From Phycisphaerae bacterium (GTDB lineage: Bacteria; Planctomycetota; Phycisphaerae; UBA1845): a stretch of DNA of 64,000 nucleotides. Position 1 is the first letter of the stretch. The number at the start of each line of letters is the position of its first letter. Positions 1 to 64,000 of this stretch are shown here, one piece after another. The stretch is from positions 1,088,001 to 1,152,000 of the forward strand of contig CAXXGO010000001.1 in NCBI GenBank assembly GCA_963666835.2, given 5' to 3'. The position numbers and the translations under genes were made by a program. The notes beneath the pieces were generated by a model. The model saw only the letters and a list, made by a program, of their open reading frames with translations. It was not told the origin of the DNA and made no database searches.

Positions 1-199
1 CGTCCATGCCGTTGATGTTGCCGCCGAGCTTGTAGTCGGTGATGACCACGTCCGGGGGGCGGTGTTTGATGCTCTCAATTGCGGCCGCACCACTGGCGAC
101 CACATTGCAGGCGTAATGCGAGCGCTGCAGCGCCTCGGCGATCGCCTCCCCGTGGGCGATCTCATCCTCGACAATCAACACAAAGGCCGTATCGCTCAT
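1..199 (-). CDS. Response regulator, N-terminal receiver domain (partial, runs off the window)
   Basis: Minus strand reads MSDTAFVLIVEDEIAHGEAIAEAL...PPDVVITDYKLGG (receiver motifs LIVEDE and VITD). Lies directly downstream of a histidine kinase. Confidence 0.85.
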   Translation of the reverse strand, partial: MSDTAFVLIVEDEIAHGEAIAEALQRSHYACNVVASGAAAIESIKHRPPDVVITDYKLGGNINGMD

Positions 200-233
200 A
201 CCGAGAGGTATTGTAGTCAAATCCCGGATGGAA

Positions 234-1028
234 TCAGCCCGTCGATTCGTGTGCGACATCGTCGATCGGTTCTAAGGGCAGCCGGATGCGAAATTCCGTG
301 CCCTCGCCGGGTTTGCTATCGAAATCCAGGCTGCCGCCGTGCTCCTCGGCGATCCGCCGGGTAATGGACAGCCCCAGACCGGTACCGGTGGCTTTCGTGG
401 AGAAGAACGGCCGCAGGATCCGCTCGCGATCTTCCTCCGCGATGCCCCCGCCCGTGTCCGACACGCAGATAACGGCGTTGTCCCCGTCACGCCGTACCCT
501 TATCCCCAACGTGCCCCCTTCAGGCATTGCTTCCTGGGCATTAACCACTGCATTTAGGAGCGCCTGGCTCAGGAGTTGTTCATCAACCGGGCATATCAGG
601 GGCTCGGCGGGCCGGCTCACCTGCAGTGTTATGTTATTGCTGCGGGCCAGCGGATCGATAAACTCCACCAGCCGGTCCACGACCGTGTTAAGATCCGTTG
701 CCGACCGTTGGAGCCGGCACGGACCGGTGAGGTTGAGGAACTCATCAAACAAGCTCTGCAGCCGCTCGGCCTGACGCCGAAGCACCTCGACTTTCAACAA
801 CCCCCGGCGACGGACATCGTCGGGGTTCGCCTCGTCGTCGCCCAGATCCTCAGCCAGGAGTTTCAGGTTGATCATCATTGTCGAGAGCGGGTTGCGTAGT
901 TCGTGCGCCAACCCCCCGGCCAGCTCCGAGATCTCCACGATTTTGCGCTGGTATCTCTCGGCCGGCGACGAGTCGGTATGATGGTCAGGGGTTTGATCCA
1001 AAGCTCTCTTCGGCAGAAGCCGCCTCAT
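234..1028 (-). CDS. Two-component histidine kinase (HisKA + HATPase), no obvious sensor or TM domain
   Basis: H-box LAHELRNPL, N-box LLNAVVNAQEAM, G1 DTGGGI, F-box PFFSTK, G2 GTGLGL. Start codon uncertain. Confidence 0.9.
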   Translation of the reverse strand: MRRLLPKRALDQTPDHHTDSSPAERYQRKIVEISELAGGLAHELRNPLSTMMINLKLLAEDLGDDEANPDDVRRRGLLKVEVLRRQAERLQSLFDEFLNLTGPCRLQRSATDLNTVVDRLVEFIDPLARSNNITLQVSRPAEPLICPVDEQLLSQALLNAVVNAQEAMPEGGTLGIRVRRDGDNAVICVSDTGGGIAEEDRERILRPFFSTKATGTGLGLSITRRIAEEHGGSLDFDSKPGEGTEFRIRLPLEPIDDVAHESTG

Positions 1029-1105
1029 CCGGGACGGTGCGCTTCAGGAACGCCGCCCGCTGTTTCAATAACAGAGCCGCGGCAGGGGGCGTGCGCCCGT
1101 CACCG

Positions 1106-1153
1106 AAAAAACCTCACGCCGCCCGCGCTCTTACAGGAGCGGGGCGGCGCGAG
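1106..1153 (-). terminator. Intrinsic terminator after pnp
   Basis: Minus strand CTCGCGCCGCCC...GGGCGGCGTGAG hairpin followed by GTTTTTT. Confidence 0.6.
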
Positions 1154-1187
1154 TTGTATAGCGTACACATTAATGGAGCGGCGACCG

Positions 1188-3305
1188 TCAGTCGGTCACT
1201 GCTTCCTCTTGCTCTTCCTCCATCATAACAGCTTTGCGGGAGAGCTTGATTCGGCCTTGGTCGTCGATGAGGATGACCTTCACCCTGACGGTATCGCCCA
1301 CTTTCACGACGTCGGCCGCCGAGCGGACATATTCGGTGTCCAGCTCGCTGATGTGGCACAAACCGTCCTGCCCGGGCACCACTTCGATGAATGCCCCGAA
1401 GTCCTTCACGCTGCTAACCCGGCCATTGTAGGTCTTGCCGACTTTGACCTCGGCGGAAACCGCTTCGACCATCTCAAGGGCCCGCTCGGCCCGTTCCATA
1501 TCGAGGCACGCGATCAGAATGGTACCGTCGTCGTCGATTTCAACCTTGGCCCCGGTTTCGGCCTCGATGGACTTGATGTACTTACCGCCCGGCCCGATTA
1601 CCTTGCCGATCATCTCCGGATTGATCTGAATCCTGAGGATGCGCGGGGCGTACTTGCTGGTCGTTTTGCGCGGAGCCTTGAGGCATCCGAGCATCTTCTT
1701 CAGGATAGTGATCCGAGCCTCCCGGGCGAGCTTGAAGGACTCGACGATAAGCTCCTGGGGCAGGCCGCGGCCCTTAAGATCGACCTGTACGCCGGTAACA
1801 CCCTTCTGGGTACCGGTCACCTTGAAGTCCATCTCGCCGAAGTGATCCTCTTCGCCGAGAATGTCGACGATCATCTGGTGCTTCTCGCCGCACTTGAACA
1901 TGCCGATGGAGATACCGGCTACCGGCTGGTTAATGGGCACCCCGGCGTCCATCAACGCCAGACACCCGCCGCAGACGGACGCCATGGAGCTGGATCCGTT
2001 CGACTCCATAATCTCCGACACCAGCCGAATGGTATACGGGAACTTCTCCGGACTGGGCAGGACCGCTTGCAGCGCCTTCTCCGCCAGGTTGCCATGCCCG
2101 ATCTCCCGACGGCTGGTGAAGCCGACCCGCCGCACCTCCCCGGTGCACAGCGGCGGGAAGTTGTAGTGAAGCATGAACTTCTTGCTATATTCCTCGGTGA
2201 GCCCGTCGACGATCTGCTCATCGCGCCCGGTGCCCAGCGTAATAACGCAGAGCGATTGGGTCTCCCCGCGCTGAAATAGCGCCGAACCGTGCACCCGCGG
2301 AAGCAGGTCAACTTCGCACTCGATTGGGCGAATCTCATGCATATCGCGCCCGTCAGATCTCTTGCCCTCGTTCACGGCTAAGTCGGCTACAATCTCGCCT
2401 TCAATCTCGTCGATGAGATCTCGTACGGTGTTCCAGGTGAAGGTTGGACGTTCGTCGCTATCGGCTGGGAAATACTCTTCTTTGGCGGAGTCGTAGATCT
2501 CGCCGACGGCGGCCTTGCGATCGAGCTTACCGGGGATCAAGCGTGCAGTACGGAGCCGATCGGTGTACTTCTCGCGGAGCTCGGCCAGCAGATCGTCGGT
2601 TGCCGGGGGAGCGTTCCATTCCTTGGGAACCCCCGCCTTGTCCTGCAACTCCTGGATCATCTCGCAAATGGTCCGGATCGTCTCGTGCGCCACCCGGATA
2701 CCCTCGGCCACGACGTCATCCGGAACCTGCATTGCCCCCACTTCGACCATATTGACCGCGTCTTTGTGCCCGGCGACGACCATCTCCATCGTCGAGTATT
2801 CCAACTGGGAGAGGGTCGGGTTCAGGATGTACTCGCCGTCAACGTAGCCTATCCGGCAAGAGGCGCTGGGCCCCTCAAACGGGATGAACGAAACGGACAG
2901 AGCGGCCGACGCTCCGATCATTGCCAACAGGTCCGGGTCGTTCTCCTGATCCGTCGACAAAGCCATGGCCTGAATAAGCACCTCGTCGCGGTAGCCTTTG
3001 GGGAACATGGGACGCAGCGGACGGTCGATCATCCGCATGGTCAGGATCTCTTTCTGGGTCGGTCGGGCTTCCCGTTTGAAGAAGCCGCCCGGGAACTTCC
3101 CGGCCGCGTAAGTCTTCTCGCGATAATCCACCGTAAGGGGGAAGAAGTCGATTCCCTCGCGCGGCGGACCGCCCACGGCGGCCGTAAAGACAACGGTTTC
3201 GCCATACGTCACAAGCACGGCACCCGCTGCTTGCTTCGCGAGCTTCCCCGTTTCTATCCGGAGGGTCCTTCCACCGATTTCTCGTTCTACAAAATGAAAA
3301 GCCAT
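1188..3305 (-). CDS. pnp: Polyribonucleotide nucleotidyltransferase (PNPase)
   Basis: IETGKLAKQA, FFPLTVDYRE, SRREIGHGNLA, ESNGSSSMAS, GEMDFKV, then KH and S1 domains. Start taken at MAFHF. Lies downstream of rpsO. Confidence 0.97.
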   Translation of the reverse strand: MAFHFVEREIGGRTLRIETGKLAKQAAGAVLVTYGETVVFTAAVGGPPREGIDFFPLTVDYREKTYAAGKFPGGFFKREARPTQKEILTMRMIDRPLRPMFPKGYRDEVLIQAMALSTDQENDPDLLAMIGASAALSVSFIPFEGPSASCRIGYVDGEYILNPTLSQLEYSTMEMVVAGHKDAVNMVEVGAMQVPDDVVAEGIRVAHETIRTICEMIQELQDKAGVPKEWNAPPATDDLLAELREKYTDRLRTARLIPGKLDRKAAVGEIYDSAKEEYFPADSDERPTFTWNTVRDLIDEIEGEIVADLAVNEGKRSDGRDMHEIRPIECEVDLLPRVHGSALFQRGETQSLCVITLGTGRDEQIVDGLTEEYSKKFMLHYNFPPLCTGEVRRVGFTSRREIGHGNLAEKALQAVLPSPEKFPYTIRLVSEIMESNGSSSMASVCGGCLALMDAGVPINQPVAGISIGMFKCGEKHQMIVDILGEEDHFGEMDFKVTGTQKGVTGVQVDLKGRGLPQELIVESFKLAREARITILKKMLGCLKAPRKTTSKYAPRILRIQINPEMIGKVIGPGGKYIKSIEAETGAKVEIDDDGTILIACLDMERAERALEMVEAVSAEVKVGKTYNGRVSSVKDFGAFIEVVPGQDGLCHISELDTEYVRSAADVVKVGDTVRVKVILIDDQGRIKLSRKAVMMEEEQEEAVTD

Positions 3306-3503
3306 CTTATTGTCACTACCTTTCCGACACGCCGACATAACGCTGAGAACAGTATCCGCCCGGATACTGAAGGTCCAGCACCTCATAATTGACTGGGGGT
3401 TTCGGGATCAGCGCACGACCAACCGCCGCGGGAATCGCCGATCACACCACATCTCGTCCGTTGAATGTTTGCGCAGGGGAGCCATCGCGCGGAAGACGCT
3501 GGG

Positions 3504-3773
3504 CTACTTCCGCAGACCCAGAGTCGAGATCAGATTCTTGTAGCGATCCCGATCGGTTCGCGTCAGGTATCTGAGCAGACTCGTGCGACGGCCGACCATC
3601 TTCAGCAGCCCGCGCCGGGCAGCATGGTCTTTCTTGTTGGCCTTCAGGTGCTCGGTGAGTTCCAAGATTCGAGTGGTAAGCAACGCGACTTGAACCTCGG
3701 GCGACCCCGTATCCTGCTCATGGGTCCGGTGGGTTCGAACAATCTCTGCCTTCGCCTCTACTGTCAGGGCCAT
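3504..3773 (-). CDS. rpsO: 30S ribosomal protein S15
   Basis: 89 aa with [13 protein letters not shown]...[11 protein letters not shown]...LGLRK. Canonical rpsO-pnp order. Confidence 0.98.
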
Positions 3774-4136
3774 CTTCTAAGACCAATCCTTCTTGCCCGC
3801 GTCTACCTCAGCGGACGATAACATCCTGTTGTAGCAAGAGTTATAACTACTGCCGCTTCCTATTCACATTTCGAGCTTCGCAATCTACCCGCTTAGCTCG
3901 CCGGATGCAAGGGTCGAGGACCATCAATTCCGATCGACCCCGCCTGGGCCGTCTCGAACACAGGGCGGCTTACTTCCCAGGCTTCTCCACACGTCCCCGA
4001 CTAGTTATCGCTCCTAACCGCCGCCGAGCTGTCGGCACGCGGCTCGTTGAACATGCGACCGGCCGCCTAGCCGAAGGCGTCCGTTTATACCGTCAGCGGG
4101 AGCCGGCACCAAACCGCTCCCTTTTTAAAGACCGTT

Positions 4137-5264
4137 CTAGCGGATGGCTCTTTCGGAGAGGCCCCGCACGAATCCGGCGTTGTCCGGGAATCTCCCCATG
4201 ACCTCGAGGAGTTGCTCCATCGAACGTTCTGCACCCCGCCCCCCCAGAGACCGCCGTATGTGGTACGAAGCCGCGAGAGCCTCGGGCGTGAGCAGCCGCT
4301 CTTCTTTCCGCGTACCGGATTGCTCCAGATCGATTGCGGGCCAGATCCGCCGATTGGCGAGTTGGCGAGACAGCATGATCTCCATGTTGCCGGTGCCTTT
4401 GAACTCGTTGAAGATGACGTCATCCATGCGACTGCCGGTTTCGATCAGCGACGACGCGATAATGGTCAGAGATCCGCCGTTCTCGACGTTGCGCGCTGCC
4501 CCGAAGATCGCCTTCGGTTCCGTCAACGCCCGGATGTCGAGCCCGCCGGACATGATTCGCCCGCCGCCGCGGATGCCGACGTTGAACGCCCGCCCTAGGC
4601 GCGTCAGTGAATCCAGCAGAATCAGCACATCATCGCCGCATTCGACCATCCGTTTAGCCTTCTCGATCACCAGGCGGGAAATCCGAATGTGATTGGATGC
4701 GTTCTGATCGTTGCAACTGGCAATCACCTCGCCCTGCACATTACGCCGCATATCGGTGACTTCCTCGGGCCTCTCATCGACGAGCAGGATCATCACGTGG
4801 ACATTCGGGTGGTTTGCGGCTATCCCGTTGGCCATCTGCTGCAAGAGGATTGTCTTACCCGTTCGCGGAGCGGCGACGATCAGACCGCGCTGGCCTAATC
4901 CTATAGGGGTAAGGAGGTCGACTACGCGCATGGACATCGGCCCGCCGGCGGTCTCGAAACGAACGGCTTGATCAGGATCTATTGCCGTCAGTTCCTCAAA
5001 CGGCTTCATCTCGAGTCGCTCTTCGACGGGACGGTTATTGACGAGATGGATCTCAGCAACTTCCGGCGCGCTGGAGCGTCCGTTTCGACCACCTTCCCTC
5101 ACGGTCCCGGCGATGGTCTCGCCGCCGCGCAAGCCGGTCTTCTGGCACAGCCCGCGCGGCACTATCGGGTCGCTGGGCTTGATCCTGTAGTTTGTTTTGG
5201 GGTCTCGAATGAACCCCCGTGCTTCCCCGGCAAGTTCGAGTATTCCCGTGATCTCTCGGGACAT
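4137..5264 (-). CDS. rho: Transcription termination factor Rho (short form)
   Basis: PIGLGQRGLIVAAPRTGKT, LVDERPEEVTDM, LLDSLTRL, FGAARN, EFKGTGNME, SGTRKEE. Start taken at MSREITG. Confidence 0.95.
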   Translation of the reverse strand: MSREITGILELAGEARGFIRDPKTNYRIKPSDPIVPRGLCQKTGLRGGETIAGTVREGGRNGRSSAPEVAEIHLVNNRPVEERLEMKPFEELTAIDPDQAVRFETAGGPMSMRVVDLLTPIGLGQRGLIVAAPRTGKTILLQQMANGIAANHPNVHVMILLVDERPEEVTDMRRNVQGEVIASCNDQNASNHIRISRLVIEKAKRMVECGDDVLILLDSLTRLGRAFNVGIRGGGRIMSGGLDIRALTEPKAIFGAARNVENGGSLTIIASSLIETGSRMDDVIFNEFKGTGNMEIMLSRQLANRRIWPAIDLEQSGTRKEERLLTPEALAASYHIRRSLGGRGAERSMEQLLEVMGRFPDNAGFVRGLSERAIR

Positions 5265-5814
5265 GGAATCTACCCCATCGTAGCGTGAATCATGAGTATG
5301 AACCGGTTTGAGAGGCTGTTCGGCCAAGCCGACTATCGCCCGGTCCGCACCTGCCGCCGAGGCGGCTACATACATAACCTTTTCTTTTTCAGTACTTTAC
5401 GAATGCCGACCTTCGGCGTGCCTGCCGGTATTCGTGCCCCATCAGCCACTCGCTGGATAGGAGTAAGGCGAGCTTTCCAGCCCATGATAACGCACTTCGA
5501 GCGTCAGGCAAGTGACAGAGTGTTATGTTTCTGCAAAAAGTCTCGTGTTGGCAAGACCCAAGAACGGGTAAGATCTGGCCGCGCGCCGAGGACGTCCCCC
5601 TGTTGGCTGCCCGGCAAAATGTTAACGATGGTCGCTAGGGCTGTCCGATAAAGGGCTGACGCTCCGTCTCGATGGCGCCGAGCGGAGCCGGCTAAGCAAT
5701 CTTGTGTTTCCCCTGCGCAGCACGCGCCGGGAGCATCTAATAGAGTTCTCCACGGTAAGCCTGAGGAACGGACAGCCGGAGCAGGAGGCGCCGGCGCTTG
5801 AAGGAGATTCGAGA

Positions 5815-6015
5815 ATGAAGAGTACGAGAGTCAAGTTTGGGGCGGTTGCGGCCCTGACCGGAGTGTTGTGCGGATTCGGCGGTTGCCTAAGCTGGGATAC
5901 GCTTTGGGGCAAGGCCTTCTGGGGCACCGCGATTTACACCGGGGCGGAGTACCTGCTCGATAATGATGCGGTCATCGATCTGTTCGAGGATGGCGCTATC
6001 GACGCCGCCAACTAG
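5815..6015 (+). CDS. Small lipoprotein-like secreted peptide (66 aa)
   Basis: AAGGAG RBS upstream; basic N-terminus, hydrophobic stretch, FGGC lipobox-like site; terminator downstream. Confidence 0.65.
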   Translation: MKSTRVKFGAVAALTGVLCGFGGCLSWDTLWGKAFWGTAIYTGAEYLLDNDAVIDLFEDGAIDAAN

Positions 6016-6093
6016 CAACGACAGTATCGGAGCGGTTCTCATACCGCCGGTCGAACGACCAGGCCGGATGAGGCGCGGGCTTCTTCGGATTCA

Positions 6094-6126
6094 GCGGGAT
6101 CGGTGTTCGCACCGGTCCCGCGTTTT
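6094..6126 (+). terminator. Intrinsic terminator
   Basis: GCGGGATCGGTG-TTCG-CACCGGTCCCGC followed by GTTTT. Confidence 0.7.
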
Positions 6127-6193
6127 CGTTTAGAGTCTCTTCGTATCCTGAGCGAGAATCCCGTCGAAGCCGATCTCCAACCTCGACGGATTC

Positions 6194-7063
6194 CTACAGC
6201 GGCAAAGCGCGGACAACGGTCGGTCTATGAATCGGTCCCTCGATGGCTACGCCCGGCGTCGAAACATCGTGCGGGAAAGCCAACATCAGTCCCTCGTTCA
6301 GGCAGCGGTGGTAGACCTCCTCGCGCTCACGAACACTCACGATAGGTTTCTGATCATACGCCATTACCCAAGGCAGACGTAGGTGCGCCGCGGTCGGGAC
6401 CAGATCGCCGACAAACAGAACGCGCTCTTTGCCGGTCCCGAGGACGGGGAGGAGCTGTCCGGGCGTGTGCCCGTCGGAAACAAACCACTCCACTCCCTCG
6501 CAAGGAGGGGCCGGTCGGTCGCCCTCAACCAGTTTCAGTTGCTCCCCGGCATCCTCCAGCGCCGAGAAATCCGCCGCCACATACGAGGCCCGATCTCTGA
6601 CGTGCGGGTGATGGGCGTGCTGCCACTGTTGTTGATGGATCCAATGTCTGGCGTTCGGATAGCACAGGGCTGCCGGACCGCCCGGATCTTCGAGCCACTT
6701 CGTCAACCCGCCGTTATGGTCGAAGTGCAGGTGCGTCACGACAATGTCAGTAACGTCGTCGTGCCGCAGCCCGATCGCAGCCAGTGCTCGGGGAATCGCT
6801 TCGCTATCGGCTTGCAGAACGAATCGCGCGGCTTTCTCCGGCGCCCACTTCGTGCCGAAGCCGGTGTCTACGAGAAAGACCCGCCGGGCGGAACGGTTCA
6901 CGGCCAGCAGGGTTCGCGTTGCCAAGAGGATGCGGTTGGATTCATCGACGTCGACAAGGTCCTGCCAGAGCACTTTGGGCACGACGCCGAACATCGCTCC
7001 GCCGTCCAGGCGGTTGGTGCCGGTCACAACCGAGTAGAGTTCGAACGGTCCTACTTTTAACAT
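6194..7063 (-). CDS. MBL-fold metallo-hydrolase (YtnP-like)
   Basis: LDGGAMFGVVPK, THLHFDH, GHTPG, GDLVP and WVMAYD motifs. Start taken at MLKVG. Confidence 0.9.
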   Translation of the reverse strand: MLKVGPFELYSVVTGTNRLDGGAMFGVVPKVLWQDLVDVDESNRILLATRTLLAVNRSARRVFLVDTGFGTKWAPEKAARFVLQADSEAIPRALAAIGLRHDDVTDIVVTHLHFDHNGGLTKWLEDPGGPAALCYPNARHWIHQQQWQHAHHPHVRDRASYVAADFSALEDAGEQLKLVEGDRPAPPCEGVEWFVSDGHTPGQLLPVLGTGKERVLFVGDLVPTAAHLRLPWVMAYDQKPIVSVREREEVYHRCLNEGLMLAFPHDVSTPGVAIEGPIHRPTVVRALPL

Positions 7064-7323
7064 AATGACTACGATACCGAGTATTGCCCCGGACTGCACG
7101 TGCTCCGCTGTTCTTCCGCCCCGATGCACGTGAATGCGAACTCGGTGGCGCTTCCGCTCCGGGAGGCCGGCGGGCACATGCCCACGGGTGACGTAACGCA
7201 ACTTGTGGACAGCCAACTGCCGGATCACGGTTGATGGAGCACGGCTGCAACGCTACAGTCGCCGGCAGTACGCCCGGCCTGTCCGGCGCGGAGCCGGGTC
7301 CCATGCGGCTGACGAGTTGAACA

Positions 7324-8259
7324 GTGACCTCGACGATCTTAGAAACAGACCGATCTGATACGACCAACGTTGTGAGTCCTTGGGAGAGCGTTTCGTTCAG
7401 GGCGGCTCACATGTCGGTGGCCGTCCTGTTGCGGATTCTGGGCCTTGCGGGCTTGTATCGCTTCGGTCGCTTGTTCGGCACCGTGGAGTGGCTGATCAAC
7501 TACAAGCGGCGGCGACGGTTTGCCCGGGCGTGGCAACATGTGTTGGATCACGAACCTACTGCGGCCCAGCGCCGACGCGCGACCTGCGAGTTCTTCAAAC
7601 GCAACCGTTGTGACCGGATGTTCTATCTTGTTCTCGACTGCATTACGCGCGAACAAGCCGAGCAGTTATTCACCATTGGTAACCACAAACTGCTTGATGA
7701 TGCTCTCGGGCGTGGTCACGGGGTTTATGTCGCCCTGTCCCACCACGGGGCTCATCACATTGCCGGAATGCTCCTGGCCTTGCGGGGCTACAAGGTCGCG
7801 GGCGTGCGCGATCGCCACGAGGGAGGGCTGCGCCGGTACGTCCAGGACAGGCTCGACCGGCTTTACCCCGAGTTTCAGCGGATGCGCGTGCTGTTCTCCG
7901 ACAGCTACCCGCGCGACATCTTCCGCTGCTATAAGGACGGCTACGCCGTGGGAAGCGCGATGGACGTCAATCGGGCGCGCAGCGCGGGGCAGAAGACCGA
8001 GACCGTGACCGTCTTTGGCGAGGAGCGCGCCTACCTGACGGGGCCGTTGCAGATGGCCTTACGGTGCAAAGCCCCCGCGTTGCAGGCCTTCATCGTGGCC
8101 AAGTCCCGGTTTCGCTATCATCTGGACATCGTAGCTACGCTGATTGATCCGGAGACCGTCACCGACGAGGACGCTGCCGTATCCGAAGCAATGCGCGCGT
8201 ACGCCGCGAACATCGAAACCCACCTGCGAGCCACGCCGACCCTGATTACCAAGATATAG
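7324..8259 (+). CDS. Lysophospholipid / lipid A late acyltransferase family protein
   Basis: GxGVYVALSHHG segment (HxG), AMD, VTVFGE; layout resembles the LpxL family. Confidence 0.65.
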   Translation: MTSTILETDRSDTTNVVSPWESVSFRAAHMSVAVLLRILGLAGLYRFGRLFGTVEWLINYKRRRRFARAWQHVLDHEPTAAQRRRATCEFFKRNRCDRMFYLVLDCITREQAEQLFTIGNHKLLDDALGRGHGVYVALSHHGAHHIAGMLLALRGYKVAGVRDRHEGGLRRYVQDRLDRLYPEFQRMRVLFSDSYPRDIFRCYKDGYAVGSAMDVNRARSAGQKTETVTVFGEERAYLTGPLQMALRCKAPALQAFIVAKSRFRYHLDIVATLIDPETVTDEDAAVSEAMRAYAANIETHLRATPTLITKI

Positions 8260-8347
8260 GACGGTGAGACCTGGGGAGCGTTTCGCGCGGTGTAGCGAGA
8301 GAGCGCGGTTGGAGTTCCCGCACTCCGTTTCGGCGGCCGGGGCGATC

Positions 8348-8375
8348 TTGACGATCCTGCCGGACGTGGTACGGT
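8348..8375 (+). promoter_or_regulatory. Putative sigma70 promoter of tRNA-Ala
   Basis: TTGACG-16 nt-TACGGT with a TG extension, just upstream of the tRNA. Confidence 0.45.
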
Positions 8376-8387
8376 AGGGGGCTGACC

Positions 8388-8460
<73 letters not shown>

Positions 8461-8611
8461 GTTTGCCTGCTCGCCGGGCGGTTACCCCGGCGTCGTTCCC
8501 CGTTCTCTGGCAGCCCCCGAGGTCATTTACGGCTGTGCTTGATTATGCCCCAGTGACCTTGTCGGAATGACCCTGGATTGTGTACTCGGTGATCGCCGAA
8601 GGTGGATCGAT

Positions 8612-9226
8612 ATGCATCCGGATCTCACCCCGGAGAACCTGCTGGCCGCCTACATGAGCGGGATCTTCCCGATGGCAGACAAGAGCGGGGGACTTTTCTG
8701 GCTAGCGCCGGATCCGCGGGCGATCATTGAGTTGGACGCCTTCAAGGTCTCCCGCTCGCTTCGGACGGTGTATCGGCGCGGGGTATTCGAGCTGACGGTC
8801 GACCGGGCGTTTCCCGAGGTGATTGCCGCCTGCGCCGACCGCAGAGAAGGCACCTGGATTTCCGACGAAATCCGCTCGGCCTACACCGTGTTGCACCGCT
8901 TGGAGTTCGCCCATAGCGTAGAGGCTTGGCAGGACGGGCGGCTGGCCGGTGGCTTATACGGTGTGGCCGTCGGCGGGGCTTTCTTCGGAGAGTCGATGTT
9001 CTACCGGGTGAGTGAGGCTTCCAAGGTTGCTACGGTGTTTCTGGTCGAACGGATGGTCGCGCGAGGATTCACCCTGTTGGATGTGCAGTTTGTGACCAAC
9101 CACCTTCGTAGGTTCGGGGCCGTCGAGATACCTCGGGACGAGTACGAACGGCGGCTGGACGCGGCCATCCGATTGAATTGTCTTTTCGGAGAGAGTTCTT
9201 CCTCGGCCCCCGGGTTCGGCACGTGA
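8612..9226 (+). CDS. aat: Leucyl/phenylalanyl-tRNA--protein transferase
   Basis: LLAAYMSGIFPM, PDPRA, GTWI, AHSVEAW, GGLYGV, FFGESMF, ASKVA. Confidence 0.95.
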   Translation: MHPDLTPENLLAAYMSGIFPMADKSGGLFWLAPDPRAIIELDAFKVSRSLRTVYRRGVFELTVDRAFPEVIAACADRREGTWISDEIRSAYTVLHRLEFAHSVEAWQDGRLAGGLYGVAVGGAFFGESMFYRVSEASKVATVFLVERMVARGFTLLDVQFVTNHLRRFGAVEIPRDEYERRLDAAIRLNCLFGESSSSAPGFGT

Positions 9227-9245
9227 CCGGTGAATCGGATCCATC

Positions 9246-11168
9246 ATGACCAACCAATCTCCTCCGGCCGTCGGGAATGAGTTGTTCCTCCACAACATGC
9301 GGGCGCTTTGGCGTGAGGATCCGGCGCTGGCGCTGGCGGTGGACGCGGTTGCGGATGACGAACGGGTCGCATTGGAGCCGACCCGATCGGGAGCGTGGAC
9401 GGCGAAGATGATCACGCCGAGCGGATCTGCGGCCCACCTGCACAGTCGCTATGACCCGTGGGAAGAGGCTCGGCGCCTGATAGCCTCGGTTCCCACGGAG
9501 GACAAGTTCTGTTTCGTCGTTTCGGGTATGGGGCTGGGTTACCATGTTCGGCAGCTTTACGACAGTCTCCGCGGCGATGCGATCATTGTCTGCTTCGAGC
9601 CGTCGATTCCGCTGATTGCCTCTGCACTTACTTGCGTGGATCTATCGGAGGCAATTTCCGCCAAGCGACTGATCGTTCTGACCAGCGACGACAAGACCAG
9701 GCTGCACGAACGGCTCAAGCCCTACAATACACTGATCATGCTCGGTACACAGTTCGTGCAGCATCCGACGTCGCAGCGCGTGGCTGAAGGAGCCCACGCG
9801 GCCATGACCGCGGCGATGGCCGAGTTCGTTACTTTCACCCGGATGACCCTTGTGACAATGGTGGCGAATTCGAAGATCACGTGCAAGAACATCGCCATGA
9901 ACCTGGTCAACTACGTGACCACGCCCCCGATCGATCTGTTGCGCGGGCGGTTTGCGGGCGACCCGGCGGTGATTGTCTCGGCCGGCCCGTCATTGTCGCG
10001 CAATATCGACCAGCTTGCGGATCTCAAAGGGCGGGCGGTTCTCTGCGCGGTTCAGACCGCGGTGCAGCCGCTGATGCGGCGGGGGATTGTCCCGGACTTC
10101 GTGACGAGTCTCGATTTTCACGAGATGTCGCAGAAGTTCTTCGAGGGCGTTGACAGTCTGGCCGACACGCACCTGGTGGCCGAGCCGAAGGCGACGTGGG
10201 GGGTGGTGGACAAGTATCCGGGGCCGGTCTCGCTTCTGGCGAACGATTGGGCCGGTTTGGTGATTGGTAACGAGTTGGCCAGGCGCGACGGGCTTCCGCC
10301 GGGCGCTACTGTCGCCCACTTGGCATTCTACTTGGCGGTGTATATGGGGTGCGATCCCGTTGTCTTCGTCGGGCAGGATCTGGCTTTCACCGGGCATGCG
10401 TTTTACGTGCCCGGAGTCGAGATCCATCAGACCTGGCGGAGCGAGTTGAACCGGTTCGTTTCGATGGAACAGAAGGAATGGGACCGGATCGTGCGCAACC
10501 GGCCGATTCTGCGCAAGGTGCAGGGTATCGACGGAGGCGAGCTGTTCACGGATGAGCTGCTGTTCACTTACCTGGAACAGTTTGAGAAGGACATTGCGGA
10601 TGTGCCGTGCCGCGTGATTGACGCTACGGAGGGCGGAGCCCGTATTCGGGGCACTCAGCCGATGCCGTTGCGCGAGGTAGCCGCCCGGTTCTGCAGGGAG
10701 CAAATCGACCCCGCTCGCCTGGCGTATCGGCAAACGACGAAATGGCGTGACTCGGCGCGGTTGGCTGCCACCCGCGCCCAACTGGAACGGCGAATAGCCG
10801 AGTTGGACGATGTTATCGCGCTGTGCAACGAGTTGCTCGAGCTGTTCAAGGAACTCTCGAAACTCACCGACGACCCGCCGCGCTTCAATCAACGTTTGGT
10901 ACGGGTAGATGAGCTTCGAACCAAGGTCCAACAGGAATCTCGGGCGTATCGGATAGTCGCCTCGGCAACCCAGCTCGCGGAGCTGCGACGCTACTCGGCC
11001 GATCGGCGCATCGAGGCGGCGGACAAGGCGGATGATGCAAAGCGCGCCCAACGTCAGATTGAACGCGATACCGAGTTCATCACCGGCGTACGAGACGGAG
11101 CGGTCGACACCAAACCGGTGCTGACCGCGGCGCTGCAGAGGGTTGTCACGGCGGAGGAGGCGGAATGA
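9246..11168 (+). CDS. Motility-associated-factor (Maf / DUF115) family glycosyltransferase
   Basis: LHSRYDP, GMGLGYH, AVIVSAGPSL, GIVPDFV, GATVAHLA, MGCDPVVFVGQDLA, DATEGGA. Confidence 0.85.
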   Translation: MTNQSPPAVGNELFLHNMRALWREDPALALAVDAVADDERVALEPTRSGAWTAKMITPSGSAAHLHSRYDPWEEARRLIASVPTEDKFCFVVSGMGLGYHVRQLYDSLRGDAIIVCFEPSIPLIASALTCVDLSEAISAKRLIVLTSDDKTRLHERLKPYNTLIMLGTQFVQHPTSQRVAEGAHAAMTAAMAEFVTFTRMTLVTMVANSKITCKNIAMNLVNYVTTPPIDLLRGRFAGDPAVIVSAGPSLSRNIDQLADLKGRAVLCAVQTAVQPLMRRGIVPDFVTSLDFHEMSQKFFEGVDSLADTHLVAEPKATWGVVDKYPGPVSLLANDWAGLVIGNELARRDGLPPGATVAHLAFYLAVYMGCDPVVFVGQDLAFTGHAFYVPGVEIHQTWRSELNRFVSMEQKEWDRIVRNRPILRKVQGIDGGELFTDELLFTYLEQFEKDIADVPCRVIDATEGGARIRGTQPMPLREVAARFCREQIDPARLAYRQTTKWRDSARLAATRAQLERRIAELDDVIALCNELLELFKELSKLTDDPPRFNQRLVRVDELRTKVQQESRAYRIVASATQLAELRRYSADRRIEAADKADDAKRAQRQIERDTEFITGVRDGAVDTKPVLTAALQRVVTAEEAE

Positions 11169-12823
11169 GCATCATTGCCGTAATCCAGGCCGATCTCGAA
11201 ACAACCCCCATCGGCACCCGCAGCCGACTGGCCGAGGAGGTGGGGGGAGTACCCATCCTACGCCGAACCGTTGAGCGTGCCGCGGCCGTCAGCCACCTCG
11301 ACGATGTGTGCGTGCTCTGCCCGACAGACCAAGCCGACCGCTGCGCGGCGTTGATTGCCGGGACCGGGGCAAGTGTGCGGACGCACTCGGCGCCGCCGGC
11401 CCCGTGGGCCGCACTCGTGCAGACCGCGCGGAAGTGGTCGCTCGATGGCTGGCGCGGCGGGATAGGGGGCACGACCAGCTTCGACGAATTCACCGACTCC
11501 CGCCTGATCGCAGGGGTGTTCCGGGAGTGTGCGGCAGACGAAGTCCTGAGCGTACCACCGGCCGCCCCGCTCTTCGATCCCGAACTCGCCGCGCGGATGA
11601 TTGAGCACAAACACACGACGGACGAAGAAGTCCGGATGGTGTTCTCTCAGGCTCCGCCCGGGCTGGCCGGGGTCGTGCTCGACGCCGCACTGGTGCATGA
11701 GCTGGCCGGAAAGAACAGCCCGATCGGCTGGACCTTCAGCTACCAGCCGGACGACGCCCGCAAGGACCTGATCTTCCAGCCTTGTTGCTACGAGGTCCCG
11801 CGAGAGCTTAGGCATGCCACTGGCCGATTAATTGCCGACACCGACCGCTCCGTCGAGACGATCGCGGCTCTGCTGAGGGATAAGGAGTCGCCCGACTCCG
11901 CGGCGATCGGCAAGTGGCTTATGCGGCGCATGGGTACCCATGTCGAAACCCATCCGCGCGAGGTCGAGATCGAGTTGACTACGGAGGATCCCTTCCCCGA
12001 CGCTTTGCTTCGCCCGCGCGGCCAGCGGGTGGGGCAGCGCGGTCCGATCGATCCGGCGCTGGTCACCAAAGTCGTGGCCGAGGTCAGCGCTTTCGACGAC
12101 GCACTTGTCGTGCTGGCCGGTTTCGGCGACCCGTTCCGGCATCCGGAGTTCCGCCCCATTCTGCAGGCTCTCGCCGCGAGCCGCGCTGCCGGGCGAGGAC
12201 CGTACGGCTTAGCCGTGCGCACGGCCGGCGTCGACCTTGACGAGAGTATGAGCCGTACACTTGTCGAATGCGGAGTGGATGTACTGCAGGTTCCTATGGA
12301 CGCCTGGACGGCGGAGTTATACGGCCGCTTGCAGTCACCGCACAATCCGGCCGTGGCAAGTTTGGAGCTGGTGCGGTCTAATCTCGATGCGCTTGGCCGA
12401 GTCCGCCAAGAGCGCGGCAGCGTTCGGCCGATCGTCTTGCCGGAGTTTACCAAAGCTCGCGAGAACGTTCATGAGATGGACAGCTTCTACGACGGTTGGA
12501 TCCGGCAGCACGGGGCCGCGGTGATAAGCGGCAGTTGCCACTTCGCCGGGCAGGTGGAGGACCACAGCGTCATTACGATGACGCCCCCGACGCGCGGGGC
12601 GTGTGGGCGCCTCGGTGCTCGTTGTCTGATCCTGGCAGACGGAAACGTAGCCATGTGCGATCAAGACCTTCGCGGTCAGCATACCGTGGGGGACTTGACC
12701 GAGCGGGACTTGGCTGCGATCTGGCACGGCGCGGAACTTGGCCGAATCCGGCAAGCTCACTGTTCGGGCCGTTTTGCCCCTACGCCACTATGCCCGGCTT
12801 GCGCGGAATGGCATCGCCCGTAG
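11165..12823 (+). CDS. SpsF-like NTP-transferase fold + degenerate radical-SAM barrel + SPASM/Twitch domain
   Basis: N-terminus IIAVIQA...GGVPILRRTVER; mid-protein EIELT...GFGDP lacking CxxxCxxC; C-terminal C...DGNVAMC..D...IWHG...CPAC. ATGA overlap with the Maf gene. Confidence 0.7.
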   Translation: MSIIAVIQADLETTPIGTRSRLAEEVGGVPILRRTVERAAAVSHLDDVCVLCPTDQADRCAALIAGTGASVRTHSAPPAPWAALVQTARKWSLDGWRGGIGGTTSFDEFTDSRLIAGVFRECAADEVLSVPPAAPLFDPELAARMIEHKHTTDEEVRMVFSQAPPGLAGVVLDAALVHELAGKNSPIGWTFSYQPDDARKDLIFQPCCYEVPRELRHATGRLIADTDRSVETIAALLRDKESPDSAAIGKWLMRRMGTHVETHPREVEIELTTEDPFPDALLRPRGQRVGQRGPIDPALVTKVVAEVSAFDDALVVLAGFGDPFRHPEFRPILQALAASRAAGRGPYGLAVRTAGVDLDESMSRTLVECGVDVLQVPMDAWTAELYGRLQSPHNPAVASLELVRSNLDALGRVRQERGSVRPIVLPEFTKARENVHEMDSFYDGWIRQHGAAVISGSCHFAGQVEDHSVITMTPPTRGACGRLGARCLILADGNVAMCDQDLRGQHTVGDLTERDLAAIWHGAELGRIRQAHCSGRFAPTPLCPACAEWHRP

Positions 12824-12946
12824 GGTCCCCCCGCGTGAAAAGTGCTAAGGTCCCCGATGGTTGGCATCGAACTTGCTCGCCGTACCGGCAGGCTTGCTTG
12901 GCGCCCGCCCAGCCCCTACCTTACGTGTTTTAGTGGGGAGACCACG

Positions 12947-13939
12947 ATGGCTCACCGGTTCATTAACGAACTTCAAGCCGGACAGATGCTCGAGGACGAG
13001 GTGTTTCTGATCCGATCAAAGGATCTCCGCACCACGACTCAGGGTAAGCTGTACATCCACGCCATTCTGGTCGACCGCACAGGGGAGCTGGTCACGCGGA
13101 TGTGGCAGGCGACGGAGGCCGGGTTTCAGTCGATGCCTGAAGGCGGTTTCCTGCGGTTCAAGGGCCGGGTCGAGAACTACAAAGGCAACCTGCAGTTTGT
13201 TATCGACGCGATGCGTCCGGCGGAGGAGGGCTCGTACGAGCTTGGGGACTTCGTGTCGGTCAGCAGTCGCGACCTGGGCGAGATGTGGACCCGGACCGTG
13301 GAGATCATGCGCGGTGTGAAGAACCCCGATCTGGCCGCCTTGATTGAGGAGTTCCTTGCCGATCAGGGCCTTATGGACCGGTTCCGCAAGGCTCCGGCGG
13401 CGGCGGTAATGCATCATGCGTTCATCGGGGGTTTGATGGAGCACACGCTGAACATCTTGGAGATGGCCCTCCGGGTGATTCCGCTTTATCCCCAAATCAG
13501 TCTCGATCTTGTTCTGACGGCCATCTTCCTTCACGACCTGGGCAAGTCGGCGGAGCTGGCTTGCGATACGACCATAACCTACACCGACAACGGGCAACTG
13601 ATCGGCCACCTCGTGTTGGCAACGATGTGGATAGAAAAGAAGGCCGATGCCGTAGGCGCAAAGACCGGGCGGCCTTTCCCCGAACAGCTTCGCTGGGTGT
13701 TGCAGCACATCGTGCTCAGCCACCACGGACAGTACGAATTCGGCAGCCCGAAGCTCCCGGCCGTGCCCGAGGCGGTCGCGGTACACTATCTCGATAACAT
13801 CGACGCCAAGTTGAACATGTTCCTTGGTGAGATCGACAAGGACCGCGATCCGGCGAGCCGTTGGACCAACTACCATCGTGCTTTGGAAACGAAGATATAC
13901 AAACCTGACGTAATGGGAACTCGCGGCGGCTGCTCGTAA
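12947..13939 (+). CDS. yhaM: 3'-5' exoribonuclease YhaM family (OB fold + HD domain)
   Basis: N-terminal OB fold; PAAAVMHHAFIGGLMEHT, LHDLGK, GHL, SHHG..EFGSP, LDNIDAK. Confidence 0.85.
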   Translation: MAHRFINELQAGQMLEDEVFLIRSKDLRTTTQGKLYIHAILVDRTGELVTRMWQATEAGFQSMPEGGFLRFKGRVENYKGNLQFVIDAMRPAEEGSYELGDFVSVSSRDLGEMWTRTVEIMRGVKNPDLAALIEEFLADQGLMDRFRKAPAAAVMHHAFIGGLMEHTLNILEMALRVIPLYPQISLDLVLTAIFLHDLGKSAELACDTTITYTDNGQLIGHLVLATMWIEKKADAVGAKTGRPFPEQLRWVLQHIVLSHHGQYEFGSPKLPAVPEAVAVHYLDNIDAKLNMFLGEIDKDRDPASRWTNYHRALETKIYKPDVMGTRGGCS

Positions 13940-13972
13940 GGTAGACGCCCCATTGGATAATCGACGGACAAC

Positions 13973-15310
13973 ATGAGATACACGCAATTCACGCAAGAGC
14001 AGGTCAAGCGGATGCTGACCACTATCGGAGTCGACTCGATCGATGCGCTTTTCGAGACGATCCCCCAGCCGTTGCGGCTGGGGCGGCCGTTAGACCTTCC
14101 GCCCGGTATCGGGGAGTTGGAGCTGCTTCGCGAGGTTGACACGCTTGCCGCCGGTAACCGCACCTGCGCTGAACAGGTCTGTTTTCTGGGCGCCGGGGCG
14201 TACGACCACTTCATCCCCACGGTGGTCGATGCGATGGCCGGGCAGAGCGAATTTGTAACGGCCTACACGCCCTATCAGGCGGAGGCGTCGCAAGGGGTTC
14301 TACAGCTCTTCTACGAGTTTCAGACGATGGTCTGTATGCTGACCGGGATGGACGTGGCCAACGCCTCGCTTTACGAAGGGGCGACCGCCGCGGCCGAAGC
14401 GGTGATGATGGCTACGGCGATTACTCGCCGGGACAAGGCGGTCGTGGCGGACTCGATTCACCCGGATACTCTGCAGGTTCTCAAGACCTACGGGCAACAG
14501 CGCGGGTTCGAGGTCGTCACGGTTCCCAGCCCCGAAGGCGTGGTGGACGAAGACGCCCTGGCGAAGGCCGTGGATGACAACACTGCGGCAGTGCTGGTTC
14601 AGTCTCCGAACTTCTTCGGGTGCCTGGAGCGCATCGACCGGGTTATCGACAAGGCCCACGCCGGCAAGGCGTTGGCCGTAGTCTCGACCGATCCGCTGAC
14701 CGGTGGAATGTTCAAACCGCCGGGGCACTTCGGGGCGGACATCGTGGTAGGTGAGGGTCAGCCGCTTGGCATCCCGCTGCAGTATGGCGGGCCCTATCTG
14801 GGTTTGATGGCGACGCGCGAAAAGTACTTGCGCAAGATGCCCGGTCGCGTTGTGGGCCAGACCCGTGACACTAACGGTAAACGCGGCTATTGCCTGTCAC
14901 TGCAGGTGCGGGAACAGCACATCAAACGCGAGCGGGCTACCAGTAATATCTGTACAAACCAAGGGCTGCTCGCGATCCGGGCTTCCATCTACTTAGCTGC
15001 GATGGGGCGCAGCGGGGTGGCCCGGGTCGCCGCCCAGTGTTTCGACAACTCGCACTATACGGCCAAGGAAATCGCCGGGCTGGACGGATACGAGCTGCAG
15101 TTCGACGCTCCGTTCTTCAAGGAGTTTACGGTCCGCACAAAGCGCAACGTAAAGGACGTGCTAGCGTCCTGTCATGATAATGGCATCCTGGCCGGCGTGC
15201 CGCTGGTGCGGTTCGACGATCGATATAGTGACTGTTTCCTCGTAGCAACGACCGAGAAGCGAACCAAGGCGGAAATCGACAGCCTGGTGGCCGCATTGAA
15301 ATCAGCTTAA
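13973..15310 (+). CDS. gcvPA: Glycine dehydrogenase subunit 1
   Basis: FLGAGAYDH, TAYTPYQAEASQG, ANASLYEG, GGPYLG, REQHIKRERATSNICTNQ. Confidence 0.96.
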   Translation: MRYTQFTQEQVKRMLTTIGVDSIDALFETIPQPLRLGRPLDLPPGIGELELLREVDTLAAGNRTCAEQVCFLGAGAYDHFIPTVVDAMAGQSEFVTAYTPYQAEASQGVLQLFYEFQTMVCMLTGMDVANASLYEGATAAAEAVMMATAITRRDKAVVADSIHPDTLQVLKTYGQQRGFEVVTVPSPEGVVDEDALAKAVDDNTAAVLVQSPNFFGCLERIDRVIDKAHAGKALAVVSTDPLTGGMFKPPGHFGADIVVGEGQPLGIPLQYGGPYLGLMATREKYLRKMPGRVVGQTRDTNGKRGYCLSLQVREQHIKRERATSNICTNQGLLAIRASIYLAAMGRSGVARVAAQCFDNSHYTAKEIAGLDGYELQFDAPFFKEFTVRTKRNVKDVLASCHDNGILAGVPLVRFDDRYSDCFLVATTEKRTKAEIDSLVAALKSA

Positions 15311-15359
15311 TCCAGATCCCGCCGGTTTGCGGCCGGGAAAACGCAAGGACCACAACTTG

Positions 15360-16829
15360 ATGAACGCAGAACCTAAGACACGACAAGCCGACCACCCGCT
15401 GCTGTTCGAGCTCGGATCCGAAGGGCTGGATACGGCGTTTACTATCGCTACCGACGTGCCCGCGGCCAAGCCGGCGGATACGATCCCTGCGGAACTGCTG
15501 GCCGAGGAACTTCCGGGTCTTCCTCAGGTTGGTGAGGCGGACGTTGTACGCCATTACAAGCGTCTCGCCCATCGCTGCTTCAGCGTCGACGAGAACTTCT
15601 ATCCGCTGGGCAGTTGCACGATGAAGTACAACCCGCGGATCAACGAGCGCGTCTCCGCCATGCCGGCCTTCGCCAACCTGCATCCCTACCAGAATGATGC
15701 GGATGTGCAGGGGATGCTTGAGCTGTTGTACCGCCTGCGATGCGACTTGGCGGAGATCTCGGGTCTGGCCGAGGTCACCTTGCAGCCGGCGGCCGGCGCT
15801 CACGGCGAGATGACCGCGCTGATGGTGGTTGAGGCCTATCATCGCAGCCGCGGAGAACGGCGCATGAAGGTCCTCGCCCCCGACAGCGCTCACGGCACGA
15901 ACCCGGCGAGTTGCTCAACCTGCGGAGGGGAGTTCGTAACCGTCCGCTCCCGCGAGGACGGCCGGGTGGATCTGGCCGATCTGACCGCCAAGGTAGACGA
16001 AAACACCTCGGCTTTCATGATTACCAACCCGAATACTGTCGGAGTGTTTGAGACCCAGATTGCGGAAATCGCCGAAGTGGTCCATGCCAAGGGGGCTCAG
16101 CTATACATCGATGGGGCGAACCTGAACGCCATCCTCGGCGTTACCCGCCCGGGTGATTTCGGCGCCGACTGCATGCACTACAACACGCACAAGACGCTCA
16201 GTACTCCCCACGGCTGCGGCGGACCAGGAGCGGGGCCGGTCGGGGTCGCGGAACACCTTAGGGAGTTTCTGCCCGTGCCGCAGGTCGTCAAGCGCGACGA
16301 CGGCTCGTATGCCTGGGTGGATAATCGGCCCAAGAGCATCGGCAAGGTTCGCTCGTTCTACGGGCAGATCAACGTGCTCGTGCGGGCGTATGCCTATATT
16401 CGCAGCCTTGGGCACGACGGCTTGCGCGACGTTGCGGAGAAAGCGGTGCTGTCGGCGAACTACCTGGCCGCCCGGCTCAAGAACCGGTATACGATGCCCT
16501 TCCCACCGCCGTATGCCCACGAGTTCATTATGGTGCCCGAGTTCCCCGACAGCGGCGTGGACGAGATTCAGATTGCCAAGAGGCTGATCGACCACGGGAT
16601 CCATCCGCCGACGATGAGCTGGCCCATCCACCATTGCCTGATGATCGAGCCGACGGAGACGGAGTCGCCGCAAACGCTGGATCAGTTCGCCGAGGCCATG
16701 TTGGAAATTGCCGACGAGATCGAAAACGACCCGGAGACCGTCAAGACTGCTCCGCACACTACGTGCGTTCGGCGTTTGGATGAGGTGGCCGCGAGTCGCA
16801 AGCCGAACGTCCGCTGGCGTCCGGAGTAG
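15360..16829 (+). CDS. gcvPB: Glycine dehydrogenase subunit 2
   Basis: YPLGSCTMKYNP, LQPAAGAHGE, SAHGTNPAS, HKTLSTPHG (PLP Lys), MIEPTETES. Confidence 0.96.
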   Translation: MNAEPKTRQADHPLLFELGSEGLDTAFTIATDVPAAKPADTIPAELLAEELPGLPQVGEADVVRHYKRLAHRCFSVDENFYPLGSCTMKYNPRINERVSAMPAFANLHPYQNDADVQGMLELLYRLRCDLAEISGLAEVTLQPAAGAHGEMTALMVVEAYHRSRGERRMKVLAPDSAHGTNPASCSTCGGEFVTVRSREDGRVDLADLTAKVDENTSAFMITNPNTVGVFETQIAEIAEVVHAKGAQLYIDGANLNAILGVTRPGDFGADCMHYNTHKTLSTPHGCGGPGAGPVGVAEHLREFLPVPQVVKRDDGSYAWVDNRPKSIGKVRSFYGQINVLVRAYAYIRSLGHDGLRDVAEKAVLSANYLAARLKNRYTMPFPPPYAHEFIMVPEFPDSGVDEIQIAKRLIDHGIHPPTMSWPIHHCLMIEPTETESPQTLDQFAEAMLEIADEIENDPETVKTAPHTTCVRRLDEVAASRKPNVRWRPE

Positions 16830-16889
16830 GCGAGGCGCCGCCGTTTTCCATCCGCCGCCGCGGGTGGCAAAGGGCGACTCGAGAACACC

Positions 16890-17642
16890 GTGGCTGATTC
16901 AGCGCTAATCCGCGTTCTGCAAGACCCGCCGCTTGACGGTCCGACGAACATGGCCCGGGACGAGGCGTTGCTGCTGCGGGTCGAGGTGGGGGAGTCGAGC
17001 CCGACCCTTCGGCTGTACCAATGGGAACCGCCGACGATTTCGCTGGGGTACTTTCAGCGGTATGCCGACTATGAGGCCTTGCCCGCGCCGGCCGGGGAGT
17101 TGGCCGTAGTGCGGCGGCTGACCGGTGGGGGGGCGATCCTCCACGATCTTGAACTTACGTACTCGCTTGTGCTGCCGATTGGGCATTCCCTTCTGGCGGA
17201 CCACCCCAATCGCCTATACGAGATTGCCCACGACGCGGTCATCGCCGCGTTGGCGGGGCTCGATGTGAGTGTCGCCCGGTGCGGTGTGACCGATGATTCG
17301 GGCCCGACCCGTGGTCCGTTCTTCTGTTTCGAGCGGCGGCATTGCTATGACGTGCTGGCCGGTTCGGACAAGATCACCGGCAGCGCCCAACGCCGGACCC
17401 ACCGCGCCGTTCTCCAACACGGGTCGATTATCCTCGGCAACCGCTACGATCAACAAGCCACCGCCCGCGTGGCCGGGTCGTACGAGCAGAGCGTGAACCG
17501 CTTGCGCTCCACCTTTGTGGATCACCTTTCCGACCTGACCGACTGCGCCTTCCAAGCCGGAGATTGGACCCCGGAAGAACTAGCCGCCGCCGAGTCGCTA
17601 ACGCCGAAGTACGCCGGAGATGACTGGGTGAGACGGCGTTAG
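16890..17642 (+). CDS. Lipoate-protein ligase / octanoyltransferase (LplA/LipM family)
   Basis: NMARDEALL, LRLYQW, ISLGYFQ, RRLTGGGAILH, KITGSAQ, LQHGSI. Follows gcvP. Confidence 0.9.
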   Translation: MADSALIRVLQDPPLDGPTNMARDEALLLRVEVGESSPTLRLYQWEPPTISLGYFQRYADYEALPAPAGELAVVRRLTGGGAILHDLELTYSLVLPIGHSLLADHPNRLYEIAHDAVIAALAGLDVSVARCGVTDDSGPTRGPFFCFERRHCYDVLAGSDKITGSAQRRTHRAVLQHGSIILGNRYDQQATARVAGSYEQSVNRLRSTFVDHLSDLTDCAFQAGDWTPEELAAAESLTPKYAGDDWVRRR

Positions 17643-17874
17643 TAGGGGGAGAGCTTGGACGGCGAGTAGGGGGCATACCTCTAAAACACCCTCTCCCGGT
17701 CTTCGGAGGCGCCCTACAGTCTACTCAAGTCTACTCAACGACGGCACGCCCGCCGGTGTTCCCGGTGCCAGATTCGCAACCGTTGCGGCAATCGTGCAAC
17801 GGTCGACGAGGCATGGTGGACCGAACGATGCTATTGGGCTTCTCAGGGGCGGCAGCTTGTGACAGAATACACGT

Positions 17875-20800
17875 ATGCCTCTGCGTGGTGGATCTTCGGA
17901 CAAGGCTGGCAATCGCTACGAGGCGATATGGACCGTTGTCTGCATGTCGCGCGTGCTGGGCGGAGAGTACGACTCGATCCGTCTTGAGCCGCCCGGGCCA
18001 GAAGGCGAAGGCGTCGAGTTTTGGCTGCGCCGCGGTGATTCGCGTGAGTATCACCAAGTGAAGCGTCAGGGCGCCAGACGTGGGCACTGGACACTTGGGG
18101 AGCTGAGGGATAACGGTGTTCTGACTGCGTTTCGGAAGCACCTCGCCAACAATACAGCAACATGCGTATTCGTATCGTCGCAGGATGCATTCGGTCTGCG
18201 TAATCTGGCGGAACGCGCGCGAGATGCAGCTGACCACGAGGAATTCAAAGACGAATTCGCTCAAGGTGAGTGGAATGAACGCTTCTCTGAGCTTCTGGCA
18301 CACTGGCCCGGATGCTCAAGCGCCGAAGGATTCTCGCTTCTCAAGCGGATACACGTACACACTATCGACGAGGAAATGCTTCGGTTGCATGCGGAGCTAA
18401 GGCTAGAGTCAGTCGTCGAGGGGGACACATGCGCTGCCACCGACGTTCTTTTCGTGCATGCGCTTGACTCCGTCCACAAGGAGCTTGATAGAGGGTGGAT
18501 TCTCAACCACTTGCAATGCCGCGGCTTCACTCAGCCGATCTGGGCGGCTCCAAAGGCGCTTTCCGAAGTCGTCGAGAAAGCGAATGAGCGATTCCTTGTG
18601 CGCCTCCGTGACGAGCTCATTCGAGGCGAGCTAATACAGCGCGGAGAGAGTGAGTGTGTGCTCGCAGCGCTTCAAGAGGGCTCCACAAAACGCGGTGCGA
18701 TCGTCACAGGCGGTGCCGGATCCGGTAAGAGCACTGTGTTGCTTCAAGTAATCGAGAGCCTTGAACAACAGAACATCCCTACGCTTGCGTTTCGCATCGA
18801 TAACCTCACCCCGACGCAGTCCCCAAACGAAGCGGGGCGCCAGATTGAACTGCCAAAATCCCCGGTAGCGACACTGGCCGCGATGGCCAATGGCAGACCT
18901 TGTGTTCTTATTCTGGATCAACTTGACGCGGTCAGCCTTATCTCCGGCCGGAATCCGACATTCTTCGAGTGCTTTGACGAGATGGTTCGTCAGGCACTCA
19001 TGCTGCCCGCGATGCGCCTGGTGATTGCGTGCCGCCGTTTCGACTTTGAGAATGATCACCGTCTGCGCCGCCTCGGAGGCCATGGCGATGTGTTCGAAAA
19101 CGTGGAGGTCGGGACGCTTTCGGGCGAGACGGTTCGGCACACCGTGAATGCACTCGGTATCGATCCTTCGCGAATCGGCGACAAACAGGTCGAGCTGCTG
19201 TCGGTACCCGCCCATCTGAAGCTCCTTTGCGAAGTCGCCCCGGGGAAAGGTGCGATCCTGGATTTCGATACCGCTAACGAGCTGTACGGCCTGTACTGGG
19301 AGCGCAAGGACCGGCTGCTCCGCGCAAAGCTCGGGTCGACGGTCACGTGGTTGCCAGTCATCGATCGGTTGTGCGAATACATGAGCAACAGACAAGCGCT
19401 GTCCGCACCAGCGATCAATCTCGATGATGTGGCCGCGATCCGCGACGCTCTCTTGTCGGAGCATGTGCTTGTACAAGACGGGGCGCGGGTCAATTTCTTC
19501 CACGAGGGGTTCTTCGACTACGCCTTTGCCCGCCGGTTCGCAGCCACCGACGGCGATCTGATGGGGCTGCTCCGCTCTGACGAGCAGCACCTCTTCCGCC
19601 GTGCCCAGGTTCGTCAGATCCTGCTTCACCAGCGTGAGATCGACCGGCCACTCTACGCTAAGAACGTTAACACCCTCCTGACCTCTGCGGATATCCGGTT
19701 CCACATCAAGCAACTCGTATTCGCCCTGCTTGCACAGTTCACTGACCCGACCGAAGCGGAATGGCGGATCCTGGAGGAGTTGCTTCGAGACTCAGACTAC
19801 TCGAATCGCGATCAGATCTGGTTTGCGACGCGGACGCTTCCGTGGTTCAGACTTCTGGACTCGCTTCATGTCGTCGAGAATTGGCTCAAGCAGAACGATT
19901 CCGACAGGGTCGACCGAGCTGTAACGTTGTTACACGGCGTCCAGCGCGACGCTGCCGATCGAGTTGCGGAGTTGGTCGAACCGTACGTCGGAACTTCGCC
20001 CGAATGGCGCAACCGGTATCGTTACCTCGTTCAGTGGGCGGATCTCCAGGCTGGACGCCGGTTCTTCGAACTGTTCCTGCGACTCCTCGACTACGGTGAT
20101 CTGGATGGCATAGGGGGGGCTCGCGAGGGAGATCTTCTGAGTATCCTGTACGAACTCTCCAAAAGTCGCGCGGACTGGGCCTGCGAGGCAATTGGGCATT
20201 ATCTGGCGCGATGCATGAGGGTGTCTCTAGACTCCGGTGAGACGAATCCGTTTAAAGCAAAGGGCGGGTCGCGCTACAGTCACTCGTCGGACCGCGTCCT
20301 GATCGGTTCGGCCGAGCGAGCGCCCAGCGCGTTTATCGAGCACGTTCTCCCATTCGTGCTTCGCGTGATCGAACTGAATGCCAGCCAAGAAGGCGAGAAA
20401 CCGTGGGAGGACACCGTCTGGCGTTGGCGGTTCCAGGACTGGGGCCACGGCATCGATGATCACCTGCTTCGTGCCACCGATGAAGCGCTGAGCAAGTTAG
20501 CACGCGAAGCTCCTAACTCCTTCGAGCGCATCGCGCGCCCGCTGCGGAAGTCTGAATACGAAACCGTGCAGTTCTTGCTCATGCGGGCTTACGCTGCGAC
20601 CGGGGAGAGGTTTGCCGACGAAGCGATCGATTACCTATGCGAGCACGCGCGACGTCTGCGCTGCGGATACTTTGACGCGGGCCTCTCACATCGTGCTTCC
20701 CGTGATCTCATCCAGGCCGCGACGCCGCACTGCTCGACTGAACGGCTCGCAAACCTGGAGGCGATCCTCCTTGGGTACTACACCAACGGGGAGCAGACTG

Positions 20801-22371
20801 CCGACGGTCGGCAACGTCGCGGGGAGACGCAATTCGACCTGCTACTTGCGATCGATCACACGCGCCGTAGTGCAAGCGTTCAAGCGCGGATTGGCGAGTG
20901 GCAGCGGAAGTTCTGCAGGAAAGCGCCAGCACAGCCCGCGCGAAGTGGCATGTGCTTCGTCGGCTCCCCGATATCCGCGAAGGCCGTCGAGAAGATGAAC
21001 GATGAGCAATGGCTCGGCGCTCTCGCGCGTTATTCGAGTCGAGAATTAGAGTGGCGCGACGGCGCGCCGGTCGGCGGTCCGCATGAACTTGGTCAGATGT
21101 TGGAGGCGCAGGTCAAGAAAGACCCCGCCCGCTTCGCCCGCCTCGTCCTCAGCTTCCCTGACGGAACCAATCCCGCGTATTTCCAAGCCGTACTACGCGG
21201 GCTCGGCTCCAGTACGGAAAACGCCCAGGGCATCTTTGAAGCTTGCCGGCACTGTTATCGGCTAGCGAATCGACCGGCGGGTTTGGAGTTCTGTCGCCTC
21301 GCGGAGAAGATTCCAGAGTTGCCGTGGCCGGAAGACCTGCTCGGCGCGATCGCGTGGTATGCGACGGAAGACCCCGATCCTGACCATGAATCTTGGCGGA
21401 CCGAAGCATCAGGTGGGCGGTGTTACTATGGAGGAGACATCTACACAGCCGGGATCAACTGTGTGCGAGGCACGGCGGCAGGCGCTTTGAGGGCGTTGCT
21501 CTCCGCCGACACTGGACGACTTCCACGCTTCCTGCCCACACTCAGGAGAATGGTGCGGGATCCATCAATCGCAGTGCGATCTTGCGTTGCCACCACACTT
21601 CTTCCCGTTCTGAGTCTTGATCGTGACCTCGCCGTGGCGTTGTTCTCGGAACTCTGCGAAACCGAAGATGTCCTGTTGAAGACGCACTACATGGAGAAGT
21701 TCATGCGGTATGCGACGGCTACTCATTTCGAACAGCTTCGACCGCATGTGGAGCGCATGCTGTGTTCCAGTGACTCCGAGGTTGCACAGGTGGGTGCAAG
21801 GCGAGCATGTATCGCATCGTTTGATCGGGAAGACGTGGCTGAACTGAGGGACAAGTGCGTGAGCGGTTCAGAGTCGTTGCGCTTGGGGGCCGCTCAGGTG
21901 TTTGCCGCAAACGTCGGTGATGCACGGTTCTGTTCGGTTTGTGAGGCCGAACTACTACGGTTTTTCGATGATCCCAGCGACAAGGTTAGGGATTCGGCAG
22001 CCGCGTGCTTCGACCATCTTGACAACGACGCTCTTGGCCACGTACCGGGGCTCATGGTGGGATTCCAGAGTAGCGCCGCATTCGAAGCGTACCATGAGCA
22101 TTTGATCCGAGCGCTGGAAGAGACGACAGCACAGCTTCCCGATGTGACGATCTCCGTCTGCGAACGGTTCATCGAGATTGCTGGATCGGCCGCTGGCGAC
22201 ATGCGAACGCGTGCAGCGAGCGACGCACACCGTCTCAGCGATCTCATCATTCGCGCATATCACCAAGCGGGCGATGGAGCCGTCCGCGAGCGTTGTCTGG
22301 ACACGATCGACAACCTGCTTCGAGTGGGGGCAACGGGACTGCAGGAGGCCCTCAGTGAATTCGAGCGCTGA
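17875..22371 (+). CDS. STAND/NACHT-like ATPase with N-terminal PD-(D/E)xK nuclease-like domain and C-terminal helical repeats (Avs-like defence protein)
   Basis: GGSSDKAGNRYE...GVEF...YHQVKRQ; Walker A GGAGSGKS; Walker B LILDQLD; ACRRFD; FFHEGFFDY; HEAT-like C-terminus. 1498 aa. Confidence 0.75.
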   Translation: MPLRGGSSDKAGNRYEAIWTVVCMSRVLGGEYDSIRLEPPGPEGEGVEFWLRRGDSREYHQVKRQGARRGHWTLGELRDNGVLTAFRKHLANNTATCVFVSSQDAFGLRNLAERARDAADHEEFKDEFAQGEWNERFSELLAHWPGCSSAEGFSLLKRIHVHTIDEEMLRLHAELRLESVVEGDTCAATDVLFVHALDSVHKELDRGWILNHLQCRGFTQPIWAAPKALSEVVEKANERFLVRLRDELIRGELIQRGESECVLAALQEGSTKRGAIVTGGAGSGKSTVLLQVIESLEQQNIPTLAFRIDNLTPTQSPNEAGRQIELPKSPVATLAAMANGRPCVLILDQLDAVSLISGRNPTFFECFDEMVRQALMLPAMRLVIACRRFDFENDHRLRRLGGHGDVFENVEVGTLSGETVRHTVNALGIDPSRIGDKQVELLSVPAHLKLLCEVAPGKGAILDFDTANELYGLYWERKDRLLRAKLGSTVTWLPVIDRLCEYMSNRQALSAPAINLDDVAAIRDALLSEHVLVQDGARVNFFHEGFFDYAFARRFAATDGDLMGLLRSDEQHLFRRAQVRQILLHQREIDRPLYAKNVNTLLTSADIRFHIKQLVFALLAQFTDPTEAEWRILEELLRDSDYSNRDQIWFATRTLPWFRLLDSLHVVENWLKQNDSDRVDRAVTLLHGVQRDAADRVAELVEPYVGTSPEWRNRYRYLVQWADLQAGRRFFELFLRLLDYGDLDGIGGAREGDLLSILYELSKSRADWACEAIGHYLARCMRVSLDSGETNPFKAKGGSRYSHSSDRVLIGSAERAPSAFIEHVLPFVLRVIELNASQEGEKPWEDTVWRWRFQDWGHGIDDHLLRATDEALSKLAREAPNSFERIARPLRKSEYETVQFLLMRAYAATGERFADEAIDYLCEHARRLRCGYFDAGLSHRASRDLIQAATPHCSTERLANLEAILLGYYTNGEQTADGRQRRGETQFDLLLAIDHTRRSASVQARIGEWQRKFCRKAPAQPARSGMCFVGSPISAKAVEKMNDEQWLGALARYSSRELEWRDGAPVGGPHELGQMLEAQVKKDPARFARLVLSFPDGTNPAYFQAVLRGLGSSTENAQGIFEACRHCYRLANRPAGLEFCRLAEKIPELPWPEDLLGAIAWYATEDPDPDHESWRTEASGGRCYYGGDIYTAGINCVRGTAAGALRALLSADTGRLPRFLPTLRRMVRDPSIAVRSCVATTLLPVLSLDRDLAVALFSELCETEDVLLKTHYMEKFMRYATATHFEQLRPHVERMLCSSDSEVAQVGARRACIASFDREDVAELRDKCVSGSESLRLGAAQVFAANVGDARFCSVCEAELLRFFDDPSDKVRDSAAACFDHLDNDALGHVPGLMVGFQSSAAFEAYHEHLIRALEETTAQLPDVTISVCERFIEIAGSAAGDMRTRAASDAHRLSDLIIRAYHQAGDGAVRERCLDTIDNLLRVGATGLQEALSEFER

Positions 22372-22532
22372 GTTACGTCACGCGAGCAACTTAGACTCCA
22401 AGCAATTGGTTGCCCCCAAACCCCCGGCGGGAATCGAGATCTAACTGACCAGTACTCCAGAACATGCTCCACAGAGGCTGACAATACGGGGACAATACAG
22501 GGGTAAGGGACCCGTACCTGTTGATTGTCCCT

Positions 22533-22561
22533 GCAGGTCTTGTTCCTCGACACTGCGCTAC
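22533..22561 (-). repeat. GTAG-type REP, degenerate copy
   Basis: Variant of GGCAGGTCTCGTTCCTCGACCGTGCCCTAC. Confidence 0.6.
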
Positions 22562-22641
22562 ACAAGCCGACGCTGGTCTACAAAGTCTCGAATACGGTAC
22601 GAGCGCGGCTGACGAGACCGTAACGCGAATCCCCGCCGGCC

Positions 22642-23061
22642 TCATTCCCCAATGATCTTCACCAGGACGCGTTTGCGACGGCGGCCGTCGAACTCGCCGT
22701 AGAAGATCTGTTCCCACGGGCCGAAATCCAGCGCGCCCTTCGTCACGGCCACGACGACCTCGCGCCCCATTATCTGCCGCTTGAGGTGGGCGTCGCCGTT
22801 GTCTTCACCGGTGCGGTTGTGGCGATAATGGTCGATCGGCTCGTGCGGGGCGAGTTGCTCGAGCCAGTCTTCGTAATCCTGGTGCAAGCCGCCTTCATCG
22901 TCGTTGATGAAGACGCTGGCCGTGATGTGCATGGCGTTGACCAGGCAGAGCCCCTCGCGAATGCCGCTTTCGTGCAGCACCTCCTCTACCTTCGGCGTTA
23001 TGTTGATAAAAGCGCGGCGGGTCGGAATGTCGAACCACAATTCTCGGCGAGACGATTTCAT
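22642..23061 (-). CDS. yjbQ: YjbQ / UPF0047 family protein
   Basis: [31 protein letters not shown]. Confidence 0.92.
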
Positions 23062-23272
23062 TTTGAGGCCTTTCGTAAGCGGGCTACACCATTGTAAGAC
23101 CGCACCAGGAATTCACGTGGTGCCGCCACGAGTCCCGGCCGCCGGTACTCCGGGATATTGCAGCCCCGATCGAATAAACGCAACCCCGCCGGGATTTAAG
23201 CGCCCGGCGCACCGCGATTGGTCTGTGACGCGGCATGATGTCGACATGTCTTCGAGCGACGTCTGCCGTTGC

Positions 23273-23880
23273 GGCAGGTCTCGTTCCTCGACCGTGCCCT
23301 ACACCTGCCGGGTGCCATGGCTCACGCTTGCGTGGTCATGATGGTCTGCAGGGTCGGCGGCGCGTAAGGGTATCAATCTCGTCAGGCGGCCACGCGGTAA
23401 ACCATCCCGCAGGGACGTAAGGCAAGTAGCCACGGGTGGAGCGCAGCGGAACCCGTGGGTGGAATCCACCCCCACGCACTCCCGTCCCGAAGGGCCGGCG
23501 GATTACATTAGCATGAGAACCCGACCCAGAATAAGTCGCATAGAACCTGTGTTGCCCCGGAACCTGCACAGGTCACAGAAACCCGGCTCCGTTGTTCAAC
23601 CCACTTCGGGGTTGGTGCAAAAAGGAGCTCTGTGACCCAGGGTGGCACTTCGCGGCTACGCCGCTTCGTTTACCCTGGGCTCTGTTGTGAAACGCCTTCG
23701 GCGTAAGTGCGGAAGACGCGCGGCGTGCAAAGACCGCGGCAGGTCTCGTTCCTCGACCGTGCCCTACACGCGTTGCCGACGGGGGGCATGCGAAAACACC
23801 GCCTGCGTGCATGGCAGAGGCGGGGCGGAGCCTCTGCGCGGGGAGCGCGTCCGCCCTGCGACCGGGGTCCCATCCGCCGC
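23273..23880. repeat. Cluster of REP / palindromic elements
   Basis: Identical 30-mers at 23273-23302 and 23738-23767, plus composite hairpin elements at about 23405-23500 and 23593-23706. Confidence 0.7.
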
Positions 23881-23895
23881 GTAACGACAGACTCA

Positions 23896-24333
23896 TTATG
23901 GTGACCCCTCAAACCCGTCCACAAGCCAGAGGTGCGACCCGCAACCTGCCCGACAATCGGAGGATCCGAAACCCCCCGCGACGCAGCGCGCTTGCGCTGC
24001 GATGGCTTGATTCAATTCACATTCCGCTTCTGGGTCGAACGACGCCAATGCCACGCGTACGATCCGGGTCTGTTGATGGGCGAGTAGGTAGTCGATGTGC
24101 CAGTGCACTTTGCGCGCCCCGCTGACGTGCCGAGATACGCGCGCCGGTAAAGCGCGTGAGGCCCGTCCGGTGTACACGTACGTGCCGGCCGGAAACAGGA
24201 ATCGACCCAGCCGGCCAATGGTGATACGAGCGTTTCGCGGCAGGCGGATCCACAACTGATACACGCCGGCGTCGGGCCAGTCCTTCAGTGGCGGATCGAA
24301 ACCCACCCGCGCCGATGTAAACGATCGGGCCAT
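23896..24333 (-). CDS. GIY-YIG nuclease (DUF123-like)
   Basis: GVYQL...YVYTGRA...RH...HWHIDYL, EC, GFGSSDC..GCGSHL. Confidence 0.85.
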   Translation of the reverse strand: MARSFTSARVGFDPPLKDWPDAGVYQLWIRLPRNARITIGRLGRFLFPAGTYVYTGRASRALPARVSRHVSGARKVHWHIDYLLAHQQTRIVRVALASFDPEAECELNQAIAAQARCVAGGFGSSDCRAGCGSHLWLVDGFEGSP

Positions 24334-24416
24334 TCGTTACCCGTCCTCGCTTTGCATCGTCGGGTCAATCCGGCAGCCGGCATGCCAGGACCTATCCCGA
24401 GTGTGATTACGCTCAA

Positions 24417-25223
24417 TCATGGCCCTACATCTGTCAGAACGGCGTATTCCTCAGGTCGCCGGTCGTTCAAGACGTGGTTTCGCGGCGTGATCATCTTGTT
24501 CCTCGCCAGGTCGATGTCCACCTCGACGATACCCACCTGCGGGTCGACGCCCGACGCTCGAGCTACTACGTTACCTTTGGGGTCCGCTACTATCGACTGA
24601 CCAGTAAACGTCAGATCGCCCTCCTGTCCGACTCGGTTTGCGGTGACTACGAAGATCCGATTCATAACGGCATGAGCCGGAACGCCCCGTTGGGCTAAGT
24701 CTGGGAGCACAAGGTTGGCCGGGTGGCAGACGATGTCCGCACCCCGAAGGGCCAGTACCCGCCATGCTTCCGGGAAGATCCAGTCGAAACAGATCAGCAT
24801 GCCGACCTTACACCCGCCGAGATCAAACACCGGCAAGCCCAGATTGCCCGGCTCGAAGTAGTCCTTCTCGTTCATGAACAGATGAAGCTTGCGATACTTG
24901 CCGATAAAGCCCTCCGGACCGACCAGCACCGCGGTGTTGTAAAGGCGGCCGTCCTGCCCGTCCCGTTCGTTCATCCCGGCCACGATGTATTGATGATGAC
25001 GCTTGCTCAGCGATAGAAGGTACTGAGCGAAAACGCCGTCTTGGGCGTCTTCGGCCGTGCGCCGGGCCTGCTCGATGGAGGTGAAATCGTAGCCGGAGTT
25101 GCAGAGTTCGGGAAGCACCACGAGATCGGCGGTCTTGAACTCATCGCCCATTAAGTCTAGTTTGCGGAGGGTGGCCGCAAGGTCATTCAGAACCGGCGAG
25201 AACTGGACGAAACCGATCTTCAT
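24417..25223 (-). CDS. Carbon-nitrogen hydrolase (nitrilase superfamily)
   Basis: Triad motifs VLPEL, YRKLHL, ICFDWIFPE. Confidence 0.92.
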   Translation of the reverse strand: MKIGFVQFSPVLNDLAATLRKLDLMGDEFKTADLVVLPELCNSGYDFTSIEQARRTAEDAQDGVFAQYLLSLSKRHHQYIVAGMNERDGQDGRLYNTAVLVGPEGFIGKYRKLHLFMNEKDYFEPGNLGLPVFDLGGCKVGMLICFDWIFPEAWRVLALRGADIVCHPANLVLPDLAQRGVPAHAVMNRIFVVTANRVGQEGDLTFTGQSIVADPKGNVVARASGVDPQVGIVEVDIDLARNKMITPRNHVLNDRRPEEYAVLTDVGP

Positions 25224-25484
25224 CAGAACTACCTCCGCTCACGCTACGATCTCAATGCCATGATGTTACCGCGATTCGCGCGGTGCGCACAGGTAACTTG
25301 GTCGGAGTTGCCGAAGGTGTACTACTGGGGACCTGAGATGAACAGCGCGGCGGTTTCCTCCACGATGATCCGCAGGTGCCGGGTCGACAAAGTGTGGGCA
25401 ATCGCCGGAAAGTCCGGGCGCCGCGCGGCGAGGCTGAGTATGGCGACCTCGATGTCAGCGTAACGGGCCTCTCTCAGGACGGGC

Positions 25485-26786
25485 TCACTCCGTTGTCGCG
25501 TCGTGCCGGCGGAGGATCTCAATAGCGCGGTTGTAGGCGCGCGTCCACCAGCTCTGAATCGCGTCCTTTCCCTCGCGAGCGACGGCGCGCCGATCAAGCC
25601 GTATCGGCACGTCGGGTTTTATGCCGAGATACTGGCACGAGCGCCCGTCAAGTCGATAGAACGGTAGGATGCTGTATTTAATGCTGAGCCCGCCGCTCAG
25701 CATTATCTTGTTAGTTCCGGCTCCACCACCGGCTGTGCGCTCACCGATCAACACCGAATCGCGCAACTCCTGGAGCGCTATAGCCAGTACTTCGCCGCCA
25801 CTGACCGTTCGGTACGATATAAGTACGGCGAGTGGCTTCCGATAGACGGCGCCCCGGCTCTGGGCCCAGGCGGCGCCGGTGTAGTCAATCGGTAACAGTC
25901 CGGAGAGTGTCATCCGGTCGGCACGACGTAGCAAACCGACGAACGGTTTGACCCCGTCCACGAAACGCCCCAAGATGTCTTCAACCACATCGAAGCAACC
26001 GCCGCTGTTGTTAGTCAAATCAAGGACTAAGGCGTCCGTGTCCATAAGGTCGTCCAGCGCCCGATCGAAAGCTGCCGTGGTCTTGGCATCATCGACGTTG
26101 TTCAGGTAGATATACCCGATCTTGCCGTCCTTTCTTCGGCGATAACTGACTCCCGCATCCTCATCTTCCTCCTTCTCACTCTCGTCTGTCGCCGGCGCCT
26201 CCGGGCAGCGCACTCTGACGATTCGCTCGGTATAGTCGATGAGCAACAGCTTCAGCTCCACCACATCTCCTTCCGTGCAGACGAACGGAAGAGGGCCGAG
26301 GCCCACCACAGGTACGCCGTCCATGGCGAGCAGTTCGTACATCTGCTGCTCGGGCAAGGCGGGATCGTTCTCGCCGGTTATGAGATTGTTGTGATCAAGA
26401 CTGATCCAGACGGATCCTCCCGCCGCGGTCCCATCGGAGAACGGTGATGAGACCGGCTGCCCGGTAACGCCCTCGTACCACGCGGAGAGATCGACGAACT
26501 GTACATGGGGGTCATTCAACTCCGCCAAGAATCTACCCATGGCGATAAGGTACTCGCGCGGGGTCTGCGCGGAGACTACATTCGGGCGGTGTTTCTTGCG
26601 GAACTCGTAGGGATTCCCCGGTCCTTCGTACAAGAGCCTGCCGAAGTACGCATAGTCCCTTCGAAGCGTGGACCACAATTGGTCGAAACTGCGTGCCCGG
26701 GTCCATCCATTCACCTTGGGGGCTGTGCTGCAGCCGCCCAGCAAGTACGTCATCAGCAGTACGACAACGAGGCGACGGAGCGCCAT
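25485..26786 (-). CDS. S41 family peptidase, lipoprotein
   Basis: LLGGC lipobox, LNDPH, IGYIYL, LDLTNNSGG, TVSGGE, IGERTAG, GIKPDV. Confidence 0.85.
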   Translation of the reverse strand: MALRRLVVVLLMTYLLGGCSTAPKVNGWTRARSFDQLWSTLRRDYAYFGRLLYEGPGNPYEFRKKHRPNVVSAQTPREYLIAMGRFLAELNDPHVQFVDLSAWYEGVTGQPVSSPFSDGTAAGGSVWISLDHNNLITGENDPALPEQQMYELLAMDGVPVVGLGPLPFVCTEGDVVELKLLLIDYTERIVRVRCPEAPATDESEKEEDEDAGVSYRRRKDGKIGYIYLNNVDDAKTTAAFDRALDDLMDTDALVLDLTNNSGGCFDVVEDILGRFVDGVKPFVGLLRRADRMTLSGLLPIDYTGAAWAQSRGAVYRKPLAVLISYRTVSGGEVLAIALQELRDSVLIGERTAGGGAGTNKIMLSGGLSIKYSILPFYRLDGRSCQYLGIKPDVPIRLDRRAVAREGKDAIQSWWTRAYNRAIEILRRHDATTE

Positions 26787-26911
26787 ACGAGTCCTCCTTG
26801 AAAGGACGGAACGGTTCGTAGTTGCTTGTCCATTCAGAAAACGAGTGGCGCGGCAGAAGGACGGGCCGTAGCCCGGCCGTCGCGGTACGCTTGAGCAACG
26901 CGTGTTATATG

Positions 26912-29668
26912 TTATGGTTCAGACGGCGATTCGGTGAATTCGACCGCCATTATGGCATAGTCCGCCAGATCCACGCGGCCGTTGCCGTCGAGGTCGCTGA
27001 CCGTTCCGCAGTCGCACAGATTCTTGGCCAGATGCACGCAGGCAGCATCCCAGCCAACCGTGCAACAGATCGGGTCAGCTTCGCAGACCAATGAGCAGCA
27101 CGATTCATCCTGGCATCCGGGGCTCCGGTGGGCCGCGCAGCAGACATCCCGGCCCGGACAATTGAATAGCCGACATTCTACGTCGTTACACGTAGTGCCA
27201 TCACCGTGGTACACGGTTCCGAACAGCCCTAGTGTGCTCAGCGAGCATTCGAACTCGGTCAGATCGACGCAGGTTCCGTATTGCGCTCGCGCCCCTTCGG
27301 CAACCACTCGGGAGTCTTCCGATGGAGATCGGGCCGGAGAAGGTGCGGCCGCGCCATAGGATAGGGCGATGCAACATGCCCCGCTCGGGTCGGGGCATGC
27401 TATGCTGTCGTCCTGGCAGGAAGTGCCGTCCCCCTGATAACTTCCACCGTAGACCCCGGTACAGATGTTGTTCGAAACGCCGTTTACGCAGCTTTCGGCG
27501 AATACGCAGCAAGCGCCGAAGCACTCCACATTCTCGCAAGCGACGCCAACACCTTTGAACGTGCCTCCCCGGCTCTCGCAAGACTCTGCCGTCGAAGCCT
27601 GTTCACAACCCCAGTCGAGACAGCAGGCCCCGCCGCATACTATTGTGGCGCAATCGCTTCCGTCACCTTTGTAGCTTCCGCCTTCGTCGGTGCACTCCCC
27701 CGCTCCGCTGTCGTAGCAATCTCCCCAAACAGCCGGACAGCATGCGCCGCCGCAAATGATTGAATCGCAGGTGCTGCCCGCAAGGGTCGCAAAGGTGCCG
27801 CCGAGATCTTCGCAGTACCCCTGCCCCACGTCATCGAAGCACGTCCCGTTGTACTCGACGCAACATGCGCTGCTGCAAACCGAGTTCTCGCACTCCGTGC
27901 CCAGGCCGTTGAAGATCCCCCCGTTGTCGGTACAGGCCTCGGGGCCTTCCGGGTAACATCCTCCCCAGTAGTCGCAGCAAGCTCCGGTGCAGACTGCGGA
28001 TTCGCAATCCGTACCCGGACCCTGGAAGGTGTCACCATTATCAACGCAGGCACCTTCGCCGCAGTCGTAACATGCGCCATCCCACACACTGCAGCACGCC
28101 CCACCGCAAGTTACCTCGTCACAGGAGCTGCCTAAACCGTGAAAAGTGCCGCCATCGGAATCGCAGGCCGCAGATCCCGTCTCGTAGCAATCTCCCCAGT
28201 ATTCGTCGCAGCACGCCCCTGAACAGTCGATGTCGTCGCAAGGCGTACCAAAGCCGTGGAACGTCCCCTCGATGTCTGCGCAGTAACCTGGCCCTGCCCA
28301 GTCAAAGCAGTACCCCTCCCAGTTATCGCAGCACGCCCCGCTGCAGCTCTCGTCGTCGCAGGTGGTGCCCACTCCGCGGAACGCGTAACCTTGGTCCACG
28401 CACCATCCCTCCCCGGTGTCGTGGCAGTCTCCGTTGTACTCGTCACAGCAAGCTCCGCTGCAACTCTCAGTGTCGCACGTGGTGCCCACTCCGCGGAACG
28501 GGTAGCCTTGGTCTACGCACCATCCCTCCCCGGCGTCGTGGCAGTCTCCGTTATACTCGTCACAGCATGCTCCGCTGCAACTCGTGTTCTCGCATGTTGT
28601 GCCCACTCCTTTGAATGTGTGGCCGTGGTCCGTGCACCATCCTTCCCCGGTGTCATAGCAGTAGCCGCTGTGCTCGTCACAGCAAGCTCCCGTACAAACG
28701 GACGTGTCACACGTACTTCCTTCCCCTTGGAAAGCACCGCCGACGTTCTGGCAGATCTCTGCGCCACCTTCCCCACAGTCTCCGTTGTCGAGACAGCACG
28801 CTCCGGACCCGGGCGGCATGCAATCGACGTCCGGGTCCCCGCAACGGGTGCCAAACCCCGCGAAGACACCGCCTTGCTCCAGACAGCTCAGCAGGCTCTG
28901 ATAATCCCAACAGCCACCGTAGTTGGTAAGATGGCAGCACGCGCCATCGCACTTCGAGCAGCCATTGACGTAGCATGCCGTTCCTTGTCCAAGTGGTGTT
29001 CCACCGGCGAGCATGCAACTGGCGGTCGTGGTGTAGCTCCAACATTGTCCATTCCCAAAACAGCAGGCTCCGAGCACCTCCGGTGGGTCGCACGATACCT
29101 CCCCGCACTGAGTTCCCCAGCCGAGGAAAACGCCGCCGGCGGTCTGGCAGTCGGGCTCGGACAGGCTTGAGCAAGTGTCCGTATTCAGGCAACAAGCCCC
29201 GGTAGTGGGCGGGCAAGGTATGCCGGGATCGGTGCAGAGCGTGCCGTCCCCGAGGTATGTTCCGTCGGAGAACGCGCAGTGGACCGAGTTGGTGACGTCG
29301 CACGATCCGTCAGGCCGACAGCACGCCCCGTCGCACGCGATGTCGCAACAATCGAGCCCGACTCCGTGGAATCGTCCACCTGTCGCCTCACAGACGTCTT
29401 CCGAAACGACTCGACAAGCTCCGATCCCCAGGCAGCATGCCCCTTCCTCATCACGGCCTGCTGCGATTACGGGGTTGAGCGACTTCGAAGCTACCCGCCG
29501 GCCGGACGGCGGCTGGAAGACAGTGCGGGCCGATTCCAGAGTAGCTATGTCGCCGGCTTGCTCGGATGGCAAATGGCGGGCGCGTTGTTTCGCCTCGGGA
29601 GCCCCAGCCAGCATCGGCGTAGCGGCGCAGAATGCCAACAGGATCACGATATTTCTCGTTTTCTGCAT
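26912..29668 (-). CDS. Secreted Cys-rich GACC-repeat protein with C-terminal dockerin/EF-hand-like motif
   Basis: Signal peptide after MQKTR; about 20 repeats of GACC-x-G-C...C...GG.F.G.G..C; ends with DLDGNGRVDLADYA. Confidence 0.85.
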   Translation of the reverse strand: MQKTRNIVILLAFCAATPMLAGAPEAKQRARHLPSEQAGDIATLESARTVFQPPSGRRVASKSLNPVIAAGRDEEGACCLGIGACRVVSEDVCEATGGRFHGVGLDCCDIACDGACCRPDGSCDVTNSVHCAFSDGTYLGDGTLCTDPGIPCPPTTGACCLNTDTCSSLSEPDCQTAGGVFLGWGTQCGEVSCDPPEVLGACCFGNGQCWSYTTTASCMLAGGTPLGQGTACYVNGCSKCDGACCHLTNYGGCWDYQSLLSCLEQGGVFAGFGTRCGDPDVDCMPPGSGACCLDNGDCGEGGAEICQNVGGAFQGEGSTCDTSVCTGACCDEHSGYCYDTGEGWCTDHGHTFKGVGTTCENTSCSGACCDEYNGDCHDAGEGWCVDQGYPFRGVGTTCDTESCSGACCDEYNGDCHDTGEGWCVDQGYAFRGVGTTCDDESCSGACCDNWEGYCFDWAGPGYCADIEGTFHGFGTPCDDIDCSGACCDEYWGDCYETGSAACDSDGGTFHGLGSSCDEVTCGGACCSVWDGACYDCGEGACVDNGDTFQGPGTDCESAVCTGACCDYWGGCYPEGPEACTDNGGIFNGLGTECENSVCSSACCVEYNGTCFDDVGQGYCEDLGGTFATLAGSTCDSIICGGACCPAVWGDCYDSGAGECTDEGGSYKGDGSDCATIVCGGACCLDWGCEQASTAESCESRGGTFKGVGVACENVECFGACCVFAESCVNGVSNNICTGVYGGSYQGDGTSCQDDSIACPDPSGACCIALSYGAAAPSPARSPSEDSRVVAEGARAQYGTCVDLTEFECSLSTLGLFGTVYHGDGTTCNDVECRLFNCPGRDVCCAAHRSPGCQDESCCSLVCEADPICCTVGWDAACVHLAKNLCDCGTVSDLDGNGRVDLADYAIMAVEFTESPSEP

Positions 29669-30000
29669 CTTCTTTCCTCCGTACATGTGGCGACACGCCG
29701 TGCAGGCGCGCCATATGTCTCTGAAACGGAAACGATGGGCACACCAAGACTGCATCGCAGCTCCGGAGGCTTCAGCGGAGCACGACACACCCGGTAGCCG
29801 TATCATACGGAAACCCGGGGGAAGCACGCAAGCTGAGAGAGGGAATCGGGCGACAGCAGACGGAATGCCGCGCTACGGTGAGCATTGCCCCACCGTTGCC
29901 AGCCGGGGCGGAGTCGGGTAGTTTGTCGGTAGAACGTCGGCCTGAGGGGGCTCAGGCTGGGAATTCACAGGCTGGCTCTGCGAGTAGAAGGAGCTGTCGG

Positions 30001-31530
30001 ATGACCGACGAGGAACAGGCTGTCGATCAGCAGGACGACAACGAACTGGAAGAAAACCTGGACCAGGAGGGGCAAGACCAGGAGCTGTCCGACGAAGAAC
30101 AGGCCATGGCCAAGCTCAAAGAGGCCATCACTGTTGAGCAGGAGGACATCGGTTCGCTGCGTCGGAAACTAACGGTCACTATCCCCCGTGACACGCTGGA
30201 CGATCGTCTGGGCGAGCAGTTCACGGAGCTCAAACGTGATGCGGTCGTGCCCGGATTCCGGAAAGGCCACGCTCCGCTGGTGCTCGTCGAGAAGCGCTTT
30301 GGGGCCGACGTCGGGGAGCAACTCATCAGCCAACTCCTTAGCAGCGGCTACCTTGCGGCCGTGGAGAAGGAAGAACTCAAGGTGCTCGGTGACCCGCTAT
30401 TCTGGGTGAAGGTCTCCGAGGAGCGGGAGGGTGAGAACCAGCAGACCGAGAAGGTGGAAACCGAGAAGCTGCTCCCGATGGACAAGGCCCTCGACGAGCT
30501 CAAGCTGCCCAAAGAAGGCCCGCTCACCTTCTCCTGCGAGATCGAACTCAAACCGGAGTTCGAGCTACCGCAGCTCGACAAGATCCCCGTCAAGAAGCCC
30601 TCGGTGGAGATCACCGATGAGGACGTAGAGGTGGAGATTAAGCGGATGTGCATGTCGCGGGGCACGTTCGAGCCTGTTGAAGACGGGGCCGTCGAACTGG
30701 ATGACCTGCTTTATGTAGCCATGAAAATGTCCGTCGGGGATGAGGTCCTCGCCAGCGACGACAATTACGACATGTCCGCGCGCGACATGCGGATAAAGGG
30801 CGTCCCGCTGGCCGGTTTGGGCGAAGCGCTCAAGGGCAAGAAGACCGGCGAATCGGTTACTTTCGAAGGCACCGTTCCGGAAGACCACGAGAACATCGAC
30901 GCGCGGGGGAAGACCGCGAAGTTCGAGTTCACCATTAATGAGATCAAGCGCCTGTATGTTCCTGGGCTGGACGAAGAGCTGCTGACCAGCTTTGGCTACG
31001 ATACCGAAGATGAGCTGCGCGAGACCATGCGGTATGTCCTGGAATCCCGATTGGACTCCACGATCAAGAAGGGCATGCGCCAACAGGTCAGCGATTACCT
31101 GGTCGACAAGACAACGCTGGAACTGCCCGAAGGGCTCTCGCAGCGTCAGACCGATCGATCGATTGCCCGCCGCATGATCGAGATGTACCAGGCCGGTATC
31201 CCGCAGGCCGAGCTCGAGAAGTCGATGGATGAGATGAGGACCCGAGCTCACGATCAAGCGGTGCGCGATCTCAAGCTATACTTCATTCTGGAGAAGGTGG
31301 CCGAAGACCGTGGCATTGAGGTCTCCGAGGAGCAGATCAACTCTGCGATCGCGGAGATTGCGCGGCGTAGTGATAAGCGGTTCGATCGGATGCGCGACGA
31401 ACTCAGCAAGAGCGACGGAATGGCGACGCTCTACCTGCAGTTGCGCGATAACCTCACCCTTGACGCTCTGCTGGAAGAGGCCGAGGTGGAGGAGATGGAA
31501 GGTCCTGAAAAGGGCGCCCCGGGCGAGTGA
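30001..31530 (+). CDS. tig: Trigger factor
   Basis: VPGFRKGHAP ribosome-binding motif, FKBP-like middle domain, lies upstream of clpP. Has an acidic N-terminal extension. Confidence 0.93.
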   Translation: MTDEEQAVDQQDDNELEENLDQEGQDQELSDEEQAMAKLKEAITVEQEDIGSLRRKLTVTIPRDTLDDRLGEQFTELKRDAVVPGFRKGHAPLVLVEKRFGADVGEQLISQLLSSGYLAAVEKEELKVLGDPLFWVKVSEEREGENQQTEKVETEKLLPMDKALDELKLPKEGPLTFSCEIELKPEFELPQLDKIPVKKPSVEITDEDVEVEIKRMCMSRGTFEPVEDGAVELDDLLYVAMKMSVGDEVLASDDNYDMSARDMRIKGVPLAGLGEALKGKKTGESVTFEGTVPEDHENIDARGKTAKFEFTINEIKRLYVPGLDEELLTSFGYDTEDELRETMRYVLESRLDSTIKKGMRQQVSDYLVDKTTLELPEGLSQRQTDRSIARRMIEMYQAGIPQAELEKSMDEMRTRAHDQAVRDLKLYFILEKVAEDRGIEVSEEQINSAIAEIARRSDKRFDRMRDELSKSDGMATLYLQLRDNLTLDALLEEAEVEEMEGPEKGAPGE

Positions 31531-31767
31531 TCAGGAGGATCAGCCGGGTAGCCGGACCCCGGTAAACAACCGGTCCGACGCAGACTTTTTGCCGACAAGT
31601 CCATGAGGGTCGGCGTCAATACAGGCGCCGATTGCTCGGGGTGGGCGCGGGTCGCCCGTGGCCTGCCTTGGTTCAGTGGCCCAACGGAGTGAGGCCCCCT
31701 TGATTCTCCCCGGAATCCAGGTGAGCCGATAATCGAAAAGCGAAGGCACCGACAGAAGGAAAGACCT

Positions 31768-32412
31768 ATGCACGAGTTTCCCAGCATGATGAACACAGTT
31801 AACCAGTTCCCGCCGTACCAGCGCACGCGCGAGATGTCGTTGACCGACATGCTGCTGGAGAACCGGATCATCTTCCTGTCGGGGCCGATCGTGGAGAGAA
31901 CGGCCAACGTCGTAATCCAGCAGCTCCTCTACCTGCAGTCGATTCGTCGCAGTCAAGACGTCAACTTGTACATTAACTCGCCCGGCGGGCTGGTAGATCA
32001 GACGTTGGCGATCTACGACACGATGCAGTTCATGGGCTGCGAGCTGGCCACCTATTGCATCGGTCAGGCGGCCAGCGGGGCGGCCGTCCTCCTTATGGCG
32101 GGGACCAAAGGTAAACGGTTCATCCTGCCCAACGCGAAGGTGATGCTCCACCAACCGTACGGAGGCATTACGGGGCAGGCCGAGGACATCCGCATCCAGG
32201 TCGAAGAAGTGCTTCGCGACAAGAGCCGACTCAATGAGATCATCGCCAGGTGTACCGGCAAGTCCGTCGAGATGGTGTCGGAAGAGATTGAGCGCGATCG
32301 GTTCCTGAATGCCCAGGAGGCGCTGGACTACGGAATCGTGGATGAGATCCTCGAAGATCATGATTCAAAGAAGGACGGCGGAAAGAAGAAAAAGAAGAAG
32401 AACGATCTGTAG
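31768..32412 (+). CDS. clpP: ATP-dependent Clp protease proteolytic subunit
   Basis: YINSPGG, GQAASGAA, MLHQP, ERDRFL. Confidence 0.95.
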   Translation: MHEFPSMMNTVNQFPPYQRTREMSLTDMLLENRIIFLSGPIVERTANVVIQQLLYLQSIRRSQDVNLYINSPGGLVDQTLAIYDTMQFMGCELATYCIGQAASGAAVLLMAGTKGKRFILPNAKVMLHQPYGGITGQAEDIRIQVEEVLRDKSRLNEIIARCTGKSVEMVSEEIERDRFLNAQEALDYGIVDEILEDHDSKKDGGKKKKKKNDL

Positions 32413-32526
32413 GTTCTGCGATCTTATCAGCCGGCCGGTAGCCGGATAGACAAACAACCGGAGTTGCTCGGCCGAGGTTGGCCGGGCAGCCCGGGTGAAA
32501 CACTACAGCAAGCGAGATAGGGCTAT

Positions 32527-33135
32527 ATGAGCGTTATCAACCAGCGAGTCCCCTTCGTGGTCGAGTCTACCGGTCGTGGCGAGCGAGAGATGGACATCTT
32601 CTCGCGCCTTCTCAAGGACCGGATTGTGTTCCTCACGGGTGGGATTGATGACGAGGTCGCGAACTTGATCGTGGCTCAGATGCTGTTCCTGTCGAACGAG
32701 GACCCCAAGTCCGACGTTCACCTGTACGTCAACAGCCCGGGTGGATCCGTGTCGGCGGGTCTGGCCATTTACGACACGATGCAGTATCTGCGCTGTGACG
32801 TTGCGACGTACAACGTCGGCATGTGTGCCAGTATGGGGGCAATCATCCTGTGCGGGGGGGAGAAGGGCAAGCGATATTTGCTGCCCAACTCCCGCACCTT
32901 GCTGCATCAGCCGTTGATCGGCGGAGTGCTGGAGGGGCCGGCGACCGATCTATCGATCGAGGCCGAAGAGATCATCCGGTTGCGCAAGGTTCTCTACAAC
33001 ATCATCTCCTCGCGTACCGGTCGAGAGATGGACGTGGTCGAGAAGGACTGCGATCGTAACAAGTGGCTCGACGCGGGTGAGACGATTGACTATGGATTGG
33101 CTGATCGGGTTTTGGAGCGAATGCCAACTACGTAG
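32527..33135 (+). CDS. clpP: ATP-dependent Clp protease proteolytic subunit (second paralog)
   Basis: DIFSRLLKDRI, YVNSPGG, CASMGA, LLHQP, DRNKWL. Confidence 0.95.
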   Translation: MSVINQRVPFVVESTGRGEREMDIFSRLLKDRIVFLTGGIDDEVANLIVAQMLFLSNEDPKSDVHLYVNSPGGSVSAGLAIYDTMQYLRCDVATYNVGMCASMGAIILCGGEKGKRYLLPNSRTLLHQPLIGGVLEGPATDLSIEAEEIIRLRKVLYNIISSRTGREMDVVEKDCDRNKWLDAGETIDYGLADRVLERMPTT

Positions 33136-33149
33136 GAAGCCCGATTGCC

Positions 33150-33244
33150 CTCCGAGCCCCCCCCTTTTTTCAAGGGGGCGGACCTCCGAGCACCCCCTTT
33201 CAAGGGGGGTGGATCTCCGAGCACCCCCTTTCAAGGGGGTGGAC
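33150..33244. repeat. Three tandem palindromic units of about 31 nt
   Basis: CTCCGAGC(A)CCCCCTTTCAAGGGGG(G)YGGA repeated three times between convergent genes. Confidence 0.85.
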
Positions 33245-33317
33245 AACAAGAGTCCCCCAGGGCACGGATCGCTAGCCGGTGGGTCTCGACCTCACCGGCT
33301 CTGCTTCTGCGCAGAGT

Positions 33318-33887
33318 CTACACGCTCAGAAAGTTGGCGAGCAGGCGACTGCCTTCGTCGGTGAGGAAGCTCTCCGGGTGAAACTGCACACCCTCGATCG
33401 GCATTTCACGATGCCGCAAGCCCATCAGTTCGTTGCGGTCGGTCCACGCCGTCACTACCAGTTCGGCGGGTAGCGAGTCACGATCCACGCACAGCGAGTG
33501 ATACCGCGTGGCCGTGAACGGGTTCGTAAGCTCCCGGTAGACTCCCGCGCCGTCGTGGTGAATCAGACTGGTCTTGCCATGCATGAGCCGCGGGGCCCGC
33601 ACAACGCGAGCGCCGAAGACTTGGCCAATGCACTGGTGCCCCAGACAAACCCCCAGGAGCGGGACCTTGCCGCCGAAAGCTTCGACCACATCCATGCTGA
33701 TCCCGGCTTCGTTAGGAGTACACGGACCGGGTGATATGATGACGCGTTCGGGACGAAGAGCCTCTAACTCGCCGACGGTCGCCGCGTCGTTACGTACAAC
33801 TTCTACCTCGGTCTGCCGGCTCAGTTCGCCGATTCGCTGGACGAGGTTGTAGGTGAAAGAGTCGTAATTATCGATGATCAGAATCAC
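33318..33887 (-). CDS. Anthranilate/aminodeoxychorismate synthase component II (TrpG/PabA)
   Basis: [41 protein letters not shown]. Confidence 0.95.
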
Positions 33888-33931
33888 GGATCGAGATTAG
33901 CAGGCCGTCCCGGGATTAGCAACGATCATGC

Positions 33932-35140
33932 TTACCTCGATCCGGTCTCCCCACAATCGGCGCACGCGCAGACCAGCTCGGCCATCACTGCATTCGCCAC
34001 GAGACGCCCCTGACGGGTCAGGGCGATGTGCGTATCCGAGACGGTGAGCAGCCCGAGCCCCACCAGCCTATCCAACGGCTCGCGGAACGTCTCACGCGGA
34101 TCCGCCTGAGTGAGCTCATGGCAATGTGCCAGGGACAGGCCCTCGGTCAGCCGAAGCTGCATCAAGATTGCCTCGGTCAGCAGCATCGACGAGTCCAGTT
34201 GTTCCGACTCGAGCTCCGCATGCCCCCGATCTGCCATGAGTCGGAGATACTCAGCGACATCGGCGACATTTCGATACCGACGCCGCCCAATCCGTCCGAC
34301 CGCCGACGGTCCGACCCCGATGTACGGGCCGTTTCGCCAATAGATGAGATTGTGCCGGCATTCGCAGTCGGGTCGGGCGAAGTTGCTGAGCTCGTATTGG
34401 GCATAGCCGCATTGGGCAAGTTGATCGACGGCCTGGAGGTACAGGTCGGCCTCAAGCTGCTCATCACACGGGTCAACGTCCTTGCGGTCCCGCCGCCTCG
34501 TCAGCCTGGTGTTCGGTTCGTAGGTGAGTCCGTAGCAGGCGATGTGCTGGGGTCCGAGATCCACCGCCCGTCGGATCGATTCGGCCCAGGTTGCCGCCGT
34601 CTGGCCCGGAATACCGAAAATGAGATCCAAGCCGATCCGGTTGATACCGTTGTCTCGGAGTGTAGCTACCGATGGCGCCACGTCTTCCGCACAGTGCTCC
34701 CGTTCCAGAACCGCCAGCTCGGCAGCGGAAAACGACTGCGCGCCTAACGAGACCCGCGTTACACCGCCTTTGACCAACGTGCGGGCTTTGCTTGCATTCA
34801 CGGTAGCCGGGTTCGCCTCGACCGTAAACTCGGCCGGAGCGTGGCCCGAAAGGACCTGCTGCACCGTACCGAGCAGAACTCCCAACTGCTCTTCGGCCAG
34901 GACGGTTGGAGTGCCGCCCCCAACGAAGACCGTGGCGATCTCCCCGGGGATTTCGGCCGCCCGACGCCGCAGCTCGCGGCAAAGGTGCTCAACCAAAGCG
35001 GCGCCGTCACGTTCCCCGGTTGTTACGGAGTAGAAATCGCAGTAGGCGCATTTCGACCGACAGAACGGTACGTGGATATAGAGTCCGTAGGGACCATCGT
35101 CTAGGGTTCCAGAGTGTGCGCCTGCCGCCATGACTACCAT
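33932..35140 (-). CDS. hemW: Radical SAM heme chaperone HemW
   Basis: YIHVPFCRSKCAYCDF, GGGTPT, EANP, YELSNF, HNLIYW. Confidence 0.9.
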   Translation of the reverse strand: MVVMAAGAHSGTLDDGPYGLYIHVPFCRSKCAYCDFYSVTTGERDGAALVEHLCRELRRRAAEIPGEIATVFVGGGTPTVLAEEQLGVLLGTVQQVLSGHAPAEFTVEANPATVNASKARTLVKGGVTRVSLGAQSFSAAELAVLEREHCAEDVAPSVATLRDNGINRIGLDLIFGIPGQTAATWAESIRRAVDLGPQHIACYGLTYEPNTRLTRRRDRKDVDPCDEQLEADLYLQAVDQLAQCGYAQYELSNFARPDCECRHNLIYWRNGPYIGVGPSAVGRIGRRRYRNVADVAEYLRLMADRGHAELESEQLDSSMLLTEAILMQLRLTEGLSLAHCHELTQADPRETFREPLDRLVGLGLLTVSDTHIALTRQGRLVANAVMAELVCACADCGETGSR

Positions 35141-35332
35141 GATAGGGCCGATCCCACTTTCACGTCAGTGGGGCGGCAGGCCGCTTCCGGCGTCGGTTGT
35201 TGCCAAGAAGGGGGGCTTGAATCGGTGGAGTTGAATGATCTTGCACGTGCGGATATAGTTGTGCGTAGATTGGGCGCCGGGTTGGCCCGTCTGCGCCTCT
35301 GGATGAGAACACCAAGTAACGGACGTGTGCTC

Positions 35333-35812
35333 ATGGACGTGAAGTTCATCATGTTTCGCGAGGACGGCAAACGCCGAGACTTACCCCTGACACCGGGAGC
35401 GACGACGATCGGCCGCAAGGACGATTGCGGGATTCGTATTCCTCTTGGGGAGGTTTCGCGCCATCATGCCGAGGTGACGGTTGGCGACGACGGTGTTGTT
35501 CTGCGCGACTTGGGCGGTGCTAACGGTACCTTCCTTAACAACCGGCGGATCCAGGACGAAGAGGATCTGGAACCGGGGGATCAGGTCATGGTCGGTCCGG
35601 TGGTGTTCACCGTGCAGATTGACGGCGATCCTGCGGATGACGAACTTGTCGAGGTGCGGACGAAGAATCCCGGGCGCAAGAGCGGTGGTGCGGCGGTAGG
35701 TACGTCGGCCCACGTGTTTATGTCCGATGAGGAGACCGACCCCATCGCGGCGCTCGAGGCTTTGGCCTCCAGCGCCGATCAAACGGCGATCAATCCGGAA
35801 GATGATGAGTAG
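35333..35812 (+). CDS. FHA domain protein
   Basis: TIGR...VSRHHA...DLGGANGTFLN; acidic tail. Confidence 0.9.
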   Translation: MDVKFIMFREDGKRRDLPLTPGATTIGRKDDCGIRIPLGEVSRHHAEVTVGDDGVVLRDLGGANGTFLNNRRIQDEEDLEPGDQVMVGPVVFTVQIDGDPADDELVEVRTKNPGRKSGGAAVGTSAHVFMSDEETDPIAALEALASSADQTAINPEDDE

Positions 35813-35876
35813 AACGGAGGTCTGCTTCTTTCAGTTTGGGCGCATCCCGTGGTCCGGACGATTTCGCCGCGGGTAT

Positions 35877-38054
35877 CTACAGGTGAGACAGATCTTTAGC
35901 TTCGCTCTCGGCCGCCAGGAACCGGTCGGTGTAGCGCGGGTCCACTTGCTGACACACTCTTGTCGCTAGCTCGCCGATTCTTTCGTAGTCCGGATCGCCT
36001 CCGGAACGCTCGAGGAACTCCCCCGCCAGGATCACCAGACGCAAAAGATGCCGGAGAACGACCCCTTCGTTCTTGGACAGGTTGCGCTCGCGCACGTACT
36101 TGTAGAAATCGCAATCGAATTCGAAGATCCCCCCGGCCACCCGCTTCGGTTGCACCCGGACATCCTCCGGCATCGCCAACTTCGCGTCGAAGAGCGCCTT
36201 GAGCATCTCCGGTACGGTCATCGACCGCTGAACCTCCTCCTCCGCCCAGTAATCCGCACCCGCATCGTGGTCCGGAAGCAGAATCCCACCCTCCGGATGA
36301 GGTAGCGCGATTCCCATCTGCAAGAGAGTGGGCTCTAAGACTTCCCTTTGGAGAGGACCCGGCTCCAGGTCGTCCCGCAGGCGCGTGGCGCGTCCCATTG
36401 CCGGTGGAATCGACAGGACCGATTCGAGGGCCTGGGTTTTCTCTTCGAGATCACCCCGGCGCAGTTGGTCGGTCAGAAAAGCGCCGTAGAGTGGATCGAC
36501 GCTGCGAAAGACCGTCAACTCATGGATCGTGTCATTGATCGTAACGTGGTCACCGTCCTCAGATTTGGTGAGGTAGCCGAATCTCGCCAGGTTGTCGGTC
36601 ATGTAGTCTGTCTGGTTCTGGAACTTCTCCAGCTTGGCGGCCGTGTTGAACCGCTTGGACAGAAACTCGCGCACCTCGGCCAGCGAGCCGCTTCTGGTTA
36701 GCAGGTAGATCAGGACCTGATACGGGATCATCGACCGGCTGGCGAGCTTGGCCGGGCCGGAGTTGATCAGCACGCGCATCTGCCCTTCGGTCCAGTACTG
36801 AACCGTCTTGCGTCGTGACGGTTTCTTGCGCTCGAGCTGTTTGCGGGCTCGGAGGATCCCGGGGTCTTTCGAATTCGGGTCAATCTGATCGTACTTCTTC
36901 CGCCATTTCTCGATCTTGACGTCATCGTCGTGGGCGAGCACGAAGACGTAGCCCTGAGTGTCAAACTGGGGACGACCCGCTCGTCCGAACATCTGGTGGG
37001 CCGCCGAACCGGGGATGAGCTTCTGCTCGCCATGTTTCCCCTTCAAAAGCGTGCTGAGCACGACCGAACGCGCGGGGAGGTTAATCCCTGCCGCGAGGGT
37101 CTCCGTGCAAACGACAAAGGGGATGAGCTTACGGAAGAACAGGTTCTCGACGATTACCTTGTACTTGGGAAGGATCCCCGCATGATGCACGCCCACTCCG
37201 CGGATCAGCATCTGCCGGAGCTTGGGCCCGATCCCCTCGGCAAAGACGGCCGGGTCGATCGACGACTCGATCTCCGCTCGGGCTGCGGGGCTGATGAGGT
37301 TCGCTCCTTTGAGCCGTTCGGCCACTTCCCAGCACTCGTCTCTATTGAAGCAGAATACCAGCGCGGGGGCGCGATTCTCAGTATCGTCTGCGGAGACCAT
37401 GCTTGGAAGGTGTTCCGTCAGGAGCTTGTCACCGACCCATTCAAACTCCAGCGGCACGCGTCTTTCATCGGTCTGCACCAACCGCAGCTTCCGCCCGTGC
37501 TGTTCGCCGGCCCAACGGACGAACTCGACGGTGTTCCCCACGGTTGCCGAGAGCAGCATGAGGCGGATGTGCTTGGGGAGCAAGGCCAGCGATAGCTCCC
37601 ACACAATGCCACGCTCGCGGTCGTTGAAGTAGTGGAACTCGTCCATGACCACGCCGCTGGTTTCCGCAAGCTGCTCGTCGCCGGCCAGCAGGTGGTTGAG
37701 CAGGATCTCGGCCACGACCACCCGGACGCGCGCATTGGGATTCTCACGCCGGTTGCCGGTGATCAACCCGATCTCCTGACGGGGGAATCCCCAATCCTCG
37801 GCGCGATCCTGGAATTCGCGGAACTTCTGATCGGTCAGCGCAATCAGGGGCGTGGTGTAATAGAGGTACTGCCCGGCCTGGAGGGCTTCGAATATCGCAG
37901 CTTCCGCGATGAGGGTCTTGCCCATCCCGGTCGGCGCGGAGATTAACGCACCCCCTTCCGATTCGAACCAGGCTAAGAGAGCCTCCTCCTGGAATGGGTA
38001 GAGATCGAACGAGAGCGTATCCAGAAAACGATCACAAATATCGCCGCGGTCCAT
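35877..38054 (-). CDS. Ski2-like DEAD/DEAH-box helicase
   Basis: APTGMGKT, MDEFH, LSAT, HHAG, TETLAAGIN, QMFGRAGR. Confidence 0.92.
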   Translation of the reverse strand: MDRGDICDRFLDTLSFDLYPFQEEALLAWFESEGGALISAPTGMGKTLIAEAAIFEALQAGQYLYYTTPLIALTDQKFREFQDRAEDWGFPRQEIGLITGNRRENPNARVRVVVAEILLNHLLAGDEQLAETSGVVMDEFHYFNDRERGIVWELSLALLPKHIRLMLLSATVGNTVEFVRWAGEQHGRKLRLVQTDERRVPLEFEWVGDKLLTEHLPSMVSADDTENRAPALVFCFNRDECWEVAERLKGANLISPAARAEIESSIDPAVFAEGIGPKLRQMLIRGVGVHHAGILPKYKVIVENLFFRKLIPFVVCTETLAAGINLPARSVVLSTLLKGKHGEQKLIPGSAAHQMFGRAGRPQFDTQGYVFVLAHDDDVKIEKWRKKYDQIDPNSKDPGILRARKQLERKKPSRRKTVQYWTEGQMRVLINSGPAKLASRSMIPYQVLIYLLTRSGSLAEVREFLSKRFNTAAKLEKFQNQTDYMTDNLARFGYLTKSEDGDHVTINDTIHELTVFRSVDPLYGAFLTDQLRRGDLEEKTQALESVLSIPPAMGRATRLRDDLEPGPLQREVLEPTLLQMGIALPHPEGGILLPDHDAGADYWAEEEVQRSMTVPEMLKALFDAKLAMPEDVRVQPKRVAGGIFEFDCDFYKYVRERNLSKNEGVVLRHLLRLVILAGEFLERSGGDPDYERIGELATRVCQQVDPRYTDRFLAAESEAKDLSHL

Positions 38055-38128
38055 ATCGCCAGCATAGCGAAGACCGGTCGGAAGGCGAATACCAGAGTTG
38101 TGCCGGACGGGAGATGCTGGCGTCCGCC

Positions 38129-38278
38129 CTATCCACCCAGCAGCGCCGCATAGAGCATGGACTCCGCCAAGCTCGTGGCTAACGGGCTCAAAGCGGACAG
38201 GCAGCCCACCAATTGGAGCAAACAGCCGCCAGCGGCGGCGAGCGCCGCAAGACGTGCGATTCGACGTTTCATCCGCAT
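38129..38278 (-). CDS. Small lipoprotein-like peptide (49 aa)
   Basis: AAGGAG RBS; MRMKRRIARLAALAAAGGCLLQLVGC. Confidence 0.6.
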   Translation of the reverse strand: MRMKRRIARLAALAAAGGCLLQLVGCLSALSPLATSLAESMLYAALLGG

Positions 38279-38348
38279 CGAGAACGGCTCCTTTGCCAAG
38301 GACTCACCCTGAAGCCGTCCGGGCGAGTCCAAACTTCGGATCACCACG

Positions 38349-38386
38349 AAAAAGTGCTCAGACGGAACTTGTCCGCCCGAGCACTT
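38349..38386 (-). terminator. Intrinsic terminator
   Basis: Minus strand AAGTGCTCGGGCGGA-loop-TCCGTCTGAGCACTT followed by TTT. Confidence 0.65.
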
Positions 38387-38420
38387 CAAATGACCATCAC
38401 AATACTGGCGGAACCGCGGT

Positions 38421-38696
38421 CTATGGATCAAGGTCGTAGATAAGACCAAGCGGTTCGTACGGGTCGTCTCCGCAGTAGCCCGGAATGACGCACGTCGGGT
38501 CTACCGACCAGTCGCCGATATCAGCGGCCTGCGTCAGGAAGTACCCCGACGGAATATTGGCGAACACCGTACCGGCCGGGTCGGCGTACCGCGTAGCATT
38601 GACCAAGAAGTCGTTGCATGACCCGATCAAGCCGCAGGCAAACCCCCCGGCTAGAACCACCCCCACAAGTCGTTTGAATCTCGACCGTCTAATCAT
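38421..38696 (-). CDS. Small lipoprotein-like secreted protein (91 aa)
   Basis: MIRRSRFKRLVGVVLAGGFACGLIGSC, then an acidic mature region with a Cys pair. Confidence 0.65.
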   Translation of the reverse strand: MIRRSRFKRLVGVVLAGGFACGLIGSCNDFLVNATRYADPAGTVFANIPSGYFLTQAADIGDWSVDPTCVIPGYCGDDPYEPLGLIYDLDP

Positions 38697-38786
38697 TCTT
38701 CCTGACCTCGTTACGAGTGTCCCCCGAAACATCCACAGTCAACAATCGACCTACTTCCGCATGCCTTGACCATCCAACCGCAGCCC

Positions 38787-39014
38787 TTAATCGGCTGTCG
38801 GGCAGTCGGCGAAGAGCGGGTTGTCGCCGGCGCATGGGTCTATCGTTCCGCCCAAAATGCCGTTTTGGCAGTCGAAAATGAAGCAAAAGTTGGTTGCCTC
38901 TAAGAGCGAGTCCCCGGCGTAGCTGATGCAGCCTGCACTGGGGCCAGCCAAGAGGAAACCGCTGCCGCCAATCAAACCGGCAGCCACCGCAATCCGACGG
39001 TAGCGAGAACGCAT
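38787..39014 (-). CDS. Small lipoprotein-like secreted protein (75 aa)
   Basis: GGGAG RBS; MRSRYRRIAVAAGLIGGSGFLLAGPSAGC, then four further Cys. Confidence 0.65.
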   Translation of the reverse strand: MRSRYRRIAVAAGLIGGSGFLLAGPSAGCISYAGDSLLEATNFCFIFDCQNGILGGTIDPCAGDNPLFADCPTAD

Positions 39015-39249
39015 ACCAAAACTCCCTGTCTTCTAAGAGGTCACCTTTCGGCAAACAGCTAAGCTCGGTCCCTTCAAACCGGAAGGTGACCAAACACCTC
39101 GGCACGAGTATAGGAGCCGGACAGACCCGTCGCAAGCCGTTGACCGCGCCTTTTCGGTCTCCCAGGCCTTTCCGGGAGGAGCCGCCCCCATGCGACACCC
39201 CCGCGCCGCACACTCATTATCTCGGCAGGAAACTGTCTCGGCAAGCGGA

Positions 39250-40311
39250 TCAACCTGCAAGAGTTTCTGCGATTCTCCCGGCAGATACCGGCTCTATGAT
39301 TCCTCGCTCGGTGATGATCCCTCGAATCAACCCTGCCGGGGTTACATCGAAGGCTGGGCAATAGCACGCCACGTTCGCCGGGGCGGTCTCCCGGCCGAAT
39401 CCTCGCCTAATCTCATCCGCCCCCCGCTGCTCAACTGGGATTCCGGATCCATTCTTCACTGTAAGATCAAACGTACTGCTTGGCGCTGCGACGTAAAATG
39501 GGATTCCGTGGTGCCGGGCGAGCACCGCTACGGCGTATGTGCCTATCTTGTTGGCGGTATCGCCGTTGGCGGCGATTCGATCGGCCCCGACTATGACGAG
39601 ATCGACCTGGCCCGCCTGCATAAGAGCCCCGGCCATGTTGTCACAGAGCAGGGTCACGTCCAAACCGGCACGCTGCAGCTCCCACGTTGTCAGTCGAGCT
39701 CCTTGCAGCAAGGGGCGAGTTTCGTCGGCATACACTCGAAAAGACCGCCCGGACTCATGGGCGGCGTAGAGCGGAGCCAGCGCAGTGCCGTACTCCGCGG
39801 TCGCCAGCGCTCCTGCGTTGCAGTGCGTCAATACGCCGCTGCTGGGCTTGATCAGCGGGGCACCGTGGCGGCCGATTCCCCGGCACATCGCCGCGTCTTC
39901 GCTCCGGATACGGCAGGCTTCTTCGAGCAACGCCTGCTTAATGGCCGGCACGCTCTCCCATTCCCGCGAGCGCGCCAAGTCCTTCATGCGCCCCAGGGCC
40001 CACGGGAGATTGACGGCGGTAGGGCGGGCGGCGGCCAGCCGCTCACAGACTCGATCCAGACATCCCGAAAACTCGTCGAGACTTTCGCCGGCGAAGTTAC
40101 GAGTCCCCAGTACGACACCCATCGCCGCGGCGATACCGATTGCCGGGGCTCCGCGAACACGAAGGGTCTTGATTGCCTCCCAGATGGTCTCGACATCTTG
40201 GCAGTCGAGAAAACGCAGCTCGCCGGGCAGTAGAGTCTGATCGATTATTCGCGCGCACCCGTCGAGCCCGCCGATCCACTCAATCGACCGGGGCGGCATC
40301 TGGGCCGTCAT
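39250..40311 (-). CDS. mtnA: S-methyl-5-thioribose-1-phosphate isomerase
   Basis: VRGAPAIG, ARPTAVNL, LTHCNAG, DETRPLLQGARLT, NGDTANKIGT. Confidence 0.96.
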   Translation of the reverse strand: MTAQMPPRSIEWIGGLDGCARIIDQTLLPGELRFLDCQDVETIWEAIKTLRVRGAPAIGIAAAMGVVLGTRNFAGESLDEFSGCLDRVCERLAAARPTAVNLPWALGRMKDLARSREWESVPAIKQALLEEACRIRSEDAAMCRGIGRHGAPLIKPSSGVLTHCNAGALATAEYGTALAPLYAAHESGRSFRVYADETRPLLQGARLTTWELQRAGLDVTLLCDNMAGALMQAGQVDLVIVGADRIAANGDTANKIGTYAVAVLARHHGIPFYVAAPSSTFDLTVKNGSGIPVEQRGADEIRRGFGRETAPANVACYCPAFDVTPAGLIRGIITERGIIEPVSAGRIAETLAG

Positions 40312-40814
40312 GATCCGATCTTCTTTTGCAGGGCGTCGTTCTTGGCCGCTACGCCTGCGGCTTGCTCTGCTTTGAACTTCGCGAGCGCCGCCGCCAGTTT
40401 CTCATCTTTGCGAGCGATGATCTGCAGCGCCAGCAAGGCGGCGTTCTTGGCTCCGGCGCTGCCGATTCCCACGCCCGCTACGGGGATTCCGGGTGGCATC
40501 TGCACGGTGGACAGCAGGGCATCAACGCCCTGCAATGCTCCGCTGACCAACGGCACCCCGATCACCGGTAGTATCGTGTGGGCGGCAATACTGCCGGCCA
40601 GCGCCGCCGACATTCCCGCTCCGGCGATGATTACCTCGAGCCCGTCACTCGCCGCGCGACTCGCGAAGGTGTGTACCCGTTCCGGTGTTCGGTGGGCGCT
40701 CATCACCTCTACGAGCGGGGTCTCGCCTAACGTCTTCAACTGCTCGACGCACTTCTCCATCACCGGCCAGTCGGAGTCGCTTCCGAACACGACGGCTACT
40801 CTCGGTTTGGGCAT
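40308..40814 (-). CDS. purE: N5-CAIR mutase
   Basis: GSDSD, SAHRTP, AGAGMSAAL, PVIGVP, VQMPPGIPV. Confidence 0.96.
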   Translation of the reverse strand: MPKPRVAVVFGSDSDWPVMEKCVEQLKTLGETPLVEVMSAHRTPERVHTFASRAASDGLEVIIAGAGMSAALAGSIAAHTILPVIGVPLVSGALQGVDALLSTVQMPPGIPVAGVGIGSAGAKNAALLALQIIARKDEKLAAALAKFKAEQAAGVAAKNDALQKKIGS

Positions 40815-40909
40815 CCTGGTCTCCTTCGTTACCACTGGTTCGGCTATGGTCTGAACTCGTAAAGACCCGCTATGCGGACCCTATCCATGAAAGGCATGTC
40901 CCGGTCAAG

Positions 40910-41434
40910 TATAAAACATTCCCATTCGGTCCGGCTGCTTGCTGATTCGGCAGGCAACGGGGCTGTTCGATTGGGGTCAATCCGATTATCCTGGCGTTGT
41001 CTTGCGAGAGGGTAGGGCAACGCAGGAGTGCGACCCGAGCGCCCGCAAGACCCGAGGGCAGACTCTTGACGACCTGGTCAAGGGCAGGGGCGTCCATCGT
41101 AGCTGGTGGACGCCTCTTATCATATGTTCTGCAGTCTGCTCTTGGTCCAAAGCGATAAACTCCGGGGGTCTGGGGGCAGCGTCCCCAGTTCCGCCGTAGG
41201 CGGGAAAGCCCGACCCCGCGGGCGTTTCCCAGTGTCTTTCTCGTATCTGTCTCGTCCGTGTACCGGTTCGGACTAGATCTCTCGATCGGTCCATCTATCC
41301 ATTCGCGCTACCGCTTGCCTGCCGACATAACAACATGATGTCGATCCGATGCCACCATGGGACACCGGGCGCGGGGTCGCATGATCTCGTCCGGTACGGG
41401 CGGCCCATTTACTACGAGGCCTGGAGCCGTCTTC
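40910..41434 (-). ncRNA. Candidate bridge/seek RNA region (3' non-coding end of the IS); exact RNA ends unknown
   Basis: Multiple hairpins (41065-41082, 41086-41117) and short matches to donor and target sequences; position typical for IS1111-type elements. Confidence 0.5.
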
Positions 41435-42622
41435 TCAGACAGCAACGACCATAGGGTCCTCGGGCTGGCCCGTTCCCGGACGAGATTTCTTTCGAAGTCG
41501 CTTCCTTGCCGTTCTTGCCGGACGGCGTTTCTTTGATGCTGTCCGTGGACGATCCGGCGGATCGTCCATGTAGTCGATCTCCTTTTTCCACATCACGTGT
41601 ACCACACGCGTCAAATCGTGAGCCACGGTGATGTAGCCGCGATTGCGGTCCTTCTTCCCCCCGTCTGTGCGTCGGTCAAAGATCTCCCGAAAACGCTTAT
41701 CCTTCCGTACTGCGCCGCGGGCGGCCTCGATAAACGCCCATTTCAGCGTACGGCGACCGATCCGTCCCACATGCCGCCCCTTGGGTGTCTCATCGTCCTC
41801 ATCACCGCTGTCGTCCGCGCGCGGAGCCAACAAGGCGTACGAAGCCAAGTGTTTCCGGTTTGGGAATCGGCTGATTCGTCCGATCTCCGCCAGAATCGTA
41901 TACGCCAAAACCACGTCAATCCCCGGGATCGTACGCAAGCGTTCGCCGTTTGGATCCTTCTTGAGCTCCCGGCGAATTTCTCGCGTGACCCGTGCAATCT
42001 GGCGACGCACATGATCGAGCAATTGCAGATACCCCTTCAACGCAGCCTTCGCGCTGGCTCGAAGCGTCTCATCCTTCGGCGTTACCAGACCATCCAACAT
42101 ACGCCGGCCGGCCCGGCCGAAAAGGTCGGAAAACTCATGCAAGATCCCGTGCCGATGCAGGATGGCGTGAATCTGATTCTTGAGCCGCGTCTGCATCTGC
42201 ACCAAGCTCATTCGGTACCGCATCCGTTCTCGCTCGTCCCGAACCGCCCGCGGCGCCAGCCAGACCTCCCACCACCGCGACTTCTCCGACCACAGCTCCG
42301 ACAACAGATCTGCATCCGTCCGGTTGGACTTCGCGATTCCCCGAACCTCCCGCCAGCCAGCCACTTTCCGACTCGATGCCAAGTGCGGATCCAACCCCGC
42401 CGCGGTCAACTCGTCCGCCAACCAGCCCCACCCGAACGTCCCCTCGAGAATCACGGGAGTCCCAACCGGCCAAGACTGCAGGCGTTCTCGTACCTCGTCC
42501 CGATTCCAGTGCTCGAGACGCTGCCGCCATACAATCCTGTTGTCTTCTCCCCGTGCCGTCACCGAGCTGAACTTCCTGTGGCTATCCAAGCCAATCTGCG
42601 CTACCATTCTGTCCTTCTTCAT
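41435..42622 (-). CDS. IS110 family transposase/recombinase
   Basis: IGLDSH, ILEGT, KSNRTDA (RuvC-like); LRTIPGI, AEIGRISRF, LASYA, DDSG (Tnp domain Ser). Confidence 0.95.
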   Translation of the reverse strand: MKKDRMVAQIGLDSHRKFSSVTARGEDNRIVWRQRLEHWNRDEVRERLQSWPVGTPVILEGTFGWGWLADELTAAGLDPHLASSRKVAGWREVRGIAKSNRTDADLLSELWSEKSRWWEVWLAPRAVRDERERMRYRMSLVQMQTRLKNQIHAILHRHGILHEFSDLFGRAGRRMLDGLVTPKDETLRASAKAALKGYLQLLDHVRRQIARVTREIRRELKKDPNGERLRTIPGIDVVLAYTILAEIGRISRFPNRKHLASYALLAPRADDSGDEDDETPKGRHVGRIGRRTLKWAFIEAARGAVRKDKRFREIFDRRTDGGKKDRNRGYITVAHDLTRVVHVMWKKEIDYMDDPPDRPRTASKKRRPARTARKRLRKKSRPGTGQPEDPMVVAV

Positions 42623-42743
42623 GGTCGTCTCCCTATTGGTCCTCCCGACCGCCGAACGGACATCCTACCGTCCGGCGGGAGACAGCCTTTCATGCGATTA
42701 CCACTACAAAACGGCCAAAGCCCAGCTGAGACGGTAGCCCAGC

Positions 42744-42764
42744 GCCGGGCAGAGCCCGACCTAC
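42744..42764 (-). repeat. GTAG-type REP hairpin
   Basis: GTAG-GTCGGGC-TCT-GCCCGGC on the minus strand. Confidence 0.55.
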
Positions 42765-42768
42765 TAAG

Positions 42769-43803
42769 CTACGTGCCGCGGTTGACCTTGGCCAGCCATT
42801 CCGGAACGATTGTCTCCAGAAGCCTCGGTGGGAAGCTCCGCGCGGTCACCGCGCGGACTTGGGCGTCCGTCTCGGCATTAGCCAGTTCCCGGATGTACCG
42901 CTGCAGGTGCTTCCGACCGGAAGAGTCGGAGAGCAGGTACACCACAAGCGTATACGCTTCGGCATACGCCAGATGCCGTCGTGGGACCGACAGCCCTGCC
43001 ACATGCTTTCGGCTGTAGAATTCCGCCGGGCTTGAGTGGAGGAGTTCGTCCAGCGGGATCAACTGCCGCACTGAGGCGCCCTCTCTAACGATGCGGAAGT
43101 ACCCGGACGCAGGGCGATCGAAAGCCAGACCTTTCCCGGTTACGCGGGCGGTTCCATAGTACGTGGCGAGCCCCTCGTTGAGCCAAGTCGGCATCGCGGG
43201 GACGTATCGGGCAACGAACTGGTGGAAAGCCTCGTGAAAGAGGACCCCGTAAGTCTTGTTCTTGTCTCCCGCATCGCAGATGATCAGCAACTGCCTCGCC
43301 GGAACGAACAACCCGGTGGTGTGCTCCACGTGCTCTCCGAAATAGGCTCCGCCGAATTCGTTATACTCGGCGAGCGTTGCGAAGATCACGACCTTGAACC
43401 GTTCGTCTTTCGGAGCCGGTTCGCTCCGTTCGGTCGCGGAATCCTCCGGACGTTCCTTGCCATGACGATCTTCCGCACGTACGTCCGGCCCAGCCTGTTT
43501 CGTCTGGGGATGATCTGCGAGCAGCTCCGTGAAGCCGTCGGCGTATTCGCGATAGATGTACTCGAGGCAGCGTCCGAACTGAGCCAAACGCTCGTCGGAG
43601 ACGGTTCCACTAAGCGAGTAGTGGTCGGTCTGTCGGCGAATCGTCAGCCTTCCCAGGTCTTCTTTCAGGTCACGAGTCTGGCACCACGCTGAGGTGGTAG
43701 CCCATAGCATACCCGCGCAGGCCAAACATGCTAACTCATAGAGGCGATGTTCTGCGCCGCGGTTTCGCTTCACACCGAACCTACTTGGCAATTGCAGGGT
43801 CAT
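42769..43803 (-). CDS. Secreted DUF1570-like HExxH metallopeptidase-type protein
   Basis: Signal-like N-terminus; LFHEAFHQF...PTWLNEGLATYY; AYAEAY. Confidence 0.75.
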   Translation of the reverse strand: MTLQLPSRFGVKRNRGAEHRLYELACLACAGMLWATTSAWCQTRDLKEDLGRLTIRRQTDHYSLSGTVSDERLAQFGRCLEYIYREYADGFTELLADHPQTKQAGPDVRAEDRHGKERPEDSATERSEPAPKDERFKVVIFATLAEYNEFGGAYFGEHVEHTTGLFVPARQLLIICDAGDKNKTYGVLFHEAFHQFVARYVPAMPTWLNEGLATYYGTARVTGKGLAFDRPASGYFRIVREGASVRQLIPLDELLHSSPAEFYSRKHVAGLSVPRRHLAYAEAYTLVVYLLSDSSGRKHLQRYIRELANAETDAQVRAVTARSFPPRLLETIVPEWLAKVNRGT

Positions 43804-44699
43804 TCCTCGTTGGTCATTTCGTATTCGCAGATTGCCTCGGGCAAGTACTCGATGATGTCTCCGGCGGTCATTGATCTGCGCCCAAGCTCCTCGGCGGCGA
43901 AATCACCGGCCAGCCCGTGCAGGTATACGCCCAGAATGGCGGCCTCCAAAGAAGGTGTGCCCTGGCCCAGCAGCGCGGCGATGACCCCCGTTAAAACGTC
44001 CCCGGCTCCGCCCGTGGCCATGCCCGCGTTGCCGGTCTCGTTGATGTACATCCGATCGCCGTTGGTGACCACTGTTCCCGGTCCCTTGAGCGCCACATTG
44101 CAGCCGTAGGTTTCCACGAGAGCGCAGGCGGCGGCGCGCCGGGTGGCCGCGTCATTAGTAACAGGCTCTTTGCGACCGCGGGCATCCAGCAATCGCCGCA
44201 TCTCACCCGGGTGGGGAGTGAGTACGATGCGGTTGGCCTGGGGGATTTCGAACGGGTCAGCGGCCGCCAACAGATTCAGCCCGTCGGCGTCCACCACCAT
44301 CGGCCCGGAGAAACCGATCAGAATCTCGGCGACTACGGAAGGTCCGAGGGTGTGCCCGAGCCCCGGACCAAGTGCCACGACGTCGGCATGGAAGGCGCTC
44401 ACCGCTTCGAGAATGTCGGCCGCGGTGTCCTGCAAAGTGCCGACGGTTGCGCATGGTGCCAATCCCGCCGCGGCCGTTCGGATCGGCTCGGGGACCAGAA
44501 GCTGAACGAGTCCGGCGCCGCTGCGAAACGCGGCGTTGGCCGCCATTGCCGGGGCGCCGACCATTACGACGGCGTTGTAGCAGCCGCCGATGATCACGAT
44601 TCGTCCCACGTTTCCTTTGTGCGCATGGGGGCTCCGTTCCGGAAGGGGGGCGATCTCGCGCGTGATTATGATGTCTTCCCGAGGCATATTCCGTTTCAA
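43800..44699 (-). CDS. nnrD: ADP-dependent NAD(P)H-hydrate dehydratase
   Basis: HKGNVG, RSGAGLV, GPGLG, VDADGLN, LTPHPGE, MATGGAGDVLTG. Confidence 0.92.
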   Translation of the reverse strand: MKRNMPREDIIITREIAPLPERSPHAHKGNVGRIVIIGGCYNAVVMVGAPAMAANAAFRSGAGLVQLLVPEPIRTAAAGLAPCATVGTLQDTAADILEAVSAFHADVVALGPGLGHTLGPSVVAEILIGFSGPMVVDADGLNLLAAADPFEIPQANRIVLTPHPGEMRRLLDARGRKEPVTNDAATRRAAACALVETYGCNVALKGPGTVVTNGDRMYINETGNAGMATGGAGDVLTGVIAALLGQGTPSLEAAILGVYLHGLAGDFAAEELGRRSMTAGDIIEYLPEAICEYEMTNEE

Positions 44700-45460
44700 T
44701 CCGTACCGGTCCGTGCCCGTCGGTTTATCAGAGCGGCGGTGTAGCCGGCTCCGAAGCCATTATCGATATTGACGACCGTTACCCCGGCCGCACAACTGTT
44801 GAGCATTCCCAATAACGCGGCCAGCCCGTGGAAGCTGGCGCCGTATCCTACGCTGGTAGGAACCGCGATAACCGGGCATTCGACCAGCCCGCCGACCACG
44901 CTGGCAAGGGCGCCCTCCATTCCGGCCACAACCACTGCGACACTGGCGGCCTGTAAGCCTTCGCAATAAGCCAAGAGCCGGTGAATCCCCGCGACTCCCA
45001 CATCCAGATAGGACGCGGTGGTCTGGTCCATCATCTCGGCGGTAATCCGAGCCTCTTCGGCTACGGGCAGATCGCTGGTGCCCGCCGCGACGATGGCGAT
45101 AGTGCCCGTGCCGGGTACCCGTTCGCGCTGCCGAAGGGTGATGACGCGCGGGGCCTCGTGGAACTCGGCCTGGGGCTGGATCTGTGACACTGCTTTGTAC
45201 ATCTCGGGGGTAGCACGCGTTGCCAGTACATTGCCGCCCGCCTTGGCGCACCGTTCGAACACGGCCGCAACATGTTCGGGTGTCTTGTATTCGCAGTAGA
45301 TCACCTCGGGGAACCCGCAGCGGATAGACCGGTGGTGATCGATCTTGGCGAAGCCGAGATCCTCGAACGGCATGTTCTTAAGCCGCGCGACGGCCTCATC
45401 CACAGACTGTCCGCCTGCGCGCACCAACTCCAGCAGATCTCGCAAAGCCTGCTCGTCCAT
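44696..45460 (-). CDS. larB: Nickel-pincer cofactor biosynthesis protein LarB
   Basis: DHHRSIRCGFPEV, AGTSDLPVAEEA, DVGVAGIHRL, AGMEGAL, PTSVGYG, VVNIDNGFGA. Confidence 0.93.
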   Translation of the reverse strand: MDEQALRDLLELVRAGGQSVDEAVARLKNMPFEDLGFAKIDHHRSIRCGFPEVIYCEYKTPEHVAAVFERCAKAGGNVLATRATPEMYKAVSQIQPQAEFHEAPRVITLRQRERVPGTGTIAIVAAGTSDLPVAEEARITAEMMDQTTASYLDVGVAGIHRLLAYCEGLQAASVAVVVAGMEGALASVVGGLVECPVIAVPTSVGYGASFHGLAALLGMLNSCAAGVTVVNIDNGFGAGYTAALINRRARTGTD

Positions 45461-45610
45461 AACGTATGCAGTGTAGGAAGATGCGGCCGACTCGGCAAAC
45501 CGGCAGAATACGCGGCCCCCCCTTAATTGCCTACTTTGCCAAGTGTCGTTTCCGCGCGCAACTCCGTATTTGGAGATTAGAGCCCTTCGCGGCGCCGCCG
45601 TATTTCGCGG

Positions 45611-48600
45611 TTACGCCCTTGCGAGGGCGATCACCAGCGGATTGCCGTCGATCTTAACGTCGATACGCCCAAGATCCGTGGCCGGAGGCTCGGTAAGCAG
45701 CTCGACGGCCAGCGTTTCGTTCTTGATGTAGTCCCCACACTGCTCGATGGCATCGTGGAGACCTTCGGCGTCGGTGGAGAGCCCCAGCCGGATGCGGTCG
45801 GCAATGTCCAGCCCGGCCTCCTTACGCAGATTCTGCACGTTCCTGACGATATCGCGCGCAAGCCCTTCGTTCTTGAGCTGCGGCGTAAGCCGGGTGTCGA
45901 GTAGGGTAACAGTCGGCCCGTCGCTTGCTCCAGCCCAGGCGTCTTGATACGACCGCGAGACGGTCAGATCTTCGGACGCGACTGGGAGGGCGTTGCCGTC
46001 AATCTCGATCATGACCGGTTCATTCTGGGCGAGTTTCTTCTCGACCGACGCGCCGTCGAGTTCGGCAATTGCGGCCCGGGCCGCGGAGACATTGCGCCCG
46101 AACTTCGGACCGAGGGTCTTCATATTGGGCTCGACGAGGACCGTAACCATATCGTCCGCCGAGTCGCGCAGGGTCACTTTCTTGACGTTCAGCTCTTCAA
46201 GGAAGTGGTCCTGGAACAGCTCCACGGCTTGCCGCTCCGCGTCGTTGCCCGGCACGATCAGCAGCTCCGCCAGCGGCTGTCGGACCTTCAGCTTCGACTC
46301 CTTCCGGGCAGCGCGGGCCAAGGACATCAATCGCAACGAAGCAGCCACATGCGCCGAAAGCGTTTCGTCGATCATCGTCTCATCCACTTCGGGGAATGGG
46401 ACATGGTGTACACTGGCGGCAGCGCCTGTGGTCTGCTCAGCGACAAGGTTCTGGTAGATCGTCTCCGCCATGAACGGGACGATCGGAGCCACGAGTCGGT
46501 TGAACGTGGTCAGAACCTGATAGAGGGTAGCGTACGCCGCCCTTTTGTCCGCCGGCCAGCCCTCACCGTAGAACCGCCGGCGCGAACGCCGTACGTACCA
46601 GGTGCTCAGCACCTCGACGAAACGCTCGGCTTCCACGGTGAACGCGGCGACGTCGAATCCGCTGTAGGCCTCATGGGCTGTGCGGATCAACCGGTGCAGG
46701 TCCGAGAGGATCCAACGGTCGAGCAGCGAGCGATCTTCCGGTTGCGCGGTGTGCTCCGCCGGCTTGAAGTCGTCCACCCGGGCCAGATTGCAGAAGAAGG
46801 AATAGACGTTCCACCATGGGATGATTACGGCACGGCGGGTGTCATTACAGTGGGCCGGACCGAAGAGCACGTTTCGTTCCGGGGCGGCTGAGGCGTACAG
46901 CCAGCGCATCACATCGACGCCGATCTCGTCGGCGGCGGCGTTGAACTCGATGGCGTTGCCGGCCGATTTGTGCATCGGCTTGCCGTCGTCGTCCATCACC
47001 AACCCGTGCCCTTTGAGGACCTTGAACGGCGATCGGTCGACCATCATCGTGCTGACCGCCAGCAAGGCGTAGAACCAGTTGCGAAACTGCCCAGGGAGAG
47101 CTTCCACGATGAACTCGGCGGGGAACCACTTCTCCCAATACTCTCGGTCGGAGAAGTAGCCCATTGTGGACAATGACACGATGCTGGCATCGAGCCACGG
47201 GTTGCCCACGTCTTTGACCCGGGCGACGTTCTCCTGGCCGCACTGAGCGCAACGGATCTTGACGGCATCAACCCAGGGGCGATGAGGGGAGTGTCCCTCG
47301 TACTGCTCCCAGCCGCTGACCGCCCGGGCCTTCAGTTCGTCATGCCCGCCGATCACCTCGAAATGCCCGCAGTCGTGGCATTCCCAGATCGGCAGCGCCA
47401 GACCCCAGTAACGCTTCTTCGAGATCATCCAATCGCCCATGTTGTGGAGCCAGTCGAGCTCGCGCTCCAAGCCCCATGAGGGGATCCACCGGGCCTGGCG
47501 GGCGGAATCCATGATTCGCTCGCGCCAATTCATGTTGATGAACCACTCGTCCACCAGGCGGTAGACCAGCTCCTCTTTACAGCGCCAGCAGTGCGGGTAG
47601 CGGTGGTAATACTGCTCCTTGGCGAGAAGTTTTCCGCGTTTTTTGAGGTCGGCGACTACTTCATCGGCCACCTGATCGAAACGCCGGCCGGCGAGGAACC
47701 CAAACTCCGGCCGAAAGGTCCCGTTCTCGAATAGGGGAGCGACTTGCGGCAGTCCCAGCTCCTTTCCGAGGTGGTAGTCTTCGCTACCGCAACCGGGGGC
47801 AATGTGGACGATTCCCGTACCCTCAGACTCGGTAACCTCATCCCAGGCAATGACGCGGTGGGCGGGCACGGCCTCGGCGGCGCCGGCGAGCATGTCGAAC
47901 GGACCTTCGTAAGTAAGCCCGACGAGCGACTCGCCGCTGACTTCTTCAACAACCTCGAAGGGCCCGTTGTTTTTGAAAAGGGCTTGAATCGACATCAGCC
48001 CCGGGACTTTGCCTTTGCCTGCATCGGCAATCGGGTGCGCTCGGGCGTTTTCGAAGTTGGCTTTGCCGACATAGAAGTACTCGTCGCCCTGTTTGACCTT
48101 CACATAAGTCATTTCCGAGCCGACGGCGGCGCCGACGTTCGAGCTGAGAGTCCAGGGCGTTGTGGTCCAGACCAGCAGGTTCTCGCCGGGGCGTTCCTTG
48201 AGCGGGAACTTGACGAAGACGGAAGTGTGCGGCACCTCGCGGTACCCTTCGTTCATCTCCATCTGGCTGAGCCCGGTCCCGCAGCGCGGGCACCAGGGCA
48301 TGACATCGAAACCCTTGTAGACCAACCCCTTCTCGTGGCACTTCTTCAGAAACGCCCAGATACCGAAGTTGTTCTCGTCCGACATCGTGTAGTAGGAGTT
48401 CTCCCAATCCATCCAGTATCCGAGCCGTTTGGATTGCTCGGTCTGCACGGCCGCGAACTTGTTGGCCCGCGCCTTGCACTCCTCGACGAACCGGTCGATT
48501 CCGTAGGATTCGATTTCCTTCTTGTCCTTGAAGCTATGTTCCTTCTCGACCTCGACCTCGACCCAGAGTCCCTGGCAATCGAATCCGTTCTGATAGCGCA

Positions 48601-48838
48601 GCTCGCGTCCCAGGGCGGCCTGGTACCGCTGATAGATGTCCTTGTAGGTTCTTCCCCAGGCGTGATGGACCCCCATTGGGTTGTTGGCGGTTATCGGTCC
48701 GTCGAGGAACGACCACCTCGGTTTGCCCCGGTTAATCTCCCGGAGTTTCTCGAAGGCCTGGGTCTGTTCCCAGTACGCCAGCACTTCCCGCTCTTGCGCG
48801 GGGAAATCCACCTTCGGGTCAACCTTCTGGAACGCCAT
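45611..48838 (-). CDS. ileS: Isoleucine--tRNA ligase (type 2)
   Basis: DGPITAN, GFDCQGL, WTTTPWT, GTGIVHIAPG, YPHCWRC, WMISKKRYWG, WYVRRSRRRF. Signature motifs are GVHH and PMHKS. Confidence 0.95.
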   Translation of the reverse strand: MAFQKVDPKVDFPAQEREVLAYWEQTQAFEKLREINRGKPRWSFLDGPITANNPMGVHHAWGRTYKDIYQRYQAALGRELRYQNGFDCQGLWVEVEVEKEHSFKDKKEIESYGIDRFVEECKARANKFAAVQTEQSKRLGYWMDWENSYYTMSDENNFGIWAFLKKCHEKGLVYKGFDVMPWCPRCGTGLSQMEMNEGYREVPHTSVFVKFPLKERPGENLLVWTTTPWTLSSNVGAAVGSEMTYVKVKQGDEYFYVGKANFENARAHPIADAGKGKVPGLMSIQALFKNNGPFEVVEEVSGESLVGLTYEGPFDMLAGAAEAVPAHRVIAWDEVTESEGTGIVHIAPGCGSEDYHLGKELGLPQVAPLFENGTFRPEFGFLAGRRFDQVADEVVADLKKRGKLLAKEQYYHRYPHCWRCKEELVYRLVDEWFINMNWRERIMDSARQARWIPSWGLERELDWLHNMGDWMISKKRYWGLALPIWECHDCGHFEVIGGHDELKARAVSGWEQYEGHSPHRPWVDAVKIRCAQCGQENVARVKDVGNPWLDASIVSLSTMGYFSDREYWEKWFPAEFIVEALPGQFRNWFYALLAVSTMMVDRSPFKVLKGHGLVMDDDGKPMHKSAGNAIEFNAAADEIGVDVMRWLYASAAPERNVLFGPAHCNDTRRAVIIPWWNVYSFFCNLARVDDFKPAEHTAQPEDRSLLDRWILSDLHRLIRTAHEAYSGFDVAAFTVEAERFVEVLSTWYVRRSRRRFYGEGWPADKRAAYATLYQVLTTFNRLVAPIVPFMAETIYQNLVAEQTTGAAASVHHVPFPEVDETMIDETLSAHVAASLRLMSLARAARKESKLKVRQPLAELLIVPGNDAERQAVELFQDHFLEELNVKKVTLRDSADDMVTVLVEPNMKTLGPKFGRNVSAARAAIAELDGASVEKKLAQNEPVMIEIDGNALPVASEDLTVSRSYQDAWAGASDGPTVTLLDTRLTPQLKNEGLARDIVRNVQNLRKEAGLDIADRIRLGLSTDAEGLHDAIEQCGDYIKNETLAVELLTEPPATDLGRIDVKIDGNPLVIALARA

Positions 48839-49096
48839 CGATCTCTCCTGCCTTGCTGCTACGACCACCTCAGGGTCTGTTTCGGGGCGGCTTCGGGCTC
48901 TACCACCGGCACAGCCGGCCCAACCGGACGCAGTCCGTACCGATACCGGTGTGGACTGTGAACTTCGCACTATAACCAGGTTGGCACTCGACGTGAATCG
49001 CCGTCATCACCCGGATCGCCGGGGTGGGATCCTCCCGGCCGGCCCGCGGCATACGCCGCTTGCTCAAGACGGGCGCCAATCACGACGATAGGCTCT

Positions 49097-49182
49097 GTGA
49101 GGCTGTGGGTCTCCACCCGAAAGGGTGTGCAGCCTAACTAAGAGGGTCCGGGTATCGGCGAGCCCGGGCTCTCGTTTTTTTT
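49097..49182 (+). ncRNA. Candidate standalone small RNA with intrinsic terminator
   Basis: AGGCTG/CAGCCT stem enclosing CACCC-GAAA-GGGTG, then a GC-rich hairpin and T8. No + strand gene upstream. Confidence 0.5.
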
Positions 49183-49227
49183 ACGTTACCGCCAAGTCGG
49201 CGATCCGACGCACGCCTGCCTCGGTCG

Positions 49228-49848
49228 CTAGTCTTCGATCGGGGTGATCTTGCCGGCGTTCTCCAGGAGCTCACAGAGAGCCACGGCCGCCTCTTGCGGC
49301 GACATCTTGGCGGCGTCGATTACCAGCTCCGGCTTCTCCGGAGCCTCGTAGGGGTCATCGATTCCGGTGAATCCTCTGATCTCGCCAGCCCGGGCCTTCT
49401 TGTACAGTCCTTTTGGATCCCGCTGCTCGCACACCTCCAACGGAGCGTCGCAGAAGACTTCAAAGAAGCTGTCAACTCCTACGGTCTCACGGGCGGCGTT
49501 GCGATCGGCAAGATACGGACTGATGAACGACGTGATCGTGATCAACCCGGCGTCGACGAACAGCTTGCCCACCTCCGCGATGCGGCGGATGTTCTCTTCG
49601 CGATCCTCGGCGCTGAAACCCAGGTTCTTGTTGAGCCCGTGGCGAATGTTGTCGCCATCCAGCACGTAACAGAGATGCCCGCGCTGAACCAGGGCATGCT
49701 CCAGGGTGAAGGCGATCGTGCTCTTGCCCGAGCCACTCAATCCGGTCAACCAGATCAGAGCCCCCTTCTGCTTAAGTAGCGTCTCGCGTTCCTCACGATT
49801 AACGTGGCCCTCATGCCAGGTGATGTTGGTGGCTTTGATCTTCGTCAC
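49228..49848 (-). CDS. cysC: Adenylyl-sulfate kinase
   Basis: WLTGLSGSGKST, LDGDNIRHGL, RENIRR, RDPKGLY, FTGIDDPYE. Confidence 0.97.
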   Translation of the reverse strand: MTKIKATNITWHEGHVNREERETLLKQKGALIWLTGLSGSGKSTIAFTLEHALVQRGHLCYVLDGDNIRHGLNKNLGFSAEDREENIRRIAEVGKLFVDAGLITITSFISPYLADRNAARETVGVDSFFEVFCDAPLEVCEQRDPKGLYKKARAGEIRGFTGIDDPYEAPEKPELVIDAAKMSPQEAAVALCELLENAGKITPIED

Positions 49849-50000
49849 AGATACGTCCTTCTCTTAGCGACCAGGCAAACTCGTCCGCAAACTCGACCGG
49901 CAGTATAGAACCCGCCTCCCGCGCTCTCAAGCAAGCCGGACTCCCGCAGCAACAGAGTGTCTGCAACAGGATGTTCGCGTAGTTTGGGTCCGGTCGCCCC

Positions 50001-50141
50001 GCAACACAGCCTTCCAGCCTGCCGTCCCCGCGCCAAGCGAGAAGGGCCGTAACGCAGGCTTCCAGCCTGCCTCCCTGATCAAACAGAAGGGCAACGTAAG
50101 CCGCGAACACCCCGTAACGCAGGCTTCCAGCCTGCCTCCCT
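50001..50141. repeat. REP-like palindromic repeats
   Basis: CCGTAACGCAGGCTTCCAGCCTGCCTCCCT identical at 50047-50076 and 50112-50141; degenerate copy at 50001. Confidence 0.8.
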
Positions 50142-50601
50142 ACGCCAAGCGAGAAAGCGACGCGTCTCGCGGCCTCGTACCTCAAGCAGCTAAGGCCCAT
50201 TGTTGCACTTTAGCGTCAATATCCGCAGTTTTACAGGATTCCCTCTTGACTTTGCTCAAAGTGGGGGGTATGGCTAAATATCGGACCCGCCATGCCTGTG
50301 CCGCGGCGAATCCGAAGGAGGCAGAGGTTTCGCGCGCGGATGGCGGGACTTTGCTTTCGCCGGTCATCGTCCGGCGCGGCGAGGGTCGCTGCAGGTCTGG
50401 CGTGATGGAGGCGCGGGCCGGGCAGACCATTGATCGGCTCAAGGCGGATTGCCGATCTGCCGCGCCAGTGGCAGTTAGGAGGAATGCTCCCACGCTTACA
50501 GGAGCAGACTTTCTCAGGTCTCTTCTTGCGGCCTGACGTATGAAGCGAGCGGTAACGGAGGTTAAGCGGTTCGATCACTCTCATACAGGGAGGTTTGTGC
50601 G

Positions 50602-51195
50602 ATGAAATGGACTTCGCGGCTTGCGATCGTTGCGGTCTTGTTCTCTCTCGGTGAAGCCGACGCCGGGCCGGTGCTTTTGGCAACCGCATCCGGCGAACAG
50701 ACGTTGCCCCTGCCTTCGTTTGTGGATTCGGTTACAACTACAAGCTACCTGCGTTATCAGCGCGAAGCCGGCGTTGGCTTCGATCTGTTCGACGACGAAC
50801 CGGTTCTTGTCCGGCGAGACGATCCTCCATGGACCGTCTATGATTCCGTCGGATCGTCGCTCGACGATCCCGATTTCGACGTATATGCCGAGTTCTTGAC
50901 TGACGGCGTATATGAACTGCTGTTCTTCTTCAGTCCCGAACTGGGAGCCATAAATGGGGGGTTTGAGGAGGAGTTTCTTCAAGTGCATGTTGCTCCCTTC
51001 TCACATGTCGATCTGGTTGGTTACCGGATTGACCGGATCGACCAATGTGTAACTTATGACGTGACAGATATTGGATTGCACGTTGACGGACGTTTTGAGT
51101 TCTACGGGTCAGTGATACCCTGCCCACCGACGCTGCTGTTGTTGGCGGTCGGCTCGTTTACGTTGGTTCGGCGTGTTCGCCCGACGAAGCACTGA
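50602..51195 (+). CDS. Secreted protein with PEP-CTERM-like sorting tail
   Basis: GGGAGG RBS, signal peptide, C-terminus VIPCPPTLLLLAVGSFTLVRRVR. Confidence 0.7.
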   Translation: MKWTSRLAIVAVLFSLGEADAGPVLLATASGEQTLPLPSFVDSVTTTSYLRYQREAGVGFDLFDDEPVLVRRDDPPWTVYDSVGSSLDDPDFDVYAEFLTDGVYELLFFFSPELGAINGGFEEEFLQVHVAPFSHVDLVGYRIDRIDQCVTYDVTDIGLHVDGRFEFYGSVIPCPPTLLLLAVGSFTLVRRVRPTKH

Positions 51196-51233
51196 ACGTA
51201 TGTGGGACGTTCCCGAACAGATTATCTGAGGAG

Positions 51234-52958
51234 TTGCCCCTGATGAGGAATGCGATTTGTCTTGCGTGCTGCGGATTAACGTTGTGCAGCACATCGTATC
51301 TAATGGCCGACCAGCGATCTGCAAGCGTGTACTCGCCGCTTTGGCGCGGCGTGAGTGACTGTTATCATTGCGACGCGTCCGGGACCACGTCGGCAGTGGT
51401 TACGGTTCCGCAGACGGGTGCGCTCAGCCCCGCTGCCGGAGATGTAACAATAGGCGTGCGAGTGTATGCGGATCTCAGAGGTTCATCGGGATACGTTTGG
51501 ATTAAGGTCGGGGACACGTGGCTCACACCAAGTACTCCCGGTGTTGTATCCGGTGTGCCGACCGGCGGGAATTTCTTTCAGACGGACGGTTCCAACAGAT
51601 GTTATTGCTGCGAAGGATCGAATGTGGCGTCCATCGTTGTGACCGGTGCATTCTTCAACGCACAGTTGAATGCTGACGACAAACTGGTCGTCACGATAGC
51701 GATAGCGCCAGGGTCAACCGATGTACCGTGCGTTGCAGAAGCCTGCGGCTGCACGAGCAACATCGATACGGGATATCAGACAGTTACGGTGATTTGGACA
51801 CCCGGTGGCTGCCAAACAAGCGCCGACTGCGACGATGGATTGTACTGCACCGTCGATACGTGTAACACGGGAACTGGGGAGTGCTCGCACTCATCCAGGA
51901 ACTGTAGTGACGGGAATTCGTGTACTAACGACTCGTGCAATGAGGGTCTGAACCGGTGTGACCACACAAACAACAACAACCCGTGCAGTGACGGGCTCTT
52001 CTGTAACGGGAACGACCATTGTGCGGGTGGATCGTGCAGTGCTCATGACGGCGACCCGTGCGCCGGGCAGGAATGCTGCGAGGCAACGAACACCTGCGCC
52101 GAGTGTTGTGACGACGCCTTCTGCGACGACGGCGATCCGTGTACAGGTTCGGATTCCTGTGTATCGGGAATGTGTCAGAGCGAGTTCGGGGACTGCAACG
52201 ATAATAGTATTGGTGATGCATGTGACGTGATGGATTGGGATGTGGATGCCGACGTGGATCTTCGTGACGCGGCGGCCTTTCAGAGCTGCTTCGGACAAGA
52301 CGTCCCGGCCTGCCGGGCAGCGTTCGACCTTGCGTTACTTTGCGGGCCAACTGACCTTGACGACTATTCACTCCTCAGCGATCAACTCGCGGGGCCTTCG
52401 GGGTTTGCGATGGCGATGATGGGAGGGGAGAGTGCCGAATCGTTGTTCACCCTGCCTGACCAAGACGCCTCGGGTGGGGCCGATGAACCCGATGACTGGA
52501 CGGTTACTGATGCAGCGGTGGCATTCGAAGTACGGCCGCTTGGCGGCCGCAATCCGGTCACCGTGCTGGCACCGAATACGAGGTATGAGGTTTGGTACCA
52601 GGCCGACTACTCCGATGTGCAGTATTACATGCTTGCCGTTTTGAGTGCGTCGACTGCTAGCGGATTCACCACTGCGGAACCCGCCTCGGACGGCGACTGG
52701 GCCGGCACGGGCGATTTCATGTGGATTGACCTGACCGGCGATCCCGGCGGGCTATTGCCTGCGATCGGCTATCCGGAAGGCTACGTTATGCTCGGGCTCG
52801 TCGGGGATACGGGTGCGGCTGGTCGCGAAGGGCAGCTATTCCGTTTCACAACAGGTCCGGCGGGTGAGCTGACGTTCGATCTGAAGATGGGACGGATCAA
52901 TGAGCAGCAGAGGTCGGCGGTGAACATGGAGGGCCAGGCCCGCTTCAGTGTGGAGTAG
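51234..52958 (+). CDS. Secreted Cys-rich repeat protein with dockerin-like motif
   Basis: Signal peptide; CDDGxxCTxDxC repeats; DWDVDADVDLRDAAAFQSCF. Confidence 0.8.
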   Translation: MPLMRNAICLACCGLTLCSTSYLMADQRSASVYSPLWRGVSDCYHCDASGTTSAVVTVPQTGALSPAAGDVTIGVRVYADLRGSSGYVWIKVGDTWLTPSTPGVVSGVPTGGNFFQTDGSNRCYCCEGSNVASIVVTGAFFNAQLNADDKLVVTIAIAPGSTDVPCVAEACGCTSNIDTGYQTVTVIWTPGGCQTSADCDDGLYCTVDTCNTGTGECSHSSRNCSDGNSCTNDSCNEGLNRCDHTNNNNPCSDGLFCNGNDHCAGGSCSAHDGDPCAGQECCEATNTCAECCDDAFCDDGDPCTGSDSCVSGMCQSEFGDCNDNSIGDACDVMDWDVDADVDLRDAAAFQSCFGQDVPACRAAFDLALLCGPTDLDDYSLLSDQLAGPSGFAMAMMGGESAESLFTLPDQDASGGADEPDDWTVTDAAVAFEVRPLGGRNPVTVLAPNTRYEVWYQADYSDVQYYMLAVLSASTASGFTTAEPASDGDWAGTGDFMWIDLTGDPGGLLPAIGYPEGYVMLGLVGDTGAAGREGQLFRFTTGPAGELTFDLKMGRINEQQRSAVNMEGQARFSVE

Positions 52959-53067
52959 TACGCGCCATCGGCGTTGTGGCGAGTTCTCCCGCGTACCACC
53001 GCTCTCGAGCAGTGCAGAGCCGGGACACGGTGTGGATGGAGCCCGATCCCCTACGTGTGAGGGAGCG

Positions 53068-54012
53068 TTACGCTGATTGCCGTTCGCCGTCGGCGTCTTT
53101 GGCGGGGCGGTTGTCCGGCTTCTTCGTTCGGTGACCGAAACAACGGCGATACAAATCCTCGATCGGACCGCTCAAGCCGTACCACACCACCAACACCACC
53201 AGCGTCGGGGCCTTGTAAGACCAGAATATGACGAACAACAGCAGGATTCCCACAAGCTGGCCGAACGGCCGGCGACCGATGAGGTAAGCACGATAGAAAC
53301 GCCGGTAGGGGATTCCGGAGACCATCAGAAACGCCGCAATCAGAGCCACTATCGGAATCGCGTAGGCGATCATCTGCCGACCTGCGTCGCCGAACTGCTC
53401 TCGGACGATGACGAAGGCCACAACAATGGCGGCCGCGCCCGGGCTCGGCAGACCGCGGAACATGCGGGGGTCGTAATCGGCCTTGGCGTGCTCGACGTTG
53501 AAACGAGCCAGCCGGATGGCCGTGAACGCTACGTAGATGGCCGCGGCGATCCAGGTGAACCGCCCCAGGGCGTGTTCGCTGAGCGGCGAGGGCACAATCG
53601 AGTCCCCGGCCAGCTCTGTCGTCACAAACGCCACCATCAGCGTGGCCGGGGCGACTCCGCAGGTGACTACGTCGGATAGCGAGTCGAGCTGCCCGCCGAA
53701 GTTAGTAGTGCTGCGCGTTGCCCGGGCGACCAGCCCGTCGAGGCCGTCGAACACCATTCCCAGCAGTACCAGCCCTGCTCCGACGGAAAGGAACGACGGT
53801 AGCACGCGTTCCCAGCCTGCCCCGGTCAAGACCTGGGTTGTGTCCACCCCGGCCCCGAAGTCGTACATGGCGCGCAGGGCGAAGTGGATGGCGGCGAAGC
53901 CGCAAAGCAGGTTGCCGAGCGTCAGCAAGGTGGGGGCGATCGGCAGAGATCTCAGTCGGCGTCGCTTGCGACGTCCGTGAGAAGTGCTCGGTACTTTGCC
54001 AACCACGGCCAT
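53068..54012 (-). CDS. pssA: CDP-diacylglycerol--serine O-phosphatidyltransferase
   Basis: DGLDGLVAR...FGGQLDSLSD, RLARFN, FRGLPSP, LMVS. Downstream of psd. Confidence 0.92.
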   Translation of the reverse strand: MAVVGKVPSTSHGRRKRRRLRSLPIAPTLLTLGNLLCGFAAIHFALRAMYDFGAGVDTTQVLTGAGWERVLPSFLSVGAGLVLLGMVFDGLDGLVARATRSTTNFGGQLDSLSDVVTCGVAPATLMVAFVTTELAGDSIVPSPLSEHALGRFTWIAAAIYVAFTAIRLARFNVEHAKADYDPRMFRGLPSPGAAAIVVAFVIVREQFGDAGRQMIAYAIPIVALIAAFLMVSGIPYRRFYRAYLIGRRPFGQLVGILLLFVIFWSYKAPTLVVLVVWYGLSGPIEDLYRRCFGHRTKKPDNRPAKDADGERQSA

Positions 54013-54149
54013 GGTGTTCCCTTCTGTCCTGGCGGCGAGGTTCAGCGCTTTGTTGCACGCATCGGATCGGGCTCGATCTGCGCCGCGTATCGTTCTTTGC
54101 GCTGCTCTTGTGCAAACGGGCGACGTCCGGCCCGTGGTCGCCTCTTCGT

Positions 54150-54240
54150 TCCACCGCCCCTTCGGGGCTAGTCGATATTAGCGGCCCGTTTACCAGGGGC
54201 TTACGCCCCTGGCTACATACCTATGCCCCTTCGGGGCGGG
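54150..54240. repeat. Composite palindromic element
   Basis: GCCCCTTCGGGGC ... CCAGGGGCTTACGCCCCTGG ... GCCCCTTCGGGGC; overlaps the psd stop codon. Confidence 0.7.
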
Positions 54241-54943
54241 TTTCGGCGTTGTCCGTCGTCGGGGCCGGTTCGTTGACCGGCTGCCGAGCGACAATGGTCA
54301 GGCCCGCCCGGACGGAATCACCGATGCCAACTAATATTTCGGTCCCGGTTTGCCGCGGGATAATCAACTCCGTACGCGAGCCGAATTTGATCATGCCGAA
54401 CCGGGTTCCGATAGGCAGATGCTCGTTGGCTTCCGCGTGGCACACGATTCGCCGCGCGATCTTGCCGGCAACCTGTCGGACCTCGACCGGCCCCGGAATG
54501 GGTGGATCCGGGTCGATCAGCACGGTATTCGACTCATTTCGGAAACCGGACTCCGGATGGCGCGCGTCAAGGAATTCCCCGGCACGGTATGACAGCGATC
54601 GCACCCGCCCCGAGCACGGTGCCCGGTTCGCGTGCACATTGAAGATGCTGAGGAATACGCCGATCCGCGTGGCCGGGCCGCCGATTGACTCGTGGTCATC
54701 CAGTTCCGTGATCTCGGTCACCACGCCGTCGGCCGCGGAGCACAGTTCACCAGCCTCGAAACTGCGCTTGCGAACCGGGTCGCGGAAGAAGGAAATCACC
54801 CAGATCCAGACGATCACGAACGGGATGCCGAGAGGCCAGTACAGCCACCACGCCCCGGCGACGCATGCGCCCAGGATCAGAGTGCTCAGCACGATCTCCC
54901 GTATTCCTTCTTTCGCGATCAACATGGCAGTTGGGCGTATCAT
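54221..54943 (-). CDS. psd: Phosphatidylserine decarboxylase proenzyme
   Basis: FFRDP, SAADG, FLSIFNVHANR, RNE, QVAGKIARRI, IKFGSRT self-cleavage motif. Start may be 54925. Confidence 0.93.
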   Translation of the reverse strand: MIRPTAMLIAKEGIREIVLSTLILGACVAGAWWLYWPLGIPFVIVWIWVISFFRDPVRKRSFEAGELCSAADGVVTEITELDDHESIGGPATRIGVFLSIFNVHANRAPCSGRVRSLSYRAGEFLDARHPESGFRNESNTVLIDPDPPIPGPVEVRQVAGKIARRIVCHAEANEHLPIGTRFGMIKFGSRTELIIPRQTGTEILVGIGDSVRAGLTIVARQPVNEPAPTTDNAETRPEGA

Positions 54944-55114
54944 AGCGATAGCCGCGAATAACGCACGCCCCGACGGCGTTAACCGATCGAGGCGTGCGTC
55001 GCCACGGTCTTGGGGCAGGTCGCGGTGAAAGAGGGTACAGGCACCTCGCCGATGGCGTCCCCTGACACCGTAAGCGGGGATCGGCTGGGAGCCAGTCCCC
55101 TTCTTCAGGGGCCC

Positions 55115-55717
55115 CTAGTCGAAGCGGACCACGATATTCGGGCCTCGCCCACGGTCGCGATGCGGGCGGCGAGCCTTGACGGTTCGGTGCCCACGCGGGC
55201 CGTCGTGGACTCGCAGGATCTCTCGGGGTGCCCAGTGTCCCGGTTTCACCAACACCTCCTCATGCACAACTCTGGTAGTCTCCGCTCGGACACAAACGGG
55301 GCGGTAGACGGTCTCAAAGTAGCCCTCGCGGACCAGCACGCGTTGTTCCTTCCAGACCTTACGGGCGGGCCGCACCACTTCCTCGACCATCTCGAATCCG
55401 ATCAGCCCTCCGAACGCGTCGTATCGCGCCACCCGACGCTTAACGACCCTGGCCGGCTCCATGACTCGAACTCGACGGATCTCGTAGACCGGCTCGTGCC
55501 AGATCCGCTCCTCCCGCTGTTCGAGGACGGCGGGTACTACTATTGTCCTAGCTCTCGTCTCGTAGACCGGCGGCACCCACACGCGCTCGGGTTGGTGCTT
55601 GACCTTCCGAATATGCCCCGCCTCAGCCGGGTTGGGGAGCATCAGCCCCGCTCCACCCACCACGGCCAACCCCAGCAACCACCGGCTCCATCCTGCTTTG
55701 TTCGTTCTGGCGTTCAT
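55115..55717 (-). CDS. Secreted protein with repeated P-[AP]-V-Y-E beta-hairpin-like motifs
   Basis: GGAGG RBS, signal peptide ending AEA; VWVPPVYETR, EPVYEIR, EGYFETV, KPGHW. Confidence 0.75.
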   Translation of the reverse strand: MNARTNKAGWSRWLLGLAVVGGAGLMLPNPAEAGHIRKVKHQPERVWVPPVYETRARTIVVPAVLEQREERIWHEPVYEIRRVRVMEPARVVKRRVARYDAFGGLIGFEMVEEVVRPARKVWKEQRVLVREGYFETVYRPVCVRAETTRVVHEEVLVKPGHWAPREILRVHDGPRGHRTVKARRPHRDRGRGPNIVVRFD

Positions 55718-56028
55718 CGCTGATCCTCCGCTTTGGGTTATCGCACTTCGTATCCCACACGTCGAGATAGTAGACTATTGTAAACTATCTTGGTTAGAGG
55801 AAAAAGTTATTGATGTGTTTTTCTCTTCGAGTTTTGGGAAATGTGATGGGTGCGCGGCAGGATAGCGCGCTGCAATGTGCATGCAAGGTAATATGGACTG
55901 TGTGGCTGCAAGGTCGTCGAGGCGGCTGAGAAGGGCAGACTCTCCGTGCGAACCAGCCCCCGATCCGCGGGTGGCGAATCGGGGGCCGGTGCAGCTGCTG
56001 GCCACGGTTCCGATGGCGGGCCTGTCCT

Positions 56029-59000
56029 TTACGGGCAGGCACTCGGGGCAACGAATGGATACGGATCCCCCTTGAATCCGCCCACGACTCGTTGCACGTC
56101 GGTCATGTTCACGATCGCGTTGGGGGTCTGGCCATCCACGTCAACCCAAACCAGCGGCGGAGCGCTTGGTGAGCCTGAGAACCGTTGGAGAGTCGCCTGG
56201 ACATCATTCATGTTCACGATGCCGTTCGGCGGCCCCCATGAGCCGACGAAGGAGCCGACGCAATCAGCCCAGAACTTGGGAGTCGGCTCCAGAACCGTGG
56301 GAACCGTCAGCCCGGCCGAGTAGTCCGCCTCGTTGCCCGGGTCTCCCGAGATGTCGAGGGCCTGGACGATATAGGTTTGATCCGGCGCGATTCCGCAGTC
56401 CCCGACGTGGATTACAGCGGGTTCGGTGCCCCAATCCGTGTAGTACGCGGTTGCCCCAAGCTGGAAGACGTCTGCCGGTTTCCCGGTTAAATGGGCCTGG
56501 ACCCACCATTGCGAGCCGCTGGACACGTGGATCACCCGCAGGGCTACTTGCGAGCCCGCATTGCCCGGCATGAACGAGATATAGCGGTTCTTTCCCGCAG
56601 CACTTGGTTCGGGCTCGGGTGGGTCGGGGATCTCGGTCAGCTCGGCGCTGGTGATCATGAAGGCCATGTCGCTGTATAGCGGTCCGGGCCACGTGGCCGA
56701 GCTCCACGTTCCCGGTGGGACAACCTGTTGGGCTGCCGGGCAGATAATCGGCGGACTCGTTCGGTGCATCTCCTGCCACTTCCACAGGACTGGGTTGTTC
56801 ACATCAACTGACCGGGCCATGATGTCCAGCCAGTAGGTCTCACCCTCGATCTGCTCGAACGGAACGTCTAGGAAGTACTCATACAGGTATATGGCTTCGC
56901 CCAGGTTGTTCACCAGTCCGGTCGGGTATTCGTTGTATTGTCCCGGGGTGAGATCTTCGCCCCATATCTCGACGTCTGGCAGGCACCAGGGCTCGCCGGG
57001 CAGATTCGGATGGATGCTCAGGTGGAAGCCGGCCAGCCCGGATCCCGGATCCTCGTACGCGCCCCACCAGTGGATGTCGGTGACCGCGCCACCCTCACAG
57101 ACCCACTGGTCGGCGGTGATGATCTGCCCCCCGGCGTAATCGTGGGCGTGCAGGCCGGACAGCTCCGTCGACAGCGGTTGGTCCCACTTGATGAACTCGC
57201 AAGCGTCATCGATCCCGTTGCCGTCGTGGTCGCCGTGACATTGCGACCCCGGGCCTCGGGAAGTGCCGCCCAAGCCGGCACAGTCCTCGGCAGGCGTGTC
57301 CACGCAACTACCGTCCGACAGGCAGCAGGCTTCATCGAGCGGAGGGGACACGCAGACGCAGCAGAAATCGATGGTGCCGTCGCCGGCAGGGGTCTGCACT
57401 TCTTCGCAGATCTCGTCCGCAGCGCAATCACCGACACAGGTCGGAGGCTCGGCGACCTCGGTTCTCATCTGGATTGTCGCAGTCGTGGTGCCCATGTAGT
57501 CCGCCAACTGGCTATCCGGGCAACCTTCGAACTCGATCTGATAGGTAATGTCAAAGAAGCTGTCGACGGCGAAGTCGCCGCTCGGCAGTTCCGTGAGGGT
57601 GGTCGTGCCCGCACCGGGCAGGCCGAAGTCCGAACCGCCGAGTACTCGGAAGGTGCAGAAGTCGGGATCGCCGAATAGCTCGCCCTGCAGCCGGTACATA
57701 TCGTTCGCGAAGGTCTGGACCGGATCACCCGGGGTCCTGGGTCCGGTGTGGACCTCGCAGGACACCGGCACGGCCAGGTGGCGGTTGAAGCCTGCCAAGT
57801 CGCCGGTGCCGGTAACGGTCAGATCGAGGGTGGACGCGAAGCAATCGCCGTGACCGCCGAGCGTACCGCCGGCCATCTCGCACTCCCCGGGCGACAGCGG
57901 CAGCGAACACAGCCCGGTGGACCCTTCGCAGATGAAATCCGTGTGAATCGGGTCCAGCTCAATTGTGGTTCCCGGCGGCAGACCTTCGATGATCATGTGG
58001 ACTTCGTCGGGGCTGAGGTAATCGCACCCGATCGGCGGGAGGGTCACCGTTCCGGTCCCGTTGTCTTCTACGACGCACGGATCGGACGGCGGGGTTGTCT
58101 GCAGGGCATGGCAATCCCCGGGTTCCTCGCATTCGCATACGATAACCGTAGAGTCGCCCGTCGCAGGGTCGTAGTTGAGGCACTGGGGTTGGCAGACGTC
58201 GCCCGTGTCCGGGCAGGCAACCGGCTTGCACGCGGATCCATCCGCCATCGGTTCGCACACGTCGGGGGCGCAGTCGCAGCAGATGTCGATTGTGCCGTCG
58301 GGGTTGACCCTCTGAGTTTCCTCGCAGACCTCTCCGGGAAGGCAATCACCGACGCAGGTCGGTGGCTGAGGCAGCTTGGTTCGCATCCGTAGTGTCGCGG
58401 TTGTCGTGCCCGAGTAGTCTGTCAGAACACTGCCCGGGCAACCCTCGAACTCTATCTGATAGGTGATGTCGAAGAAGCTGTCGACGGCAAAATCGCCGGT
58501 CGGCAGTTGCGTGAGCGTGGTCTCACCCGGCCCCGGCAGGCCGAAGTCCGTTCCGCCCAGGACCCGAAACGTACAGAAATCCGGATCGCCGAATAGCTCG
58601 CCCTGCAGGCGGTACATGTCGTTGGCGAAGGTCTGGACCGGATCGCCCGGAGTCCGAGGACCAGTGTGCACCTCGCAAGACACCGGCACGGCGATGTGCC
58701 GGTTGAAGCCCGTCAAATCGCCCGTGCCGGTAACGGTCAGATCCAGCGTCGATTCGAAGCAGTCTCCGTTGCCGCCCAGCGAGCCGCCGGCCGTCTCGCA
58801 TTCACCCGGCAGTAGCGGCATCGAGCACAAGGCAGACGGGGTACTGGGACAGAAGAAGTCCGTGTGAATCGGGTCCAGCTCAATCGTGGTTCCCGGAGGC
58901 AGGCCTTCGATGATCTCGTGGACCTCGTTCGGGCTGATGTAATCGCAGCCGATCGGCGGTAGCGTGATCGTCCCAGTTCCGTTGTCCTCCACGATGCACG

Positions 59001-59946
59001 GATCGGAATCGGCAGGGATGACGGCCCGGCACTCATCCGTCCCGCGGCAGTCACAGTCAATGACGGAAATCTGCCCGGAGTCCGGGTCGTAGTTCATGCA
59101 GACCGATTCGCATACCTCGGTTGCGTCAGGGCATAAGACATCGGCACAGGCGGAACCGTCGGCCAACGGCTCACAATCCTGGAATATCTCGGTTTCCATC
59201 CGGATCGTGGCGGTCGTGGTGCCCATGTAGCCATCCAGCATGCTGCCGGGACAGCCTTCGAACTCGATCTGATATGTGATGTCGAAGAAGCTGTCGACGG
59301 CGAAATCGCCACTGGGCAGCTCTGTCAAAGTGGTTGTGCCGGGACTCGGCAGGCCGAAATCCGTGCCGCCGAGGACTCGGAAGGTGCAGAAGTCCGGATC
59401 GCCGAACAGCTCACCCTGCAGGCGATACATGTCGGCGGCGAACGTCTGAACGGGATCTCCGGGGTTACGCGGGCCGGTGTGGACCTCGCAGCCGACTGGA
59501 ACGGCGAGGTGCCGGTTGAAGCCCGCTAAGTCGCCGGTTCCGGTTACGGTCAGGTCCAAGGTCGATTCGAAGCAATCGCCGTCACCACCGAGGGAACCGC
59601 CGGGCATCTCGCACTGGCCCGGCGGGATCGGCAACGAGCATATACCGCTGGACATCTCGCAGAAGAAGTCCATGTGGATCGGGTCCAACTCGATAGTGCT
59701 TCCTGCAGGCAGACCGTCGATGATAAGATGCACTTCGTCGGGGCTCAAGTACTCACACCCTATCGGCGGTAGAGTCACCGTTCCGGTTCCGTTGTCGGCC
59801 ACCACGCACGGGTCGGCCCCGGCCGGGGTCGCCGCGACCAGCATTGCGAGCAGCAACGTGCCTACTGTTGGCACTGCCCTTGACTTTATTTGAGGGTTGT
59901 CCCCTCCCCACGTTTCCCTGAGAGTAAACACAATTCGCACAGACAT
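56029..59946 (-). CDS. Large secreted protein: three ~215-aa repeats, Cys-rich linkers, C-terminal dockerin-like region
   Basis: AAGGAGG RBS; DPC..DNGTGT.TLPPIGC...FAVDSFFDITYQIEFEGCP three times; KWDQP...TDIHWWG; NGIVNMNDV / NAIVNMTDV. Confidence 0.85.
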   Translation of the reverse strand: MSVRIVFTLRETWGGDNPQIKSRAVPTVGTLLLAMLVAATPAGADPCVVADNGTGTVTLPPIGCEYLSPDEVHLIIDGLPAGSTIELDPIHMDFFCEMSSGICSLPIPPGQCEMPGGSLGGDGDCFESTLDLTVTGTGDLAGFNRHLAVPVGCEVHTGPRNPGDPVQTFAADMYRLQGELFGDPDFCTFRVLGGTDFGLPSPGTTTLTELPSGDFAVDSFFDITYQIEFEGCPGSMLDGYMGTTTATIRMETEIFQDCEPLADGSACADVLCPDATEVCESVCMNYDPDSGQISVIDCDCRGTDECRAVIPADSDPCIVEDNGTGTITLPPIGCDYISPNEVHEIIEGLPPGTTIELDPIHTDFFCPSTPSALCSMPLLPGECETAGGSLGGNGDCFESTLDLTVTGTGDLTGFNRHIAVPVSCEVHTGPRTPGDPVQTFANDMYRLQGELFGDPDFCTFRVLGGTDFGLPGPGETTLTQLPTGDFAVDSFFDITYQIEFEGCPGSVLTDYSGTTTATLRMRTKLPQPPTCVGDCLPGEVCEETQRVNPDGTIDICCDCAPDVCEPMADGSACKPVACPDTGDVCQPQCLNYDPATGDSTVIVCECEEPGDCHALQTTPPSDPCVVEDNGTGTVTLPPIGCDYLSPDEVHMIIEGLPPGTTIELDPIHTDFICEGSTGLCSLPLSPGECEMAGGTLGGHGDCFASTLDLTVTGTGDLAGFNRHLAVPVSCEVHTGPRTPGDPVQTFANDMYRLQGELFGDPDFCTFRVLGGSDFGLPGAGTTTLTELPSGDFAVDSFFDITYQIEFEGCPDSQLADYMGTTTATIQMRTEVAEPPTCVGDCAADEICEEVQTPAGDGTIDFCCVCVSPPLDEACCLSDGSCVDTPAEDCAGLGGTSRGPGSQCHGDHDGNGIDDACEFIKWDQPLSTELSGLHAHDYAGGQIITADQWVCEGGAVTDIHWWGAYEDPGSGLAGFHLSIHPNLPGEPWCLPDVEIWGEDLTPGQYNEYPTGLVNNLGEAIYLYEYFLDVPFEQIEGETYWLDIMARSVDVNNPVLWKWQEMHRTSPPIICPAAQQVVPPGTWSSATWPGPLYSDMAFMITSAELTEIPDPPEPEPSAAGKNRYISFMPGNAGSQVALRVIHVSSGSQWWVQAHLTGKPADVFQLGATAYYTDWGTEPAVIHVGDCGIAPDQTYIVQALDISGDPGNEADYSAGLTVPTVLEPTPKFWADCVGSFVGSWGPPNGIVNMNDVQATLQRFSGSPSAPPLVWVDVDGQTPNAIVNMTDVQRVVGGFKGDPYPFVAPSACP

Positions 59947-60401
59947 GACATCCTCCTTCGCACTTGCGAAATCACGCGCAATCCGGCCCAAACCATCCAT
60001 GTGTGGGACTTGTTTCGCAGCCCTAGCCCACCTGCGGCGCGCCCCACCCGGCGCACGCCACGCCTCTCACCTTGTGTTCTGCGGTAACTCCTCCGTACCG
60101 ACGATGCTCGACTACGTGATCTTTAACCCATCATGCTAACGCGCCGTACGCCATGACTCCAGAAGAAACGGCGAAGTCTCCGGAGATTCTCGGCCTTCCC
60201 GTCAACCGGGCCTGACGTCCGCGGCGCGCCGCACGAGGGTTTTCGAGCATGTTTGTGCCATCGGAGAGACAGTCGACTCCTTTGGGATCCGAGGGCGCCG
60301 CTGATTGTGTTGTGGTCGGGCGCCGGGGCGAGGATTCCAGGGTGCCATCGCACCGTCGCTGACCGCGCCCGTCTCCGACCGTTCCGACGTGGGGAGCTCT
60401 C

Positions 60402-60557
60402 GTGGCGTCCATCGATGGTGCGGTCCGTCGAGTCGCGATCAAGGACCTTTTCGATGCGCTGAACGAGCAGAACGCCATCAGAGCCCAAGAGGGTCTTGCG
60501 CCCTTGCCCGACCCGTTCACCGTGACCACCGCCAACCCGGCCGTGGCCGGGCAGTAA
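60402..60557 (+). CDS. Putative small protein (51 aa), not in the ORF track
   Basis: GGGGAG RBS then GTG; MASIDGAVRRVAIKDLFDALNEQNAIRAQEGLAPLPDPFTVTTANPAVAGQ. Confidence 0.45.
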   Translation: MASIDGAVRRVAIKDLFDALNEQNAIRAQEGLAPLPDPFTVTTANPAVAGQ

Positions 60558-60579
60558 CGATTGGCAGTCGGCATCACGC

Positions 60580-60609
60580 GTAGGGCATGGTCGAGGCACG
60601 AGACCTGCC
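60580..60609 (+). repeat. GTAG-type REP
   Basis: GTAGGGCATGGTCGAGGCACGAGACCTGCC; two mismatches to the reverse complement of the 23273 and 23738 copies. Confidence 0.75.
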
Positions 60610-60914
60610 ATCTACTGCAGGGGGATTTCATCGGTTCCCCAATGCTCAGGCGGCCGTACCCCGCACGGCCCTGCCGCAAGCTTGGCATACGCCGGATTCA
60701 ATAGAACACGCCCCCCGGCCATGCCGCTGGAAACATTCTGAAAGAGGCCGGGCGGCCGAAACAAGAGCGCGGCTCATCGATGTTGTCTCTTCCACCCCGT
60801 CAGGGTGGTTTGAGTTGTTGGCATCCCAGCCGGGGGCGGCGGCCGCTTCGCGACCTTGCCCCCGTCTGTCTAGCAGCCTTCCAGGCTGAACAGGGAGCCG
60901 CGCGTTGCGGCCTT

Positions 60915-61019
60915 TCAGGCTGTGGAGGGACCGCGACCGAGTCGGACGAGTGCGCTCGGTTTGTACCGCTGAAACGTGCAAAACAACGAGGGCGTCATTC
61001 TGAGGATCTTGCGAATCAT
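60915..61019 (-). pseudogene. Truncated array cassette (MIRKILR...)
   Basis: ATGA overlap with the upstream cassette and the family N-terminus; similarity is then lost and the ORF stops after 34 aa. Confidence 0.5.
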
Positions 61020-61462
61020 GGGGCGATCTCCGTCCCGCACTCCGAACACGTGCCCGACACGTTCCCGGTAAGATCGTAGCCGCACTCCGCACAGTGACCG
61101 GGGGGATACGGGCAATCGCGCCTCCACGCCAAGAACATTGGGACTCCGATTATCAGCAGGGGGATCCAGAGGGGAACACTGCACCTGTACAGGTTATGGC
61201 CGCTGTAGAGCCTCCTGGGCAACAAGAGGATCTTCGGCGAGGTGCACGCACCGAAGTGCCAGCCTATCGGGAGCACGCTGTCGAGTCCCCATGGACGGCC
61301 GTATTCGAACCCGACAGCTCCCAGGCCAACGACGGCATACCAACTGTGACTTCTGTAGCCGCAATACCACCACCGGCTTGCCACCATGGCCAGAAACAGA
61401 ACCACGCACGCCACCAGCCCCGCCCACCTCAGGAATTGCCGTTTCCGAGAGATCGTCCGCAT
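61016..61462 (-). CDS. Two-TM membrane protein with C-terminal Zn-ribbon (array member)
   Basis: MRTISRKRQF-TM-loop-PLW-TM-CAECGYDLTGNVSGTCSECG. Confidence 0.85.
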   Translation of the reverse strand: MRTISRKRQFLRWAGLVACVVLFLAMVASRWWYCGYRSHSWYAVVGLGAVGFEYGRPWGLDSVLPIGWHFGACTSPKILLLPRRLYSGHNLYRCSVPLWIPLLIIGVPMFLAWRRDCPYPPGHCAECGYDLTGNVSGTCSECGTEIAP

Positions 61463-61485
61463 GGTGGTCATCCGGCAGCCTCATC

Positions 61486-62073
61486 CTACTCGGGATCGAT
61501 AGCGACACCGCATTCGGAACAGACCCCCGTAACGTTGCCGGTCAGATCATAACCACATCGTCCACATTGGCCCTCGCCTCCTCGTCTACCGCGTCGCCGA
61601 ACAAGGCCGCGCACCAGAACGTACCCTGGGTAGGCGAGGAGCGCAACATCCACCAGCCACAGCGGCAATGAACACGCCCCAGCTACAAACGGTTTCACTC
61701 CAGAGCCAAACGGCGCTACGCCACGCCACGACATCACTCTGATCCCCAAAAACCTCGTATCCCTGTTGTCTGGCCGGATAAGCCGGCCGGGACTGCTCGT
61801 TTCCCTCGTCGCCCACCGAGTAGACAACGTTCCGCGATATACACTCAAGCAGAGATTGTGATTCGCCTCTTCTCCGAAGTCGAGCCAGTTGACATGCCAG
61901 CCTACTCCGCAGGAATGCGCATCGGGCACATCAGAGTACGACAACGGGCAACGGCCGAGTTCCAGGTAATCTGGCGGCCACCTGGTGAAGCTGGTTACAA
62001 GGAAGATCGAGACGACCAACGCACTGGCCATGCAGAGCAAAATGACAAGGGTTCGTGCTCTTCGTTGCCACAT
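61486..62073 (-). CDS. Two-TM membrane protein with C-terminal Zn-ribbon (array member)
   Basis: TM-loop-PLW..AYP-RRR-CGRCGYDLTGNVTGVCSECG; GGAG RBS. Confidence 0.85.
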   Translation of the reverse strand: MWQRRARTLVILLCMASALVVSIFLVTSFTRWPPDYLELGRCPLSYSDVPDAHSCGVGWHVNWLDFGEEANHNLCLSVYRGTLSTRWATRETSSPGRLIRPDNRDTRFLGIRVMSWRGVAPFGSGVKPFVAGACSLPLWLVDVALLAYPGYVLVRGLVRRRGRRGGEGQCGRCGYDLTGNVTGVCSECGVAIDPE

Positions 62074-62180
62074 GTCTCCATCTCCGAGCCGGGCTGCCCC
62101 GAGGACTTCGCCACGTCACCCACAAGCCATGTTCACACATCGTTTTGACGCAATCTGCAATCACCTCCCGCCGAGCAATC

Positions 62181-62246
62181 CTATCCGGGTTCGACAAGCT
62201 CCGCCGCCCACTTCAGGAACCGCCGTTTCCGAGAGATGGTCCGCAT
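62181..62246 (-). pseudogene. Truncated array cassette (MRTISRKRRFLKWA...)
   Basis: Near copy of the N-terminus of 61016-61462; ends after 21 aa. Confidence 0.6.
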
Positions 62247-62251
62247 GGTGG

Positions 62252-62803
62252 TTATCCGGTGGCCTCAGCCTTCTTGGGATCGATCGCGACGCCGCACTCG
62301 GAGCAGGCGCCCGAGACGTTGCCGGTCAGATTGTAGCCGCAGGCGAGGCAGAGGCCACGCTTCCGGCGACGGTGACGACGAAGGGGGCCGCGGATGAACG
62401 TGATGGTGGGGTAGAGGGAAAGGAGCAACGCTAGGCCATACAAAGAAATGCACTGCCTTGTGGATGAGGTCCGGGGGTCGCCGTTGCCGCCAGCGTCGTA
62501 CTTAAAAGGCTTGTTGTACCGTGGGCGCGAATATCCGCGCATCTCCCCGGGTTCCGAGAGGCCGGAGAAACCTCCATGCGCTCCGATCAACACAAGGTCG
62601 AGCGCATCGGACGATGTCCAAACTCCAATACACAGCCAACCACTGCATACTTCAAACTCAATTGAGACGTTCCTCGTTGGACATGTGATAAGGCGGGCGC
62701 CAACCCGATAGGAGACGACGGCAGCGGTGACGGAAGACACAACCCCCACCGTCAACCCGACGATGACGGTCACGCGGAACACCCTGAGGACCTTGCGTAT
62801 CAC
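62252..62803 (-). CDS. Two-TM membrane protein with C-terminal Zn-ribbon (array member)
   Basis: GTGA overlap start; MIRKVLR-TM-loop-TM-YP..FIRGP.RR.RRRKRGLCLACGYNLTGNVSGACSECG. Confidence 0.85.
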   Translation of the reverse strand: MIRKVLRVFRVTVIVGLTVGVVSSVTAAVVSYRVGARLITCPTRNVSIEFEVCSGWLCIGVWTSSDALDLVLIGAHGGFSGLSEPGEMRGYSRPRYNKPFKYDAGGNGDPRTSSTRQCISLYGLALLLSLYPTITFIRGPLRRHRRRKRGLCLACGYNLTGNVSGACSECGVAIDPKKAEATG

Positions 62804-63177
62804 GGCGCGATCTCCGACCCGCATTCCGGGCAGATTCCGGATACGTTGCCGGTGAGGTTGTACCCGCACGTCAAGCAGTGAGTACTGTCGTCATCGATGG
62901 CAGCTTGTCGTAACCCGAAGTAGATTAGTTCGGCGGAAGCCAGCAGAACGACAATCGCGCATGCTGCCCCCAGCGCAAGGCTCAACAGCATCGGCAGCAG
63001 ACCTGACTCGACCAGCGTAAACGTGGCAAAGATAACCATGCCTTCAAGGAAAAGAACCACGGGGCAAAGGGAGATGAATATGGCGAAGCACACCCACAGC
63101 GGAAACCGCCAGCGCCCGCGCTTCTTGGCTCGAGCCAACTCCAGGTACCGTTGATAGAAAGACCGTTCCCGGCTCAT
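62800..63177 (-). CDS. Membrane protein with C-terminal Zn-ribbon (array member, short-loop type)
   Basis: ATGA overlap start; 2-3 hydrophobic segments; CLTCGYNLTGNVSGICPECG. Confidence 0.85.
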   Translation of the reverse strand: MSRERSFYQRYLELARAKKRGRWRFPLWVCFAIFISLCPVVLFLEGMVIFATFTLVESGLLPMLLSLALGAACAIVVLLASAELIYFGLRQAAIDDDSTHCLTCGYNLTGNVSGICPECGSEIAP

Positions 63178-63731
63178 ACGGCGTCCCCACACTCCGGACA
63201 CACTCCCGATACGTTCCCTTCCAGGTTATACCCGCACGTCAGGCACAAGCCGCGCTTTCTACGACGCCACCTGCGAACCGGACCACGCACGAAGGCAAAC
63301 CCCGGATACGCCGCCAGGACAACAGGAACGAACCAATTTGGCACGTCAATCTCCCAGAACACGCATCGTGGCAAACCACGTCCACCAGAGTTACCACTCG
63401 TCCATCCGTAGTCTCCGAGGCCGATCCTCCTGCGTTTCACACGTCTCTGACCCTCTGCCAGGCTTACGAAAGACACAGCACTCCGATCCGGATTCACGTC
63501 AAGAACCAGCCTGTATTCCCACGACACATACTCTTCATCGCGGAACCGCCGCTCAGCGCCAAAACCCAGCGAGATCATGCTACCCCAGCCCGGCGCCCGG
63601 GCGACATCAAGCCTCTGATTCTCAGAACGCCAGATAGACGCCGGTTCCCCCGGGTAGGCCAGAAGCACCCACGCAACGACAGACCCAACGGCCCCGAACG
63701 CACAGCCGTAGAGCAGGATCTTGCGAATCAC
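63174..63731 (-). CDS. Two-TM membrane protein with C-terminal Zn-ribbon (array member)
   Basis: GTGA overlap start; MIRKILL-TM-loop-TM-AYP..FVRGP.RRWRRRKRGLCLTCGYNLEGNVSGVCPECG. Confidence 0.85.
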   Translation of the reverse strand: MIRKILLYGCAFGAVGSVVAWVLLAYPGEPASIWRSENQRLDVARAPGWGSMISLGFGAERRFRDEEYVSWEYRLVLDVNPDRSAVSFVSLAEGQRRVKRRRIGLGDYGWTSGNSGGRGLPRCVFWEIDVPNWFVPVVLAAYPGFAFVRGPVRRWRRRKRGLCLTCGYNLEGNVSGVCPECGDAV

Positions 63732-64000
63732 GGTGGCGCCGCCTCCATCCCGCATTCCGAACATCGTCCGCCTACGTTGCCAGTCAAGTCGTAACCGCAG
63801 GCGAGGCATAGCCCACGGTGAGAGCGGCGCCACCGCCGATACCATCCGCGGATGAAGGCGAGCGTTCGGCGCAACGCCGATACGCGGAACAGAAAGCAGC
63901 TTGGGACGCAGATGCTCGGGGTCGCACGCGCCACGCGTTGCCCCGAAGAGAAAACGATCCTGAGAATCAGAATCCTGCCTGTCCTCACCGAGCGATTGGC
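63728..64000 (-). CDS. Array member, partial (5' end probably outside the window)
   Basis: FIRGWYRRWRRSHRGLCLACGYDLTGNVGGRCSECG; the frame is open to the window edge. Confidence 0.75.
   Translation of the reverse strand, partial: ANRSVRTGRILILRIVFSSGQRVARATPSICVPSCFLFRVSALRRTLAFIRGWYRRWRRSHRGLCLACGYDLTGNVGGRCSECGMEAAPP

Follow-up and report, generated by a model that had tools for sequence, protein, structure and literature searches.

What six small genes, most of them coding for membrane proteins and all ending in the same zinc ribbon, do for the bacterium that carries them is the question raised by one end of a 64,000-nucleotide stretch of DNA (hereafter, the window) from an uncultured planctomycete (genome label G000). 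The original prediction offered three roles, namely a sensor repertoire, a toxin-immunity array and a phage-exclusion array; immunity has gained support from related genes that lie behind Rhs toxin tips, phage exclusion has gained none and sensing is possible. The reading preferred here, with a probability of about 0.6, is that the array is a stockpile of orphan immunity genes against the envelope-acting Rhs tips of rivals.

The six-gene array and its borders

Six co-oriented reading frames lie on the minus strand, each with the terminal motif CxxCGY[DN]L[TE]GNV[ST]GxC[PS]ECG that had been noted at the outset. They and their surroundings are as follows.

Upstream of the array, beyond the nitroreductase-gene end of the window: tRNA-Pro(TGG)
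64015-64713 (window-extended), upstream of g1: nitroreductase gene
63728..64000, frame from window-extended 64018, minus strand: g1, a tail-only fragment with a degenerate TM2 end, an Arg linker and the Zn ribbon
63174..63731, minus strand: g2, 185 aa, with an IRKxILxG-type head and TM1, a beta-rich loop, TM2, an Arg linker and the Zn ribbon
62800..63177, minus strand: g3, 125 aa, with a basic N-terminus, a helical hairpin and the Zn ribbon, without a large loop
62252..62803, minus strand: g4, 183 aa, with an IRKxLRxFRV-type head, TM1, a loop, TM2 and the Zn ribbon
62181..62246, minus strand: head-only stub of the MRTISRKRRFLKW type, within a 138-nt junction repeat
61486..62073, minus strand: g5, 195 aa, with a diverged allele in a second population
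61016..61471, minus strand: g6, 151 aa, of the MRTISRK/KW-G class
60915..61019, minus strand: head-only stub, MIRKILRM..., which a dispersed repeated element truncates after about 27 nt
60734..60991, no strand assigned: dispersed repeat element (59 rows in a blastn search of the genome)
60586..60612, no strand assigned: REP-like hairpin, whose 20-nt core has 846 matches in the genome

The array had been thought to continue beyond position 64000; instead it has six members and ends at the start of g1, whose ATG (window-extended 64018) overlaps the stop codon of the nitroreductase gene. The region beyond 64000, proposed as the place to look for a toxin or a regulator, holds neither, and the nitroreductase gene and the tRNA gene are found there instead. 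Thus the six-gene array is an orphan, with no toxin at its head. The link with the nitroreductase gene is local, as a ribbon gene follows only one of its four close orthologs, and a scan for promoters and terminators gave results at chance level.

The four 4-nt overlaps are present where they had been placed (GTGA at 63728-63731, ATGA at 63174-63177, GTGA at 62800-62803 and ATGA at 61016-61019), but the last is not a junction between genes as had been supposed, since it opens a head-only stub of 34 aa. Judged from their sequence, the 4-nt overlaps couple the translation of neighbouring array genes. The combination of this stub with the dispersed element was found again at G000:C6:1932819.

Architecture of the array proteins and size of the family

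The plan proposed for most members (a transmembrane segment, a loop, a second transmembrane segment, an Arg-rich linker and the Zn ribbon) holds for g2, g4, g5 and g6 and fails for g1, which lacks a predicted transmembrane segment, and for g3. An AlphaFold model of g6 (pLDDT 85.6) predicts a helix (residues 9-31), five strands (35-100), a second helix (102-119) and the Zn ribbon, that is, a five-stranded beta-meander between two transmembrane segments. The loops had been described as lacking visible similarity, and inside the array no pairwise similarity was indeed found, but across the family they share a beta-meander scaffold, a conserved Gly turn and PxW before TM2. Conservation per column in the homolog set is 0.87 for the ribbon and 0.16 for the loop, and the loops of 156 homologs form 127 families. 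The loop family of g2 was seen again in the sister arrays A1, A2 and A4, and a relative of g3 (38% identity) in a two-gene array of a different genus (L215).

The variable part is placed outside and the ribbon inside the cell because of the charge bias (9.8 K+R inside against 2.4 outside, with the inside value greater in 156 of 156 homologs) and because the same ribbon occurs in cytoplasmic loops and C-termini of MFS transporters; the topology proposed earlier is thereby supported. Foldseek gave no match at E<=0.001 for the g2 or g6 model, and the best VIA-align Z of the g2 model against solved folds was 5.7. The top fold-search rows for g6 suggested a likeness to claudins, which at E 0.24 was set aside as no evidence.

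The family comprises 47,453 representatives at 50% identity (886 at E<=1e-30), is restricted to Phycisphaerae and has no Pfam model. Its ribbon motif occurs well above chance, with 31 strict copies in this genome against 0 for the reversed pattern. Searches of Pfam, NCBIfam, PADLOC, PHROGs and PDB sequences gave nothing, or generic ribbon matches below cut-off; in particular, g1-g6 matched no Pfam Imm model at E<=1 and g2-g6 no such model in NCBIfam, and a metagenome scan with the N-terminal part of g5 found no relative. That no function has been characterised for the family agrees with literature searches, which gave no description, although supplements of papers may list it.

Small proteins with two transmembrane segments and periplasmic loops are familiar as phage-exclusion proteins, and the array proteins resemble them in layout. 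Nevertheless, a role in phage exclusion or as receptor decoys at the inner membrane is very improbable: PADLOC matched 0 of 74 members and PHROGs 0 of 5, and the single IMG/VR match lies at a contig edge.

Ribbon genes behind Rhs tips and on transporters

The main support for immunity comes from the position of homologs outside the array. A gene with a transmembrane segment and the ribbon directly follows 16 of 92 Rhs tips, in 9 of 29 genomes (13 of 69 tips outside G000), where tips were counted only with at least 700 nt downstream and loci were picked by the Rhs core and not by the ribbon. Such a gene follows 12 of 2351 long genes in G000 (0.5%), so the enrichment is about 30-fold, a figure whose background comes from one genome and whose loci are not independent. 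The count of 16 includes L183, a short tip that is possibly a misreading, and the profile-search rule for tips missed one G000 pair (C6:1070764) that other searches saw. Tip-adjacent genes at L180, L183 and L195 match the g6-led profile over nearly its whole length (78.9, 59.5 and 52.4 bits), and at L069 an HExxH-type tip lies 143 nt ahead of a gene that matches g2 over residues 1-185; these four loci show exactly the TM, beta-loop, TM and ribbon architecture of the array. Furthermore, the paralogous Gly/Ala-rich tips of G000 at C6:1064510 and C6:1077551 each have a paralogous ribbon gene behind them, and at C1:1493700 a cluster of ribbon genes includes an orphan homolog of this partner (45% over 119 aa). 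Such pairing of tip family with partner family was seen for one sibling family in G000.

The tips followed by a ribbon gene are mostly Cys-rich, some carry HExxH-like motifs, one is phospholipase A2-like and two are Gly/Ala-rich and helical. Pfam gave one PLA2G12 match above cut-off and one Peptidase_M76 match just under it; for 14 of the 16 tips scanned it offers no clear assignment, and the toxicity of these is assumed. Across the order, 114 of 121 genomes carry Rhs cores, and a T6SS sheath gene is present in G000. On the other side, 76 of the 92 tips have something else next, the nearest Rhs core lies 320 kb from the six-gene array, no cognate tip was found for the loops of g1-g6, and among 118 loci selected by the ribbon only 2 hold an Rhs core and only 1 of these has a ribbon gene next.

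If the array is such a stockpile, each intact gene would yield an inner-membrane protein whose variable outer part binds one kind of envelope-acting Rhs tip. The tips would act in the periplasm or the membrane, the outer domain would neutralise them, and the ribbon might pass the complex to a shared cytoplasmic partner, whose role would most likely be anchoring, or disposal by a membrane protease. That the constant ribbon docks one shared partner is likely. No structural relation is known among immunity proteins; one constant cytoplasmic module across unrelated membrane immunity modules would, if true, be a new design and would imply a further partner.

The ribbon is, however, wider than the arrays. 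A hydrophobic segment is present in 82 of 86 ribbon proteins of G000, and the identical ribbon type occurs on MFS, APC and CstA transporters and on Yip1- and PrsW-like proteins, the last two assignments in G000 being matches below cut-off; none of these is an immunity protein. In one MFS family it is found on 13 of 120 homologs, and a tree of 71 rows requires 8 gain or loss events, of which 4 or more are forced. These distributions, together with the many fragments, frameshifts and insertions in the arrays, would suit a general tag for localisation, insertion or turnover of membrane proteins, with the arrays as recombination-driven expansions of mixed or weak function, some of them immunity. 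Such a tag is unlikely, as it leaves the enrichment behind Rhs tips and the paired tip and partner paralogs unexplained, and g5 is under purifying selection.

Another reading is that the array is a variable receptor repertoire, serving kin recognition or attack sensing, in which tips serve to signal identity or danger no less than to poison, and the shared ribbon reports binding to a common signalling partner. Simple neutralisation does not need an invariant cytoplasmic domain, and here the ribbon is conserved across unrelated modules. In addition, passages of PMC11135422 describe membrane proteins with a cytoplasmic zinc ribbon, GltJ of Myxococcus and ZitP of Caulobacter, whose tethered ribbons bind MglB and PopZ, respectively, and ZnR/GYF proteins that carry RDD, Yip1 or PrsW modules. 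The array proteins resemble GltJ and ZitP, as portrayed there, in having a Cys4 ribbon on the cytoplasmic side, which in those proteins serves protein docking; unlike them (their ribbon is N-terminal, and GltJ also has a GYF domain), the array ribbon is C-terminal, shorter and without GYF, and the genes form polymorphic arrays. Against a repertoire, a search of the 92% complete G000 genome yielded no MglB/roadblock gene (PF03259), and the genes are ordered as in toxin-immunity pairs. Moreover, a Pfam scan of 112 flanking genes (E<=1e-8), which missed the Rhs gene of L069 found by another search, revealed no recurring partner, regulator, kinase or sigma factor. A pure receptor repertoire is thus rather unlikely.

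A broader and tentative possibility is that Phycisphaerae possess a combinatorial receptor system against contact-dependent attack, in which tens of thousands of junction-shuffled, tip-paired outer domains feed one ribbon-linked pathway. Immunity would then be linked to one common route for signalling or disposal, which transporters might enter by repeatedly capturing the ribbon.

Orphan immunity offers a testable role for a very large unannotated family and connects that family with uncharacterised Cys-rich Rhs tips of a planctomycete order that is widespread and largely uncultured. The pairs at L069, L180, L213 and G000:C6:1062-1078 kb make toxins and protection directly testable in laboratory hosts.

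Recombination between cassettes and comparison with known systems

Homologous recombination in the conserved junction of tail, stop/start and head adds, removes and re-heads cassettes. The repeat unit straddles the gene junction, so that heads and loops are reshuffled among paralogs: the head of g4 is 79-87% DNA-identical to the heads of four paralogs with unrelated loops, and the 138-nt junction repeat (62204-62341 and 61420-61557, 84% identical) lies on both sides of g5. A comparison of array content, proposed earlier between strains and made here between populations, revealed that the second population is missing an entire cassette from a sister array and that the crossover fell within the Zn-ribbon codons. 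Most of sister array A4 had no coverage in any of the four runs, one of them likely from the genome's own study, and A4 is not counted as missing from that population. The second population also carries a recombined allele of g5 with 21 SNPs in codons 7-119, 14 synonymous and 7 non-synonymous (dN/dS about 0.16, purifying selection). A dN/dS comparison of loop and tail, likewise suggested earlier, gave 0.4-1.2 for loops and 0.1-0.4 for tails, with no non-synonymous excess in the loops. A diversity-generating retroelement was rejected, as the 21 differences of g5 are of mixed kinds, mostly synonymous and not adenine-specific.

The arrays might also be built by a dedicated, site-specific system for cassettes, of the integron or rAID kind; a gene that looks XerD-like from its sequence precedes array A1, and 9 of 17 loci have REP-like hairpins nearby. 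Such a system is scarcely credible, because the hairpins, also near 17 of 45 other ribbon genes, are not array-specific, no recombinase stands beside the six-gene array, and the codon use of the tails is that of the genome, which argues against a fixed DNA site.

The closest known systems are the orphan immunity loci of polymorphic toxin systems (polyimmunity, PMC3482391) and the tandem esaG and tipC paralogs, of which tipC has conserved blocks at both ends (PMC9484751). As in these accounts, the array consists of tandem, non-identical paralogs away from any adjoining toxin, with homologs in the slot behind tips, and with gain, loss and exchange through recombination between conserved blocks. 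Unlike what is described there, its proteins match no Pfam Imm model, unrelated outer modules share one constant cytoplasmic Zn ribbon, and the block that recombines extends across the stop/start junction, so that heads and loops are exchanged independently. The p44/msp2 genes of Anaplasma, presented in PMC1366493 as outer-membrane antigens with silent donor cassettes and one expression site, are alike in their hypervariable centre between conserved flanks, exchange by recombination and many fragments, whereas the array genes are coupled in series and yield inner-membrane proteins.

A contig of run X1, left out of the counts, has ahead of an A2c-like gene a junction that matches no G000 junction (10 differences against a best of 15), and this may be a third arrangement.

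Anatomy of the array and layout of its proteins

The six co-oriented minus-strand genes g1-g6 of the Phycisphaerae bacterium (G000, a 6.0-Mb genome; window G000:C1:1088001-1152000) encode proteins with a shared C-terminal Zn ribbon, and their homologs are annotated only as hypothetical proteins of Planctomycetes or Phycisphaerae. The minus-strand order is tRNA-Pro(TGG), a nitroreductase gene and then g1 to g6, so the array, which had been thought to run on beyond the window, ends 18 nt outside it. The four overlaps at gene junctions noticed in the original prediction are present, and there is one more between the nitroreductase stop and g1. The layout proposed there, that is, a head with the first transmembrane (TM) segment, a variable loop, a second TM segment, an Arg linker and the ribbon, holds in full for g2, g4, g5 and g6, but not for g1, a tail-only fragment, or g3, a helical hairpin. 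Two stubs are also found:

62181-62246, minus strand, head-only stub
60915-61019, minus strand, head-only stub

AlphaFold models of g6 (pLDDT 85.6) and g2 (pLDDT 69.9, the loop being of low confidence) both consist of a helix, a beta-meander, a helix and the ribbon. The central loop and C-termini of MFS transporters are cytoplasmic, the same ribbon also occurs at these sites, and basic residues lie on the N-terminus/ribbon side in 156/156 homologs. Therefore, the variable loop is placed in the periplasm, which supports the earlier topology of loop outside and ribbon inside.

In the window a 1323-aa secreted-type protein (56029-60000, minus strand) matches DUF7901 above the cut-off, is internally repeated three times and has, by eye, a dockerin-like end. 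Just upstream of tRNA-Pro, on the opposite strand, lies a gene for a Cys-rich protein of 2906 aa in which long repeats are arranged in tandem (L001:6240-14960, plus strand). In another genus a single g6-class gene directly follows the nitroreductase ortholog (L024:1037-1501, minus strand).

The ribbon as a portable module and its distribution

Conservation is 0.87 in ribbon columns versus 0.16 in the loop. Ribbons of the g1-g6 type are also carried by CstA, APC and several MFS families, and in the MFS and CstA transporters P0281, P0285, P0288, P0292, P0295, P0296, P0303 and P0312 they are inserted in cytoplasmic parts. In one MFS family 13/120 homologs have the ribbon: in twelve it lies within the central loop, in the other at the N-terminus. 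A quick tree of 71 of these homologs (the best 70 shorter than 600 aa, plus the one ribbon carrier left over) needs eight ribbon gain/loss changes, at least four of them forced. Because of these changes and the spread over transporter families, the ribbon is considered to act as a portable module, which is most simply a docking site; it would anchor a complex or pass it to a membrane protease. Precedents for ribbon docking, GltJ-MglB and ZitP-PopZ, are described in PMC11135422; an MglB gene was looked for in G000 and not found. As an alternative to the immunity reading given below, a general tag on proteins of mixed functions is judged improbable.

Of the 86 loose-pattern ribbons in G000, 82 are on proteins that contain a hydrophobic segment; arrays of the g1-g6 subtype number six. 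At E≤0.001 a 74-row profile matches 47,453 representatives, a number that falls to 8,796 at 1e-10 and 886 at 1e-30; the weaker matches probably rest on the tail (ribbon end) alone. Of 41 genomes in the family and order, 38 are matched by a g2 query; in genomes other than G000 the match is almost entirely to the last ~55 residues. The profile matches 7/13 same-class genomes versus 0/187 other planctomycete genomes, up to 18 candidates being scored in each genome, and the strict motif is found in 19/22 same-order versus 9/128 other same-class genomes. By the rule of the analysis a ribbon gene is present at 73/77 loci, in runs of two to nine at 39 of the 73, and the loops of 156 homologs make up 127 families. 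No description of the ribbon family was found in the literature searched; PMC11237479 mentions ribbons on envelope-stress proteins, and this family is absent from the parts of that paper seen.

Recombination and change of the arrays

The DNA repeat unit covers the tail, the stop/start overlap and the following head, and short tails overlap a start codon in 17/19 cases in G000 and 19/24 elsewhere. Tail codon use tracks that of the genome, which places the constraint on the protein and rules out a fixed DNA recombination site. The g4 head is 79-87% DNA-identical to four paralogs bearing unrelated loops, the g2 loop family is found beneath two different heads, and one gene pair combines 100% identical heads with a loop synonymous divergence of 0.36.

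In a second sample, one contig is identical from g4 through the tRNA (2581 nt, 0 differences); the next contig has 24 differences, of which 21 are in g5 codons 7-119. Since 14 of these are synonymous and seven non-synonymous (pN/pS ~0.16), the second-sample g5 is an imported allele under purifying selection. Gene content at the window's own locus is identical in both samples. In the sister array A2, a gap-free contig of the second sample joins A2a to the A2c head, the whole A2b cassette being absent; 25/29 listed differences match A2a, the crossover maps within ribbon codons, and the hybrid predicts 52-56 differences, 54 being observed. The two A2 junctions share no exact match longer than 10 nt, too little for an assembly jump. 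The array is genuine; it recombines and is subject to selection, and its mode of evolution resembles that of the esaG/tipC arrays (PMC9484751) and p44 cassettes (PMC1366493).

Window 60586-60991 contains a REP-like hairpin, matched 846 times, together with a longer dispersed element; at G000:C6:1932819, remote from all arrays, a copy of this element is accompanied by the same head stub, and G000 has nine Y1 transposase matches. The sister arrays A4 and A5 (G000:C3:428-441 kb and C5:30-41 kb; L057, L058) have a common upstream block, including a gene which we take to be ArdC-like, and each has an insertion-cut head.

Association with Rhs tips and predicted function

With a probability of about 0.6, g1-g6 are an orphan immunity array, predicted to protect. 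It would work like a polyimmunity locus (PMC3482391); named immunity families gave no match. What lies immediately beside a ribbon gene is usually an unrelated housekeeping gene; the functional link emerged from the Rhs loci. In one of these (G000:C6:1059-1080 kb, C6:1059173-1079374; L157, L210), where seven cores alternate with partner genes, four of the tips, the C-terminal ends, are directly followed by genes for proteins with a TM segment and the ribbon, and one further ribbon gene trails the locus. Two Gly/Ala-rich tips there are paralogous, and so are the partner genes that follow them; a homolog of the partner is an orphan in a ribbon-gene cluster (C1:1493700).

The tip survey covered 30 loci taken by best Rhs score, another 18 Rhs-rich regions from other genomes and all of G000, giving 99 tips, 92 of them with enough downstream DNA. 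A gene encoding both a TM segment and the ribbon directly follows 16/92 tips (9/29 genomes) versus 12/2351 long genes in G000. Three tip-adjacent partners align across nearly the whole g6-led profile, and at L069 a full-length g2 relative stands behind an HExxH-type tip. A signalling receptor repertoire is a rather unlikely reading of the array, and explanations other than these and the general tag are jointly very improbable. Against the immunity reading, however, 76/92 tips have other genes as neighbours, an Rhs core is present in only 2/118 ribbon-selected loci, the g1-g6 array lies 320 kb from an Rhs core, and a search for a tip cognate to g1-g6 found none.

Among the 16 ribbon-followed tips, 11 have at least six cysteines, five of these 11 with an HExxH-like motif; one tip matches Peptidase_M76 just under the cut-off, and another (L213:6899-7315, minus strand), followed by an N-terminal-ribbon multi-TM gene, matches PLA2G12 above it. 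At L069, L179, L195, L196 and L198 the Rhs tips are Cys-rich and have HExxH-like motifs, and most of them lack a Pfam match; they are likely an undescribed group of periplasmic metallopeptidase toxins.
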